A stretch of DNA of 64,000 nucleotides from Euprymna scolopes. Lineage: Eukaryota. The stretch lies in assembly GCA_053919585.1 (NCBI GenBank), contig CM132789.1; one strand, given 5' to 3'. The notes beneath the pieces are model-generated. The model saw nothing but the letters and a program-made list of their open reading frames with translations, had not been told where the DNA came from and ran no database searches. Each line of letters opens with the position of its first letter. Within the stretch, counting starts at the first letter, position 1. The translations under genes were made by a program, and so were the position numbers. This document shows, piece after piece, positions 1 to 64,000 of this stretch.

Positions 1-36
1 TTAGAAGGCATCAAGATCATCGATGAAAAGACTGAG
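1..36 (+). CDS. Dab: Disabled (Dab) family PTB/PID-domain adaptor, 3' part of an internal coding exon (LEGIKIIDEKTE)
   Basis: Frame 1 reads LEGIKIIDEKTE, matching the Dab PTB motif S(L/F)xGIKIxDEKTG. It is followed by the donor GAG|GTAAGA at 37 (phase 0). The exon is cut by the window start. Confidence 0.88.
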
Positions 37-745
37 GTAAGACAACCGGGAAAGACCAAAAAAAAATATATCGGTACATAACTATACAATAATAATCATA
101 ATAAATTAAATAATCATAATAAATTTAATACTAATGAATTCAATAATGAATTAAATAATTTTAATAAATAAAATAATAAGAATAATTTAAATGATATATT
201 ACATAATAATAAATTAGATAATAATAGTAAAAATTACTACTACTAATAATAATAATGAATTAAATAGCTAAAAAGTGATTTAAAAATTAAAATAATAAAA
301 AATAATTATGATTAATAACTTTGCATATAAAGTAAACTAAACTTTCTCCATTTTCAAATCTTGGAATAATAACTCAAAACTTCATATACAAATCTGCTTT
401 GTCAGCAATTTAGACATATTACTGATGCATATTTCCAGAAACTATAATTTTGTTCCATTGATTTTTATATTTAGTCCTGGTTGATATTTCTCTTCAGATA
501 GTCAGATATACAGGATGCTGTATATAGATATACTAAAATTATTAAATAGAAATAGATTTAGCACTTGCATAAGCCAACTTCTAAAAAGTCTACAATTATA
601 AAAGAGAATTCATGATTCATAACGACGGAAAAAAAACCCTTAACTGAAATTGTTAAATAGAAAAAGGGGATCATCAGCTGCCTACCATGTAGCTGCTTCG
701 GGGATTTAAAAACAGGAGAGCGGTAAAATACATGGTTCTCCAGTT

Positions 746-802
<57 letters not shown>

Positions 803-808
<6 letters not shown>

Positions 809-941
809 TAGTATTTCATTCTTTTGGGAATCATCAGTGCAAGGTGCCACGATTAATACCAGTCAATAGATTCGAACCCAGCAGCAGAAGCCATCTCTGG
901 CTTCATTAGCAAGGACCTAATCCAATCGGCTACCGTTAACC
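803..941 (-). mobile_element. tRNA(Ser-like)-headed SINE with 3' type I hammerhead motif
   Basis: Minus strand has A box TAGCCGATTGG, B box GGGTTCGAATC, then TGCA-CTGATGA-TTCCCAAAAGAAT-GAAA-TACTAGTA-TA, running into (TA)n. Confidence 0.7.
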
Positions 942-984
942 GTGAGAAATATTGTTGAAATTTAAAAATTTATTTTTTTAAATG

Positions 985-1034
<50 letters not shown>

Positions 1035-2230
1035 TTACATATCAGATAAAATGCATTTGTAAAGACGTTTAATATGCAAGTAATTTTTTTTAAATCATTA
1101 TATATTTTTTTTTATTTTCACTTTTCTTATTAATTTTGGATAGTACAACATCTGCCATCAGAGAAAGTGCCCTCTGCCCCATTAAAAAAAACGTTTTTCT
1201 TTTATTTTTTTTATTGCAATTAAAAATGTCCTTATTAATAAATCTTAAAAACACAAAACTTATGTATTTATGATCTTAAAAAGATTTAAATCAACAAAAG
1301 AATATATAGTTACATTTGACACACAATATATTTTTATCAAAGGAAATATAACAGCATGTCATTACGTCATATACTTAAAAACATTACATGTTAAGAAATA
1401 GATTTCATGATCTGTTTGAATTTGTACTTAAATGAATTCAAAAAATTCAGGAAGATTGAATTATCTGTGAAACTGCAGTAACATGCTAAAAGTCATTTTA
1501 TTATTATTATTATTATTATTATGTACATTTTTCTTTCCTTTTTTACTTCTGATTTTTTTAATTCAAATTTCTGCTTCAATTACACCCCCCCCCTCCGCTT
1601 TTATCAATTAATATTTGTTTGTTTGTCTGTCAGCCTTTTACTTCTGGTTTGATTCATTGTTTCTAACCCAAATTTAATCATACAACTTGCATAGCTGTTT
1701 AAAATTTGGTTATTGTTTTCTTGTAACTTCTGTTCCTGATTTCTTTTTAAAATAATGCCACATTTTTTCCTGTTTCAGTTGGCAAATTCTCATCAATTTT
1801 CAATGAAACATCACTTCTTGGTTGTTTTTTTAAATAAGTTTAGACATAAATCTTGTCATAATCATAATTTTCTTTAATCATAAATATAATCAAAATATTA
1901 GAATAGCAGCTACTAAAAACCGGGGTTTTATAATTTAATTTATTTTGCAAAAGCAGTTCTTGATTTCCTTTTATACTATACATATTTTATTCAGATTGTT
2001 TTGTTTTTTTATCACATTTTAGTCATTGTACTCTAGTCTTCTTTGAATGCCATTCATCATAATTGTTAACTTCATAGAAATTTCGAATTGAACGCTTTAT
2101 TTAATCCACTGCTCACATGCCACATTCTGCACTTTTTACATACATACTATCAGTTAATGCTTTTTGTGATATTTAGTAACCATCGAGAAATTTCAAGCTG
2201 AACTCTTGAGCCAGTCATGTGACTAAAATA

Positions 2231-2761
2231 CGAGGGACGTTCCAAAAGTAACGCCTTTTATTTTTTATTCTGCCAGAATGGATCAGAGGGGGATTGCAAA
2301 TTGCATTTTTATGATGACTGAATTTGTACATTCATGACCTGAAAGTTTCATCTCTCTGTTGCAGATATTGATGGTGTGAGACTCTAAGAAAGCAACCCCT
2401 GTCATGGATGTGCATCAGCGATGTGTCATTGAATACTCCATGCAGAAAAAATTGAACCAATCAATATTGTTAAATGTTTATGAAGCCAATACAGTTGATG
2501 TCAGCACAGTTAGGAGATGAGTTCATCGATTTCAAAATGGCGACAGATGTGAGTGACAAAGCGTGCTCTGGACTTTGACGACTGAAGCATTGTTCATTGC
2601 TGGCAAAAGTGTATTGAGAATGGTGACAACTATGTAAAAAAATAAGTTCTGTAGCACAAAAGCGCACTCGTTTTAATGGCGCCATTTCCGTCTTCATAGC
2701 TCTTGAACGTTTTTGTTTTGGAGTTAAAAAATAGAAGTCTTTACTTTTGGAATGATCTGCA
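2231..2761 (+). mobile_element. Non-autonomous mariner-derived element (~530 bp)
   Basis: TA|CGAGGGACGTTCCAAAAGTAA ... TTACTTTTGGAATGATC inverted termini; second copy at 27857-28394. Confidence 0.75.
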
Positions 2762-3644
2762 TATGTTGATGATATCTTCCTGCATTTACCTCGCCAGGGA
2801 GATGTCCAACATGTCATCCAAATAAGAGTATCCTAGATTTGAATAAAAAAATTTCAAATGATTAAAAAAATACTTCTGGAAACCCCAAGATCATCCTTTT
2901 TCACAAATCAATATGACGTCATAGAAAGCTAAATAATTTCTCTTTATTTACTTTTTTTTGGTAATTTAAATATTTCAATTGGAATAGATAATATTAATCA
3001 GGAATATAGTAAAACACACTTGAAGAGTGAATAAAATAAACTATGAAATCGGAGCAAAGTGTTTGGATAAGTCCAATATATATCTATTAGTCTACTAAAT
3101 GTAGGTTAATCAACGTTTGTTTTTCTAAGGCGTTTCCCCATAATATTATAATAACACAAAATACATGCTAAAATATACTTTAGTTCTAAGATTGAGTTGC
3201 ATTTGAAAAGAAAATTCTGTCTTGCTTTTTATAATTAGCTGTAATTTCTAATCGACTCAACAAGTCACCCATCTTTCTTTAGCTATCTATGTATTTCTCT
3301 TGCCCCCTCTCATCTATTCAATCACTCTCTAACATTTTTTGATGTTTCTGTGAGTATTTAGAGAAAAAGTGACTCTTTTTTCAGTGTTGTCGTTTAACTT
3401 ACATAAGTGTGTTTTTACACACTACAAACACATATAAATTAGATTTAAAATAAGGAATCTTTTTTTTTTATATGTAAGAATAATAAACAATACTAATACT
3501 TCTATATAATGATGGTGATGATGATATATTCTACATCCTACATTCGTTGCCTTTTTACATATCTCCTATCAGTTAATGTTGCCAGTAAATCTGTTTACAA
3601 AGGCCGCCACAAAGAAAGTGTTGTACTAGAAAATGACCCCTGTC

Positions 3645-4335
3645 TGAAAGTATCCTGTATCTATACTAAGCTACCATTCACCCGTGCATGGAGTATTGTT
3701 GTCACATCTGGGCTGGTGCATCCACCACTAATCTCTCCTTCTTAGACACGGTCTAAAAAAGTCTCCAATCTAATAGGTACCTCACTATCTACCAAGCTCC
3801 AACTTCTGTCCCATCGCCACAATGTTGCATCCCTGTGCCTGTTTTATGAGTATTTTAATGTAATATGCGCTGATAAGCTCAATGCAGTTATACCCCCCCC
3901 CCCGCGATGTACATCTCATCCCTTCGCTATAGAGATCCCTAAATACCGGAAAGCCTTCTACTCTAATAACTTCTTCTCTCGGACTGCTAGCCTTTAAAAT
4001 TCTCTCTCTGTTTCCTGCTTCCCTGACTGTACTGACATGCAGAAGTTTAAATGTAATGTGGACAGATATCTTGCTCATCTCCTTACATAGTCACCTGTTC
4101 CAAATAATAGCCCTTATGTCAAAGTGGTAATATGCCTTGTTTGGGCTAAACAAGAGCTTCTTCCCTCAGACTGCTAGACTTTGGAATTCCCTTCCTCCTT
4201 CACATATAGAAGTTTAAATTTAATGTGAACAGACATCTCACTCATCTCCTTACATAGTCCCCTGTAAACATGGTCCCAGATAGTAGCCCCTTATGCCTAA
4301 CTGGCAATATGACTTGTTATCAAAAAAAAAAAAGA
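3645..4335 (+). mobile_element. LINE 3' fragment with duplicated 3' tail and poly(A)
   Basis: ILYLY..IHPCMEYCCHIWAGA remnant. The tail CATCTCCTTACATAGTC..GCCCTTATG occurs twice. Related copies at ~5225-5465 (-), 42270-42800 (+) and 52925-53290 (-). Confidence 0.8.
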
Positions 4336-5510
4336 TAAGAGTAAAAAAAAAAGAATAAAATAGTTGGTAACGATTGCCTTGTTGGGAACCACCAGAATTT
4401 TGAAGAAAGTGCTGGAAGACTGAGAGACCCGGATGCTGATAGACTGTTCATTTGTTATGATCCGCCTATCAGTATAAAACCAGCAATATTAACAGCCAAA
4501 CACAAAATCTGAATAAAATAATAATAGACTTATTATTTTAATTATGCAAGAACAATGTCATAAAAGAGATGTCACAGTTTATGAATTGTTGAATGAAAAT
4601 AAAGTAGAATGAATAGTAACAGTGGTTGTGACCCAATGAATCACAGATATGTCTACTATGTTTATAAAACAATATTATTTTTATTGAAACTTAAAATGGA
4701 ATTAGTCCTTAAAATAAGGGATGCCCAACGAAGCATAACTAATTAAACACACTTTGCCTGTTTGTAAAACATGTTTTTACTCGGGCTCTTTCAACAAAAG
4801 ATAAAACAGAAAATGCATTGACCCCTTGATGTAAACAAAAATCCCAACATTATAAAAAAAAGATAAGACATTCTTTATTTTCGCACATCAATGCATTTAT
4901 TAAAAACATTTCTTTCAATTCGCAATCATTAAAAGAAAACAAAACGATTGTTTAGACTTATTTTCTTTATTTGCTCAGGCTTGCAAATCAAATAATACAC
5001 TTTATATAGAATGATTCAGTGTTATTTTATTTATTCCATAATAAATCCCGCATGATAAACTTTGTTTTCAATCTTTCCTTCTTGACTTTATTTATTTTTA
5101 AACCTTTTTCACTCAAAACAAGGCATATTACCACTTGGAACATAAGGGAATAATTTGGGATCCTGTCTAGCCGGGACTATGGGGAGTTATGCAACGAGAT
5201 GTTTTTTTACATTACATTTAAACTTTTGCTTGTCAGTACAGTCAGTTAAGCAGGAAACAGTGAGGGAATTCAGAAGTCCAGGAATTCGAGGGAAGAAACT
5301 ATTAGAGTAGAAGGCTTTCCAGCATCTATGGGCCTCAATAATGAAGGGGTAGGATTTTGCTGCTTGTTGAGTTAATTGGAAGTACAGATGCTATGAGTTC
5401 GTCAGAGCACATTTCTATTAAAATTTCATGAATATCCAACAGTTCATGTCCAACACCTGCCAGCATGTAAACGAATATTATATCGAACATTGTGATGATA
5501 ATGATGACAG

Positions 5511-7880
5511 CACAGTGGGCCCAGATTGCGAAACTTTGGAAATAGGATTGTGACACAGATTTTACTGACTTATGCGACCTAAAAAAGGCTTATTACGTCA
5601 GAATAATCATTTACAACACTGTGAGTACTATCGGAGCATAAATAAAATGGTTTCCAGGCTATTTTTCCCATTTTGGGGTCCAAGAATATCCCCGACTTTA
5701 GTCGGATTTGGACCTTATAATTCACCCTCGTGCGTGCATTCCAAAATTCTCAATGACTATCCATTGTATTTTTCTGAAATTTTGCATGGAGTTACACTTT
5801 TATAAGGGGAAATGTAACATTCTCAGATTTTTGAAAATTATTGATATGTATGTCTATTTAGTGGTTTTCCATGATGCTGAACTCAAAAATGGATGTTTTA
5901 CACCCGAAACTGCGCTGTTTGCCCATTTTCAGTAAGTTCCGGGGTCCCTGAGAGGGCCACAATAGGTCAAAATGACCTAAATTGGTCGAACATGACACAT
6001 TTGAGCCTGTAACTTTCGATCCATTCATTTTATTTTTCTGAAACTAATGGCTAAGATCAAAGAGAAAAAAGATCAAGAAAAAAGACAAAGCATTCCAACA
6101 AGCTGAACAAGGCATTGCAAATATGATTTACAATATACTAGGGAAACAATGAATAAAACGACTCTTACCAATACATGGGTCAGTGAAATCTATGCAGAAC
6201 AATACCCATTTCATGGTAGACAATAGAATTGCATTAATTCAAAAGAATATCCTCTCCAAGAAAATAATACCATCTTTTTGGGAGGTTGAACAGTCTAGCA
6301 TGTGAACGAATAGTGTGATCAGTGGCACCACATTCTGTGCAATATTTCGGATGCTGGATTCGTGCACTCAACTGACATATGACAGAATCAGATCGTTCTA
6401 ATAACCTGCTCATCACATCTGTCAGCTGTGCAATAGGTGAGATTTTCCGAGACAAAAACTGGAGATAGTTCCGAATATCTTTGTTGTTGGCTTCTAAGCA
6501 TTCCTCAGACATACCTCCAAGACCGTGACCGTCATTCAAACCAATCAACTCGACTGAGTGATGAAGTGTTCCATGCAAAGTTTGGTTGATCCTGATCCAA
6601 GGAAAATTGTCGATTATGTTGTATGTAGCTGTGTCACATAAGTCCTTAAGCTTGGTCAAGTCAACTTTCTGTGTAGACGACACAACAGACAGAATGGTGG
6701 AAAGTTGGCGATGCAGAAGGAGAATGTTTTCTTGATGTTTAATGGAGGAACGACCCGAGAGCAACTCTGTGATGGCACAGAGTACCTCCTCAGAGAAAAA
6801 TCGTGTCCCCTGGTTACCATCTGTTGATGTCCCACATTTTTCATTTGCTTTGTTGCATCGATCGATGTCCTGTGGCATGAAGAATCGCATCAAGTACTCT
6901 TTCTCTGGATTGCCGAATTGGTTCACCAAGTGGTCCAGATTTCTGGACCCAATTCTTGTAATCTATATGACATCGATACAGAACTTTCAAAAACCAATGA
7001 AGAGGTTATATTGATTATTCTTTGAGTTTTCCTTTTTTTTTGTGGAAAATTTTTGTCTTTAGGGGAAAATAGGGAGGAAATAATGCTATTTTTGTCAGAT
7101 TTTAGAGAAAAATTCCCCAATTTCTCCTTTTTTACATTGCCTTAAGACCAATTATCCTCTTTATATGCTCCTCCCACTTTCCTAAAACAATCAGGAACAT
7201 GTTAAATCTTTTTTTTTTGTCCCTTAGTGTAATTTTTGGGGATTTTTGCTGCGTTGAGTTATTGGAGCTCTGATTTTTTCATCCGAAACCTGTGACATTG
7301 GCTCTGAAATTGATCAGCAATAAACTAAAAAACGGCTGAGAGTCACATCATAAAACTGCCAGATTCTGAAAGTGTAAAGATTGTACTTTCAGAAAATACT
7401 ATACTTTGATATGTGAGGAATAGCCGTTTTTGACTTATTTTGGATTGAAGGTCCGGGTTTAGTCAATTTCACCCCCCCCCCGAAAAACAGCAATTTATAT
7501 GCAAATTTTTCTCAAATTTCTCCATGAAATGCTGAATTTTTCATATACTCTAATCTTTTGAAAGCAATTATTCTTCTGGTATGATCCCTTCACAACCACA
7601 AACCCATAGAAAAAGAATAAACTGTCTTTTATAGCAATTTTTGGCCATTTTAGGGTATTTTTTTGTAAATGCTTGGATTTAGAGCAGCAATCTCTTGGTT
7701 ACAGTGCACGCGATCTGGGCAACTTCAAAATATCATAAAACAACTTCTAGTTGAGCTCTGCACTTAATTTTTTTTTTTTTTTGTTTTTTAGGAAATTTAA
7801 TGCAGATTTGGAATATGCTAATTGTGAACAAAAATGAGAGAATATTTTTTTGGCCTATTTCCACCTCTGGGCCCACTGTG
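5511..7880 (-). mobile_element. Transib/RAG1-like DNA transposon, internally deleted
   Basis: 15-bp terminal inverted repeats CACAGTGGGCCCAGA (5511-5525 and 7866-7880), flanked by an identical 5-bp TSD GACAG (5506-5510, 7881-7885). Encodes a Transib-like transposase C-terminal half. Confidence 0.93.
6234..6929 (-). pseudogene. Transib/RAG1-like transposase, C-terminal half (open frame, N-terminal half missing)
   Basis: GTSTDGNQGTRFF resembles Transib GxxNDGNTARRFF. TLHGTLHH..GLGGMSEECLEANNKDIR..SRK..DVMSRLLERSD resembles RAG1 YFHKTLAH..SEGNESGNK (two Zn-binding His and the catalytic Glu). Ends with CTECGATDHTIRSH. Confidence 0.88.
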
Positions 7881-8112
7881 GACAGGTCATGATGTTAACG
7901 GGTACAACGTCTCACCAAATTTCGCCCATGCTGTTTTCACTCTTGTGCTTGTATTAAGTTTACATGCTCAACCTGCTCTCAGCATATCTCCTAAGTAGGA
8001 GAGTTTACTTTATGAAAACTATATATAAAAAAAATTGTTTCAATTAACTTTGAGAAGTTGATATCAGAAGAAATTTAATGTTTTTTTTTTTTTTTTACAA
8101 TCATCTCCCCGT

Positions 8113-8147
<35 letters not shown>

Positions 8148-8599
8148 TATTTTTTAGAATAATCTGATTTCAGGTTTCAACACTCCAGTAGTCATGACCA
8201 TGTAAAGTTTGCCCCATCCTTTCTTATTCTGTATATTTTCTTACAAACGTGATGTTGCTAGTCTCAGTCTATTCTATAAGTACTATTATTGCATATTTTA
8301 TTTAGAATTGTCTGATTTATCCCGTTTCCTTTGTTCCAGCTTGTTTGACTCGTTGGCCTAGCCATCTTCATTAATTCACTATTCAGATACTTTGTTATAA
8401 TACATCTTCCTGTTCCAGTAAATTCTTTTCAAAAATTGCAGGCTTGTAGAACTCCCTTCTTGCTGACTGTTTTCCTCCTATCAAGACTAAGCATTTCCTG
8501 TCTTTGCATTAATCGGTTTTCATTTTTTTAGCACCTTAAATCCAGTGGCTTCATGCCTTGTTTGGAGCGATGTCCACAATATATATATATATATATATA

Positions 8600-10708
8600 C
8601 TGTGAAAGCAAAATCAAGACTTCAAAAAAGGTGTTGATGGCAATAAAAAGTGTATTTCGTTTTACGTTACAATTGTTTCCATGTCCAGTCGACAATTTCA
8701 AACATATCGTTTGAAAATTTTCAAAAACCAGCATTTCTTCAGACTTTATGAATAAAAACACTTTTGACAATAGAGCATTTTTGAAGAGAAAGAAAAAAGA
8801 AAAAAAAATTAAAAATTCCCTTAACAGGAAAAGCATGTGAGAAACATTTACCTTTGCAGTAGCTACGGTAAAGCCCATTTAAATATTAATATATCGCCTA
8901 GTTTTCGTATCCTTATTTAAGAACAAAATCATTAGAAGTTTTCAAAGAAAATCCTAAGCCATTTACAAAATTTTTTATATATCCCATTCGTTGAGTTCCT
9001 AAATTAGATCTTGCTGTTTCTTTATTTCCCAATAATTAATTTTTTTATAAGAAGAATTTTTTAATTTTTATTTTTATATTTATAGTATGGCCGTAACAAC
9101 CTTGCAATAACGTTACGGTTAATTTTAGTTTCGTATTAGTGGCAAGTAATTGTTTACAGATTATCGTTATTTTAGTACTTAGATTTAAGACCATTGTAAG
9201 TTTAATGTTTAATTGAATATGAGAATAAATAAAAAGGCTATATTATATATATAAATCCTTGTACAACATTTCGAGTAAAGTATTCTAATCTATTTATTAT
9301 TATTTAATGTTTTAAAATTCATTGTCATTCTACTTGAATACGTTTTCATATCGTTACTAAAGACAATTATGAAGGGAGATAATCCAATTATGTTGTTAAT
9401 TGCTACTAGTTAATTCTGTTGGAAACTGGGTCGATTTTATTTCCTATAACAGCTAAAGGGAGATAATTCAGGCCGTTTGATGTTTTCGGTCTATTGATTA
9501 CTAGAAGGCTTCTACGATTTAATAATTAATTTAATCAGACATATCCAGGATGTGCTACGATGGCTTATTTAACAAATTAAGGATATAAATTATGTTTTTA
9601 ATCTTAAAAAATTGGTTTTTCATATGGGTTTAACCCACATCTGTTATTAATCACTTATGCTGCTCATGTCTTATAATTCGTGTTATGTTCTTGGGTATCT
9701 AAATAAAATGGTATATATCCTCTAATTATTATTCTGACAGCAAAACCACCTAATAGCTACAAATGTGTTTCACTCCGATGAGAAGATGTCTACTCCTGCA
9801 TTTATGGGTAAAAACATTTAGAACAAGGACTAAAGTAAGTGAATCAGTATAGATTCTACCAACTTAAGATGTCAGATGACAAAATCAATTAAATTAATTT
9901 TCCGCCCCCAAATTGCTAATTTAATTTTTAATAATAACTAGTTTATTGTTAAGTTGTTTTATTGATTTGAAGAGGGTATCACTTATTTCACCATCAATAC
10001 TGCTACAACTGAATACAAAAATACTCACCGTTATGGAAAAAATTCCATTCTTAGATGAGCTTTATACTTTATTTATATTTTTTGCCCGGTTTAGAATAAT
10101 AGTAACTATATTCGCATGTTAGATTTGGATCCTTCATTTAGATTATAACATTTCTAGCTATTTAACTCTACCTTAAAATTTAATCCTAGCATCCGATGAT
10201 CCTTATTGTTGTAAAAAGTTATACTTTAGTTACATTTAAGGCGTGATAGCAGAAATCTATTCCTGTGAAGACATCCCTGTATGGCATCTAGTCTTTTAAT
10301 CAAAATTTCCTCTTTGGAAAAGGCTTCCAATAAACATAGATTGCACCTTTTTGATTTCCCGGGGCTGTACTTCCTCCCCCTGTCCACTACTGACCATTTT
10401 AATTCAAAATCTTCATTATTTCTGTTAAGTTCCCTGACCCAATCACCTAATGCAGTTGTATTCCTCTTGTTGTTTTCCCGTTAAGGGAATTTTTCCTTTT
10501 TCTTTCTTTTTTCTTTCTCTTCAAAAATGCTCTATTGTCAAAAGTGTTTTTATTCATAAAGTCTGGAGAAATGCTGGTTTTTGAAAATTTTCAAACGATA
10601 TAATGTTTGAAATTGCCGATTGGACATGGAAACAATTGTAACGTAAAACGAAATACACTTTTTGTTGCCATCAACACCTTTTTTGAAGTCTTGATTTTGC
10701 ATTCACAG
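8600..10708. mobile_element. 2.1-kb non-autonomous element with ~235-bp terminal inverted repeats, TA-flanked
   Basis: 8600-8832 and 10472-10708 are near-identical reverse complements (TA|CTGTGAAAGCAAAATCAAG...CTTGATTTTGCATTCACAG|TA). No transposase is recognisable. Confidence 0.85.
10226..10480 (-). pseudogene. Penelope-like element GIY-YIG endonuclease C-terminal fragment
   Basis: Translates to RENNKRNTTALGDWVRELNRNNEDFELKWSVVDRGRKYSPGKSKRCNLCLLEAF..IKRLDAIQGCLHRNRFLL, matching the PLE pattern T.LS..IW.LK...W.I.....Y....K.CNLCL.E...N.R.E....C.H...FLL. Confidence 0.8.
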
Positions 10709-11606
10709 TATATTAATGCTCAATTATGAAATATGATAATTTTGTAGCTTACTCCTTAAGTCAACTCTTTTTGGCTTAAAACACATTGGTATATGAAAAT
10801 TTACTGAATTACACAAACTCAGTATATTACATACAAGTCTAAGTGAATTTTTATAGCAAACATGTTCTTATTTTTATTTTTGTGCCATCACTGATGTCTA
10901 ATATTATACCAAATGTGAGTTTTCCTAAGCTTTTTCCTATGTAATTTAACACGAGATCCATGTTAAAATATACATTAATTTTGGGATTGAGTTAAGTTTC
11001 AAAACAAGTTCTGTTTGAATTGTTCTAATTAGCGATTATTTATAATTAACTGAACAAGTCATCCATCTCTCTCAGCAATCTATATATTTCTCTCATTTCC
11101 TCTCATTCTGTAGTGATTCAACCACTCTCTTATATTCCTTAATAAATAACTCTGTATATATTCAAAACAAAGGGTGACTCATCTAATTTACTTATTTGTG
11201 TATGCACTCACTATAAACATATATTTAAGTTAAATAACAAAATAATATCTCTGGTTTGAAATGAAACATTTTTAACAGTGATGAAGATGGGTGATTAATT
11301 TGTTATATTCTTATTTATTTATATTTTTTATATATGGTGAGGTGGGGGGGGCGAAAAGTCGGTGCGCTAGATGTAGTGCATGCCAGCCTACAAAAAATAC
11401 CTGAGAAGCCCATATCATGTGTTATTCTTTAAAAATGTTCTTGTTTTCTTACCTTAGTAAACCTCTGCATACATTTTACATTCTAAATAATACAATATTC
11501 ATCCATACTAATGTGATCCACATAAATTTCACGCTATTTGAAATTAGTGCATCAAAATCGATTTCTAACTTAATTTAAAAAAGCAAAACAACAAAAAAGC
11601 TTATTA

Positions 11607-12115
11607 CGTTTCTGAATTTTTGAGATGAGGATTGATTATTTATAATATTTAGATTCTTCAGACTACTGTTCTCATCTTGAGTGTTATTTGCACAACGTTT
11701 CAGCCGATGTAAACTCCAACCTTCTTTAGATGCATTTTGTTGCACTCAGGAATCTTTCTATCACACTTGGGAATCTGTACAGAATTTTGAACAGAACCCT
11801 TCAATCTTCAGTTCAGACGATACTCAAAAACAGTTGTGAATTACTTAGGGTTTCTACCCAGTTATAGTTGACGAAATGAGATTTCATTTAACATGTTTGA
11901 TAGAAGAGAAAGAGGAAAGAAATGGAAAAGGAGATGTCTTTCACCTTGACACCATTCTGTTTGAAATTCCTTGCAGATTCCCGAGTTTGACAGAAAGTTT
12001 CTTGACTTTGACAAAATATACATCAAGAAGATCGGAGGTTACATCGATCGAAATGTTGTGAAAATAACATTAAAGATGGGAACAGTAGCCAAAAGAAGCC
12101 AAATAATGTGAAAAA
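11607..12115. mobile_element. Hammerhead-bearing SINE-like family A, inverted (head-to-head) pair
   Basis: Minus arm ~11607-11800 and plus arm ~11800-12115 share the tail AAATAACACTCAAGATGAGAACAGTAGTCTGAAGAATC and a degenerate CTGAAGA..GAAACGTTGTG motif. Confidence 0.8.
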
Positions 12116-13016
12116 TCTGATTAATCGAATCAAACTGACGATCCAAATAGCTGGAATTTACCAATGTTACACAAATTTCATGATTCAATATTTCTTAAAA
12201 TAAATGTGAACTATAACTTATTTACTAAAAAACAAAAACAAAATAAAATTCAGAAAATGATGTTACATGTTTTAAAGATTTCAGCAAAGGGAAATATTTG
12301 TTAACTGTTAATATGGAATTAATGTTTTTCCGTTCTACTTTCTCTCACTATTTCTACTTCTTCATGCCAAGTCTTCTCCTCCCTAATAACTTTCAAACCA
12401 GAAACGTGCTTCTCCCATTTCCTTTTCTCCTCTACTACCAATGAAAGTGTGCCACAAAAGGAAGGAAGAAACGTACCATTTTGCAAAACTCAATCATATT
12501 CCGCAAAGTAAAAAAACAAAAACAATTTTTCTCTACAAAACAGCCAAACCAAAAACCACAAATAAATATTTAAATATATAAAGAACTTGAAGCATATTTT
12601 TTTGCAAAATTATTGGATTCAACATTAAACAACCGAAAAGTGTTGATATGCTGTAAACCCTCCTCCCCTCAAAAAGGAAAACAAATGTATTTCCTCTCTG
12701 TCAAGGTGAAAGACATCTCCTTTTCCCATTCTTTCCTCTTTCTCTTCTTCTATCAAACATGTTAAATGAAAACTCATCTTTTTCCTTCGTTTCCATCTCG
12801 GAACTTATCCTAAGACAACTCTTCTCGCTATACAACTCGCCTATACTTTCTCTCAGTTAAAATGGAAGACATACCTTCTTTCTATGAAAGTTCTCTTCTT
12901 CCCACGCTTCCTCTTCTTCATTTCTCAATGCTAAAAGAATCTGTATGCTCATGATAGTCTCTCTTTTTCCGGTTATTCTAAAAGACACATTTATTCCTTT
13001 AAAACCTGCCATTTTC

Positions 13017-13058
<42 letters not shown>

Positions 13059-13191
13059 AACTTGTGACAAAAGGTATCTCTCTACATATGAAAACTTGCC
13101 TTTTCCTACTCTCTCATGTAAAAAAAAAAAAAATCCATTTTCCTCTGCAAAACTCCTATTCCATTGACTATCTCATCTATATCCCTTACAG

Positions 13192-13326
13192 GCTGTGAAC
13201 TACACACACATGGTGAACCATATTTCCTTTGTATCCAAAGATGCCTCTGACTCTAGAGCCATTGGTTATGTGTACGGAGCTGGTGATGGCACTCACAAAT
13301 TTTTTGCCATTAAAACTGAAAAATCG
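13192..13326 (+). CDS. Dab: Disabled (Dab) family PTB domain coding exon (AVNYTHMVNHISFVSKDASDSRAIGYVYGAGDGTHKFFAIKTEKS)
   Basis: 135-nt phase 0/0 exon bounded by CCCTTACAG| and |GTAAGA. The translation follows the Dab PTB pattern H.V..ISF...D..D.RA(F/I)GY..G..G.H.FFAIKT and continues in frame from exon 1-36. Confidence 0.93.
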
Positions 13327-13849
13327 GTAAGATGTATTTTATATCAGAATTTATTATTTATTTGTTGACTTGATAATTTAAAATTAAGGAAAGAATATTT
13401 GAATAGTCGAAACTTTTCCAGAACAAATTAGATAAATAAGTTCATTCAGTTTCGAAATTAACTAATTATAAATGTAAGGTTAGTAAAAGAGAATTTCAAC
13501 AACGTATTTGATGATTAAGAAAATTAAAAAGAAAAACAAAAAACTGAGAGCGTAACATTTATGTTTTACAGAAGATCAGAACAATATTGGTACTGTCGGT
13601 TTCAAATCCAAACAAACGTGACCAATAATTGATCTCCTTTATTGAAGCACTCTTCAGCCTCTGTTTATATAAATATGTGTGTGTAGAGTAAGTTAAAAGT
13701 AAGTGGACAGTAAAGGAAAACATTTATTTAGAGATTCATATACATAGAACTATATGAGATAACACTATAATATTAATAAAAAGTAGATTTTATTGTGAAA
13801 AATAATAATAAAATTTTTTTTTTTTTATTTTAACAATGCTGGTGCTCAA

Positions 13850-14075
13850 GCTAGTTTCCATAACAATTTACACAACTTTGAAGTCCGTCTCTTACGCTTC
13901 GACTGGCATTTTTTGCATTTATAATGTAATTTTTCAAACCGCGGACACTTCTTGGTTTTTAACTATGAACTTTGTCCTTGAGTATTCTCCAAAATAAAAA
14001 ATAAAAAATCCATTGAACGCGCCGACCAATCATTTGGGCCTTTTTGTTCAGTCTATTTTACATGAACACGGATTA
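13850..14075 (-). mobile_element. Highly decayed Tc1-like transposase C-terminal fragment
   Basis: Minus strand gives GPNDWSARS.., resembling the WPxRSPD motif. Confidence 0.4.
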
Positions 14076-14157
14076 AAGTAAAATAATTGTAGGTATGAAA
14101 TTCTAATAATATAAATGATACATTTACCTAGCCAAATACAGTTCACCCACTTTTAGA

Positions 14158-14202
<45 letters not shown>

Positions 14203-15589
14203 TAGCTGACATACAATAAATAGTGTTGCTATGAAGTAATAAAAATACTATGTACTCATGCTCCCAACACTGAACTTCATATTATTATATTTTTTTATTT
14301 ATTATTTTTTTTACTAATGAGTTACCACTTATCACGGCTAAATGCCTCTTAAGGATAAGGGTTGATGAGTTGGATAGATTTTCAGTTGAATGATGAAGAA
14401 TGTTATGAAAGTATTGAAAATAGGAAATGTTCTATAGGTCAAGCAGATCTATTCATTTAAGGAATAATGGATTACCTTAAATATAGTTAGATCTAAATGT
14501 CATGGCAGTTATGGCCCCAGAATCATGACGTATACCTCTGCAACATACTTTTGTTAATACATTTTTTGTCAATTATACCATGGAATTGAACAAACAAAAT
14601 TTGATTACTAATGAGGACAGTTTATGAAAAGTATTTCTGGATATTGAGTTCCTCATAAAATTTACTTGCAAAAAGTTGTATTTTATCTTGGTATAGGTTC
14701 TTGTTTTCAGTTGCATCCCTAGAAAGCAAGAATTGGAACAGTGATTAAATCCTAGTGATCGATAAGGCACTTTGAATAGTGTCATTAACTTCCTTTAAAA
14801 ATAAAATTCTTATTGATATTAATTATTAACAAATCGATTTCTATCCCTTATATATATATATATATAAGATGATGGCTATCAAATTAATTGAAAGTTCTTT
14901 AAAGCTTAGAAAAATAAACCATCAAATTTATTAAATCGTTAATGCAATCTCCATTCTTTTCTGTGGCCTATTTCGATGTTATAATACATTTTTTAGTATT
15001 TATGCAAAATAAGGTCCATGTTACCAGAATTTTCTGAGCAGTTTATATAAAATGCTGGATGGTGCCAAACGAAAGTTTTGTGATTTTTTTTATCTTGCAC
15101 AAATGCGGGCCAATTTTTTCAATGAAAAATATATTATTTCTGTTAATGTGAAGACAACTCAATGAAAAATCAATTGAAAAAATGAAAACAGTATTTTTTG
15201 TTATAAAGAAAATACAATGAATAATTATTGTACAATTTTTATGAAACTTGAAATTCAAACCGTGGAAAAAAAAACACTCATTGTAAGGTAAGTTTCATGA
15301 ATAAATATTTATTTTTGTTAATAAATACCTGATAGCAAAAAAAAATTTATTTTCTTGTTCAATTGAAGATAATTTATTTTTATAATAAACCAATGTTAGT
15401 AAATAAATGTTTTCTTAAATGATGTTGGCTGCTGCAATTTCATTGGCTCAGTGTTTTGGCATCTTTTGGTATTTTATGCAAACTGCCCGGAAAATCTTGA
15501 TGACAGCATGTTCCTTATTCTACATATGTATCATATTTTTGAATAACAGATAAAATTCTTTTGTTTTAAAGTAAAATAAAAAAACAAAC

Positions 15590-15930
15590 TAATTTTCATT
15601 ATCTTCTCTTGTAGTACATCTTAATCTGCTCAAATGATTTAACAAATTTCTAAAGAGCTATTAATCTGCTGGTGAAAGTTTTGAAGAATATGGTGGGTGA
15701 TGCATAATTTCCCATCCAGATTTTTCTAGGAAATCTTCACCTCTTCCTGCAGTGTATCCTTTTAATTAATAATATTAGACCTCAACCTACATAAAAGATA
15801 TAGAAAAATAAAATTATGCGCTGCCCACCATATTCTCCATATCATGCCCCAATAGAATAGAATTGCTTTAGATGTTTGCATAATCATTTGAATGATTTAC
15901 TTCAAGCGAATACCATGAAAATGAGTTGAT
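15590..15930. repeat. Decayed MITE-like palindrome
   Basis: GAATATGGTGGG..GCATAATTT versus AAATTATGC..CCCACCATATTC, and TCAAATGATT versus AATCATTTGA, arranged symmetrically. Confidence 0.6.
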
Positions 15931-16186
15931 TCTCTTTATACATCATCTTAAATCAAACAAATCATTTTAATTCCCATATTTTCACAACATTGAAATTTAA
16001 GAAACGAGTATAGTTGACAAATATCAGAATGCATCAAATACATTGAAAACAAAAAATATGTGTTCATAGGTGGCAGTGGGTTTTAAGCCATCTTTCATTG
16101 AGCTGTATTTACAAATGTCAATCATCCAACCGATCATCCTAACAGGTGCGATACCGATTTTCTGATGGTATTTTCTGATAGTATTA

Positions 16187-16628
16187 TGTTTCTGAAGTTT
16201 TTAGATGAGGATTTATAATTCGTTTGATTTGTATTCTTCAGACTACTGTTCTCATCATGAGTGTTATTTTTTACAACGTTTCAGCCTATTTACCTCCGAC
16301 CTTCTTCAGGTATATCTTGGTCAACTCGGAAATCATGCTGCTGAATTCTTGAATCTGCATAGAATTTCGAACGCAACTCTTTACGGAGATAGCATACTCT
16401 CGTTTTGTCAACCATGAATTATTTAAGATTTCTACCTGGTTATGGCTGATGGAACAAGAGTATGCTACTCTTGTGGATTAAATAAAGGATCCTGTTTGAA
16501 ATTTTGTGCAGATTCTCGAGTTTAACAAGATACACCTGAAGAAGGTCAGAGGTTATATTGACTGAAACATTGTAAAAATAACACTCTGGATTAGAACAGT
16601 ATTCTGAAGAATCAAAATAATATGAACT
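16187..16628. mobile_element. Hammerhead-bearing SINE-like family A, inverted pair
   Basis: Minus arm ~16187-16413 and plus arm ~16414-16628. Hammerhead motifs at 16272-16312 (-) and 16533-16574 (+). Confidence 0.82.
16272..16312 (-). ncRNA. Minimal type I hammerhead motif (Penelope-type)
   Basis: TAC CTGAAGA A GGTC-GGAGGTAAATA-GGCT GAAA C GTT^ GTA: intact core, 4-bp stem II with G-U pairs, vestigial palindromic stem III (ACGT), 3-bp stem I. Confidence 0.68.
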
Positions 16629-17421
16629 GATGTCGCTTCTTTTAATCCACACAAAATCGTGAGAGGGAATTTGATAATCTGGTTACCACCATACTGGGCA
16701 GCCAACAAATGGCCCTGTGTGCTCTGCTCCATCAATTTGCCTGTTTACACTGCATTTGCTGGTGGTAGTCCCTGTTTATTTTGAGATATTTTATTTAACT
16801 TATATCTAACCTTAGTTATGACATCATATGCGAATTCAAGTGACAGCCATGATGTTAAACAATGTTCTATTTTACATCAAAGTAAAAGTTGAAATGCTGG
16901 AAAAACTTGAGGTTACTGCACATAAGCTGTGTGATAACAATCCCTGGTGGTTTAGAGATATTGAAGGTATGGCATTACAGGCAAAATTCAAGTGATCAAT
17001 TGGCATCATTTCATTTATACACTTAATGAAGGTTTGCGCCCCCCCTCCGCAAAACATGTGCAACAAATACTTGTCTAGCTACAACAACTGTCAATGATTT
17101 CCCTTACTCTTTATCAGTGCCTAAACCTAAACTAAAACTCCATGAACAAAGTTTCTTTCCTAAAACTGTCCGTTTGTGAAATACAATACCGTGGAGCTGC
17201 TTCCCAGCTGACTAAACATAGTCATTTTCAAGTCTAACATAAACAAGTTCTTGTTGAGCCGTCCTCTTAAATAATTAAATCCTACTGAAGTTCCACCATT
17301 ACTGATTATCATAGTGTTGTCTCACCATCTACCCAACAGTCATAAATTGTGTTCCGTGAATGGCAATGACCCTTTAGTTAAAAAAATAAAAAAATAATTA
17401 ATGCTTCATTAAGTTTTGGGT

Positions 17422-17535
17422 GTACAATATAATTGCGTTGACATGCTGATTCTCATAAGGTCACCAAAGTTAAGTGATATGGAGCCTGATCAGTACCAGA
17501 TGGGTGACCATTTGTGAATGCTAGGTGCTGTATGT
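17422..17535 (+). pseudogene. Degenerate 5S rRNA-like head (SINE3 remnant)
   Basis: TCACCAAAGTTAAG..GCCTGATCAGTACCAGATGGGTGACC..AGGTGCTGTA. Further 5S-like pieces at ~23230-23283 (+), 27395-27495 (-), 42940-43010 (+) and 57040-57152 (+). Confidence 0.75.
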
Positions 17536-19684
17536 CATCATTCCATTACCGGGATATATATGCAGCTGAGGATTGCTTGTGAATTTAATAATACCTGTAA
17601 ACTTGCTCTTTTGGAGGAAGCTAGTTTCACCTGCTCATAGCTAATACCACACTAGGTTTATTTTTTAAATCTTGTTATCTTTGATGGTTTAGAGGTGTGT
17701 CATTTGTACACTTAATGGGTTAGGGGTGCGTTGACTTATTAGTAAGGAAAGATCAGATGGTCCATCAAAATGGTAAATCTGGTTAAAAGACTCTGGAATC
17801 AAGCATATCGGAAAATTTGTGTTGTACCTGTACAATATATATTTTTTTTTTTTAATTATTTTTTGTGTTTCATTTGATTTTTTTTGTTTTCACGTTTGTT
17901 TATTTTTTTTTTTTACCATATAAACTGTATGATCTTGACTAACAATGTCATTATTGTTTGTAATCTACTAATATAATGCTATTGTTATTTGTAATCTAAA
18001 GTGATTATTGCTTCTTAATAACTTGCATCCTTCAAAATCTTAATCAACTCTGTTAAATGTTTGTTATTATTTTCATTGTTATTTTTATTGTTATTTTTAT
18101 TGTTATTTGCTTTTGTTTAAAAGAAAATATATTATTCATTCTTCCTTCTTCATCTAAATAACTCACCTTGGAAAAGTGTCATATTCAATTAAGTTTGCTT
18201 TGACACTGAATCGGAGAGACTAGAGATTGGCTTGGTAAGTACCACGCCCTCTTCTGTCTGAATAAAGAATGATCTGGTTCAGTCCTAGGAAATGCACCAT
18301 CGCAGGCATTACCTTTTTTCTTAAAGGAAAGTTTGATTTATTGCCGATCACCTGAGGCACCTACACTGGGAAACACTGATGGGTCTTTTATTGGCTATTT
18401 TTGCAGAGCCAGAATGCATCTTTGCGAGTGCTGCCATTTCCTCTCTCTCACCTTCCAACCTTGTGCCACATCTTCCTGTTGTGAGAAGGAAGTAAATACC
18501 TTTTGCATCTTCCCAGGCATTACCTCCTCTTTTTGACGTAAATTTCACCTAAACTATGTTTTTTAATGAGGCGGGTGAAACAACAAGCCTCTCTGAGAAT
18601 GCGTGATTAATTTCTGTTTACTGAGCTCCAATATCTAGTCTCCCTCCCCACTGCAACATATTCACAGTAAAAACTCATCTAACATCAACCATTAAAAAGA
18701 ATTTTCTTTTTCCTCTTTGTGTATCCAATGCAACTATCATGAATAAAGTTTCCTACTTCCCATTTGTGCAATGTGATACATCGAAGCTGCTTCCCAGCCA
18801 AATACAGCATGATGATTTTCAAGTTCAATGTTAACAAAATCTTGTTGAGCTACCAAGTTCAATCAAATTCTGGCCATTTAATCCCTCATTGCCAATCCTC
18901 TAAAAAATCTGAAAATCTCTTTAACCCTTATCCTTGAGTGGCCCTCACTCCTTGATAAGCAGTAACCCATTACTACAAAAAAGTACATACGCAGAATACG
19001 GAACATGAAATTTTTTAAAAATAGGATTTTTAAGTTTAATTCAATTTTTACGGTACCTTTCATTTATTAAATTGTTGGGTGAAATTACAAAATAGTTAAA
19101 AAAGACCCTTCTCCATACGTTAAGAATAGGTTTCTAAATAGTATTATTTCAGCATGGTACATATTCTGCATAAGTACAAAGACATGTCAAAAGTAAAAAG
19201 CTTTTCAGTTCTTTTGTAAAGTATTTTCATAATATAGTGAGCCTTGAAAACAAAAGTGAAACAAATTGTCAAAAAATTCAATATTTACAATGCATTTCAG
19301 ACTATTGTTTTTATTTTGATTATGATGATCATGTTTCAGAAATATTGTGAAAATGTTTTTAAAATTTCTGCTTTTCAGTCCACTAGTACAATGCTTTCAT
19401 TTCTGTTATTTGATCATACCTTGATCATCTAGTAAGTTGGAAACGATTGTCAACGGTTTTACTAAATATCATCACAATCTCTAACAGCATTTAATATTTC
19501 ATTGAATGATGTATTAAATATGTCTTGCTTTTTTGTTGAATAAACGGCAAAAATATATATTTTCAAAGATATTTTCATTTGGCTGAAGAGAGGATGGTGT
19601 CATAAAAGCAAAGGTTTAAATTTTTTTTTAAATGCCCTAAAATTTATTTATGGATTTATAAGAGTTTGTTCTTTACAGTCAAGA

Positions 19685-19713
19685 TGGTTCGCTATATATG
19701 TATAAAAGTGAGA

Positions 19714-19772
<59 letters not shown>

Positions 19773-20660
19773 AGATGACAATTCTCAACCTATATACTCA
19801 ATGAATTTTTTATCTAGATTTGAAATTTGGTATAATGGGTATTCAGACATGGAAAACTTTTTAATCAGTTTTCATCTAGAAAAAAAGGGTGCTAAGGGGT
19901 CAAAATTTAAAAATTGGAACGTGTGGAGGGAGGGTAATCGGATTTTTATCTGTTGTTTCACGAATGCGCAAAAATTATAGCCTGTTGACTTAAAATGAGT
20001 GCTTTATGCCTAATTGATAGTTGAATATGGTTAGATTTGTGCTTATTATTACATTAAATACTAATCCCTATTTATCCCTAACTGTGCATCGAATGGATAC
20101 CATAATACTTAGTTTGCTACACCTTATAACAAAGATCCATAAAAATTTCAGCCAGTATGGCTAAATAGTTTCCAAGAAAAAGTCGAATTAGACAGACAGA
20201 CAGACAGACTGACTAAGAGAAATATAGAAAATTTATAGAAGATTATAACAATATGGAAATATACCGGTTGTAAGAGGGAAAAGTGAATACTGAATTGTTA
20301 TTTATTTCTTATCTATATATCTATAAAAATTCTTATCTATATATCTATAAAAATTCTTATCTATATATCTATAAAAATGAGAATGTGTGTGTGTGATAGA
20401 GGACACTTCCCAACCTCTATACTCAACGAAATTTTGATCTACAGACTTGAAATTAGATTATACAGGGTATTTAGACACGTGAAAAAATTTTAATTAGTTT
20501 TCATCAGGAAAAAAATGCTGCTAAGGAGTCAAAATTGAAAAACTGGCACAGGAGGGGGGGGTCATCGGATTTTTATGTTTGTCAACTGTTTCACGAATGC
20601 GCATGCGTGAATTAATTATTGATTCCTTATGTTAGAATAAGTAGGCTTGAAAACGCTTTT
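19685..20660 (+). mobile_element. Two Helitron-like non-autonomous 5' segments with (TG)n
   Basis: CTATATAT.TATAAAA.TGAGAATGTGTGTG.. starts at ~19692 and ~20360, followed by colinear bodies. Confidence 0.55.
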
Positions 20661-20934
20661 TAAAGACCGTGTTAACTGGCCTAATGGTTATCATACTTAA
20701 CTCACAGTCTTTAGGTTTTGGTTTCGATATTAGCTCGATAATTTTTTTATTTACTTACAAGAAGTGAACTGCTTAGAAAAAAAAACATAATACTTGCATG
20801 CATGTTTCTCAGTTTCTGTATGAATTAAAATATGATATTTATGCATATTTTACTAGTATATAATAAATCTTGATTCCAGATTTCTCCTCAGTTGCTAGAG
20901 TCATATGTGCAATGTCAGAATATCACACATGGGT

Positions 20935-21210
20935 TTGTATTATTTGGATAACTTCACTTCTTGAGTGTTATTTTCACAATGTTTCGGCCGATGTAACCTC
21001 CAATCTTCTTCAGGTATATTTTGTTAAACTCAGGAATCTTTTGTTGAACTCTGGAATTTGCATGGAATTTTTAACAGAATACTTGAGTAGCATGATCTCG
21101 TTCCGTCAGTTATGACAAGACAGAAATCTTAAGTAATTCACAGTTGAATTTTTAGTATCGCTTGCACTGGGGATTGAACCTTCAACCCAGAAGAGTTTCG
21201 CTTAGAAGTG
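20935..21210 (-). mobile_element. Hammerhead-bearing SINE-like family A, single copy
   Basis: Same body and tail as the other copies; B box GGTTCAATCCCC (reverse complement of 21169-21180); CTGAAGA..GAAAC motif at about 20975-21015. Confidence 0.78.
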
Positions 21211-21659
21211 AATTTTACCTGGAAAAAAAAAAAATGAATATTTAATTAATGAGAGGTCGCTTTGCAAAGCAATGTGAAAATTGAATTTGAATGTTGTTTG
21301 CATAGAGATGACTGAAACTGTTAGTCTTGTATTGTGAAAAAATAACGAGTTTTTAAATCTTTTAAATCTCATTGCCAGTGTGACAAGTGGCTCAACTTTA
21401 TAAATATAGAGATTAAAAGAAATATTTTTTTGAATGAAAATTTTTTAAAAGTTCAATTTTGAAAATGTCATTTGTCAGAGAGAGTCTCACTAATTTGTGT
21501 GTGTCGGTTGAGGAAGGGGGGAGCGTTGTATAGAAATTACATTCAGATATAGCCCCCATATGCATGTTTAAAGTTGAACACATATCTGAGGAAGGGAAAT
21601 TTTCTTGAAATATTATACAATACAGACTTCCATCCGATCATGCTGATGCAAATACGAAC

Positions 21660-21680
21660 ACAATGCAAGTATAAAATATA

Positions 21681-21744
<64 letters not shown>

Positions 21745-22552
21745 ATTAATAAAAGGTGGAACTGCATAGCTTATTCCACCGTTATATTTTAATTTGCTTC
21801 AGTTTGTGTTTATCCATTACACCTGTGCATTTTATCGCCTTCTATAAATTTCCTTTGTGTGCATATTAGACAATGCTTCAAGCAAACTACATTAACCTCT
21901 TATGAATTACATTTAATTCACTCCAAATGCTAAGCATCTATTTATGATATAGAAAATAGTCATAAATAAACTTTCGGTAATTGTAAAATGAAATCCGTCA
22001 TCAAATAAGAAAAAAAATAGTTAATCAATGAGAGTTCATTTTACAAAGCAATATAAAAATTAGTTTACCATTTGGATGTCACTCATAGACATGACTGATT
22101 ATAATAGGAAGCTGTTTTTTCTTATATCACGAAAAGAAAATTAGCCCTTTAAATCTCACTGTCAGTACAACAAATGGCTCAAATATATATTTTTTATACA
22201 AAGTATATATTTATATATTTGCATGTATTGGATTCATTTCTAAACTAATTAGCTGACCATTATGAATTTTGCAAAACTTTTCTGTCCTGAGAATGAGATG
22301 GGTATTGTTTTTATGTGTGTGTGTTGGCAAGTAAGCTATAGAGGTGTCCATGTTTCATCTCTGCAAGAATGAAACATAGACGCCTCTGTGTAATTTACTT
22401 GACATATCTGATGATTGCCTGTGTGGATGAAATATAGACGTCTTTATGCAGCTTATTGGCCATGGATATATTTTCATACTACTACTAAGCTCTACTAACG
22501 TATTGAGCACTGTTATATGCCCTTATATTATTATATGTGAAATAATACATTT

Positions 22553-22590
<38 letters not shown>

Positions 22591-24700
22591 GTGCAGTTTA
22601 AAGATCTCACATTGTATAAAGATATAAAAGAAAACTCGACTATATTTTTAATACATATATATAGTTTTATTTCAAAAATTATATCAGGGCATGCTTCAAA
22701 CGTGGGAGATCTTTGTCTTATCCTGAAGGTAGACGATGTTGTTAAGGTTATGAAAGATAATATGCTATGCTGGATAATTGAATGTGCAGCTTGTCTTTTC
22801 TTTATATATACATACCCCGCACGCCTTCTCCAAAGACCATTCAGCCAGCCAAGGAGAAATCTTATTGGAGGAGGAGGGGAGGTGGAAGTGGAGAAGGAGG
22901 AGGGGGTGAAGAAGTTAATCATCATCAGCTGTTGGCGAACAAAGAAAATTTCACTGACAACCTTGAAGGCACTACTTGAGAGCGAGTGAGAGATTGTTGA
23001 ACCTGTTAAGACCTTAAGTGACGATGAATAAAAAAAAGACGATGAAGGATTTCTGTAGCCTTTCTAGCATTCGTAGTGTTTCGCTACTTATAAACTAAAG
23101 ACTCGATCTAAGACAAGTGCGTGACTCTGTTCAAGAATCTTCTGGAATAGGGCAACAAAAAAGAATAACCACTTTCACATGTGTTTGTGGATACACTTGT
23201 ACATAGATATATTGTTACATAATGTGCAGCTTAAAATTAAGCAACGTTGAACCTGGTCAGTACTTGGACGGGTGACCATTTGCAAAAAAACAATCGTCAT
23301 AAGTTAATATACTTAAGAAGGTTTGAATCTGTTATTTACTTACTCCCCACCGCAGGAGGATGTGACACAAGGTCAGGAGGAGGGGGAGAGTCAAGCCAGC
23401 ACCCCTAAAAACACTCTGGCCTTATAAAAAGTGCCAGGGCAGTCCTGTCAGAATTCCCCAATTGCGGCTTCTCAGGCAGTAAGCAATAAACTTACACTAC
23501 CCAAAAGACAGGAAGCAAGGCCTAGGGAGGTGGAACTCCTAGAATGAATCCTTCAGTCCACGAGATAGAAGACCACTGAAATGACTAGTTTCTGCCAGAC
23601 TGATTGTTGACATCATAATTTCAATTGGCATATATCAACAATTGGAGTGAGTGGCCAAATGAATGGTGTGACTTATTCGAAGTTATGTGTCCTCTATTTA
23701 ATTATCAGTGAAATAGTAGAGTTGACTAGACTCTGAAGCCTTGATAAAGCAACTAGTTTTAATAAAGGAAATCTAAAAAAATAAAACTAGTTCTTTATTA
23801 ATCATTTTAGCATTATTTTCCGGTCGTTTTTGATTTCTCATTATCAAATGGACATAAACCATGTTGGATCAAAAGAGGTTGAATTTTAGTTGGGGATTAC
23901 CTTCTTTCACTATAAGCCCCACATCACAACTTTTGTAGACTTTCAGTTGGTATCTACTGCCTATCGAGAGAAAAGTGAAATCTTCCTCCGTATCATATAC
24001 ACCTGATTACAAGAGGTTAATGTAGTTTGCTTGAAACATTGTTTATTGTGTATACAAAGGTAATTTATAGAAGGCAATACAATGCAGAGGTGTAACAGAT
24101 AAACACAAACTGAAGCAAATTGAAATATTTAATGGAGGGACGAGCTATGTAGATTCACCTTTTATTAATACACTGTACATATTCTTTTTATACTTTTGAC
24201 ATTGTATGAAAAAAAACATTTCAAAAATATACATATATGATGATGGATACTCCTGTCAATTTCAACGTATGAGGTTCGCCACAGCAACTAAGTTGTTTCA
24301 AAATTCAAACAGATTTTGCCAGTTCTTTATAGTTTATAGTGATGAAGGCTTTGTGTAGAACTATCCACATTTTTGGGGCCATTACTGATCTCAGTCGGTG
24401 CAATGGTTGCCACAAGTGAGAGTAGGCAATAGACCTCAGGTTTAACGTCAGTTTTCTATCTGATAGATTGCATGTCTTAATGAAAACTAAGAGTGCATCT
24501 CTCCCAGTGGATTAAATGCACCTCCAAGTACCAACCTGTAAATTTCTACATCCTGGCATCCATATATATTAATGAAATGTGAAGCTGTATAGCTTATTGC
24601 TCCATTGTATGTTTTCATTTGCTTCAGTTTGTGCTAATCTGTTATACTTCTGTATTGTATTGTCTGTCCTCTATAAATTATCTTTGCATACACAACTGTT
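21660..24700. repeat. Three copies of a ~130-200 bp dispersed repeat: 21660-21865 (+), 24045-24205 (-), 24565-24695 (+)
   Basis: Shared core ATTTGCTTCAGTTTGTG..CTATAAATT..CTTTG. Confidence 0.7.
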
Positions 24701-25029
24701 ATATATATATGTGTGTGTGTCTGTATGTAGCAGAGCATATATGGACAAACAGGAAAATAGCAGTAGAAGCCGAAGGATAGCTGGCTAGGGAAAATATTAG
24801 CAGTAGCAGCTGTTAAAGCACATATGCAAATTAGCAAGTGTGCGCAAGCTTGCGTTACAAGAAAAGAGAGAAAAATACACCACATGGCGAGAGCAGAAGC
24901 AAGTTATGTGCTACGCAAGATGGACATGTGAAAGTCGTGGGTGAGAAAGTGCTGCCTAGCACCAGCGTGAGGTGGTGGCGACAGAGACTTTTAAAAATTG
25001 CATGTGTGTACAAAAAGACTTTGGAAATA

Positions 25030-25990
25030 TAATGAAATGCGTTAATTTGAAAATAACGATAAAGCAGAGACAGGTTCACAACATCTCTTCTGTGAGAAAG
25101 ACATTGCAGGGAAGAGAAAAAGGCACTCCCCACCAGGCCATGAAGTCTATTTTGAACTCTGTCAAGGCAGGATAAGCTACTTCTAGCAACTTCTGCCCAG
25201 ATGTGGCAACAGTACTCCATCCTTGGACGTACTTGGCTCTTATACAGGTAGAGAATTACATCAGCAATGAAATATCTACTGGAGCGGTAGAATGATTCCA
25301 CCATTTTTCCAGCAGCCTTGGCAACGGATTTGATGTACTTGTTCTATTTTAGATCAGGAGTAAAGATCAGATCCAGAAGATTGTCAAAATATGGAGCCTC
25401 CCCAAGACGAGAGCCATTCATTTCAATTGATGCCAGACGAGGATCCAAGCATTGATGATGGAAGCTTGGTTTTAGATGCCACCTCTTTCCCCATTGAATC
25501 ACGAGATCAAGATCAGAGGAGAGAGAATCAGAGAGAACTTGATCCTTTACAGCCTTTGAAGTGTTGCCAAAGATGGTAGTGTCATCAGCAAACATGTCTA
25601 CAAATGATCTAAGGATGTGATTTGGAAGATCATTGATGTAGATCAGAAAGAGAGTTGGGCCCAGGATGGACCTATGAGGGACTCCAGTATGAGCTTCTGA
25701 TTTCTGCCCATCATCCACTACTCTTATGAATCTATCAGAAAGAAATGATTTAATAATTGAAAAGACATTTCCAGCTCTACTGTAGCTGGAGATTTTGTGA
25801 AGTAGACCTTTATGCCATACCCTATAAAAGGCCTTTGATATGTCAAGTGCAATTGCCCGAGAAAGGAAGCCTCCATCGAGAGATTTATTAATCATATCAG
25901 ATGTAATGGTTAACACATCTGCTGTAGATCTAGCAGAACAGAAACCATATTGCATGTCACCGAGGAGGTTATTTTTGCTGAGATGGTTTA
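25030..25990 (-). mobile_element. CR1/L2-type LINE reverse transcriptase fragment
   Basis: QYGF..RSTAD, LDISKAF, GVP..SILGPTLFLIYINDL, FADD, then LYKSQVRPRMEYCCHIW. Confidence 0.93.
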
Positions 25991-26188
25991 CTATTTTTTA
26001 CGATCACTGCGCTTCCTCATTTGACGAGAGACACCATTCCCCAATGTTTTTTTCCATGGTTATCTTTTCTTTTATCTGCTATGCTGACTGTGTCGTCATC
26101 TTTTATATTGGTGGCTACACAAGTATAAAAAAATATAAAACAACTCAAAAGAAAGCATAAAAAATACATTCTGTGGATGTCAGTTTGG

Positions 26189-26262
<74 letters not shown>

Positions 26263-26861
26263 CACCATCATCGGAGATGACCCTCTAAGTATTAAGGTCC
26301 ACATCTATGTCTTCTGTCGAGGCAATGTTCGTTGGTTGAAATTAGCTCATCTCAATCTGCCCTGACTGTCGCAAACTCAAGACACCTTAAATGTCCCGAA
26401 TTGTCATAAATTGTCGCAAAACTCGTTGTCACTTGTAAAACTAACTCTAAATATATTGACTTCTGTTGTCAGGTGCTTTTATCCCAATCACTGCCACACC
26501 TTGATTAACATTGTTCCCTTTGTGTGCCCTGGTGACCGTTGTTCTGTTGATAAACTTATTTCCTCTTTCTTTGATATATGGTTTTCCTCTTTTTTTACTT
26601 CTTAACACTTGGGGAGGGAGGCATTGACAGTATCACACCATCATCGAATAAGAAAACAATAAAGATGAATAATTAATGAGATGTCCTTTTGCAAAGCAAT
26701 ATGCAAATTAATCATCTAATGTTGATCAGATACACATAGTCAGTATATTAGAAACTGAACTGGTAATGCCTGGTGTGCTGTTAACCCTCGGCAGGCTATG
26801 CCGGCTTATTCTGAAGGAGTAAGTGTACAGGGAATATCAAATTCACAAGCGTAGCCTCATA

Positions 26862-27352
26862 GAGGATGTCCTTTTCTCTTCCCTGCAACCTCTTTCTCAC
26901 AGAAGAGATGCTACAAGTTTGTCTCTACTTTATCATTATTTTCATGGCAAGTGCTCGGCTGAGCTCCAATCTATGCTCCCCCCCCCTCACCAAACTTTCA
27001 CAAGAAACACCCGTCTAGCAGAAATCACTATCAATAATTTCCCCCACTCTTTATCTGTACCTAAACCTAAACGTAGATTCCATGAGCAAAGCTTCTTTAT
27101 TAGAACTGCACGCCTATGGAATTGTCTTCCGTTTTCCTGCTTTCCAGCTGATTACAATATAGTTGTCTTCAAGTCTAATGTAAACAAGTTTTTGATGAGC
27201 CGTTCTATATAAGTTAACAAATTTACCAAATTTCCATTACTAACGATTACTATATTGTTATATTGTCCAATTTCTACTGTACACTCTTTAACCCTTATCC
27301 TCGAGTGGCCTCAAGGCCTTGATAAGGGGTGATGCCTATGTAAAAAGAAAAA
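26862..27352 (+). mobile_element. LINE 3' end (relatively young family)
   Basis: LQPLSHRRD..SLLYHYFHGKCS..SFFIRTARLWNCLP..FP..YN...FKSNVNK followed by 3' UTR and A tail. Confidence 0.88.
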
Positions 27353-27856
27353 AGTAGTCCCCAGCTGTATTTATATCTCGGTCATGGGAAGATGAAATAG
27401 TGCCTAGCATTCTCAAATGGTCATCCAATTACTACTGACCAGGCTCCACATTGCTTAACTTTGGCAATCTAGTGTCTGAACATAATTATGTCAAACCTTA
27501 GAAACATTAGAAAACTATTGTTTTATTATTGAAATTATTATAGAGTTGTTTAAGTATCGTGTGAGTGGATGAAAAACAACCAATCATAGGTTACCTTTTT
27601 AAAAGCAAATTATATGTAGTAACAAAGATATTGTGACGTCAGCAAAAAGAAAGGAACACAACACAAATGAAAATGTTATAAAAAAAAACTTGTATAATGA
27701 AAAAGCGAGGAAAGTGTTTTGCAAATAGCTGGTATTTGCAGAACTTATCTCCAAAGATGCACCCTTTTAACAGTTCTTACATTTCTTGTTCGATTATGCC
27801 TTTTAATATCACTGTCAGTGCATCAAAAGGTCCAACTTTATAAATATACAAATGTA

Positions 27857-28394
27857 TGAGGGGCGTTCCAAAAATAATTTCTCCTATTTTTTTTATTCTG
27901 ACCGAATGAACCAGAGGGGGTTGCAAATTGTATTGTTGTGATGATTTAAACTAATACATTTATGACTTGAAAGTTTCATCTGTTTCAGATATTGACGGTG
28001 TGAGACGCTAAGAAAGCAACCTCTGTCATGAATGTCTGTCAGAAGCAGAGATGCATCATTGAATTCCTTCATGCAGAAAAAATTGAACCGATCAATATTC
28101 AATAGCTCCTGTTGAATGTTTATGAAGCCATTGCAGTTGATATCAGCACAGTTAGGAGATGTGTTTGTCGATTTCAGAGTAACAGAGATGTGAGTGACAA
28201 AGCACAAACTTTTATGGCAGTCATCAAAAGAGGCTGATAAAAGTATATTGAGAATGGTAGTCACTATGTAGAAAAATAAATTCGATAGCACAAAAGGTCA
28301 CTTGTTTTAATGGTACCACTCCTGTCTTTGTAGCTCTTCAATGTTTTAATTCGTGGGTTACAAAATAGAAGATCTTACTTTTGGAACGACCCTG
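27857..28394 (+). mobile_element. Non-autonomous mariner-derived element, same family as 2231-2761
   Basis: Colinear with 2231-2761; termini TGAGGGGCGTTCCAAAA..TTTTGGAACGACCC. Confidence 0.75.
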
Positions 28395-28699
28395 AAAATG
28401 AGTTAATAAAAAGTGAATGTTTAGTTTAAGCCCACAGAATTACTTTTATAAAAGGTATGGCTGTCACAATACCAGAATTTTAAGTTTTACTCGATGATCT
28501 GTGACTTGTTGAGTCAACGTTGGTACATTGTACATTAGATAGATAAAAAAAAGAAAGAAAATAAAAGCTCAACGTTTTAAGCAACTGTAATCGAATCAAT
28601 AAACAAAACCTACTTTTTGTCATGTTGAAATGTCACATGATCAAAGAATTTAAACAAAAAAAATACATTGTGCTGTCATAATATGGTTTTATTCTCACT

Positions 28700-29030
28700 C
28701 TACTTCCTTTGTTTCTCTCTTCTTCCTCTCTCTATCTCTCTTTTTCTCTCTCTTTCTTCACCTCTATCTCTCTTTCTTTTCTCTTCTACTTTTCTCTTCT
28801 CTCTCTCTCCTCCTCTCTCTATTGCTTTCTTTCTCTTCCTCTTTTTCTATTTCCCGTCTTCCATCTCTATTTCTTCTCTCTCCTCTTCTCTCCTCTCTAT
28901 TTTTTCCTTCTCCTTTCTCCTTTTCCCTTCACTCTCCTCTTACCACTCTCTTACTCGCCTCCCTTCTCTCGATCTCCTCTTCCCCCTTTCTCTTCTCCCC
29001 CCTTTCTCTTCTCCCTTCATCTTCTTTTAA
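28700..29030. repeat. CT-rich low-complexity polypyrimidine tract
   Basis: Almost exclusively C/T on the + strand. Confidence 0.9.
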
Positions 29031-29171
29031 TTATTTATATGATCCCAGTCTTCTCTTATTCACCTCTTATTTAAGTATTTGTTCCCCTCCCCATTGATAA
29101 CATTCATATACAAACGTTCATGATCCTCAGAGTTTTAGTATTAAAAAAATCTCATACTCAACATTATACTT

Positions 29172-29244
<73 letters not shown>

Positions 29245-30094
29245 TCGATAATGGCACCATTCATAAACGGTCTCAGACATTGAATTCCTTTTGATGGCTT
29301 CCAAACAATTTAATTATACCCATTTCATTCAATGGCTTCTCATATGGGTTTCAAGGTGCTACAAGGGTTAAATCTGATAACACAAGAAACCTTTTAGCCA
29401 AATACTTTCTGATTAAAGTGTACTCCTGATTAGAAATCGTTACATCTGTAACAGTTCAAGGATCTTTAAAATCAGGTAGAAAAAATAGAAAGAAAAACAA
29501 TAAGACCGAGGAGAAAAGCGAGGGGGAGAAAAAAAAAAGAATCGAAAATGAAATCTTAATAGCTATGTCAAGAATTTAGTCAGAAGAGATAAAGGGGAGA
29601 TCAAAGGACTGGTTGGTAATTGGAAGACACGTACAATACACAAACCAGAAAAAAGAGAGAAAGAAAGAAAAATTTTGAAAGTAAAATATTAAGGTATTCG
29701 AAATCAATATCATATAAAATTTGATAGCATCAAGACTTTGGTAACTAGAAAGAAAAGCAAGAAAAAGGAAAGAACAGAAGGGGGAAGGGAATCAAAAGAA
29801 TAAAGGAGTGAAAAAAAATCTTGTCTGCACTATTATTTCAACAATAGGTTGGATAAAGAGAATCAGATTCATATATTTTTCAATAGTGTAAAGTGAGTTT
29901 GATTGGTTTGAGAAAACTAGAACTCTGTTTGCTTCTGCATAGTTGCACCCCCCCTGTCTTTATATATACTAGAATACCCACACCAAGACAGGTAAAATTA
30001 GATCTCAGAACAGAATAGTTTTGTACCACTTTTATGCCCCCCCCTACAAAGATCAAAATCAAGATATATACTACTGCTACTAGACCTTATCTAG

Positions 30095-30742
30095 AATCCT
30101 TGTTGTGACTTGTGATGAAAAGTGGGTTCTTTAGGACAACCAGCGATGCTCAGCTCAGTGGTTAGATGCCGATGAAGCTCCACAACACTTCCTGAAGTTG
30201 TACTAAAAGAAGGTCATACTGACTGTTTGGTGGTCTGCAACTGGTTTCATCCGTTTTTGCATGCAGGCGAAACCATTTATGTGGAAAAGTACTGCCAACA
30301 AATGAATGAAATGCATTAGAAACTGTGACAACAACACTCAGCTTTAGTCAACAGGAAAGGCACCATTCTACTCCATGACAATGCCTGATCACACTTTGCT
30401 AAACCGACCCTGCAGAAGTTGAACGAATTGGGCTATGAAATGTTGTCTCATCTGCCATACTCTCCAGACCTCTCACCTACTGGCTACCATTTTTTCAAGC
30501 ATCTCAGAAACTTTCTGCATGAGAAATGGTTGAAAAACCTAAGCGATGTCAAAAACGTTTTCAGCGAATTCATTGCCACCAGAACGCAAGATGTTCACAT
30601 TACTGGCATAAATGCATTTGTTTTGCGTTGGAAAAGGTGTGTTGATTCTGATGGTGCTTATTTCGATCAATAAAGTTTTGTTAGAGCTGAGACATATTCA
30701 TCTGAATTTAAAAGTTAAAAACTGCAGAACTTTCTTGTCAAC

Positions 30743-30746
<4 letters not shown>
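30095..30746 (+). mobile_element. Mariner (DD34D) transposon 3' half, decayed
   Basis: TCDEKW, LLHDNA and HLPYSPDLSPTGYHFFKHL motifs with stops and frameshifts; terminal repeat GAACTTTCTTGTCAAC next to (TA)n. Confidence 0.9.
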
Positions 30747-30785
<39 letters not shown>

Positions 30786-31029
30786 TAAAAGTTTTAAAAA
30801 GGATAAGTGGAGTCATTATTAGAATTATGGGGAAGATCAATGGGGGAAAAAAACTAAAAAAAAAAAAAAAATTAGACAGGAGAAAAATAGTCAAAAGACT
30901 ATTCGACTGAAAAAAAAAAGAACCTCGAGGTACCTTTCAACCGACACTTTCCAAGAGATTAGGTCGGTAGCGATTAAAATAAATACAGTTTACACATAAT
31001 TGAAAATGGAGGCGAGGGGAGGGGTGAAA

Positions 31030-31077
<48 letters not shown>

Positions 31078-31574
31078 TACACGGGGTGAAATAAATAAAT
31101 GAATAACCCGTGATATATCGCCCATATTTCAGAACCTGGGACAGAAAAAAAAATTGCCTGCAAATAAGTGCAGAAACAAGGAATAATGACACAATGTAGG
31201 CATTTTGTTTTTTTTGTTTTTTTTGGTTAATTAGAGCTCTTTAAACAAGTCTAATTTATTCAACAACTCCTTTTGCCTACACAGCGATGGTCTGTAGGCA
31301 AAAGCCTGTACGGCTTCCAAAATATTGAGATGCTGTTTGGAACGGGCCTTGTGTACAATGCGAAAACAACCATCCAAATACACTTCACCACATGCTTTAT
31401 TGTCATACAAGTGTGCATCAATTGATGACTCATGAATAGGTGAGCACCCGGATGTGCTCTGTAAATGCCCGGTCTAGTTTAGTCCCCCCCCCCACATTGA
31501 TCTTCCTCATAATTCTAATAATGACTCCACTTATCCTTTTTAAAACTTTAATAACATTTTGTACCACTAAAAAC

Positions 31575-31642
<68 letters not shown>

Positions 31643-32547
31643 CATAATTTTTGATAGGATACAACATTTATATATTGCAATTATGAAGGGAAGACCTGTT
31701 TTGATATTCATGATTAAGCCAGCTAACCGGTTTTGCCCTCACTCTCCTAGAGCTAGATAAAAGGATTTTTATTTATAAAAGCTATAGAAACCTACGAGGG
31801 AAATATATGTTTAAAATAAAGTGTACTATGGGGAGAAAAAAAAGGTGGGTAACACTATATATCTAAAATAAACCTATGTATGATCTATGTAGAATGATAG
31901 AATCTTCTAGAGGCTAATCACATTCAAACAAAAGATATTCGTTCTGTTTACAATGAGGAGGTCTCTTCAAATGAACGTGAATGATTTCCAAAATCTTCAG
32001 ATGAAAGTCCAAATGAACACGACTCAAAATGGTGCAGGAGTCAATGCTGAAGTTCATAGCACATGACGGGTTTTTGAGCAAATGATCAGTTATTGAAGAC
32101 CTGGATGCCTACCTAATGGTAGGTAGGTACCATTCCTGATTGTACCAGGTATATGTTGTTATGCAATCGTAACGTCGTTTGATCCACATAGTCGGCACTG
32201 CAAGTACATGTTAATTGATAAATTACATTATTACTATGCGGAAGTAGAACGTCTTTTCGAGAGGATGCCATTAGTGGTTTCATAGAGAACACAACACGTA
32301 TGTTGGAAGCAAATTAGCACTGTTTAGATATATAGTCTTTTCTCTGTTTAGTTTTGTTTTTGTTTTTTTTCTCCTTGTTAATATACTTTATGTTAAACTC
32401 AGGGGGTTCTATCGCTATTATAAATAAAACATCTCTCAATCCAGCTCTAAAAGATAGGGGGCAAAACTGGCCTCTGATTTTTTTTTTGTATACTTTTAAT
32501 CATGAATATCAAAATATGTGTTCCCTTCATAATTGCAATATATATAT

Positions 32548-33335
32548 ACTAGCAGTTCAGCCTGGCTTTGCTCGGGCCCTATGTACTGTTCATAACTTTA
32601 TGTGCATATATATATATATATTAAAAGTTTTACTCATGTCCAGATGTGACTACATCTAAAATTTCAAGTGTTTAGACCCAAAATTGGCGGAGGAGTTTGG
32701 TAGTCTGCAAAAGTCAACTCTGTAAACTTTGACCTCTTGGCAGCCAAATTTTCATCTAAAAACTGATTAAAAAGCTTACTGCATATCTGAATACCCTTTA
32801 TGTAAAATTTATAATGTTTAGATCCAAAATTGGCTGAATAGTTTGCTAGAGACCGCAAAAGTCAAATCTTTTAAACTTTTACCCCATGGCAGCCAAAATT
32901 TCAGTCAAAAACCGATTAAAAGGCTTGCCCTATGTCTGAATACACTTTTTGTAAAATTTCAAATGTTTAGACCAAAAATTGGCTGAGCAATTTGGTAGAA
33001 ACCGCAGAGGTCAAATTTTTTAAAATTTTGACCCCCTTAGCATTTATTGTTGTGAGCTCAAATCAAATTAAAAAGCTTGATCCATGTCCAAGTAACCTAT
33101 ATCTAAAATTTCAAAATTAGTGGAGGAGTTTGGTAGAGTTTTCAAAGGTCAAACTGTTGAACTTTGACCCCATGACAGCTAAATTTCTGGCCGAAAACTG
33201 ATTAAAAAGATTTTCCCAAATCTCAATACCCCTTATGTCCAATCTCGAGTCTGTAGACTGAAAATTGACGGAATAGTTTGATAGGGAAGTGTACACACAC
33301 GGGGACAAACACAGAGACAATTTCACATATATATA
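32548..33335 (+). mobile_element. Helentron/DINE-1-like element with ~148-bp internal tandem repeats
   Basis: Starts ACTAGCAG..CCTGGCTTTGCTCGGG; about 4 units beginning AAAATTTCAA at ~32657, 32804, 32953 and 33104; ends with a CA/GACA-rich tail before (TA)n. Confidence 0.65.
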
Positions 33336-34066
33336 TATAGCCTTTGAGACTTTACACGACCAGTTGCCACAGTCAATTGAAAATTTCTTGGGGCTACTAA
33401 AAGTGGTAAATCACTCGCCTGTCAGTCAATAAAATTTCTTTAAATAAAGCAACGGGGGGGGGACTCATTTATTTTATGACCCTCAAATGGTGACTTAGAA
33501 TGACCTATGTCTCATCATTTGTGAATTCTTTCATCTCTAGCTGTGAAACTGTTGGAATATCATATTGAAAAAAGAGTGGTCAAGCTAAAGGTCAACAAGA
33601 GGTTAAATTTACACATTTGGCTCTCTGATTTTGAAATTCATTTGGAAAAAAAATCTTCGACACTACAACTACATACACTTCATGCTTACAAAAGTAAAGA
33701 CGAACATTTGAAAGAGGAAAAAAAATGCATCGTTCCGTCAAGCATCCGAAGAAATGATTCTTATTTCTATGGAACAATAATATGAATGATTCTATATAAG
33801 AAACCGGTGTTGTATTTTAACGTTTTGTTGAATATTTACTGAAATGTTTGTAATAATAAAATAGTTGATTTACAAGAGTTAAACAAATATTTTCTTCTTA
33901 GGTTATACACACGGTTATTTCTTGAATTGTTGTAAAATTATTTACTATTATTGACTGAAACAAAGACATAAAGTGGACAAGTAAAAATATTTTGGGGTGA
34001 GTAAATTTTCCCTCACACTTGACCGGTGGTAGAGTGATTTTTTTTTTTTTCAAATCTCAAAGGCTG

Positions 34067-34138
<72 letters not shown>

Positions 34139-35177
34139 GTCCGCAGTCATTAAATAATTTATAAATGTGGGTCATCAAAGTAGTTAGAAAATGTGCTTCT
34201 TTCAAAAGTTGAACCAATCAAAGTTGGTAAGTATCCATCAATACAAATGCAGTCAGTCTTTTTCTAGTCTGAAAGTTGTAATTAATTTTGCAAACTTTGT
34301 TTGAATATGTGTCAAGTGTCCTTAACTTAGACCTTGACATCATACAAGTCAGCTACTCAAGCAAAAGGGACACTTTTTATTTATTATTCATTCTATTCAG
34401 GATTTGAGAAAATAGGTTCATCGTTGGTCACAGGGATACTGCCGTGGCCTATGGAATTGGATATGCAACGTTCAAATCTTAACAAACCTAGTTGCGATCA
34501 TATAACATTCCAAAAAAACAAAAATTAAATGAAGGCACATGAAGAGAAAGCACATGCACCTTGGAACAAACGTTGCATACCCATTGGTTATCACTAGTGA
34601 GCAATCTAGAAACAATTCAGTTAAATGAAAGTATTTTTGACATATGCCGCCTGCATTTCAGTTTTTTTTATTGTTGCTTCACATGTGTGTGTTCTTTGTA
34701 GGACATATTGTTTATTGATTATGATAATAAGACAAATAAAACTCATGCATGAAAACATAAGGAGACTTATTGGTGGTTTTAAAGGTTTTATTGGGGAGAA
34801 AAGTTCATTCACGTGAGGAGAGATAACAATTAATCCCTTATAAAAGATAGGCTAAAATTACTTTCTTTTTACTTAATTTTCTTAATAAAAATTGGTCGAT
34901 GAACAGTTATGTCTTGAGGAAATATTCACTTAGATCCCCACATTTTCATTGTCTCTTCGCTTCTCTAACATAAACTGCCTCAAAAACTTTGTGTCAAACA
35001 TATAATTTCCATTTATAATTCGGCGCCTGCTTCTAGAATGTTTTGCCTATGAAGCTAACTATTGACCCCTATTACCTCACTTGCTTGGTGCACTGGGCCT
35101 ATTTCTGCCTGCTGCTAGTCTGTTCTAACATGTACTTAACGAATCACTCCCGAAATTCATACTAGTTAACATAATTT

Positions 35178-35455
35178 GCATACGACATAATCAGGTTGAC
35201 ACACTAGCTCTCGTTAGATTACCTAAGTTAAGTAACGTTGCACCTAGTCAGTACTAAAATGGGTGACTACTTATAAATTCCAGGTGCTGTATGTATTCCC
35301 CAATTACCTTGGTGTTGTTTCCAGTCATCTATCATTTCTCTTTGCCACTGGACTCAAGCAGTGCCGATTCAGGAGAGGTGCGGTTGGTGATTGTGCAACC
35401 CTTTCCTCACAATTACTCGTGCAACTTCCCTTACAAGTATCCATATCTTGTGACA
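35178..35455 (+). mobile_element. 5S rRNA-derived SINE (SINE3-type): 5S head plus unique body
   Basis: Head TACGACATAATC..AAGTTAAGTAACGTTG..GTCAGTACT..ATGGGTGAC..CCAGGTGCTGTA follows 5S rRNA; body shared with 56205-56481. Confidence 0.82.
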
Positions 35456-36059
35456 TAATCTGTAACGTACTAATGTGTACTTAGTGAAATTATCCCAAAA
35501 TTCATACTAGTTGATATAATTTGTATTTATCAGCATAGGGTTCCAATATACAGCACTCCTTTACACATGAATCCTGCTAGAAAAGGTCACTCTCCCCCAA
35601 CTTTGTATATGTATTTCCATGACTTATACAAAAGCAGCAAAGTGTAGTATCTGTTCTAATACTATACTTCATCTTTTGTGCCCTCGGTCTGTGAAAAAAA
35701 TCTTTTTAGACTAAAACAATTTTAATTTGGGGCCCAATCCAGAGTACCTTTTGTGGGGGTTGGATTTTCCCTACATTAAAAACTGGCCTTATGTCTCACT
35801 CTACTCTATTGGGGAGGCAAATACATAAGGATCTGTAGAAATGGCCATGTCAAGTTCAAATTTTATCAAGTTTATTCTGATCATTTACACACTAATACTG
35901 TTGGAGAAGGTATGAACCCGCTCTGCCAAGCAGACTGTTGATAAAATTGCAACTTTAGTTCGGTTGTATATCATGATTGATTTACAATATGTATTTATAT
36001 TTTGCTATTAAATAATACAAAAAAATTGATATGTCATTGAATTGGCAGACAAATAAAAT

Positions 36060-37260
36060 TTCTGGAAAGCATTGGTCATCAAGCTTTGATCTTGGTCAGT
36101 CATTATAATCTTCTCCTGATTACAATGGTGCGATCGTCTTTTTAGTCAGTCTATAGAGCCTTCCTTATCTATATAGTCCTAAGTGAATTCATCCAGAAAA
36201 TACTTGGCATGCTGTTGGTTGGCCCATTTTTCCGTTTTTAGCAATGAAACCGCTTGGCGTATTTTTGGCAATTCTTTGGTGCTATTTTTGTAGCAGGTTT
36301 GTCTTGTGATTCAGTCACATTTGTAAGACAATCTTGTCCAAACTGTTGACTAGTTTCGTGATGCAAGTTGTTCTGCTGGTTCATAATGTTGATGTGTCAC
36401 CATTAGGGATATGACAACAGCATATTCTTTTCCTTGTTTTGATTCTCAGGTATATATCCATTGATATCTTACATGTTTTTATGTAGAGTGATGTGGTTCT
36501 CGGTTGATTGTGCCTAAGTGTGTCGGATAGATACTTGAGAGTAAAAACAATGAAAAGAATATGCTGTTGTGCCAGCCTTAGTCATCATGAGGTTAGCGTT
36601 CTTGGAGCTCATTAGACATTGCCTGATGCTCACAATATTGATGGCCGATTTCTGAAAGACCCATACATTCTACTTTTCTGGGCAGACACTGGTTTCTGTG
36701 TGTTACTCTAAACAGTGTTAACATTTTTCCTGTTTTAGTGTCTAATTTTTTTTTTTTTTCAATTTTTTTATCGATTTCTTCAAGCTGGAATGGGGCATCC
36801 TACTGGATGCCAGACATTCACCCACTATCATATATTCCAACCAAGAGATCTTTTAAGATTCTAACTGTCCTTTTAAGTGCAACTGTTTGAATCACTTTTG
36901 CACATGGTTCACCGAGTATAATTGCCAAGTATTTTGAAATTCTTTTTCATGAATCCAGTTACTCCTACAATTACTGGAATAATGAAGATCTTCCTAAGAT
37001 TCCAGTTTCTTTTCATGTCATACATAAGACCTTGGTATTCCATTATCTTTTCCCTCTCAGCTCATCATCATTGAGGACACTAACTTCTATTAAGGTTCTT
37101 TTTTTTTTCTCTCCTTGTTTCATATCGCTATGCCAATTTTAATAGCTCCGTTTTCTAGGTATGCAGTTGTAGAAATTGCTAATCTGTTTATGTCCTTTTG
37201 TGGCCTGTCAACAATGCCCAAGCTATATGTTATCACAGGCATGACTAGTTGAGCTTAGTG
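36060..37260 (-). mobile_element. Restriction-like-endonuclease (R4/Dong/NeSL-type) non-LTR retrotransposon remnant
   Basis: Minus strand LIEVSV..KI.EYQGLMYDMKRNWNLRKIFIIPVIVGVTG, a C-terminal PD-(D/E)xK-type domain. Confidence 0.7.
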
Positions 37261-37850
37261 TATGGTATATATGTTCATAAATGATGGGATATCCGCAGTA
37301 AAACGTGATCTCCTAAATCCATACTTATGATCAGAAAGAATAGCATTAATAAGGTGGCAGACTGTTACTAGATTAATTCAAGATTCAAAGATTAAAGTGC
37401 ATTAAGTACATTATATATGGACGAAGAGTAAATTTATTACTGATTACTTTTAAAAAGCTTGAATTTGCCAAGGCACTTTTTTCCTTCGGTCCCAAATTTA
37501 ACAGAGATTTAACGGCCATCTTGTAATGACCTGTTCCGTGTTGATTGTGGAGTAATACTGGTTCGGTGCAGTTTTAGAGGGTCTCCCCTCACAGGCTTTG
37601 CCTTTTCTCTTTGAAAAGGTGTTAGTTTATTGCTAATCACCTGAGACGTCCTTACTGGAGAATGTCGATGGGGCCTCACATAGGCATCTTTTGCAAGATC
37701 AAAGAGCTCCTCCTCTGGAGCACTAACTTTTCAATCCCACTTTCTGATCCTTATGTCACATTTCTAGTGGTGGGAGGGAAATAAATACCACTTTTCAACC
37801 TATGTGTTCTATGACAGCTTACATCCTACATTCGTCCTCTTCAATCCCAC

Positions 37851-37935
<85 letters not shown>

Positions 37936-38651
37936 CACTTCGAGTGATTACTAGGGCTATAACAAAAGCATATTCTTTTTATTATTTTGACTCTGGAGTA
38001 TATATCCGACACAGACACAATTAATCAACCGAGAACCACATCACTCTATAGAAAAACATAAATTATCAATGGATACCTGACCTGATAATCAAGACAAGGA
38101 AAAAAAATATGCTCTTTTCATAAACCTAGTGATTACCATCAGGTTGGATTCATGTTGAATAAACATTGGAGAGAAATTATCTGTTATTTGGTTTATCCAT
38201 AACTGTTTGATTTTCATAGATAAATCTTATTTAATGTTTTCTGGTTCTCAATATTTGCTCATCCTATATGTTTTCTTTGTTTTTATTTTTCTTCTAAATC
38301 GTCTTTTTCTTTGCGTCTCAATTTTTATTTGGTTTGTTATCTTTACGATTACTGTTTCCACTTCACTTCCGGTTGTCCCTCTCCCTGCTGAGAATGTTCT
38401 TTTCCAAATAATTATGTTATTAAGAAAAAGTCCTTCTTAACATGCTGTACTTTCAACTAACAATTTAATAAACAAAAGATATTATAAAACATCAATTAAA
38501 ATTGAAGGTGCAATCGGAAGTGAAGTGAAAACAGTAATCGTAAAGATAACCGCTTTGTCTGTAGCACTTATCTACTTTTAATTCCTTGATAGTGAATGAT
38601 AAATTTAATTACTTTTTTTCTCTTTACAGTTGTTAAGCATTGTGTACATGC

Positions 38652-38730
<79 letters not shown>

Positions 38731-39054
38731 GCAGTGTGTGTTCATGTTCCAACTTCTGATAGCAAACGGAGCAGCTGGGTTGGATCATTGTGACTTAGAA
38801 GCTGGATTCTGTTATCTCTTGAAAATTGGTTTCTGATATTTTCAAGTCATGTGATCATCTGTTCAAGAAATCAGGTGACTCAAGGACAACCAATTGAAAC
38901 GCTTATACACGGCTGTTTTCTCACCATATCTATTCCTAGTCTGTGTGTCTTTTCGTGACTTTCTATATTGTGTCTCTTGAAAGCAAGTGATGGGAGGGCA
39001 AGAAAGAGAGAGGGAAAGTGTTTCTGTAAATAGTGATGGATGGAAGGAAGGGTG

Positions 39055-39105
<51 letters not shown>

Positions 39106-39109
39106 TTGT

Positions 39110-40030
39110 TCTATATGGGGATGGAGCATCCTACTGGATGTCAGATAATCATCCACTGTCTCAGACATTACAGCCGAGTACTCATTTTAAGATTACAAAT
39201 ATCCCTTTAAGTGCAATTGTTTGTATCTCTCTTACACTTGGTTCACCGGGTATATTTGTCAGATAGTTTTCAAATTCTCTTTCATGAGTCCAGTTGCTCC
39301 TATAATTACTGAAATGGAGATTTTTCTAAGATTCCAATTTCTTTTCAAGTATTGTGTTATTTTTTTCTCTCAGCTCTATTTAACCCAGCATCATTGGGGA
39401 TGACTAACTTCTACTAAGGTTGTTTCTTTTTCCTTGCCCAGATTACTATATCAGGTCTAATGGCTCTATTTTATAGGCACATAGGTATTGGAATTGCATA
39501 ATTATAATGGATGAGGTAGATATTTACTTGCTGCCCAACACAACAAGATGTAACACAAGGTCAGAAGATAGGTGTGTTCAAGCCAGTGCCCCTAAAAGAG
39601 GGGAACTTTGGCCTAACAGAAATTACCCAGGTTTCCAAGCAACCAGAAAAGCAAGGAGATTAACTCTACATATTAAATGAGTGTATAACTTATATTTCAA
39701 CCGTTCTTTCTGGTATATGTTCTCAGAACTTGCTGTTACATTCAATATTCAACTTTTTTACAGATGGTCCAGTGGAGATATTTACACACTTCATTGTGTC
39801 ACACTGTATAGTAAGCGTCCCCCAGCAAAATATTACAACTGGATATCAGGTGGCTCATACTCTCGACTTTTGTGTGACAAAATGTGCGCTTCCTTATCTA
39901 TATATAGTCCTGAGTGAATTCATCCAGAAAATAATGGGAATGCATTTGACTAGCACATTTTTACATTTCATTTTTTTTGCGATGAATGATGTTGCCGTAT
40001 TTTTGACTGCTCTTTTAGACTATTTCTGTC
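39110..40030 (-). mobile_element. Second remnant of the same RLE-type retrotransposon
   Basis: RAIRPDIVIW..TTLVEVS..KRNWNLRKI..IIGATG; colinear with 36060-37260. Other RLE-LINE pieces at ~4350-4510 (+), 57300-58000 (-) and 59868-60292. Confidence 0.7.
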
Positions 40031-40068
40031 TCATTTATTTATATATATATATATATATGTATAGTCAT

Positions 40069-40112
40069 CCATATACAGTACTGTTTCGCTGTTTCACAGC
40101 TCATCAGTGCAG
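40069..40112 (-). ncRNA. Type I hammerhead ribozyme motif
   Basis: CTGCA CTGATGA GCTGT-GAA-ACAGC GAAA CAG-TA-CTG TA^ TATGG. All core nucleotides are present, stem II is a perfect 5 bp, stem III is palindromic (ACAGTACTGT), the cleavage triplet is GUA (predicted cut between 40074 and 40073), and stem I is imperfect. Confidence 0.8.
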
Positions 40113-40197
40113 CTAGACAAGCAACTACCTCAAGCCAGGATCGAAACCTGATGGCCCAAACGACAGTTGGAGCTTCTAACCGTTGCGCTATACAGCT
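40069..40197 (-). mobile_element. tRNA-headed SINE with 3' type I hammerhead ribozyme
   Basis: Minus strand has A box TAGCGCAACGG and B-box-like GGTTTCGATCC, followed about 30 nt later by a hammerhead core. Confidence 0.8.
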
Positions 40198-40871
40198 GTT
40201 GCTATGCAAGCAGTGAATGAACAATGTTTTGACATTGTCCAAATACCTAAGCTCAATTTGTTTATACAAAGAGTATCGCTTTATACGCTAATGGTAATTT
40301 GTATATCACTTCCCAAATGCTCAACCTAAGATAGGAAACAAAAAGATATCTAATCATTTTGTTTAATTTTATTTTAGTTGAAGTTCTCTGACAGCAATGG
40401 GCTTCTTCCTAGGGCTAACACTTGATCCCTACATGAGATACATAGATATTTGAATATTCCATTAAATCTCCTTTACCTCTCAAACACTGAGGTAGTAAAG
40501 AAGTTAAGAATATTAATTTTCCTTTCCCCAATTGACTAGTTATATATATTAATAGTAATAATATATTATAGTAAATCTTTCTTGTAATCTCTTGGTCTTA
40601 CTGCATTCCAAAACAAGAATTCATCTAGTCTGGTAAAGTATCCATCTTAGTGCTATTTACAATAAGCAGCATCACTTAGAGAAAGTATATCATTCCTCAT
40701 ATGTGTGTTAGCTATACTGAGGTGATCTTATTTTGGACGTAAATACTATGTGATTTTGAATATTTATTCAATGTTTACTTATTAGATAAAAGTATCCTCA
40801 TGTCAGGTTGTCTTGACAAACCCTTTAGAAATTCAAGGATAGTGTATAGTAGGCATTCAAGTTCTGTTCTC

Positions 40872-40903
<32 letters not shown>

Positions 40904-40910
40904 AGAGAGA

Positions 40911-40944
<34 letters not shown>

Positions 40945-41074
40945 TGGTACCATGTAACTCAGTACTACCTGCCTCATGGTCAGTCGCCAGCAACTAAATA
41001 TTTATTGAGATCATAAACCAATTGATAATATTTTTTTCTTGGCAATATATCTTTATTTGGTCAATGCCTGCATT

Positions 41075-41855
41075 AAAAAAAGAACTGTAATGGATGAGAC
41101 CGATCACAGACCACCAAACAGTCAACATGACCTTCTTTTGATGCAACTCTAGTTTCCGGAAGTGTCATGGAGCTTTGCTGGCATCTAACCACTGAGCTGA
41201 GTGTCGCTGGTTATCATAAAGAACCCATTTTTCATAAGTTACAACCAGGTCAAGAAACAGATCGTCATTGTTGCATAAAAGAAGGGAAGATGACACTTCA
41301 TAATGGTGTTTGTTTTGGTCTTCATTCAATTCATGAGGCACCTATTTGATAAGTTTTTTGTCTTTCCAATCTCTCTCAAGTAGTTAGAAGTTGTTGTATA
41401 CGTTACATCTAACTTAGAAGCAAGTTCTTAAACAGTTGTGTGTGGATTAGCTTTGACTAAGGCTCCTAATTGATTGTTGTCAACATCCGATGGCCGACCA
41501 CTACTCTCCTCATCTTCAAGACTCTCATTGCTGCCACAAAATTTCTTAAGCCACCATTGTGCTGTGCGTTCAGTAGTGGTTCCTGTGCCAAACACTTTGT
41601 TGATATTGCAAGCCATTTCTGCCTAGCTTGAATTGAAATAAGAAAATTGTGTGAATTTGCTTTTTTCCCATCTTTTATTCAACATTCTGAAAAGAAGACT
41701 GTTTTAAAACGCTTGTAATTTAAACGATTAGATAAAGCGAAAAACGCCATTTTAAATGATGTATAAAGGAAAGTTATTATAATGAAAACTTACTTGAAAA
41801 TGTATCATTTGAAATCAAAATTAAAAATTCTGCAAGAACCTTCTTGTCAACTTTA
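41075..41855 (-). mobile_element. Mariner transposon 5' half, decayed (same family as 30095-30746)
   Basis: HTH region NINKVFG..TTERTAQWWLKKF..LEDEESSGRPS; overlaps in sequence with the 5' part of 30095-30746; matching TIR CTTCTTGTCAAC. Confidence 0.85.
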
Positions 41856-43204
41856 CTTGATTCCAACTGAATCTACTAAAATTATTATGGACGTAAGAAT
41901 ATTTCCTTTTATTATTGCAAATAAAACAAGCGACTTGATCGCTCACATCAATAAACTTTGAAATTTGTTTACCAAGACAGTAATTAATTATAAGAACAAT
42001 GTCAAGAATGTAACTTTATAGCTTTAGCAATAATATTAACTGATTTTGTGATTATGATATCATAAATCGTTTGCATAGACAAGTTCTGGTTAAAACTATG
42101 TTGACATCATTTTTTTTCAGATTAGAGAAGTTAAAAGCCAATTTCTGGTCATATTTAGATTTAAATATACCAGGTGCTGTAGGCAAAAAAAATATATATA
42201 TATACCACACCCAAGTATATTAATTGATACCAACTTTACTGGGATGGTTCAGACTATCTGTTCCATTTAACATTATAAAACCAGGATAAGCATCAGACCT
42301 AAGACCCCCATTCGTCCATTCATGAAGTATTGTTGCCACGTCTGGATTAGTGCACCCATTGCTAGTTTCTCTCTAATAGACAGGGTCAATGAAAGAGTCT
42401 CCAATCAAATAGGTCCCACGTTGTGAACCAAACTCCAACCCTTGCTTTACAAATGCTTTATTGGTATGCGTTCTGATAAACTCGTGGCATTTGTGCCCCC
42501 CTCTATGTAAATATCTCCAAATAACAAAATCCCACCTCTTCACAATAGAGATCCCCAGATGCCGAAAAGTCTTCTACTCTAATAGCTTCTTCCCTTGAAC
42601 TGCTAGACTTTAGAATTCCCTCCCTATTTCTTGCTTCACTATCTGTACTAATGTAGGAATTCAAGTGTAATGCACATATCTCATTGCTCAACTCCCTACT
42701 TAGAGTGATCCTGTAGACATGTTCTCTAATATAAACCCGTTACATCTGAGAGGCAAAGTGCCTTTTTACAGGTGAATAAGAAGTAAAAAAAAAAAAAAAA
42801 GAAACATTCCAGGAAAAAGATGACCATGACTACTATTACTACTACTGCTACTGCAGCATTAGACACTTTGATGGATATTTAGCAGAATCTGAACTAACTG
42901 AAAGTTATACTGATGTGTTAAAGAATGTTAGAGGAGCTATAAGACCAGAGAAGTTAAGAGTCTAGTCATAATTAGATGGGTGACCATTTAAGAATATCAT
43001 GTGCTGTATCTCTACTCTATCATTATTTTATCGTAGGTACTCAACTGAGTTACTAGCTGTAGTCTTTCTCCCTCGTAGAACATTGACAGCAGACACTCAT
43101 CTTTGTCTAACTTCAAAAACTGCCAACAATTTTTTTTTATTTATCTTTGCCTAAACCTAAACGTAAATTCTATGAGCAAAGCTTCTTTCCTAGAATTACC
43201 AATC

Positions 43205-44026
43205 AATTCAGGTAACTTTATTATGTAGTAGAACTGATATTTATTCAATGTAGCCGCCTTCAGCCTCAATCACAGCCTTGATACAGGTCCAGAACTGGGA
43301 GTATGCCTTTTCCACAAGCACCGGCGGGAGCTTGGCAAATACTCAGCTGATGGTGGTAATCAGGCTGGCTTTGATGTTGTGGGAGATCATGTTGATGTTC
43401 TCAGCGTATGACTAAATGAAGTAGTCCAGCAGGTTCAGGTCAGGAAAGTAGAGGCCAGTGAGAGAAGGGTACAAAGTCGTAGCACTCCTTATTAAGCCAA
43501 GCCTTGGTCTCTTTGGACATGTGGGTCAGCGCCGAGTCCTGCTGCCACACCCAGAGTCTGCCAGAAACCACCTGATTGCACCAGCGATCACCATACTTAC
43601 TCTTCAGCACATCCAGGTATACTTTGGTGTTCACTTTCAAGCCGACTTCGAAGATGTGAGTTGGCATGATGTGGCCCTCAATTGAAACCACACTAAAGAC
43701 TATAACCATGGCCAGAAACTCCATTGAGCTATGCCCTCAAGCATTGAACTGTCTGGATTTGCATTTTGAGAGTGCTTGCAATGATCCTGTTGTCATAACT
43801 TGGATCGGTAGAGAGCATGAGTTGTACAGTGGCGCATCTCCGATCTCACTTATTGAACATTGTGTCACTTTCAGAAATGATAGAAGGCTCCTATCACTCT
43901 TGGGGTTTGTCCACAACTGGTCAACTAGTAGATGGTCTGCAACAAAAAAAAGAAGTCCGGTTTTCATCAAAGAGAAATGGAATCATGTCATCTTTTCTAG
44001 GGCGATAATTTTATCGTTCCACCCTG
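43205..44026 (-). mobile_element. Tc1/mariner superfamily (maT/DD37D-like) fragment
   Basis: KVNTKVYLDVLK..WVWQQDSA..HMSKETKAWL..HWP followed by a frameshifted PDLNLLDYF; terminus TA|CAGGGTGGAACGAT. Confidence 0.8.
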
Positions 44027-44877
44027 TATAACTGGTGATAGATTAGTGGGGTCAGTGGGATGCTTCAACCTATCTTTTCCTCTTAACATTATTAAACCAA
44101 GAATAAACATCGGACCTAAGACAATTTCGGGCTTACAAAAAAGTATCACTACTACTACTACTACTGCTATTTAGGGATGACATGTTTACTAGAACATCTC
44201 AACTTACTGAATATTATACTGATGTGTTCAGGAAAGTGAAAGTAGAAACAAAATATAATGAAACGTTGAGTTTTTTTATATAACGTTTTTTTGCGGGATG
44301 GGGGTGATAATATATACATAAATAATTTTCTAGGCCTTTATTTGGAATTTTAATTTAAATACTAATGAACGTATTTTAAAAATTTACGTGGTTTGGTTCT
44401 AAGAATATTTCGGTATTTATATAAAAATTTGATAATTTTGATTGCACAAAAGCTGTATTAAAAGGGCTATTGAAACGAGAAGTGATTGTAAAAGGGAGTA
44501 GAGACAGGAGGATTATTAGTAATACCAACGTAAGAGGAGAGTTCAAAAATTACAATAATGAATTAATTCTAGACGGTCGCTTGTCTTGTCAGTCACCATA
44601 GCAACAAGGGTTTTAATTGGATCGCATTGTTTAATCCAGCAATTGCATGATTTTAAAGTTTTTTTTTGTTTTGTTTTTTTGTAACTGACATCTTGATTTA
44701 TGAAATATTGTTAATTTCCATTAAATTGACAGTAGACAGTAATTTTATTCTCTTACTCCCTGCATGCATTTAAAAAACAAATCGTACTTACCATCACAGT
44801 CATGTGTGAGTGCAATGATATTGTGAGGTCTGTATTTTTGCTGGACATCCATTGAAACAGCAAACAAAAACAACGTG

Positions 44878-45545
44878 ATTTTATGTTTTTGAGTTAAGAT
44901 TATTTGGATTATACTACTGTTCTCATCTTGATTGTTATTTTCACAACGTTTCGATCGATGTAACCTTCAATTTTCTTAAGGTGAATTGTTTCAAACTTGA
45001 GAATCTTTCTGTCAAACTCTGTAATCTGCATGGAATTTCAAATGGAACTTTTTTTTTATGCGTAGTATGCCCTCGTTTTTTTTTGGGGGGGGGGGTTCAG
45101 CCATAACTGCGTAGAAGTCCTAATTCACAATCGTATTTTGAGTGTCACTCACATTGAGGATTGAACCACCAATTTCCAGAAGAGTGATGTAGCAGATAAA
45201 ATATTTGATAAAAATTAGTTGTAATTCTTCTGGAGGTTGAAGGTTCAAGTATGGTGCAGGCGACATTAAAAATGCAATTGCGAATTAATTGGTATTTCTA
45301 TTCAGTAATGGCTGACAAAACGAGCATACTATCCTGCTACCCTGGTGGATTAAATAAAGAGTTCCATTCGAAATTCCATACAGATTCTCCATTTCAACAG
45401 AAAGATTCCCGCATTTAACAAGAAACACCTGAAAGAGATCAGAGATTACATCAACCAAAATGCTTTGAAAAAAAACAAAAAAAAAAAAAAAAACAAACAA
45501 ACTCAAGATGAGAACAGTAGTCTAAAGAATCCAAATAATACAAAC
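44878..45545. mobile_element. Hammerhead-bearing SINE-like family A, inverted pair
   Basis: Minus arm ~44878-45200 and plus arm ~45225-45545. Both retain the B-box region at the centre; hammerhead cores are degenerate. Confidence 0.8.
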
Positions 45546-45925
45546 ATTTGACTTTGTTTTATTTATAATATTATAAATTGAAAGGAGTTTACACTAATAT
45601 CCGCCATGAAGAATAAAAGCGACATTTTATTTTTATTTATAACTTGAAAATTGTCTAAATTAAAAGATAAGAATAAAAATAGTAATATGGGGTTAAAGGG
45701 ACAGTAAGGGGTCATTATTCATTCCGGAAATACGAGAGGAGGTTAGTAGTTAATTAATTTAAAGATAGATAGAAATAAAAGTTAAGAACGGTATGTGTTA
45801 GAAGGTTGCTTTGAGATGGTTTGACAAAAATGAAACCAGCAAAATAATACCTGACAAAATTAAAAAAGGAAAAAGAAAAAGTGATAAATGAAAACAGACA
45901 GTAAAAGAACAGGTTTATTTGGAGT

Positions 45926-46164
45926 TATTGGAGAGGATAGAGTAAGAGGTTAAATAGGAGTAATTAAGAAAGAAGAAAAGAAAGGTATAGACATTAGAAT
46001 GGAAGGAATTTTTTTTTTCAAATTCATTGGAGAGGATAGAGTAAGAGATTGAATGGAGGGGGTAAATAAAAAAGGAGAAAAGAAAGATGTAGACATTGGA
46101 GTGGGAAGAATTTTTTTTTAAAATTATTTATTGGAGAGAATAGAGTAAGAGATTGAATGAAGAG

Positions 46165-46235
<71 letters not shown>
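45926..46235. repeat. Purine-rich ~100-bp tandem repeat (about 2.5-3 units) ending in (GA)n
   Basis: ATTGGAGAG.ATAGAGTAAGAG recurs at ~45928, 46026 and 46130. Confidence 0.8.
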
Positions 46236-46238
<3 letters not shown>

Positions 46239-48084
46239 GGAGGTGTAGATATCAGTGAGAGGTTGTTTTTTTATATAACTTGCATTGCATGGATCAGGAA
46301 AAGTCAAAAAAGAAATAATGAAATTAAGATTAAAGAAAACTTGATACATGAAAAAAGAGAGAAAAAAAGATGAATGGGATTTAATAGAAAAGAATGAAGA
46401 AATTAAGACAAACAAGCAAGTGAAAAAAAAAAAAAAAAAAAAAAAATATGCCGAAAGTTTTAAGCAAAAGAATGAAACAATCTTTAAAAAGAAAAGAAAG
46501 AAAAAAGTGGGCGGAAACCTATAATTTTTTTTTTTTTTCATTTCGTGTTCATCTTCAAAGACAGAAACAGCTTACGTTTCTGTAATTTTTTTTGTTCTTG
46601 CTCGAGAATAATTTCTGAGATAAATCGGAGCAAATTTATACAAAATTACAAGGTTCTCTTTTGGCCTTATAAAACTAAGAAAGCGATACGGTTTTCATCG
46701 ACGTTTGGAAATTAATGTGTTGGATACTGTAAGTGAATCAATAACTTTTAAACTTTAAATGTAATTTTCGATCTGATATTTTCACTATTGATCTATGTCA
46801 GTGTTTTCCAAACTCGTTTTTTTTTTTTTTTTTTGTACAAGTTCATAATTCAGCCTAATTAAAAAATAAAAATACAAGAAAACCTTTATGCTGTACACAC
46901 TCTTCACAAAACGAAAATATTATGTTTCAGAAATAAAAATCATGTAAATTGATCAAGTATTTTTTTAATTAAGAAAATCAAATTTAATTACTAAGTGAAA
47001 TGTTGTATTTTGATCAGCCATGTTTAATAAGTAAGAAGATAACTCGATTTGAACTACCGAAACCATAACCAGTGTTGTAATGGCTACAATGTAGTGTTAA
47101 ACTCGCTAAAAATTGCAACAAAATGATTTTCTCTATAAACAAAAATCTACTTCATTAATTTACATGAATTTAAAAGATTTTCTGTATTTTTGCTTTTTAA
47201 TGAGGTTGAATTCTGGATAAGAACCTTTTTGTTTCTGGAAAGGCCCAAATTATATATATGTTTAAGATGGTATTAGAGTGGTACCAATTTAAAAGATGAA
47301 ATTTGGACGCTAAAATCTACACAATCGAAAATGGTCTATCATCTGCCTTTGCTTTTTTTTAATGCACATTAATGTATAATTATGATCATTTAAAAAAAGA
47401 CAATTCTTCATTTTAATTTTGGTTTATTTTAAATCAACGAAAGCGGAAAAGAAAAATTGTATTCTTAAAAATTAATTCTAATTAATGTATATGAATAAAA
47501 AAAAAAGGACTAACGTTGGATTTCAAACCATTTTTTAATTCTGCAGGTTTGAAGGGTTCAAAATTAATCTTTAAAATTGGTACTGCTCTAATACATTAGC
47601 ACGCATTTAGATTTATGTGTTAAATTTAGAAATTCAAAATATAGGTGAATACAGGTCTGCTATTTTATAGATAATATTCAGTTAAAAAAAATATATTTTT
47701 TTTTTATCAATGAAATCCAAAATGCAGTGATGATTTTATTTTTTCATATATTTATCCAAAAAACGATTTTTTTTCTTTATATTCAAAATATTTTAATAAA
47801 TACAATTATGAAAATTGGATTAATATGTAAAATATGTTACTTATTATGGTCTCCTCTGTCTATTTTTTTAATTTTTTTTTAGTTTACAGGCTGAACAAGA
47901 TCATCTTGCTCGAGAGATTTTATCCGTGGGTTCTAGTTTGGTTACTCACGATCTATGTGCTGTTCACTGCAACTACATTAAATATTTGTTTAAAAACAAA
48001 AAGGATGAAATTATGTTAAATAATATTTATCATTGCTTTTTTCATCTGTGATATAAGATTTTTTTTTCTTTTTACCTGTAAACA

Positions 48085-48865
48085 TTGTTTCTGAGTTTTT
48101 AAGATGAGGATTGATAATTCATATTATTTGGAATATTCAGACGTCTGTTCTCATCTTGAGTGTTATCTTTACAACGTTTCGACCGATGTGACCTCTAGCC
48201 TTCTTCACATGAGCCTGTTATCCTCGTAGATTGAATGTAAGGTTCCATTTTGAATTCTGTGCAGATTCCCAAGTTTGACAGAAAGATTCCTGAGTTCAAC
48301 AAGATACACCCGAAGAAGGCTGTAGGTTACATCAACCGAAACATTGTGAAAATAACGCTTAAGATGAAACAGTAGTCTGAATAATGTAAAAATGTAATTT
48401 GGATTATTTGAATTACTGTGCTCATCTTGGATGTTATTCTCACAATATTTCGACTGATGTAACCTCTGACCTTCAGGTGTATCTTGTCAAATTCTGGAAA
48501 CGTTTTGTCAAACCATAACGAGCCGTGGCATAATGGATAGAATGCTAAGTAAGTATCAGTTCTGGGTAACAGTCTTCTGGAAGATGGAGGTTCAATGCTC
48601 CGTGTGGATGATACTAAGATTGCAATTACAAATTACTTAAGACGTCTAACCTATCATGGCTCATGAAACAAAAATATGTTATCTCCATGGATTAAATAAA
48701 TGGTTCCATTTGGAATTATGTACACATTCACAAAATACACCTGAAAAAGGTCAGAGGTTCCATTGGTCGAAATGTGAGAATAACATCAAAAATGAGTATA
48801 GTAATTCGAATAACCCCCAAAATACAATTTATCAATCCTCATCTTTGAAATTCCAAAATATGTAA
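48085..48865. mobile_element. Hammerhead-bearing SINE-like family A, two adjacent inverted pairs; last arm has a complete tRNA-like head
   Basis: Arms ~48085-48225 (-), 48238-48390 (+), 48397-48512 (-), 48521-48865 (+). A box TGGCATAATGG at 48526-48536 and B box GGTTCAATGC at 48589-48598. Confidence 0.82.
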
Positions 48866-48891
48866 AAATGTATATATGCATACAACTGTCA

Positions 48892-48965
<74 letters not shown>

Positions 48966-50234
48966 CTATAACTATCAACTGGTTATTGAAATAAATATTA
49001 ACAATTATTTTTGATTATATATATACGTCGAATGGGTGGTGCATTAATTCACTGGGAGAGATGTACTTCTTCGTTAAGACATGCATCTAGGAGAAGGGTA
49101 ATCTTATATAAAAATCTGTGGTCTACTCTATGCGCTGTCTTGTGGCAGCCATTGCACCGACAAAGATTAGTAGTAATAGTAAAAGTGTAGTTGGTTCTAC
49201 ACACAGCCTTCATCACCATAAACAAATTATCTGTGTGGATTTCTGAACAACTTAGTTATTGTGGTGGAATCTCATACATTGAAATCGATGGGAGAGTCCA
49301 TAGAGAGAGAAAGAAATTAAATTACTAAACTAATATAAGATCATTTACATGTATTTATCTTGACTTCTTTGAACATATGTAAATGATTTTTATGATCAAT
49401 TAATTTCATTTACCTCCCATTTAATCTTCTTTGGCTCTAGGTGATCTAACTCCCCTCTGTTGAGCTGATTACTTATCTTTGCTTTCAGGATAACTGGTTT
49501 TAATTTATATGCTTTGCTCTATTTTAAAAGGTTTAGCTATGTAATTAATTCCCTTTGTTGTTCTCATGTTCTGGCTTCAGACCATTATTTCTTATATATA
49601 ATGTGTGTGTGTGTGTGTAAGTAAAGACAATTTTTCCTCCATAGTTTTGTGATTAATAGCGTTTTCACAATGTAGATAATTAAATCTTCTTTGTTAGTCA
49701 TGTCTGCCAAAAATTGATCAGTGTTGTTAAAAACAAAAACATATGTATATTTTAAATCAATTTCATGGATTTTAATATTTAATCCTGACAATATTTAATT
49801 TTTGATTAGTCATAAAGGAGGCAAATAAGATTTATTCTTACTGTCAGAAGTCCTAACTCTGCCACCATCCACTAATCTAATAACAGACAACTTTTTGCTA
49901 TTCACCAATTCATTAACTGTTGCTCCCCCTTTTCTTACCATTTGATAAGTGGCTGGCTTGCATTCAACTCTAAAGAGAGAGAAAAAGAGAAAAAAAAAAG
50001 ACAATCTGGTTTATGTATTTAAAAGTGTTACCATTTGTATTTTCCAGCATAGATTAATCGTCCAGTGCAATGTACATAGAGACAAAGGTTGTGCGTTCAA
50101 AGATTTTATTCCGATTTTTCACAAACTGAACTTAGACATTTCAAATTAAAATATTATGCAAATTTTAAAAACTTTTTTGTTTTCTGTAATCTATGGAATT
50201 CATAGGATATCAGGTGATGCCGGTAGTCTTGCTA

Positions 50235-50267
<33 letters not shown>

Positions 50268-50271
<4 letters not shown>

Positions 50272-50911
50272 TACAATTATATAAATGCAACTTTGTGTTT
50301 GTGAGTTCGTTCCTTTAGACTCCAAAACGGCTAAACAGATTTTTCTTTAAAATTTACAGAACTTTAGTGTATAAGTCTGGGAGTGATCTTAAGTTTTGTC
50401 TCGGAATCGATACCATTATTTTAATTTACCATCGTAAAGCCATTTTTTCCATGTTGTCGCTTAGTAACAATGAGAGAACAATGGGCTGTGAAAATTCTAT
50501 TGTGAGTAAGTTGATAGCGTGTTTTTTTGTTTTTGCATAATATGGACTGTAGGTTCAAACTCCACACGTAATTTTCTTAATTTTTTTTCATTAACTGCAA
50601 AGAATTTTGTAAGACTTGAAAATTTACATGGTTTTTTTTTTAATACTTTTTTTTTGCATAACGTGTTGTGTAGGTTAAAACCCCACACATAAATTTCTTA
50701 ATGTTTATTTTTTGTTACCTGGAAAGAAGTTTATATAAAATATAAGAGTGAAATGTAGAATAACATATTTTGGACTAAGTTACTGCATGGAGGCATGTGA
50801 AGTTTTTTCCCCACGGGCGATTTCACGGATTTTGATGACAATAAAAATATAGGAGTGTGAAATATTTGTTGATCATCATTCAATCCCGGGCAATATCGGG
50901 TCTCCCTTCTA

Positions 50912-50912
<1 letters not shown>
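50268..50912 (+). mobile_element. Non-autonomous Helitron
   Basis: 5' TC start after (TA)n, subterminal hairpin CCCG..CGGG and 3' CTAG|T. A second Helitron-like 3' end (GCCGGTAGTCTTGCTAG|T) lies at ~50219-50235. Confidence 0.65.
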
Positions 50913-50962
<50 letters not shown>

Positions 50963-53704
50963 GTGTTTGTGAATTTTACAGACTATGCTGAAATAATAAT
51001 GCTATTACTTAGGAAGCCATTCTGAGCATGGATGGGGGGGGGTCTTTGTTAACTATTCTGTACTTTCACTGAACAATTTAATATATAAACAATACCATGA
51101 AAATTGAATTTAACTTGAAAATCTTATCTAAAAAATAGCATGGTGCAGAAACGTGTATGCTGATTTTATACACCGGGCCCTTCTGCTTGTGCAGTGATAA
51201 AACTTCTCAAATGCACTTGTGATGTTAGGCTGTTTAAGGGTGTTAACTTTGGTTAAAGTCCGACTCTTCCTTCTTTAATCAGATTCAAATTTTTTCAAAA
51301 ATCGATTTTTGATACAAAACCCATCTAATAGCATCCCAGAAATAAAGTACATTTGTGTGAAATTTTTAAAAAATCATCCCAGTTGTTTCGAAGTCCATAG
51401 GGAACAAACTCTCTCATACACACATACATAGGCACAGACAAACTGCCTTTTATATATAAGTAGAGGTTATACACGTGTTTTCATTGAGAACCTAGTTTTT
51501 TTTTTATCTATATTAATACAATCACTTGGACGTTAATACTTAGTTTTTGTAAGAGGTTTATTGATGCAAACGCGCAACATTCACAAATAGACTGATGGAT
51601 CTCTAGACTTTCCGGTCAGATACAGATAGACATACAAATACATAACTCATCTTGTTAGGTTATGTTTCACATCTGTCTGCTTGAGCTGTCAGCTGAAAAG
51701 AGTGATTTCCCCTTTTCTGCAAGTCACGTGGTTTCATCAGCTTTCTTAATTAAAGATTAAACTTTTACCTCCCTTCTATCAATCACACTTCCATTCGACT
51801 AATGGGCACATATGTGAAAAATTAGGGTTATATTGGTGCTGTTCTCTTAGTCCCAAAGCCACCAGTATTATTGCAATGGACTTTTCTCTGTTGACCAAGG
51901 TATGGCTTTGGTCCTATGCAATTCTAAGAGGTCCACCCTCACAGACTTTGACTTCTTCCCTTGAGAAGTAGCTAGTTTATTGGTGAGGCGTTCCTACTGA
52001 AAATGTCTGCCCAGGTATTTTTTGCAGACTAGAGTTCCCTTCCTCTAGGGCGGTGGCTCTTCAATCCCACTTTTTGACGGTTATGTCACTATCATCCCGC
52101 TATGGGGGAGGGGAGATGAAGATTTAGACATTGAGATTTCATACCGATAAATATTTTTCTGTGGACAGATTGAAAAATTAATTGTGATATTTGTTTTGTA
52201 CCTTTATCTTTGTGAATGCAGAATCCTGTGGATATGTTCTCATCCATGTTAACATCAAAGCAGGAACATTTTGAATCACTAATAATTTCTATATATCTCA
52301 AATGTCAAATAGTTTTTAGGAGTGCTTTTTTATCTAGGTTATTATAATCAGTTTTTCATCTAATTTATCTGAAGGCACGGGTGTTGTTGTCTTCAAGTCC
52401 AACGTAACAAGTTCTTGATGAATCGTCCCCCTAAGTAATCCAATTCTCAAAATGTCCACTACTTATGATTATTATGCTATAACCCCATTGACTAATGTAT
52501 ACCCATTAACCCTTATCCTCAAGTGGCCTTTGGGACTTGATAAGTAGTAACTCCTTTGTAAAAAAACAAAAAACAACAAAACAATATTCTTGGATTCTTT
52601 TAGGTGTCGACTAGATGGTGAAATCTGGGGAAAACTGATTTTTCTAACCAGGTCTTATAGAAGTTTCTAATTTTGCACTGGCTTATTATTTTCGCATGTA
52701 CGTGTTACTTTTGAGGAATTGAAAAAGATTTTCTTTGGCTGAAAATACTTTGGCTTAAACACGTTCATGTGAAAACTTGTTTGTTTAAGGAAGGGACAAG
52801 AAAAGTGAATCCTAACAAAGTGGAGAGAGAAAGAGAGTAGCAATTCAAGCCATTTTCTTTTTAGTTTGTAGAAATTAGTCCGCGATTCAACCACCACAAT
52901 GCATTTTTTTTATTACTGGTTTTTCACCCCAAACAAGGCACAGTGGCATTTGGATGTAAGGGGCTACTATTTAGGACAAAATTTGCAGAGATACTGTATA
53001 GGGAGTTGAGCAGCAAGATTTTTGTTCACATTACACTTAAACTTCTGCATGTTAGTACAGTCAGAAAAGCAGGGACCCAGGAAGGAATTTCAAAGTTTAG
53101 CGGTTCAAGGGAAGAAACTTTGAGTAAAAGGCTTTCCGACATGTAGGGATCTCTACAGTGTAGGGGTGGAATTTTGCTACATGTCAGGTTAGTCGGGGGG
53201 TATTTACGTAGAGGTGGGTACAAGGGCTTGGAGTTCATCAGAGCACATTCCATTAAAATACTTGTAAAATAGGCACATGAGTGCAACATTTCTACGTTCT
53301 AGTCTTGACAGATCCATGCAGTTACTTTCACTAGGGATGTTAGCAATCGTTACATGGTCCTATCTGTCATTCTATCAGATGAAGGGGGTGGGGTAAATTA
53401 ATTCTAACAAAACAGAATTTAAAAAATCAAATAAGTACAAAAACAATTGTAATCTTTCCAGTTTATTTTTTTTACGCTTCTTTTAATTTATATTTTTTTT
53501 TTGCGTCCTCCTCCCCCTCGATAATGAGCAACCACGTTTTCAAAGTAGGTTGTTTACTTTTTCATTTCATCCTTTGAGAAAAACAAAAGAAGCCAAAGAA
53601 TCTCTCTTTATCACTTTTGAGGGTAAAAGTTTTTTGTTTGTTTTTGTTTTTTCCACTGTCTGTTATTGTCATAGGTAATTCATTTGGATTAAGACAGCTG
53701 ACAC

Positions 53705-53717
53705 CCAGCAGATGGCA
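53705..53717 (+). promoter_or_regulatory. CTCF-like core motif
   Basis: CCAGCAGATGGCA matches CCASYAGRKGGCR and lies in apparently non-repetitive sequence next to the E-box CAGCTG. Confidence 0.35.
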
Positions 53718-54545
53718 ACAGGTAGGCAGAAGTCAACAAAGGGACAACATCCACCAACCGCAACCCTAACATCTCGCACGTCTGTCTGTTGCATTGTTTT
53801 TATTCTTTTAGCCCCCCCCCCCACACACTTTTCACTTTTTATCTCTATTTGTCCATCTTTTCACTTTCAATTCAAAAGCATTTTAAAACAGTTTAGGAAT
53901 ATTGGAGGCACACACACACACACACACACATACATCTCTCTGTGTGTGCGCATCTACATTTGTTTGTCTATGTGTGATATGATGATGATGATTGCAACGT
54001 CTCTTGTCAGACGAGTGCCACTCCCTCAGACACTTAAAGTCCTTGAGCTCAAAAATGACTTCCATCGCCATAGGACCATTTTAATAGACAAATGCCTGAG
54101 GGAGTATCTATACACAGATGATGTACGACAGCTAAGTTGCTCTCTCGGTTCAAAATGTTGAGATCCAGCAACAAGCAAGAGCAAGATAGCCAGCAACAAG
54201 TTAAACTGCAGACCAACTTAATGCGGGTACTGGTCTCTCACTTTATGGTTTTTTAAATAAGAGATTTGCTTCTCCTAGAAAGGTTGCCTTCACCACGGCC
54301 TATGGGAGCCCTCTCCACCCCAACACACACATACATACACACAAACACATACAGTGCTAGTTGGCCGTTAATCCCGAAAAGGGGTTCATTCACACTTTGA
54401 GAGGTCTTGTTTTTAATCCTTCAGGGAGACTAGCCACCCTCCTCACCAAACAAGTCTGGTGGGGGAACCAGTTTAGTCGCTGATGACCAACCATGAGGCA
54501 AGTAGTACTGGGTACCAGTAGCATATGACATGACTTGACATACAC

Positions 54546-54588
<43 letters not shown>

Positions 54589-54714
54589 TATATGGAGGGA
54601 ACTAAGGAGAATTAGAGAAATTATGTGATAATGCCAATTTTGTCTTATACTGCCTTAATAACTTTAGTTGTCCAGCTTTTCTCCCTCCACATTTTTTTTA
54701 TTCCATTTTCACTC

Positions 54715-55935
54715 CAACCAAGACAGTGCCACTTTGATGTAGGGGGGCTATTATCGGGGACAGTAGTTGCAGGGATATTATGTAGGGAGTTGAGCAGCAA
54801 AATGTCTATTCACATTACACTTGAACTTCTGCATGTCAGTACAGTTGGGAAAACATGAACTCAGAAGGTAGTTCCAGGGTCTAGCAGTTCTGGGGAAGAA
54901 ACTATTAGAGTAGAATGCCTTCTTACATCTAGGGATCTCTACTGTGTAGGGATTGGATTTGGCTGCTTGTTGAGTTTGTCGGGGGTATTTACGTCTACCA
55001 TTAAAGTACTTGTAAAACAGGCAGAGGGATGCAACATTTCATCAAATGGACAGTGGTTAAAGCTTGGATGACAAGGATCTATCAGGTTGGCGACTCTCTT
55101 TTGAACTCTGTCTAAGGGCGAGAGACTAGTAGCAGGTGCACCAGCCTAAATGTGACAACCATACTCCATACATGGGCGAATGGTGGCCCCTTGTAGAGGT
55201 ATAGGATACTTTCAGGCATAAGTAACTGTCTAGTATAGTAGAGAGAGCCCACCTTCCTTACAGCTGCCGTGGCGATGCTTTTAATGTATCTGTTCCAACC
55301 TATGTTCCCTGTGAACATTAAGCCGAGGAGTTTGAAAGAAGTACTTTCAGTAATGTATCTTTAGTCATAGCTATTTGTGGTTGAGAAGGTTTCTTGTAAT
55401 TATTGAAGGAAACAAACTTAGTCTTAGCAGCATTGAATGTGACCCTCCATTTTTGTCCCCATTCCACTGCAAATTGGAGGTCTTCCTCTAGTATTTCTGT
55501 AATTTCCTTAGATATTTGTTTTCCTCTCGTGCCTGTTATAGAGCGTGGTTTCATCAGCAAATATACCCATCTCGGAGACAATTTTATCAGGGAGGTCATT
55601 TATGAATATTAGGAATAATAAAGGTCCAAGGATAGACTTCTGAGGTGCACCTGAATTTATATCATATTGTTTAGATGTATGACTGTCGAGAAAAACCTGG
55701 ATTCTTCTCTTATTTAAAAAAGATTTAGTTATGTTAAGTATTCGTCCAGTGATACCGTATGATCTGATTTTCCTGAGAAGACCATCATGCCATACCCTGT
55801 CAAAAGCCTTAGATATATCTAGGGCTACCGCTCTACCCTCCCCTGCTTTATTCAGTGGATGGTATATATGTTCAGAGATTGCAGTTAAGATATCTGCTGT
55901 AGAATGGGCTTACCTAAATCCATATTGTTGGTCAT
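54715..55935 (-). mobile_element. CR1/L2-type LINE, RT through 3' end, decayed
   Basis: QYGFR..HSTAD, LDISKAFDRVWH, WGQKWRVTFNAAKTK and ESILYLYK motifs, then the shared 3' tail. Confidence 0.9.
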
Positions 55936-56204
55936 GAGAAGTTTAGCAGCTTTATACTGTTTACTCTCTTACCCAATTATTTCATTCCTAATGTAGTTAT
56001 TGCTAGACAGCACATTTCGAATATGTTACATACAACCTCCTTTACTCATCTGATGAGAAGCATTTGGCTTCAAAATACCTATGTATAAAGAGCATATATA
56101 TCTTGTACCCCTAATGATGTAATCTCCCTATTAAATGAATGATTAAATTTATATGCATAAGTATATATCTTTATATTGTCGTTTTTTCCTTAATATCGAT
56201 GCCT

Positions 56205-56481
56205 CCATTCAGTCTCGAAAGATAAAGGATACCGCCTGTAGGGACAGCTGCATGTGTAAATGTGAGGCAAGGCTTGTACAATCCCAAACCATATCTCTTA
56301 AATTGGCACTGTTTGAGTCCAGTAGCAAGGAGACGTCCAGGGCGACTGGAATCATAAGCAGTGAGCACATACAGCACCTGGAAGTCCAAAATGGTCACCC
56401 ATCTGGTACTGGCCAGGCTCATCATTGCTGAACTTCGGTGATCTGATGGAAACCGGTGCAGCAAACATGATTATGCCGTAA
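56205..56481 (-). mobile_element. 5S rRNA-derived SINE
   Basis: Reverse complement reads CACCGGTTTCCATCAGATCACCGAAGTTCAGCAA..GCCTGGCCAGTACCAGATGGGTGACC..CCAGGTGCTGTA, plus body ACTGGACTCAA.CAGTGCC. Confidence 0.85.
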
Positions 56482-56686
56482 TATTATTACTATAATTATT
56501 AAAACATGATTATGCTTGCCTGTAGATTGCTGTTTTAAAAATAATAAAAGAAAATAAATAAAAATATTATATACGTCCAAATAAAATATGGGCGATTTTC
56601 TTAAGTAAAACGATCTTCTAGGCGAAGACGCTACTTAACCGTATTTATTGTTTCAAAAAATCTACATATACATACATATATATATA

Positions 56687-56737
<51 letters not shown>

Positions 56738-56759
56738 GTGTGTGTGTGTGTATGATTGT

Positions 56760-56925
56760 CTGTTTCGAAATTTTTTAGATGAAGATTGATAAATTGAATT
56801 ATTTGTACTACTGTTCTCATCTTGAATGTTTAACGTTTCGGCTTATGTTCTTCTGACCTGACTTCAGGTGTATCTTGCTGAACTCAGTAATATGTTTGGA
56901 ATTTCAAACAGAATCCTTATGTATA
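56760..56925 (-). mobile_element. Family A 3' fragment
   Basis: Tail TACTGTTCTCATCTTGA..AACGTTTCGG..CTTCAGGTGTATCTTG. A shorter fragment of the same tail lies at about 62460-62570. Confidence 0.7.
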
Positions 56926-58599
56926 GTGTCATTGAATATATATATAAATATATATGTATATATTTATATACTAGCGGGGGGGGGCAGATCGTAAAATACA
57001 CTTGAATATATTTGAATTCAACATTTACTCAACAGCACATATGGTATAATCACGTTGAAACACCAGTTTTTGTTGGATCGACAAAGTTAAACAATGTTGA
57101 ACCTAGCCAGTAAGAGATGGGGGACTTTTTAGAAAAGCAGGTACTGTATGTAGAAGGACGTCGACACCTTGCAAAAGTTTCAAAACCCTAGCATCGCTAT
57201 CTCCCCTAACAGTGATATACATGTGATTGGGGACCGTTTGTGAATTTCATACTTCCTATTAGTATGTGAATTTTTTTTTTTCACCATGCAATCACATAGA
57301 AATACCTGATATAGTACTCTGGTGTTGGGTTACTCCACTTGGCATAATGTGCTCGTAAATTGCGTTGGATCATCCAGAAGACAAAACCTCTGATGTCTGC
57401 AGTCTATGTAGTCTTTCAGTCATTTTCTTTGCTTTCTTGATATCAAACTTTGGAGACGTGCATGTTGTCTAAGCGTATAACATGATCATTTATGAGTACA
57501 GATATCTCTACAAGTTTCATATTAGTAAAAAATGATGATAAATAAACTAGATTTATCTTAATTTATCTGAAATTGATTTTAACAATCTCAAAGTCTTCAG
57601 GAGAAAGTAAGTCGTATTGCCTTTTGCTCTTTGTATGAACTTGAAAGTTCATGGTTTATCGAGTTAGCTTTTCTTCTGTGTTTTTTATGTTAATTTAGGA
57701 AAGTAGAACCTCCTGTTTACTTTCAGCAAACTCATAACTCTTGCTTCCCTTATATTGTCTTTTAGTTCTCACATTCCATGAGCGATGTTTCTTACAAGGG
57801 AGGAAGAATTGTGGTTTTCTGGGTCAGAATTTTTTCATATCACACTTATTGTTGACTGGGTTTTATTTTGAAGTAGTACTTTTTTTTAACTCTTCTATCA
57901 AGTTGCTTCATGTCTTGTCTGGAGTGATTATTTCAATTCATCATCTTTGATTTTCCTCACATGATGTTTGTCAGATGAATGCGATGATATATAAAGACAC
58001 ACTGCACTAGAAGACATGAAACCTCATATGGTCAGTTATTTATCTATGCACGAGTCGGCTGCCTGACGTTGCCCAGTTGTAAAATATGTTTAAATATGAT
58101 AATTCAGTTCATGCAGATTTCATATCTATTATTACAGAATAAATTCTCTATGGATTAATATAATGTACACAGTACATACTAGTGATTTAATTTTTTTTTA
58201 ATATATGACTTGGATGCCATCAGCTAGAATCATTTAGCACTCCAGCCTTAGTCACTACCGTTTGAGCTATGGACATATAGATAACAAAAGTTAAAAATTA
58301 AGTAACTTGAAGCTATGAATGTGTAGAAGTAAATAGTTATATGTACTTACTCCTACCAAAGTCAACTGTTTTTTTTTTTAATTCTGATTCCTTACTAGCT
58401 ATTTTACCAGCTGAAAACCAAATCGAAATTGTTCCACAGGTCAAAATTTCCTACATATCAAGTTTCACGTCTCCAGACCAAAAATTGAGAGAGGAGTTTG
58501 GTAGATTGTTCTGCACACACACAAACAAAGTCATATATATATATGTATATATATGAGAATAATGGAAATAATATTCGGACGAGATAGAGAGATAAAATA

Positions 58600-59390
58600 G
58601 GAACAAACCAAGTTATGTGTTCATCAATGTTTCGTCTTTATTGCGAGACTTTCTCTGGATGAATGAAATTAAGAAAACAAAACACCAATACAAATATTTC
58701 AAAATATATTTTTGATGTAATGAAATGTATGATCATGTTTCATTTCAGAAAGAAAAAGTCGGTGGAAATTCAAAATGTGGGGAGGGGGGCATACCATTAT
58801 GAAAGAGTAAAATTTTTTTTTTTTTTATAACATCATATAGCAGTTAATATATTTAAAAAGATATGATACAATTTATATATATATATATATATTTTTTTTT
58901 TTGCAATAATATTTCCGTTATAATTCAAATATGGATGTGTAACTGAAAAGTTAATCTATTAAAAGAAATAATTTAATTTTACACACAGGTTAACCCTCTC
59001 ACACCATCGAAAACATCACCTATAATAATTAATACATATAATCAGTTAATAAATTATATAACAAAAATACACACATTTCATTTCAGTTACACATCCATAT
59101 TTGAATTATAACGGACATATTTGTTCCAAAAGAATATGAATTGCATCATATCTTTTAAAATATATTAACGGCTATATGACGTTATAAAAAAAATTTAGTC
59201 TCTTTCACAAGGCTCTGTCCTCCCCCCTTTTGAATTTTCAACGACTTTTTTCGTTTCTGAAATAGAACAAGGTCATACATATCATTACATAAAAAAATAT
59301 ATTTTCAAATATTTCTACTGGTGTTTTGTTTTCTTAATTTCATTAATCCAGAGAAAGTCTCGCAATAAAGATGGAACTTGGTTTGTTCCT
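58600..59390. repeat. Long fold-back: ~310-350 bp inverted arms around a ~130 bp spacer, with hammerhead-like motifs at the outer ends
   Basis: 58600-58949 is the reverse complement of ~59081-59390 (e.g. TATAATTCAAATATGGATGTGTAACTGAAA / TTTCAGTTACACATCCATATTTGAATTATA). Confidence 0.88.
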
Positions 59391-59402
59391 TTGTTCTCTC
59401 TT

Positions 59403-59471
<69 letters not shown>

Positions 59472-62400
59472 GTTCATGTGCTAAAATTTTATTATCCTAA
59501 ATGCTACACAATTATGCACAATGTAGAAAATATGCACGAATAGAAGTGAATCTAATAGGGAAATGAAAACAATTATCCAATAAGAAACTATAAAAAATGA
59601 ATAAATAATTAAAGTTCGTTTTTCAAAGAATATGCAAATTAGTGAATTTTTATTTATTCTCTCACATATCCATGACTGAGGATATTAAGAAATTCGTTTT
59701 CATAATTTTTAAATAGAAATTGTAGGTTTTTAATATCAACGTAAGTGTGAGAAAAACTCAACTTTTTATAGATATACATATTTGAGTGTCTGTGATGATA
59801 TGTATTTGTGGCAGCTAGAAATCGTACATTCATTAATTTACACATGGTTTGATTCATGACTCATCTAATAGCATTGTACCTTTGACTAACCAGCTCTTTC
59901 GATGGTAGCATTGATACTCGGAAACTTGATAAGATTCTAGAAAAAGTGACTGAAACAAATGCCTGTTCAACTTTTAAGTTGACCAACAACCTGTTGCTGG
60001 CAACTGTTCATGCTAACAGAAATAGAAATACCTGATATAGTACTCAGGTGTTGGGTTACCCTACTTGACCTGATGGACTCATGAATCGTGTTAGATCATT
60101 CATCTAGAAGACAAAAACTTTGATCTGAAACCTGTAATCTACATGTAACAGCATTGATTGACAAAATTGCGACTAAATGGTAGCAATGATACCCGGAAAT
60201 TTGATAAGCATCTAGAAAATATGACTTTAACAAATACCTGTTCAACTTTGAAGCTGACCAGCAACTTGTCGTTGGTGACTGCTCATACTAACACAACATT
60301 AGAAAGAAAAAAAAAACTAATGAAAGCCATTTCACTCCTTGATCGTTAGGAAAGAACTGGCTAGGTATAAGATTTACATTGTTGCATTAGTAGATGTTTG
60401 CTTCAGTGATGATCAACTGATAGAAGCGAGGTCTGAATGCAACCCTTAACGTTCTGGTTTTGTGGCATTCAACCTATCCGTGGATTAACAGATCTGGCCT
60501 CCCTCTTTGAATGTGGGCAGCTCTTGGATATAAAGAGGTTAGATTAGAGATGATAATCATCAGATAATAAGACAGGGTTACATTATGTACTCTGCAGACA
60601 GACGAAGTTGTCCTATGAAGCCATGGGAACTAATTTTCTCAACTTTTCAAGTGTAGTCCACAATTAGGGTGAGCTGGAAACAGAATATTAAATGACTGAT
60701 GAAATACTATTGATAACTTTAACAACAGTTTATTAGGAGTATATACGATGTAGTAAAGTTAAAACAAAAACTCTGTTATATTTTGATTTTTAAGTGGAAA
60801 ATTTATCTACAACCAGTAACTGGACATGTGTGTTTTGAGCAAATTCCGTGATGTATTGTTAAGATATGTGTTCAGCTTGAAATCTCTCCATTCATTGTCT
60901 TCTCTTGCTCCAGTTGATATGCTGGAATTCAATCAAGTTCTTCTCCACTTCCTTCATCTCGCTTTATTAGATTTTCTGTTATTTTAAAAATTTTACATGA
61001 ACGGTTATTTATTTGGTGGCTGGGACCATAGAAAATTCAGAAAGAGAAAAAGTGAGACTCATATAGAATTCGAACCTGTATGCATGAAGGTTTGGTCTTA
61101 TATGGGTTTGCATATGTTAAATAAATCTTTATTTCATTATGGTATTAGTAAACACAAGTGTCAACAAAATAACAGTGTTATACGCAGCACATATATATTA
61201 TACATAATATGCTAAATGTAAATGAAGACTTTCTTCTCTGTATTTTAATAACATAAAATACATGCTAAGATATTCATTAGGTCTGGAATTAAGTTATACT
61301 TGGAAAGAATCTAATTTAATTGTTTTCGATAGCTGTAATTTGCAATTACTCCATCAAATGATACTTCTCTTACCAATTTTATCTCTATCACTCTCACCCT
61401 CTCTCACTATATATTGACTCCTCTCTTGTTATTTTATACACTTTCTTTTCATCCTCTCTTCACAGTCAAAGGTTATAAAACTTAACATCGAAATAACCTA
61501 TCATTTACATCACCAATACAATGTTTACAATATCACGTCCACTGATATTTGAGCTTGATGCTGAATGCTCTGGAAAGGCCATTTCAGATCAATGTTTTAG
61601 CCTTAAAATATGCAAATGAAGAAATGATTTGCAGCGATTTTAAATGCTATCTCTTTTATCGTAAATTGAACTCCTTAATTAAGAAACTATTGAAATAAAA
61701 TGATGAGGTAAACTCGGGCTTGAACAGGGGATCATTTGATCTTTAGTTGAATGCTCTACGACTAAGTGTCCAGATTATAATAAATCTGTTTGTTTTTTTT
61801 TAAGAAGAAATAATTTGCTGAAATTTTATTATCTCTCTAGGCCGGTGTAACGTAAAATATTCCCCTGTAAAAATTTTCTTTTTTATCTATGAGAAAAGCT
61901 TTTGTTTGGGCTGAAAATGGAATGAAAAAAAAGATTGGATTTTTTCAATCTTTGATACTTATCGGATGAATTTAAATTTATAAAACATATCTAAGAACAC
62001 TGTCAAACTTAGCTTTGTATGAAATTTACAAAAGAAAGGCTCAGCCGTTTTGGAACCTATGAGGAATGAACACACACACATACACAATGACTTCTATATA
62101 ATAGTAGCAATAAAAAAATAATCCAAATGTTTTTATACAAAATTGGGATGTCAAATTTTACAAGAGGTCGACTTTATTATGAGTTATGTAACAACTTGTA
62201 ATAAGTCTTAATTGAAGTAAGTAGATATGACATCAATTCACTTAAGTGATAAGCAGAAAATTGTTATTACAATGCATTTTTAATGTCCTTGGATTGTTTG
62301 TAATAACGAAGAGAGCATCTCTCTATTCTGTCTAAAAAATGAGCTTTGGCACTTGTTCAAAAGGTCAGTGAGAAGATTTGGCAGATGATACAAAAGGGAA

Positions 62401-63517
62401 AATTGAATAAAACTTGATTGTTTTGTCTCCTTTAATACTTTTCAACAACAAATTTACTATTGTTTCTGAATTTTTTTGATGAGGATTATTTATATTATTT
62501 AGATTCTTTGGATTGCTGTTCTCATCTTGAGTGTTATTTTCACAACGTTTCAGTCGTGACGATTTATGCCTACTCCCTAAAAACACGACTTAATTTTATT
62601 GTTTCGAGAGATCTTTATTTGGATTCTATTATTGACAGAGCTATCTCGCCTCACGGAATCGGTTCAGATTTTTTTCCTTTTTTCATCTTCAATCAAGATT
62701 CTCTCATTACTCTAGACTGTCGATTGTCAAACTCAAGCAGGACTGTCTAGCAAACGCATGTGCATCCCCTATTTATTTTAAAGTATGTGTATGGTGTGGT
62801 AACCTCTGTTAACCAGCTTGCACTTAAAATACACTCATAGATCTGTCTCTTGACTCCTTGCTGTATGCAGGTGCATGCGTTGACAATGGAAGCCAAGTAG
62901 TTTGATCTATGTCACCGGTAGACTTTTGAACCCCATCGCACTCAATGCCATTCCACACTAATCGCACTATAGACTCCATAACATTAAAATCAATCAATTA
63001 ATTCATGAAATAGTAATCTGTGAAGCCAAAAGAATAATCAATCTATGTATATGTTTTTGTTAACATTCTGTTTTTTTATTTAAAAATGAAAGTTTTCTTT
63101 CATCATTATATTTGGTTTAACACCAGTTTTACATGCTAGCAAAACAAAAAGTGCTAGAGACAAAGACAAAAGCAATTACTCTTTTAGTTTTATAGCTATA
63201 TTTCTTTTTAGTAGTTATTAATGTGTTACTTTCGAAACTGGATATATTTTGGCATTTTATTTTATTTTTTTAGTAATTGGTTTGTATTAGATTGGAACAA
63301 TATCTGGCAAGACATAACTTTGTTTTTATTATTATGAACTTATTCCATCCACTCCTAGCTCTTACAATCACAATAGCACCTGCTCCACCTTGTGCTCCAA
63401 TGGTATCATCAAGATAGAACTTTTCAAGCTACAGCTACTATATATGATTTCCCCCAACTCTCTGTATTTGCCTAAATCTAAACACAGATTCTATTAACAA
63501 AGCTTCGTTCCCAGAAC

Positions 63518-64000
63518 TTTTTTTTTTTTTTTTTTTTTTTTTACATAGGCATCACCACATTATCAAGGCCAAGAGGCTACTCAAGGATAAGGGTTAAAGA
63601 GTGTACAGTAGAAATTGGACAATATAGTAATCATTAGTAATGAAAATTTGGTAAATTTGATAACTTATATGGAACGGCTCATCAAGAACTTATTTACGTT
63701 AGACTTGAAGACAACCATATTGTAGTCAGCCGGAAAGCAGGAAAACGGAAGACAATTCCACAGGCGTGCAGTTCTAAGAAAGAAGCTTTGTTCATGGAAT
63801 CTACGTTTAGGTTTAGGCACAGATAAAGAGTGGGGGGAATTATTGATAATGTTTACAGCTAGACGAGTGTTTCTTGTGAAAGTTTGGCGAGGGGAGAACC
63901 ATAGATTGAAGCTCAGTTGAACACTTTCCATGAAAATAACGATACATCAGAGACAAACACGCAAGATCTCTTCTGTGAGATAGAGGTTGCAAGGAAGAGA
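63518..64000 (-). mobile_element. LINE 3' end, near-identical inverted copy of 26862-27352
   Basis: Same C-terminal peptide (PKPKRRFHEQSFF.RTARLWNCLPFSCFPADYN..VFKSNVNKFLMSRSI), same 3' UTR, poly(T) at ~63518-63542. Confidence 0.9.

What the first reader, a model, noticed from the sequence alone, without database searches (positions are those of the whole stretch)
5511..7880. RAG-like transposon with exact RSS heptamers and asymmetric bipartite ends (19/10 spacing)
Seen: both ends start with CACAGTG, the exact V(D)J RSS heptamer, and both carry an identical second block TGGAAATAGG. That block lies 19 nt after the heptamer at the left end (5537-5546) but 10 nt after it at the right end (7854-7863), a 9-nt offset, close to one helical turn. 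The right end continues CCAAAAAAA, loosely nonamer-like, 20 nt from the heptamer. The 5-bp TSD GACAG is perfect. Known: Transib and ProtoRAG elements have CAC-starting TIRs and 5-bp TSDs, and RAG follows a 12/23 rule. Inference: this family may use an asymmetric end-pairing rule analogous to 12/23, which would make it informative for RAG evolution.
Basis: partly seen in the sequence, partly recalled or inferred. Interest (0 to 1): 0.85.

Follow-up and report, generated by a model that had tools for sequence, protein, structure and literature searches.

The report
Deleted Transib transposon, conserved asymmetric ends
This is a broken, recently inserted copy of a Transib jumping gene (the transposon group related to the antibody-gene recombinase RAG1) whose two ends carry the same 9-letter signal at spacings 9 bases apart; the asymmetry is real and conserved across the family, but asymmetry of this kind has been published for Transib elements since 2005.

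Summary
The element spans 5511-7880, with a perfect 15-nt inverted end starting CACAGTG, a perfect GACAG duplication, and TGGAAATAG(G) 19 nt after the heptamer at one end and 10 nt after it at the other. It is a non-autonomous Transib. Only the last ~250 residues of a ~720-aa transposase remain (6237-6996, minus strand, one frameshift), and there is no RAG2-like gene. A contig from a public run of the best-matching organism joins 5505 to 7881 exactly, which is an empty-site allele, so the insertion is polymorphic and probably young.

The 9-nt offset is not a private indel. Five independent complete relatives with their own perfect 5-bp duplications all have 10 nt at the transposase-upstream end and 19 nt at the downstream end. 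Eight of eight 5' ends show 10 nt, and nine of ten 3' ends show 19 nt (one shows 18). The spacer sequence itself varies. A collection scan allowing any gap from 0 to 20 returned only these two spacings.

The idea is not new. Kapitonov & Jurka 2005 and Tao et al. 2022 already describe Transibs with RSS12-like 5' ends and RSS23-like 3' ends, so this is a new member of a known kind. Whether the transposase enforces unlike-end pairing remains untested. The scan noted the same end architecture before on another piece of this genome (s1-272033).

The parts
5506..5510 (.). Target-site duplication GACAG, left copy
   Evidence: Identical to 7881-7885. The empty-site contig keeps a single copy.
5511..5517 (+). 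Heptamer CACAGTG of the 3' end (3' in the transposase sense)
   Evidence: Conserved in relatives.
5518..5525 (+). GGCCCAGA, a conserved block next to the heptamer (in the position of TR2), 3' end
   Evidence: Part of the 15-nt perfect TIR (I6). Near-invariant in 18 ends.
5526..5536 (+). 11-nt variable spacer of the 3' end
   Evidence: Its length is fixed at 11 nt in 9 of 10 3' ends (10 nt in L005) while its sequence varies.
5537..5545 (+). Distal 9-mer TGGAAATAG, 3' end, 19 nt after the heptamer
5661..6095 (.). Very high-copy short repeat(s) inside the 3' non-coding part
   Evidence: Contig depth rises from about 40 to 600-66000, with many loose ends at 5698-6045. A 21-nt direct repeat lies at 5759 and 6023 (D12).
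6237..6866 (-). Transposase remnant, C-terminal part, with the catalytic-Glu motif (LEANNK) and a Cx2Cx4Hx4H tail
   Evidence: HzTransib 6pqn residues 313-463, E 3.6e-14. Matches P0003 residues 515-720 at 56% identity. Alignment A2. Tail motif.
6868..6996 (-). Transposase remnant in another reading frame, separated by a frameshift near 6866-6868
   Evidence: Matches P0003 residues 470-512 at 72% identity.
6996..7001 (.). Internal deletion breakpoint, where transposase homology stops
   Evidence: Near-identical copies in run X3 carry 759 extra letters between 6996 and 7001. The tblastn match ends at 6996.
7002..7844 (-). 5' non-coding region with no similarity to relatives
   Evidence: blastn against complete relatives matches only the terminal 26-40 nt, the coding part and the terminal 35-37 nt.
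7845..7853 (-). CCAAAAAAA A-run, specific to the 5' end
   Evidence: An A-run of 4-7 nt within positions 28-36 is seen in 7 of 8 5' ends (L002 is the exception) and in no 3' end.
7855..7863 (-). Distal 9-mer TGGAAATAG, 5' end, 10 nt after the heptamer
7866..7880 (-). GGCCCAGA block plus heptamer CACAGTG of the 5' end
7881..7885 (.). Target-site duplication GACAG, right copy

Best explanation
Window 5511-7880 is a non-autonomous, internally deleted copy of a Transib cut-and-paste DNA transposon. It inserted recently at a GACAG target and is still absent from some chromosomes of the species. It keeps only the last third of its transposase gene, so a full-length family member must supply the enzyme in trans. 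That enzyme is about 720-733 aa with a RAG1-core fold, a short conserved N-terminal helical segment in the position of the RAG1 nonamer-binding domain, and a C-terminal Cx2Cx4Hx4(H/C) zinc knuckle. Each end is bipartite: a 15-bp block (heptamer CACAGTG plus GGCCCAGA) and a 9-mer TGGAAATAG. The blocks are separated by 2 bp at the transposase-upstream end and 11 bp at the downstream end, which is 10 versus 19 bp when counted from the heptamer. Selection holds these lengths across the family while the spacer sequence drifts. Inferred, not shown: the catalytic core cuts at the flank/heptamer border by nick-hairpin chemistry; the zinc knuckle contacts GGCCCAGA, as the BbRAG1L tail contacts TR2; the N-terminal domain dimer binds the two 9-mers. 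On this reading the 9-bp offset makes a 5'/3' pair fit the synaptic complex better than like pairs. I put that last step at roughly 45%.
For: TIR, TSD and block positions. Empty-site contig 5505 to 7881 in X2. Near-identical copies with other flanks and 759 extra letters at 6996/7001. Transposase homology: HzTransib E 3.6e-14; full-length relative P0003 hits HzTransib at 3e-22, BbRAG1L at 2e-14 and Pfam RAG1 at 1.3e-11. The P0003 model aligns to HzTransib (Z 32.3, rmsd 2.7 over 468 residues) and to mouse RAG1 (Z about 32 over 497 residues). Conserved asymmetry: five independent complete elements (window GACAG, L002 TTACA, L004 AACCC, L006 TAGCA, L011 CTGGG) all have 10 nt upstream and 19 nt downstream of the ORF; 8 of 8 5' ends show 10 nt and 9 of 10 3' ends show 19 nt. 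The gap-tolerant scan (0-20) of metagenome contigs returned only gaps of 2 and 11. DNA similarity among family members is confined to the termini and the coding region. The N-terminal segment is conserved between P0003 and L011, aligns weakly to the BbRAG1L NBD* region, and extends the structural match to RAG1 residue 405 in 4wwx_E. Tail motif.
Against: There is no biochemical evidence for any contact or for a pairing preference. Carmona et al. [quoted passage not shown] The 5' end also carries an A-run that the 3' end lacks, so the ends differ in more than spacing, and it is not settled which block corresponds to the nonamer. The NBD-like assignment rests on a weak alignment (independent E 140) and on one structural row with rmsd 11. 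The related loci come from unnamed assemblies, some of them possibly the same or closely related species. The only uninterrupted ORF with DNA in hand (L011) has Asn at the first catalytic Asp position.
Confidence: 0.85

Rival explanations
1. The asymmetry is conserved because each end has its own job, for example the 5' end overlapping a promoter or A-tract bending site, or the ends binding different numbers of transposase or host-factor molecules. This would resemble P elements, piggyBac, Hermes or Tn7. On this reading there is no rule that the two paired ends must be unlike.
For: A 5'-specific A-run follows the 9-mer in 7 of 8 5' ends and in no 3' end. Unequal spacing of internal binding sites at left and right ends is common in DNA transposons (general knowledge). 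Mouse RAG1 alone ignores 12/23 (PMC4840297).
Against: The same 9-mer sits at both ends and the offset is about one helical turn, as in RSS (11), PflRAGL-A (10) and AanRAGL (9). ProtoRAG has been shown to prefer its asymmetric pair (PMC8289069).
Confidence: 0.4
2. The 3' end carries two tandem binding sites with a 9-bp period: a decayed proximal one at positions 19-24 and the intact TGGAAATAG. The 5' end carries one. On this reading the asymmetry arose from a 9-bp duplication and reflects site number rather than spacing.
For: In L002 and L003 the 3' spacer reads GGAAAC at positions 19-24, exactly where the 5' end has GGAAAT. The window has CGAAAC there.
Against: Other members have CAAAGT, CAATGT, CTAAAC or ACGTAT at that place, which is only 2-3 of 6 matches, so the proximal site is not under visible constraint.
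Confidence: 0.1
3. The 9-nt offset is a private indel of this copy and the family has symmetric ends.
For: None found.
Against: Five independent complete elements plus further single ends share the 10/19 layout. The gap scan found only gaps of 2 and 11. A longer sister element in the same species' runs matches both 36-nt ends.
Confidence: 0.02
4. It is a RAG-like (ProtoRAG-type) transposon that carries, or once carried, both RAG1-like and RAG2-like genes.
For: It has an RSS-identical heptamer and a 5-bp TSD. Its RAG1-type C-terminal zinc knuckle is related to the CCGHC tail.
Against: Complete relatives are only 3.3-4.0 kb and hold one transposase ORF with no other sizeable gene. The best sequence match is HzTransib, not RAG1L.
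Confidence: 0.02

Closest known systems
Transib families with RSS12-like 5' and RSS23-like 3' termini (Transib5 of D. melanogaster; Transib2_AG, TransibN1-N3_AG of A. gambiae; Kapitonov & Jurka 2005, PMC1131882)
   Same: Single-gene Transib with a 5-bp TSD and a CAC-heptamer. The short spacer is at the 5' terminus and the long spacer at the 3' terminus, the same polarity as here.
   Different: Here the spacings are 10/19 (an offset of 9, not about 11). The shared distal block is TGGAAATAG rather than an A-rich nonamer. An 8-bp conserved block abuts the heptamer.
Subgroup I Transibs and AanRAGL of Tao et al. 2022 (PMC9435367)
   Same: Bipartite ends built from two conserved elements separated by unequal spacers. 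AanRAGL has 13 bp + 4/13 + 10 bp, also a 9-bp offset. The CTT1-type Cx2Cx4Hx4C tail is shared, as is extra sequence between the zinc-binding motifs that HzTransib lacks.
   Different: In the close relatives the last zinc ligand is His instead of Cys. Placement in Subgroup I was not tested by phylogeny here. AanRAGL carries a RAG2L gene and this family does not.
PflRAGL-A TIRs (Martin et al. 2023, bioRxiv 10.1101/2023.08.20.553239)
   Same: The layout is heptamer, then a conserved block adjacent to the heptamer (TR2), then an asymmetric spacer, then a distal block. The offset is about one helical turn (10 bp).
   Different: PflRAGL-A is a two-gene RAGL-A transposon with a GRPR/K NBD and an AT-rich nonamer. 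Here there is one gene, an RRK-type basic motif, and a distal block that is not an A-tract.
HzTransib (PDB 6pqn and related entries; Hencken 2012, Liu 2019)
   Same: Closest solved structure (Z 32.3, 23% identity), with the same catalytic-Glu motif and a 5-bp TSD.
   Different: HzTransib TIRs are described as symmetric with little nonamer similarity (PMC8289069, PMC4840297). The solved chain starts where residue 160 of this family's protein aligns, so it lacks the N-terminal segment, and its tail is of another type (CTT2 per Tao 2022).
V(D)J recombination signal sequences (12/23 RSS)
   Same: Identical heptamer CACAGTG, bipartite signals with two spacer classes about one helical turn apart, and an A-run at about position 30 of the 5' end.
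   Different: The spacers are 10/19 rather than 12/23. The second block differs in sequence. These are ends of a mobile element, and a pairing rule has not been demonstrated.

Membership tests
Transib superfamily DNA transposon | 5-bp target-site duplication | tested here: met
   GACAG on both sides. The empty site keeps one copy. Four further elements have perfect 5-bp TSDs.
Transib superfamily DNA transposon | Terminal inverted repeats starting with a CAC heptamer like the RSS heptamer | tested here: met
   CACAGTG at both ends within a 15/15 TIR.
Transib superfamily DNA transposon | Transposase homologous to the RAG1 core with a DDE triad | tested here: met
   The window remnant matches HzTransib at 3.6e-14 with the Glu motif. 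Full-length P0003 hits Pfam RAG1 at 43.8 bits against a cutoff of 25. D264, D374 and E635 are invariant in A1. Fold match Z 32. The window copy itself lacks the two Asp regions because of the deletion.
Transib superfamily DNA transposon | Single gene with no RAG2-like partner | tested here: met
   Complete elements are 3319-3992 bp with one large ORF or transposase match.
RAGL / ProtoRAG transposon | Convergent RAG1-like and RAG2-like gene pair between the TIRs | tested here: not met
   No second gene and no room for one in the complete relatives.
Subgroup I Transib (Tao et al. 2022) | Asymmetric TIR pair | tested here: met
   10/19 in all complete elements.
Subgroup I Transib (Tao et al. 2022) | CTT1-type C-terminal tail (Cx2Cx3GHx4C) | tested here: met
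   Same spacing, Cx2Cx4Hx4H, in the window, L011 and P0003. The canonical GH...C form occurs in more distant relatives. 104 of 201 collected proteins have the motif in their last 80 residues. The last ligand is His in the close relatives, which is a variant.
Subgroup I Transib (Tao et al. 2022) | Region equivalent to RAG1 alpha11-alpha12 in the zinc-binding domain | tested here: inconclusive
   P0003 has 56 residues where HzTransib has 17 between the aligned blocks, and it is collinear with BbRAG1L there. 497 model residues align to RAG1 against 468 to HzTransib. The helices were not mapped residue by residue.
Subgroup I Transib (Tao et al. 2022) | Phylogenetic placement with Subgroup I references, closer to RAG1L | not tested
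   No labelled reference sequences were available in the tools. phmmer scores HzTransib above BbRAG1L.
12/23-rule-type recombination signal pair | Two conserved blocks separated by spacers of two fixed lengths with variable sequence | tested here: met
12/23-rule-type recombination signal pair | A dimeric distal-block-binding domain (NBD) in the enzyme | tested here: inconclusive
   A conserved N-terminal segment is shared by P0003 and L011. It aligns weakly to the BbRAG1L NBD*. One structural row extends to RAG1 residue 405. Three helices are predicted at 99-153.
12/23-rule-type recombination signal pair | Efficient synapsis or cleavage only between unlike ends | not testable with these tools
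   This needs biochemical or cellular assays.

The most novel reading that the evidence does not exclude
A RAG2-less Transib transposase, using an NBD-like N-terminal domain and a CTT1-type zinc knuckle, enforces synapsis of unlike ends (10/19). That would mean a 12/23-type rule existed before RAG2 was acquired. This recently active family, with a polymorphic insertion, near-identical copies and uninterrupted ORFs in public data, would offer a natural system to demonstrate it.
Probability: 0.3. Interest if true: 0.65.

Novelty: new member of a known kind. Interest (0 to 1): 0.4.

Why it matters
The origin of the 12/23 rule is a live question in RAG evolution. Asymmetric Transib ends have been described from sequence since 2005, but in the papers I read only ProtoRAG, which has a RAG2L partner, has been shown to prefer its asymmetric pair. 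This family adds a clear comparative case. The spacer lengths 10 and 19 stay fixed while the transposases diverge to about 50-70% amino-acid identity to the window's remnant and the spacer sequences change. The insertion polymorphism adds evidence of recent mobility. That makes the family a reasonable candidate for the missing biochemical test, but it does not change current understanding.

Tried and rejected
Pfam on the 231-aa remnant gave only a sub-threshold zinc-binding hit; the PDB sequence search was what identified it. No DNA could be fetched for the full-length relative P0003 or for P0172 because the sample files were too large. My first TIR search in L001 and L002 with a strict heptamer pattern found nothing because those copies have mutated heptamers; blastn and a 3-mismatch core search then found the ends. 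5' ends were not found for L001, L003 and L005 (truncated copies), and no end was found in L008. L009 has both end types 669 bp apart but without a matching TSD, so I did not count it as a complete element. L006 and L007 share flanks and count as one insertion. The HzTransib structure paper (Liu et al. 2019) is not held in the library, so what that structure says about end asymmetry could not be checked. I considered L011 as an autonomous copy because it has an uninterrupted 733-aa ORF, but I rejected it as an obviously active one because the position of the first catalytic Asp is Asn. I did not build a phylogeny because labelled Subgroup I and II references were lacking.

Full report
OBSERVATION. 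CACAGTGGGCCCAGA occurs at 5511-5525 on the plus strand and at 7866-7880 on the minus strand. These are the only two matches in 64 kb even when 3 mismatches are allowed (inverted pair I6). GACAG flanks both ends, at 5506-5510 and 7881-7885. TGGAAATAGG occurs only twice in the window, at 5537-5546 (+) and 7854-7863 (-). That places it 19 nt after the heptamer on the left and 10 nt after it on the right. The right end continues with CCAAAAAAA (7845-7853, minus strand).

WHAT IT IS. The 231-codon ORF at 6234-6929 (minus strand) matches the Helicoverpa zea Transib transposase (PDB 6pqn, residues 313-463, E 3.6e-14), and the match covers the catalytic-glutamate motif. A library-wide HMMER search found 979 relatives, among them a full-length 720-aa protein, P0003. 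P0003 matches HzTransib (3e-22), amphioxus RAG1L 6b40 (2e-14), zebrafish and mouse RAG1, and Pfam RAG1 above its cutoff. An AlphaFold model of P0003 (pLDDT 81) superposes on HzTransib (Z 32.3, rmsd 2.7 A over 468 residues) and on mouse RAG1 (Z about 32 over 497 residues).

In the window, tblastn with P0003 finds only residues 470-720. These lie at 6996-6868 and 6866-6237 in two reading frames, so there is a frameshift near 6866-6868. The copy therefore lacks the N-terminal two thirds of the transposase, including both catalytic aspartates, and is non-autonomous. In the transposase sense, the right end (7880) is the 5' end and the left end (5511) is the 3' end.

EVIDENCE FROM PUBLIC READS. I laid Logan contigs of four DNA runs on 5400-8000.
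- One contig of run X2 (organism A, the best holder) joins 5505 directly to 7881. It skips 2375 nt, which is the element plus one GACAG, and 5 letters fit either side. This is the empty target site, so the insertion is polymorphic. It also confirms the element boundaries independently.
- Contigs about 99% identical to 5510-6996 and 7001-7880 run into other flanks. In X3 they carry 759 extra letters between 6996 and 7001, exactly where the transposase homology stops. Longer near-identical copies therefore exist, and the window copy is a deletion derivative.
- Contigs of 3.6-4.0 kb in three runs match only 5510-5545, 6443-6611 (about 77% identity) and 7845-7880. This is a longer sister element that shares both terminal 36-nt stretches.
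- The stretch 5661-6095 contains very high-copy repeats.

IS THE 10/19 SPACING FIXED? Yes. I fetched DNA around related proteins from four ENA assemblies and located ends with a 3-mismatch search for the 15-mer.

I also scanned JGI metagenome contigs for the 15-mer followed by the 9-mer with any gap from 0 to 20. The four exact matches had gaps of only 2 or 11.

Five independent complete elements have perfect 5-bp duplications:
- window: GACAG, 2370 bp
- L002: TTACA, 3694 bp
- L004: AACCC, 3362 bp
- L006: TAGCA, 3319 bp (L007 is a segmental duplicate of this insertion)
- L011: CTGGG, 3992 bp

In all five, the end upstream of the transposase ORF has the 9-mer 10 nt after the heptamer, and the downstream end has it 19 nt after. 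Counting single ends as well, 8 of 8 5' ends show 10 nt and 9 of 10 3' ends show 19 nt (L005 shows 18).

The 11-nt 3' spacer differs in sequence among members, with only a partly conserved AA..TTT. The proteins from these loci are 51-69% identical to the window's remnant, and L011's ORF is 54% identical to P0003. DNA similarity between members is confined to the terminal 26-40 nt, the coding region and the terminal 35-37 nt. Fixed length with drifting sequence is the signature of selection on spacing.

MECHANISM.
Shown:
- cut-and-paste anatomy (TIR, 5-bp TSD, empty site)
- a RAG1-fold DDE transposase in full-length relatives
- conserved bipartite asymmetric ends

Inferred:
- By homology with HzTransib, BbRAGL and RAG, the core nicks at the flank/heptamer border and forms hairpins.
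- The C-terminal tail is a Cx2Cx4Hx4H knuckle. It has the same spacing as the RAG1L CCGHC tail, and more distant relatives carry the canonical GH...C form. It may contact the heptamer-adjacent GGCCCAGA, as the BbRAG1L tail contacts TR2 (cited).
- A conserved N-terminal segment, RRK..F..L..RMKK.RTD...CPELS..QLLGYL, is shared by P0003 and L011 and is predicted as three helices at 99-153. It aligns weakly with the BbRAG1L NBD* region, and in one structural alignment the match extends to RAG1 residue 405. It is the candidate binder of TGGAAATAG.
- A dimer of such a domain holding two 9-mers that sit 9 bp out of register would favour 5'/3' pairs. I put this last step at about 45%.

The main rival is that the ends are differentiated for other reasons, with no pairing rule. 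An A-run of 4-7 nt within positions 28-36 is present in 7 of 8 5' ends and in no 3' end, so the ends differ in more than spacing.

COMPARISON WITH WHAT IS KNOWN. Kapitonov & Jurka 2005 (PMC1131882, section 9) state that several Transib families have 5' and 3' termini similar to RSS12 and RSS23 respectively, and that the 12/23 rule can be derived from Transib structure. The polarity is the same as here.

Tao et al. 2022 (PMC9435367) report that Subgroup I Transibs all have asymmetric TIRs, a CTT1 tail and an alpha11-alpha12-equivalent region. They also report that AanRAGL ends are 13 bp + 4/13 + 10 bp, again a 9-bp offset.

Martin et al. 2023 describe a heptamer, TR2, asymmetric spacer, nonamer layout in PflRAGL-A. 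They note that asymmetric TIRs, the CCGHC tail and the NBD have all been seen in Transibs.

Tao et al. 2019 (PMC8289069) show that ProtoRAG prefers its asymmetric pair.

This family fits Subgroup I on three features: asymmetric ends; a CTT1-like tail with His as the last ligand; and about 39 extra residues relative to HzTransib between the zinc motifs, collinear with BbRAG1L. I ran no phylogeny. It is not a RAGL/ProtoRAG element, because complete members have one gene and no room for a RAG2L gene.

VERDICT. The Transib and asymmetric-ends interpretation is supported. The "RAG-like" label and the novelty are overstated. This is a new member of a known kind, with moderate interest as a possible experimental system. 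Earlier notes of this scan reported the same 19/10 architecture on another piece of this genome (s1-272033, consistent with the sister contigs) and a different Transib with 6/18 spacing that a follow-up judged already described (s1-241398). I checked the literature claim myself.

Noticed in passing
window 5661-6095: Inside the element's 3' non-coding part, contig depth jumps from about 40 to between 600 and 66000, with clustered loose ends at 5698, 5743, 5841, 5847, 5887, 6010 and 6045. A 21-nt direct repeat sits at 5759 and 6023. This points to one or more very abundant short repeats (MITE/SINE-like) that are nested here or shared by the subfamily.
   Followed up: no
window 6237-6335 (minus strand): The C-terminal tail of the transposase remnant is Cx2Cx4Hx4H (CTECGATDHTIRSH). 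Of 104 related proteins with the motif, 70 end in His and 34 in Cys.
   Followed up: partly
L011:926-4917: A complete 3992-bp family member in a JGI metagenome contig, with TSD CTGGG, perfect 15-nt ends and an uninterrupted 733-aa ORF (2220-4421). The position of the first catalytic Asp (D264 of P0003) is Asn in this copy.
   Followed up: partly
L006:4782-8100 and L007:4716-8098: The same insertion (identical flanks, TSD TAGCA) is present twice in one assembly, each time with a THAP-domain gene downstream. This is a segmental duplication that post-dates the insertion, and the copies have since diverged in their end motifs.
   Followed up: no
L009:500-1168: A 669-bp stretch bounded by a 3'-type end (19 nt) and a 5'-type end (10 nt) with no coding capacity and no matching TSD (TGGTA versus CTATG). 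It could be a MITE-like derivative or a rearranged pair of ends.
   Followed up: no
5' ends of window, L004, L006, L007, L009, L010, L011: An A-run of 4-7 nt within positions 28-36 follows the 9-mer at the 5' ends only. It lies at about the place of the A-rich nonamer in the general Transib 5' TIR consensus of Kapitonov & Jurka. Its role (bending site, second binding site or promoter element) is unexplained.
   Followed up: partly
L001:661-2763: hAT-type transposase fragments (DUF4371, Dimer_Tnp_hAT) lie just upstream of the truncated Transib copy, which may explain its missing 5' end.
   Followed up: no

What the first reader, a model, noticed from the sequence alone, without database searches (positions are those of the whole stretch)
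6234..6360. Zinc-knuckle-like C-terminal tail on a Transib-type transposase
Seen: after the core-ending RLLERSDSVI the protein continues with CTECGATDHTIRSH (C-x2-C-x4-H-x4-H). Known: invertebrate RAG1-like proteins such as amphioxus ProtoRAG carry a C-terminal tail motif C-x2-C-x3-G-H-x4-C with the same ligand spacing, which jawed-vertebrate RAG1 lacks. The catalytic region here (DGN..RFF, SEE.LEA.NK) looks more Transib than RAG1L. Inference: an intermediate architecture, a Transib core with a RAG1L-like tail that could read the internal decamer.
Basis: partly seen in the sequence, partly recalled or inferred. Interest (0 to 1): 0.7.

Follow-up and report, generated by a model that had tools for sequence, protein, structure and literature searches.

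The report
Zinc-knuckle tail of a Transib remnant
The Cys/His tail is real and conserved, but it sits on a broken copy of a Transib jumping gene, and Transibs with this RAG1-like zinc-knuckle tail were already described in 2022, so this is an ordinary new member with one small twist (the last zinc ligand is His, not Cys).

Summary
Observation confirmed. The minus-strand ORF 6234-6929 ends with CTECGATDHTIRSH (6300-6341), 14 residues after the core-ending RSDS. It is the only such pattern in all six frames of the window.

The locus is a 2,370-bp internally deleted Transib copy (5511-7880). It has CACAGTG ends and a perfect 5-bp duplication (GACAG). It keeps only codons 476-730 of a 730-aa transposase and carries a frameshift.

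The knuckle is conserved. Of 103 homologues that reach the tail, 63 have exactly C-x2-C-x4-H-x4-[C/H]: 29 CCHH and 34 CCHC. Most of the rest are spacing variants.

The family has the three features that Tao et al. 2022 list for Subgroup I Transibs:
- asymmetric ends;
- the ZnB alpha11-12 region that HzTransib lacks;
- a CTT1 (CTT*) knuckle.

So the "intermediate architecture" is real but already published. The same scan reached that verdict on two other pieces of this genome.

Two modest additions. A large clade carries His as fourth ligand and D/E instead of G. Its ends share an invariant CACAGTG+GGCCCAG(A) while the distal element varies. That step is inference only.

The parts
5506..5510 (.). 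Target-site duplication GACAG (left)
   Evidence: Identical 5 bp at 7881-7885. A 5-bp TSD is the Transib/RAGL hallmark.
5511..5546 (+). Transposon end downstream of the transposase gene (long-spacer end): heptamer CACAGTG 5511-5517, TR2-like GGCCCAGA 5518-5525, 12-nt spacer 5526-5537, distal GGAAATAGG 5538-5546
   Evidence: The same layout is at the matching end of the full-length relative L002.
6046..6233 (-). 3' non-coding region still alignable to the full-length copy L002
   Evidence: blastn of element positions 885-1835 against L002 2677-3647, 92.5% identity.
6234..6236 (-). Stop codon of the transposase remnant
6237..6299 (-). Post-knuckle tail (21 aa) including the conserved C-terminal helix (decayed here: C721Y, S722F, V724G relative to P0153)
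   Evidence: In the AF2 model of P0153 the helix 719-727 has pLDDT about 90. The structural alignment to HzTransib runs to both C-termini, 730 to 498.
6300..6341 (-). Zinc knuckle CTECGATDHTIRSH (CCHH variant of the CTT1/CTT* motif); all four ligands intact
   Evidence: The tail profile matches CCHC knuckles of TUT7/TUT4, HIV NC and Air2.
6342..6383 (-). 14-aa linker between the core end (RSDS, 6384-6395) and the first Cys
   Evidence: AanRAG1L has the same 14-residue distance from RSHP to its first Cys.
6237..6866 (-). In-frame coding remnant, 210 codons (P0153 residues 521-730, 90% identical). It holds the catalytic Glu (6504-6506) and the ZnH2 histidines (6573-6575, 6558-6560).
6867..6996 (-). 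Upstream coding remnant in another frame (P0153 residues about 476-517); a 5-bp deletion at 6869/6870 shifts the frame
   Evidence: tblastn frame change. DNA alignment to L002 shows a 5-bp gap at L002 2805-2809. Translation.
6997..7001 (-). Internal deletion junction: L002 790-2676 (1,887 bp: part of the 5' leader plus codons 1-475, including both catalytic Asp, ZnC2 and the alpha11-12 region) is missing
7002..7780 (-). 5' non-coding leader homologous to L002 1-789 (88.6% identity)
7854..7880 (-). Transposon end upstream of the gene (short-spacer end): CACAGTG 7880-7874, GGCCCAGA 7873-7866, GGT, GGAAATAGG 7862-7854
7881..7885 (.). Target-site duplication GACAG (right)

Best explanation
Window 5511-7880 is a non-autonomous, internally deleted and frameshifted copy of a roughly 4.5-kb single-gene Transib transposon of the RAG1L-like branch (Subgroup I of Tao et al. 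2022). The finding is the family's normal C-terminal tail. It has two parts: a 14-residue zinc knuckle homologous in position and spacing to the CTT1/CTT* motif of invertebrate RAG1L, here in a CCHH form (fourth ligand His, D/E instead of G before the third ligand), and then a short conserved helix. In the intact transposase (e.g. P0153, 730 aa) the knuckle most likely binds one zinc ion and acts as a DNA clamp on the transposon end. By analogy with BbeRAG1L, the likeliest target is the invariant GGCCCAG(A) directly next to the heptamer. An N-terminal NBD-like domain would then read the variable distal element across the asymmetric spacer, and the terminal helix would dock back on the core as in HzTransib. 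Shown: identity of the element, its decay, conservation of the knuckle, and family features. Inferred: zinc binding, DNA clamping, and which bases are contacted. At this locus the tail is a non-functional remnant.
For: Element identity:
- The ends have CACAGTG plus a perfect 5-bp TSD.
- The fragment matches HzTransib at E 3.8e-14.
- The full-length relative P0153 is 90% identical over the remnant.
- Its contig L002 has one long ORF and no room for a RAG2L gene.
- Relative to L002 the window copy has a 1,887-bp deletion and a 5-bp frameshift.

Knuckle conservation:
- 63 of 103 tails have the exact pattern and most others are variants.
- Every complete tail in the 65-member P0003 family is CCHH, except two with a one-residue spacing variant.
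- C696, C699 and H704 are at least 90% conserved.
- The knuckle is the best-conserved segment, 57% identical even to P0082 where the core is only 26-33% identical.
- The tail profile hits bona fide CCHC knuckles (TUT7 5e-8; HIV NC per-domain 0.003).

Subgroup I features:
- The ends are asymmetric.
- P0153 has 61 aa where HzTransib has 22, and this stretch aligns continuously with BbeRAG1L.
- The HzTransib tail has no Cys/His knuckle as far as the alignment prints it (residues 464-477).
- MleTransib_2823, published as Subgroup I, is my hit P0102.

Structure:
- The AF2 model has pLDDT 90.4 overall and 77-80 over the knuckle.
- VIA-align gives Z 32 to RAG1, Z 31.9 to HzTransib (model 167-730 against chain 21-498) and Z 29.2 to BbRAGL 6b40 (model 167-701 against chain 545-1117, i.e. 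into the knuckle).
- Model residues 88-167 align with the RAG1 NBD.

DNA target inference:
- CACAGTGGGCCCAG is identical at the ends in the window, L002, L003 and L004-L006, whose transposases fall to 52% identity.
- The distal element differs between these elements (GGAAATAGG or GGAAATAGA against GGTAAAACT), and the NBD-like region is only 20-50% identical.
- In the literature the CTT* clamps TR2, the 9-10 bp next to the heptamer.
Against: - No zinc or DNA binding was measured.
- AF2 gives no metal and I had no coordinates to check ligand geometry.
- The knuckle's pLDDT (77-80) is lower than the core's.
- The canonical motif has Gly before the His and Cys as last ligand; here both differ. Pfam zf-CCHC does not reach threshold on this tail or on P0082 (15.5 bits against 20.8).
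- About 15 homologues, HzTransib included, do without a knuckle, so it is dispensable in some lineages.
- The one knuckle-less relative with a recovered end (L007, P0043) still has a similar end (CACAGTG GGCATCCAG...), so the knuckle-TR2 link is not demonstrated.
- Subgroup placement rests on three diagnostic features and on one shared published member, not on a tree with named references.
Confidence: 0.85

Rival explanations
1. One reading: the knuckle reads the internal (distal) conserved element of the bipartite end (GGAAATAGG), thereby setting the asymmetric-spacer rule.
For: The distal element is conserved between the two ends of each element and between the window and L002/L003. The tail is a nucleic-acid-binding type of module.
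Against: The distal element changes to GGTAAAACT in the P0179 elements while the knuckle keeps its HT.R[ST]H signature. The N-terminal region that aligns structurally with the RAG1 nonamer-binding domain varies in step with the distal element (20% identity). In BbeRAG1L the homologous tail binds TR2 next to the heptamer, not a distal element.
Confidence: 0.12
2. The knuckle is structural only. It rigidifies the tail so that the terminal helix can dock on the zinc-binding/C-terminal domain, as the HzTransib tail is proposed to do, and makes no specific DNA contact.
For: The structural alignment to HzTransib runs to both C-termini, and the terminal helix is confidently modelled against the core. 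Knuckle-less relatives keep the terminal acidic-hydrophobic motif. Tao et al. suggest that CTT2 contacts ZnB.
Against: The non-ligand knuckle residues (HT.R[ST]) are conserved, as in nucleic-acid-binding knuckles such as HIV NC. The BbeRAG1L tail is reported to be required for cleavage and to bind DNA.
Confidence: 0.2
3. The knuckle binds single-stranded nucleic acid, as classical CCHC knuckles do. For example it could hold the melted or flipped heptamer strand during hairpin formation, or an RNA.
For: The best sequence matches of the tail profile are ssRNA/ssDNA-binding knuckles (TUT4/7, HIV NC, Lin28, Air2).
Against: There is no direct evidence. The homologous BbeRAG1L tail is described as a clamp on duplex TR2.
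Confidence: 0.08
4. The motif is a chance Cys/His arrangement in a decaying pseudogene and has no meaning.
For: The copy is dead. The pattern alone is expected 0.1 times per window.
Against: It sits at the same position in dozens of homologues down to about 25% core identity, and the intact 730-aa relative has the identical 14 residues.
Confidence: 0.01

Closest known systems
Subgroup I Transib transposons (Tao et al. 2022, Natl Sci Rev, PMC9435367), e.g. MleTransib_2823 of Mnemiopsis leidyi
   Same: Single-gene element with CACAGTG ends. The ends have a short conserved block next to the heptamer, an asymmetric spacer and a distal conserved element. The transposase keeps the ZnB alpha11-12 region. 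A knuckle tail follows the core end. MleTransib_2823's tail equals my hit P0102.
   Different: The published members I could read have the canonical CCHC with Gly before the His. This clade has His as fourth ligand and D/E instead of Gly. The host appears to be a mollusc (run labels) rather than a ctenophore or Hydra. The window copy is a deletion derivative.
BbeRAG1L (amphioxus ProtoRAG) C-terminal tail CTT*, Cx2Cx3GHx4C (PDB 6b40; Zhang et al. 2019 as cited in PMC7204232 and bioRxiv 10.1101/2023.08.20.553239)
   Same: Same ligand spacing and same place after the core. The structural alignment of the P0153 model to 6b40 extends into the knuckle (model 701 to chain 1117; Z 29.2). The ends carry a conserved block directly next to the heptamer (TR2-like).
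   Different: No RAG2L partner gene. The protein is 730 aa with no RING/zinc-dimerisation N-terminus. By sequence it is closer to HzTransib (91 against 46 bits). The last ligand is His. The ends are asymmetric with a distal element, unlike BbeRAGL ends.
HzTransib (Helicoverpa zea; PDB 6pqn etc.), a Subgroup II Transib with CTT2
   Same: Best sequence match in the PDB. Same fold, with the structural alignment running to both C-termini (Z 31.9). Single-gene element.
   Different: HzTransib lacks the knuckle as far as its tail is printed (FTRPKLDAHKRQTYFKETV, residues 464-477). It also lacks about 40 aa of the alpha11-12 region.
PflRAGL-A ends (heptamer - TR2 - asymmetric spacer - nonamer; Martin et al. 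2023 preprint)
   Same: The same four-part end architecture, combined with a knuckle tail and an NBD-like domain.
   Different: [quoted passage not shown] Here there is no RAG2L gene and no GRP[RKQ] motif in the first 300 residues.
zf-CCHC zinc knuckle (Pfam PF00098; retroviral nucleocapsid, TUT4/7, Lin28, Air2)
   Same: C-x2-C-x4-H-x4 spacing and an HT.R-like interior. The tail profile hits these domains.
   Different: The fourth ligand is His. Pfam thresholds are not reached.

Membership tests
Transib superfamily (RAG1-like DDE transposon) | Transposase homologous to the RAG1 core / HzTransib | tested here: met
   Fragment against 6pqn: E 3.8e-14. P0153 against 6pqn: E 5.6e-25. P0003 hits Pfam RAG1 PF12940 at 43.8 bits against a cut-off of 25. 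The model matches RAG1 and HzTransib at Z about 32.
Transib superfamily (RAG1-like DDE transposon) | DDE catalytic triad | tested here: inconclusive
   In the family, D270, D380 and E641 are invariant. The window copy keeps only the Glu (6504-6506), because both Asp codons lie in the deleted part.
Transib superfamily (RAG1-like DDE transposon) | Ends beginning with an RSS-like heptamer, plus a 5-bp target-site duplication | tested here: met
   CACAGTG at 5511 (+) and 7880 (-), flanked by GACAG on both sides.
Transib superfamily (RAG1-like DDE transposon) | A single transposase gene, with no RAG2-like gene | tested here: met
   L002 (4,677 bp, nearly the whole element) has one ORF over 120 aa. 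L003 to L006 have one called long gene each.
Subgroup I Transib (Tao et al. 2022) | Asymmetric ends | tested here: met
   There are 12 against 3 nt between GGCCCAGA and GGAAATAGG. The same asymmetry is seen in L003 and L004/L005.
Subgroup I Transib (Tao et al. 2022) | ZnB alpha11-12-equivalent region retained | tested here: met
   Tested in the full-length relative only. P0153 403-463 (61 aa) corresponds to HzTransib 232-253 (22 aa) and aligns continuously with BbeRAG1L. This region is deleted in the window copy.
Subgroup I Transib (Tao et al. 2022) | CTT1 tail (Cx2Cx3GHx4C) | tested here: inconclusive
   Position and spacing are met and the first three ligands are conserved. Gly is replaced by Asp and the last Cys by His in this clade. 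More distant relatives have the canonical form.
Subgroup I Transib (Tao et al. 2022) | Groups with named Subgroup I members in a tree | tested here: inconclusive
The indirect evidence is that P0102, a hit at E 2.2e-19, has the same tail as the published MleTransib_2823.
RAG1L of a RAGL transposon | Linked RAG2-like (kelch) gene inside the element | tested here: not met
   No second long ORF in L002 and none called in L003-L006.
RAG1L of a RAGL transposon | Long N-terminal region with RING / zinc-dimerisation motifs | tested here: not met
   P0153 is 730 aa and its first 87 residues contain 2 Cys. There is no RING or zinc-finger Pfam hit in P0003 and relatives.
zf-CCHC zinc knuckle | C-x2-C-x4-H-x4-C coordinating one zinc ion | tested here: inconclusive
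   The spacing is met but the last ligand is His. The Pfam model is not reached at E<=1 on the window tail. The family tail profile hits solved knuckles.
zf-CCHC zinc knuckle | Actual zinc binding | not testable with these tools
   This needs metal analysis or a structure of the expressed tail.

The most novel reading that the evidence does not exclude
The CCHH clade (fourth ligand His, D/E instead of Gly; apparently molluscan and marine-metagenome elements) may be a functionally distinct version of the CTT1 clamp that co-evolved with the invariant heptamer-adjacent GGCCCAG(A). These single-gene Transibs would then use both recognition modes at once: knuckle on the TR2-like block, and NBD-like domain on the distal element across an asymmetric spacer. 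That dual mode has been proposed for the ancestral RAGL transposon and so far seen only in PflRAGL-A. If so, an intact member such as P0153 with its ends would be a simple one-protein system for testing how the 12/23-like rule and the TR2 clamp coexisted before RAG2 was acquired.
Probability: 0.3. Interest if true: 0.5.

Novelty: new member of a known kind. Interest (0 to 1): 0.25.

Why it matters
It matters little as a discovery. A Transib core with a RAG1L-type tail is already the published definition of Subgroup I Transibs, and this particular copy is dead. It is useful in three smaller ways. It documents a large, apparently undescribed CCHH sub-clade of that tail; no held paper pairs Transib with CCHH in this sense. 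It points to intact full-length relatives (P0153, P0155, P0179) with recoverable ends. It also gives a comparative argument that the knuckle goes with the heptamer-adjacent block and the NBD-like domain with the distal element, which bears on how RAG-type enzymes divided DNA recognition before domestication.

Tried and rejected
- Pfam on the fragment gave only a sub-threshold phage zinc-binding hit (PF24331, E 0.018) and no zf-CCHC, so it was not informative.
- I looked for the rest of the transposase elsewhere in the window with 16 full-length relatives. There is none beyond 6237-7011, so the gene is not interrupted by an intron; the missing part is deleted.
- L001, the contig of P0003, holds no ends.
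- I tried to see the BbeRAG1L knuckle by sequence. The full-length and tail profiles both stop before it or do not list 6b40 among the 60 rows shown. Only the structural alignment reaches into it.
- Zhang 2019 and Liu 2019 are not held in the library. Their results are cited second-hand from Martin 2020/2023 and Tao 2022.
- I tested whether losing the knuckle goes with losing the TR2-like block. Only one knuckle-less element end was recovered (L007), and it is still similar, so the test is inconclusive.
- Target-site duplications of L003-L005 did not match under my end calls. I left this unresolved, since these are metagenome contigs.
- Read laying was not used, because expression of a dead copy would not bear on the question.
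Full report
**What is at the coordinates.** The finding lies on the minus strand. ORF 6234-6929 (231 aa) ends with the core-end motif RLLERSDS, a 14-residue linker, the 14-residue string CTECGATDHTIRSH (6300-6341), 21 more residues and a stop at 6234-6236. The pattern C-x2-C-x4-H-x4-[C/H] occurs only here in all six frames of the window, against 0.1 per window expected from shuffles. That is suggestive but not decisive alone.

**What the locus is.** The fragment matches HzTransib (PDB 6pqn) residues 313-463 at E 3.8e-14, and no RAG1 or RAG1L chain at E<=1. The element boundaries are clear:
- CACAGTGGGCCCAGA starts at 5511 on the plus strand and at 7880 on the minus strand.
- Both ends are flanked by the same 5 bp, GACAG (5506-5510 and 7881-7885).

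The element is therefore 2,370 bp, too short for an autonomous Transib. tblastn with 16 full-length relatives finds coding similarity only at 6237-7011, with a frame change near 6867.

The closest full-length relative is P0153 (730 aa), 90% identical over the remnant with an identical knuckle. It is encoded on a 4,677-bp contig, L002, with a single long ORF. Aligned to L002, the window copy differs as follows:
- It lacks L002 790-2676. That is 1,887 bp: part of the leader plus codons 1-475, which include both catalytic Asp, ZnC2 and the alpha11-12 region. The junction is at about 6997-7001.
- It has a 5-bp deletion at 6869/6870 that shifts the frame.
- Over the 210 in-frame codons there are 20 amino-acid differences. 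These include P681S at a Pro that is at least 90% conserved, and three changes in the terminal helix. dN/dS is 0.47.

The four knuckle ligands, the catalytic Glu and the two ZnH2 histidines are still intact. This is a fairly young but dead deletion derivative. Its tail does nothing at this locus.

**Is the knuckle conserved?** A full HMMER scan of 1.84 billion representatives gave 978 homologues at E<=1e-3. Among the best 150, 103 extend at least 27 residues past the core end:

| Tail type | Count |
|---|---|
| Exact C-x2-C-x4-H-x4-[C/H], CCHH | 29 |
| Exact C-x2-C-x4-H-x4-[C/H], CCHC | 34 |
| Spacing variants (x3 or x5) or single-ligand decays | most of the remaining 40 |
| No knuckle | about 15 |

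Further points:
- In the 65-member family around P0003, every complete tail is CCHH, apart from two with a one-residue spacing variant.
- In a 44-sequence full-length alignment, C696, C699 and H704 are at least 90% conserved, alongside the invariant D270/D380/E641, C395/C398 and H618/H623.
- Segment by segment, the knuckle is the best-conserved piece. It is 57% identical even to P0082, where the core is 26-33% identical.
- A tree built without the tail columns puts the CCHH proteins in one strongly supported clade (34 rows). A CCHC pair sits in its basal polytomy, and the remaining CCHC proteins fall in the sister clade. Knuckle loss is scattered.
- A profile of the tails hits classical CCHC knuckles in the PDB: TUT7 at 5e-8, TUT4, HIV-1 NC (per-domain 0.003) and Air2.

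The motif is real.

**Which kind of Transib.** Tao et al. 2022 (PMC9435367) split Transibs into two subgroups.
- Subgroup II includes HzTransib. It has lost ZnB alpha11-12 and has a different tail, CTT2.
- Subgroup I has asymmetric ends, retains alpha11-12 and has the CTT1 tail (the former CTT*). The authors call it an intermediate between Transib and RAG1L.

All three Subgroup I features are found here:
1. The two ends share the heptamer plus GGCCCAGA, and then have 12 against 3 nt before GGAAATAGG.
2. P0153 has 61 residues (403-463) where HzTransib has 22. HMMER splits the HzTransib alignment there, while BbeRAG1L and RAG1 align straight through.
3. The knuckle tail is present. The HzTransib tail shows no Cys/His knuckle as far as the alignment prints it (residues 464-477).

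The published MleTransib_2823 protein ends with the knuckle CKVCQTKGHAKREC (supplement). My hit P0102 has the same tail, which links this homologue set directly to a named Subgroup I member. MleTransib_2823's ends also have the same layout: CACAGTG, a short conserved block, a spacer of different length and a distal conserved element.

The family is not RAG1L. There is no RAG2L gene and no RING-type N-terminus. By sequence it is closer to HzTransib than to BbeRAG1L (91 against 46 bits).

Martin et al. 2023 state explicitly that asymmetric ends, the CCGHC tail and the NBD motif have all been identified in Transib transposons. Two earlier follow-ups of this scan, on other pieces of the same genome, reached the same verdict for copies with canonical CCGHC tails. 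I reached mine before reading them.

**Structure.** AlphaFold2 on P0153 with the 44-sequence alignment gives mean pLDDT 90.4. The knuckle region scores 77-80, and a terminal helix (719-727) scores about 90. VIA-align results:

| Target | Z | Aligned ranges |
|---|---|---|
| RAG1 | 32 | model 168-692; with the NBD, 88-692 against RAG1 385-1007 |
| HzTransib | 31.9 | model 167-730 against chain 21-498, to both C-termini |
| BbRAGL 6b40 | 29.2 | model 167-701 against chain 545-1117, running into the knuckle |

The tail thus has two parts:
- a knuckle, shared with RAG1L;
- a terminal docking helix, shared with HzTransib and also kept by knuckle-less relatives.

The distance from the core-end RS[DH]P motif to the first Cys is 14 residues both here and in the alga AanRAG1L. 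This supports positional homology.

**How it probably works.** What follows is inference. In BbeRAG1L the CCGHC tail is reported to be a DNA clamp on TR2, the conserved 9-10 bp directly next to the heptamer, and to be needed for cleavage (Martin 2020 and 2023, citing Zhang 2019). I recovered ends for three further CCHH-clade elements:
- CACAGTG plus GGCCCAG(A) is identical in the window, L002, L003 (P0155) and L004-L006 (P0179, 52% identical to the window remnant).
- The distal element differs between elements: GGAAATAGG or GGAAATAGA against GGTAAAACT.
- Within each element the distal element matches between the two ends.
- The knuckle is 57-86% identical across these proteins. The NBD-like region is only 20-50% identical.

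The simplest reading is that the conserved knuckle goes with the conserved heptamer-adjacent block, and the variable NBD-like domain goes with the variable distal element.

The support is thin. It rests on co-conservation in four elements. The one knuckle-less relative with a recovered end (L007) still has a similar end. Rival readings are listed with their odds: a purely structural role, single-strand binding, or distal-element reading.

**What is new.** The CCHH form (His as last ligand, Asp/Glu instead of Gly) characterises a large clade. I did not find it in the text of Tao's supplementary sequences. No held paper pairs Transib with CCHH in this sense. This is a small variation on a known module, so I file the finding as a new member of a known kind. 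Run labels suggest a mollusc host. I did not pursue the organism further.

Noticed in passing
L004:729-775 and L004:5765-5720 (also L005, L006), compared with window 5511-5546 and 7854-7880: In the P0179 elements the long-spacer end lies upstream of the transposase gene and the short-spacer end downstream. This is the opposite of the window element, L002 and L003. The polarity of the end asymmetry relative to the gene has flipped within the clade.
   Followed up: partly
P0153 residues 1-87 (deleted in the window copy): AlphaFold2 predicts a confident small N-terminal domain (strand 6-9, helices 11-20, 26-37, 44-63 and 65-74; pLDDT about 88-94). It has no structural match reported and almost no sequence conservation across the family (1-26% identity). 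Its function is unknown.
   Followed up: no
P0153 residues 96-115; family alignment A3: The region that aligns with the RAG1 nonamer-binding domain carries a basic RRKSF..L..R.KK.RT motif where RAG1 has GGRPR. No GRP[RKQ] was found in the first 300 residues of any family member.
   Followed up: partly
L007:31-75: The knuckle-less relative P0043 has the end CACAGTG GGCATCCAGGC GGAAATTAGG. It is related to the window's short-spacer end but altered in the heptamer-adjacent block. This is a single case, possibly relevant to a knuckle-TR2 link.
   Followed up: no
window 8117-8148 and 8578-8599: Two (TA)n microsatellites about 430 bp apart, forming a perfect 21-nt inverted pair. There are also long poly-T/poly-A runs at 7764-7789, 8070-8096 and 8789-8818.
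   Followed up: no
window 5511-7880: About half to two thirds of the element's sampled 31-mers occur in contigs of 20 public runs from 7 studies. Five are recorded as RNA, with labels that include 'mollusc metagenome'. The family is multi-copy and perhaps transcribed in the host.
   Followed up: no
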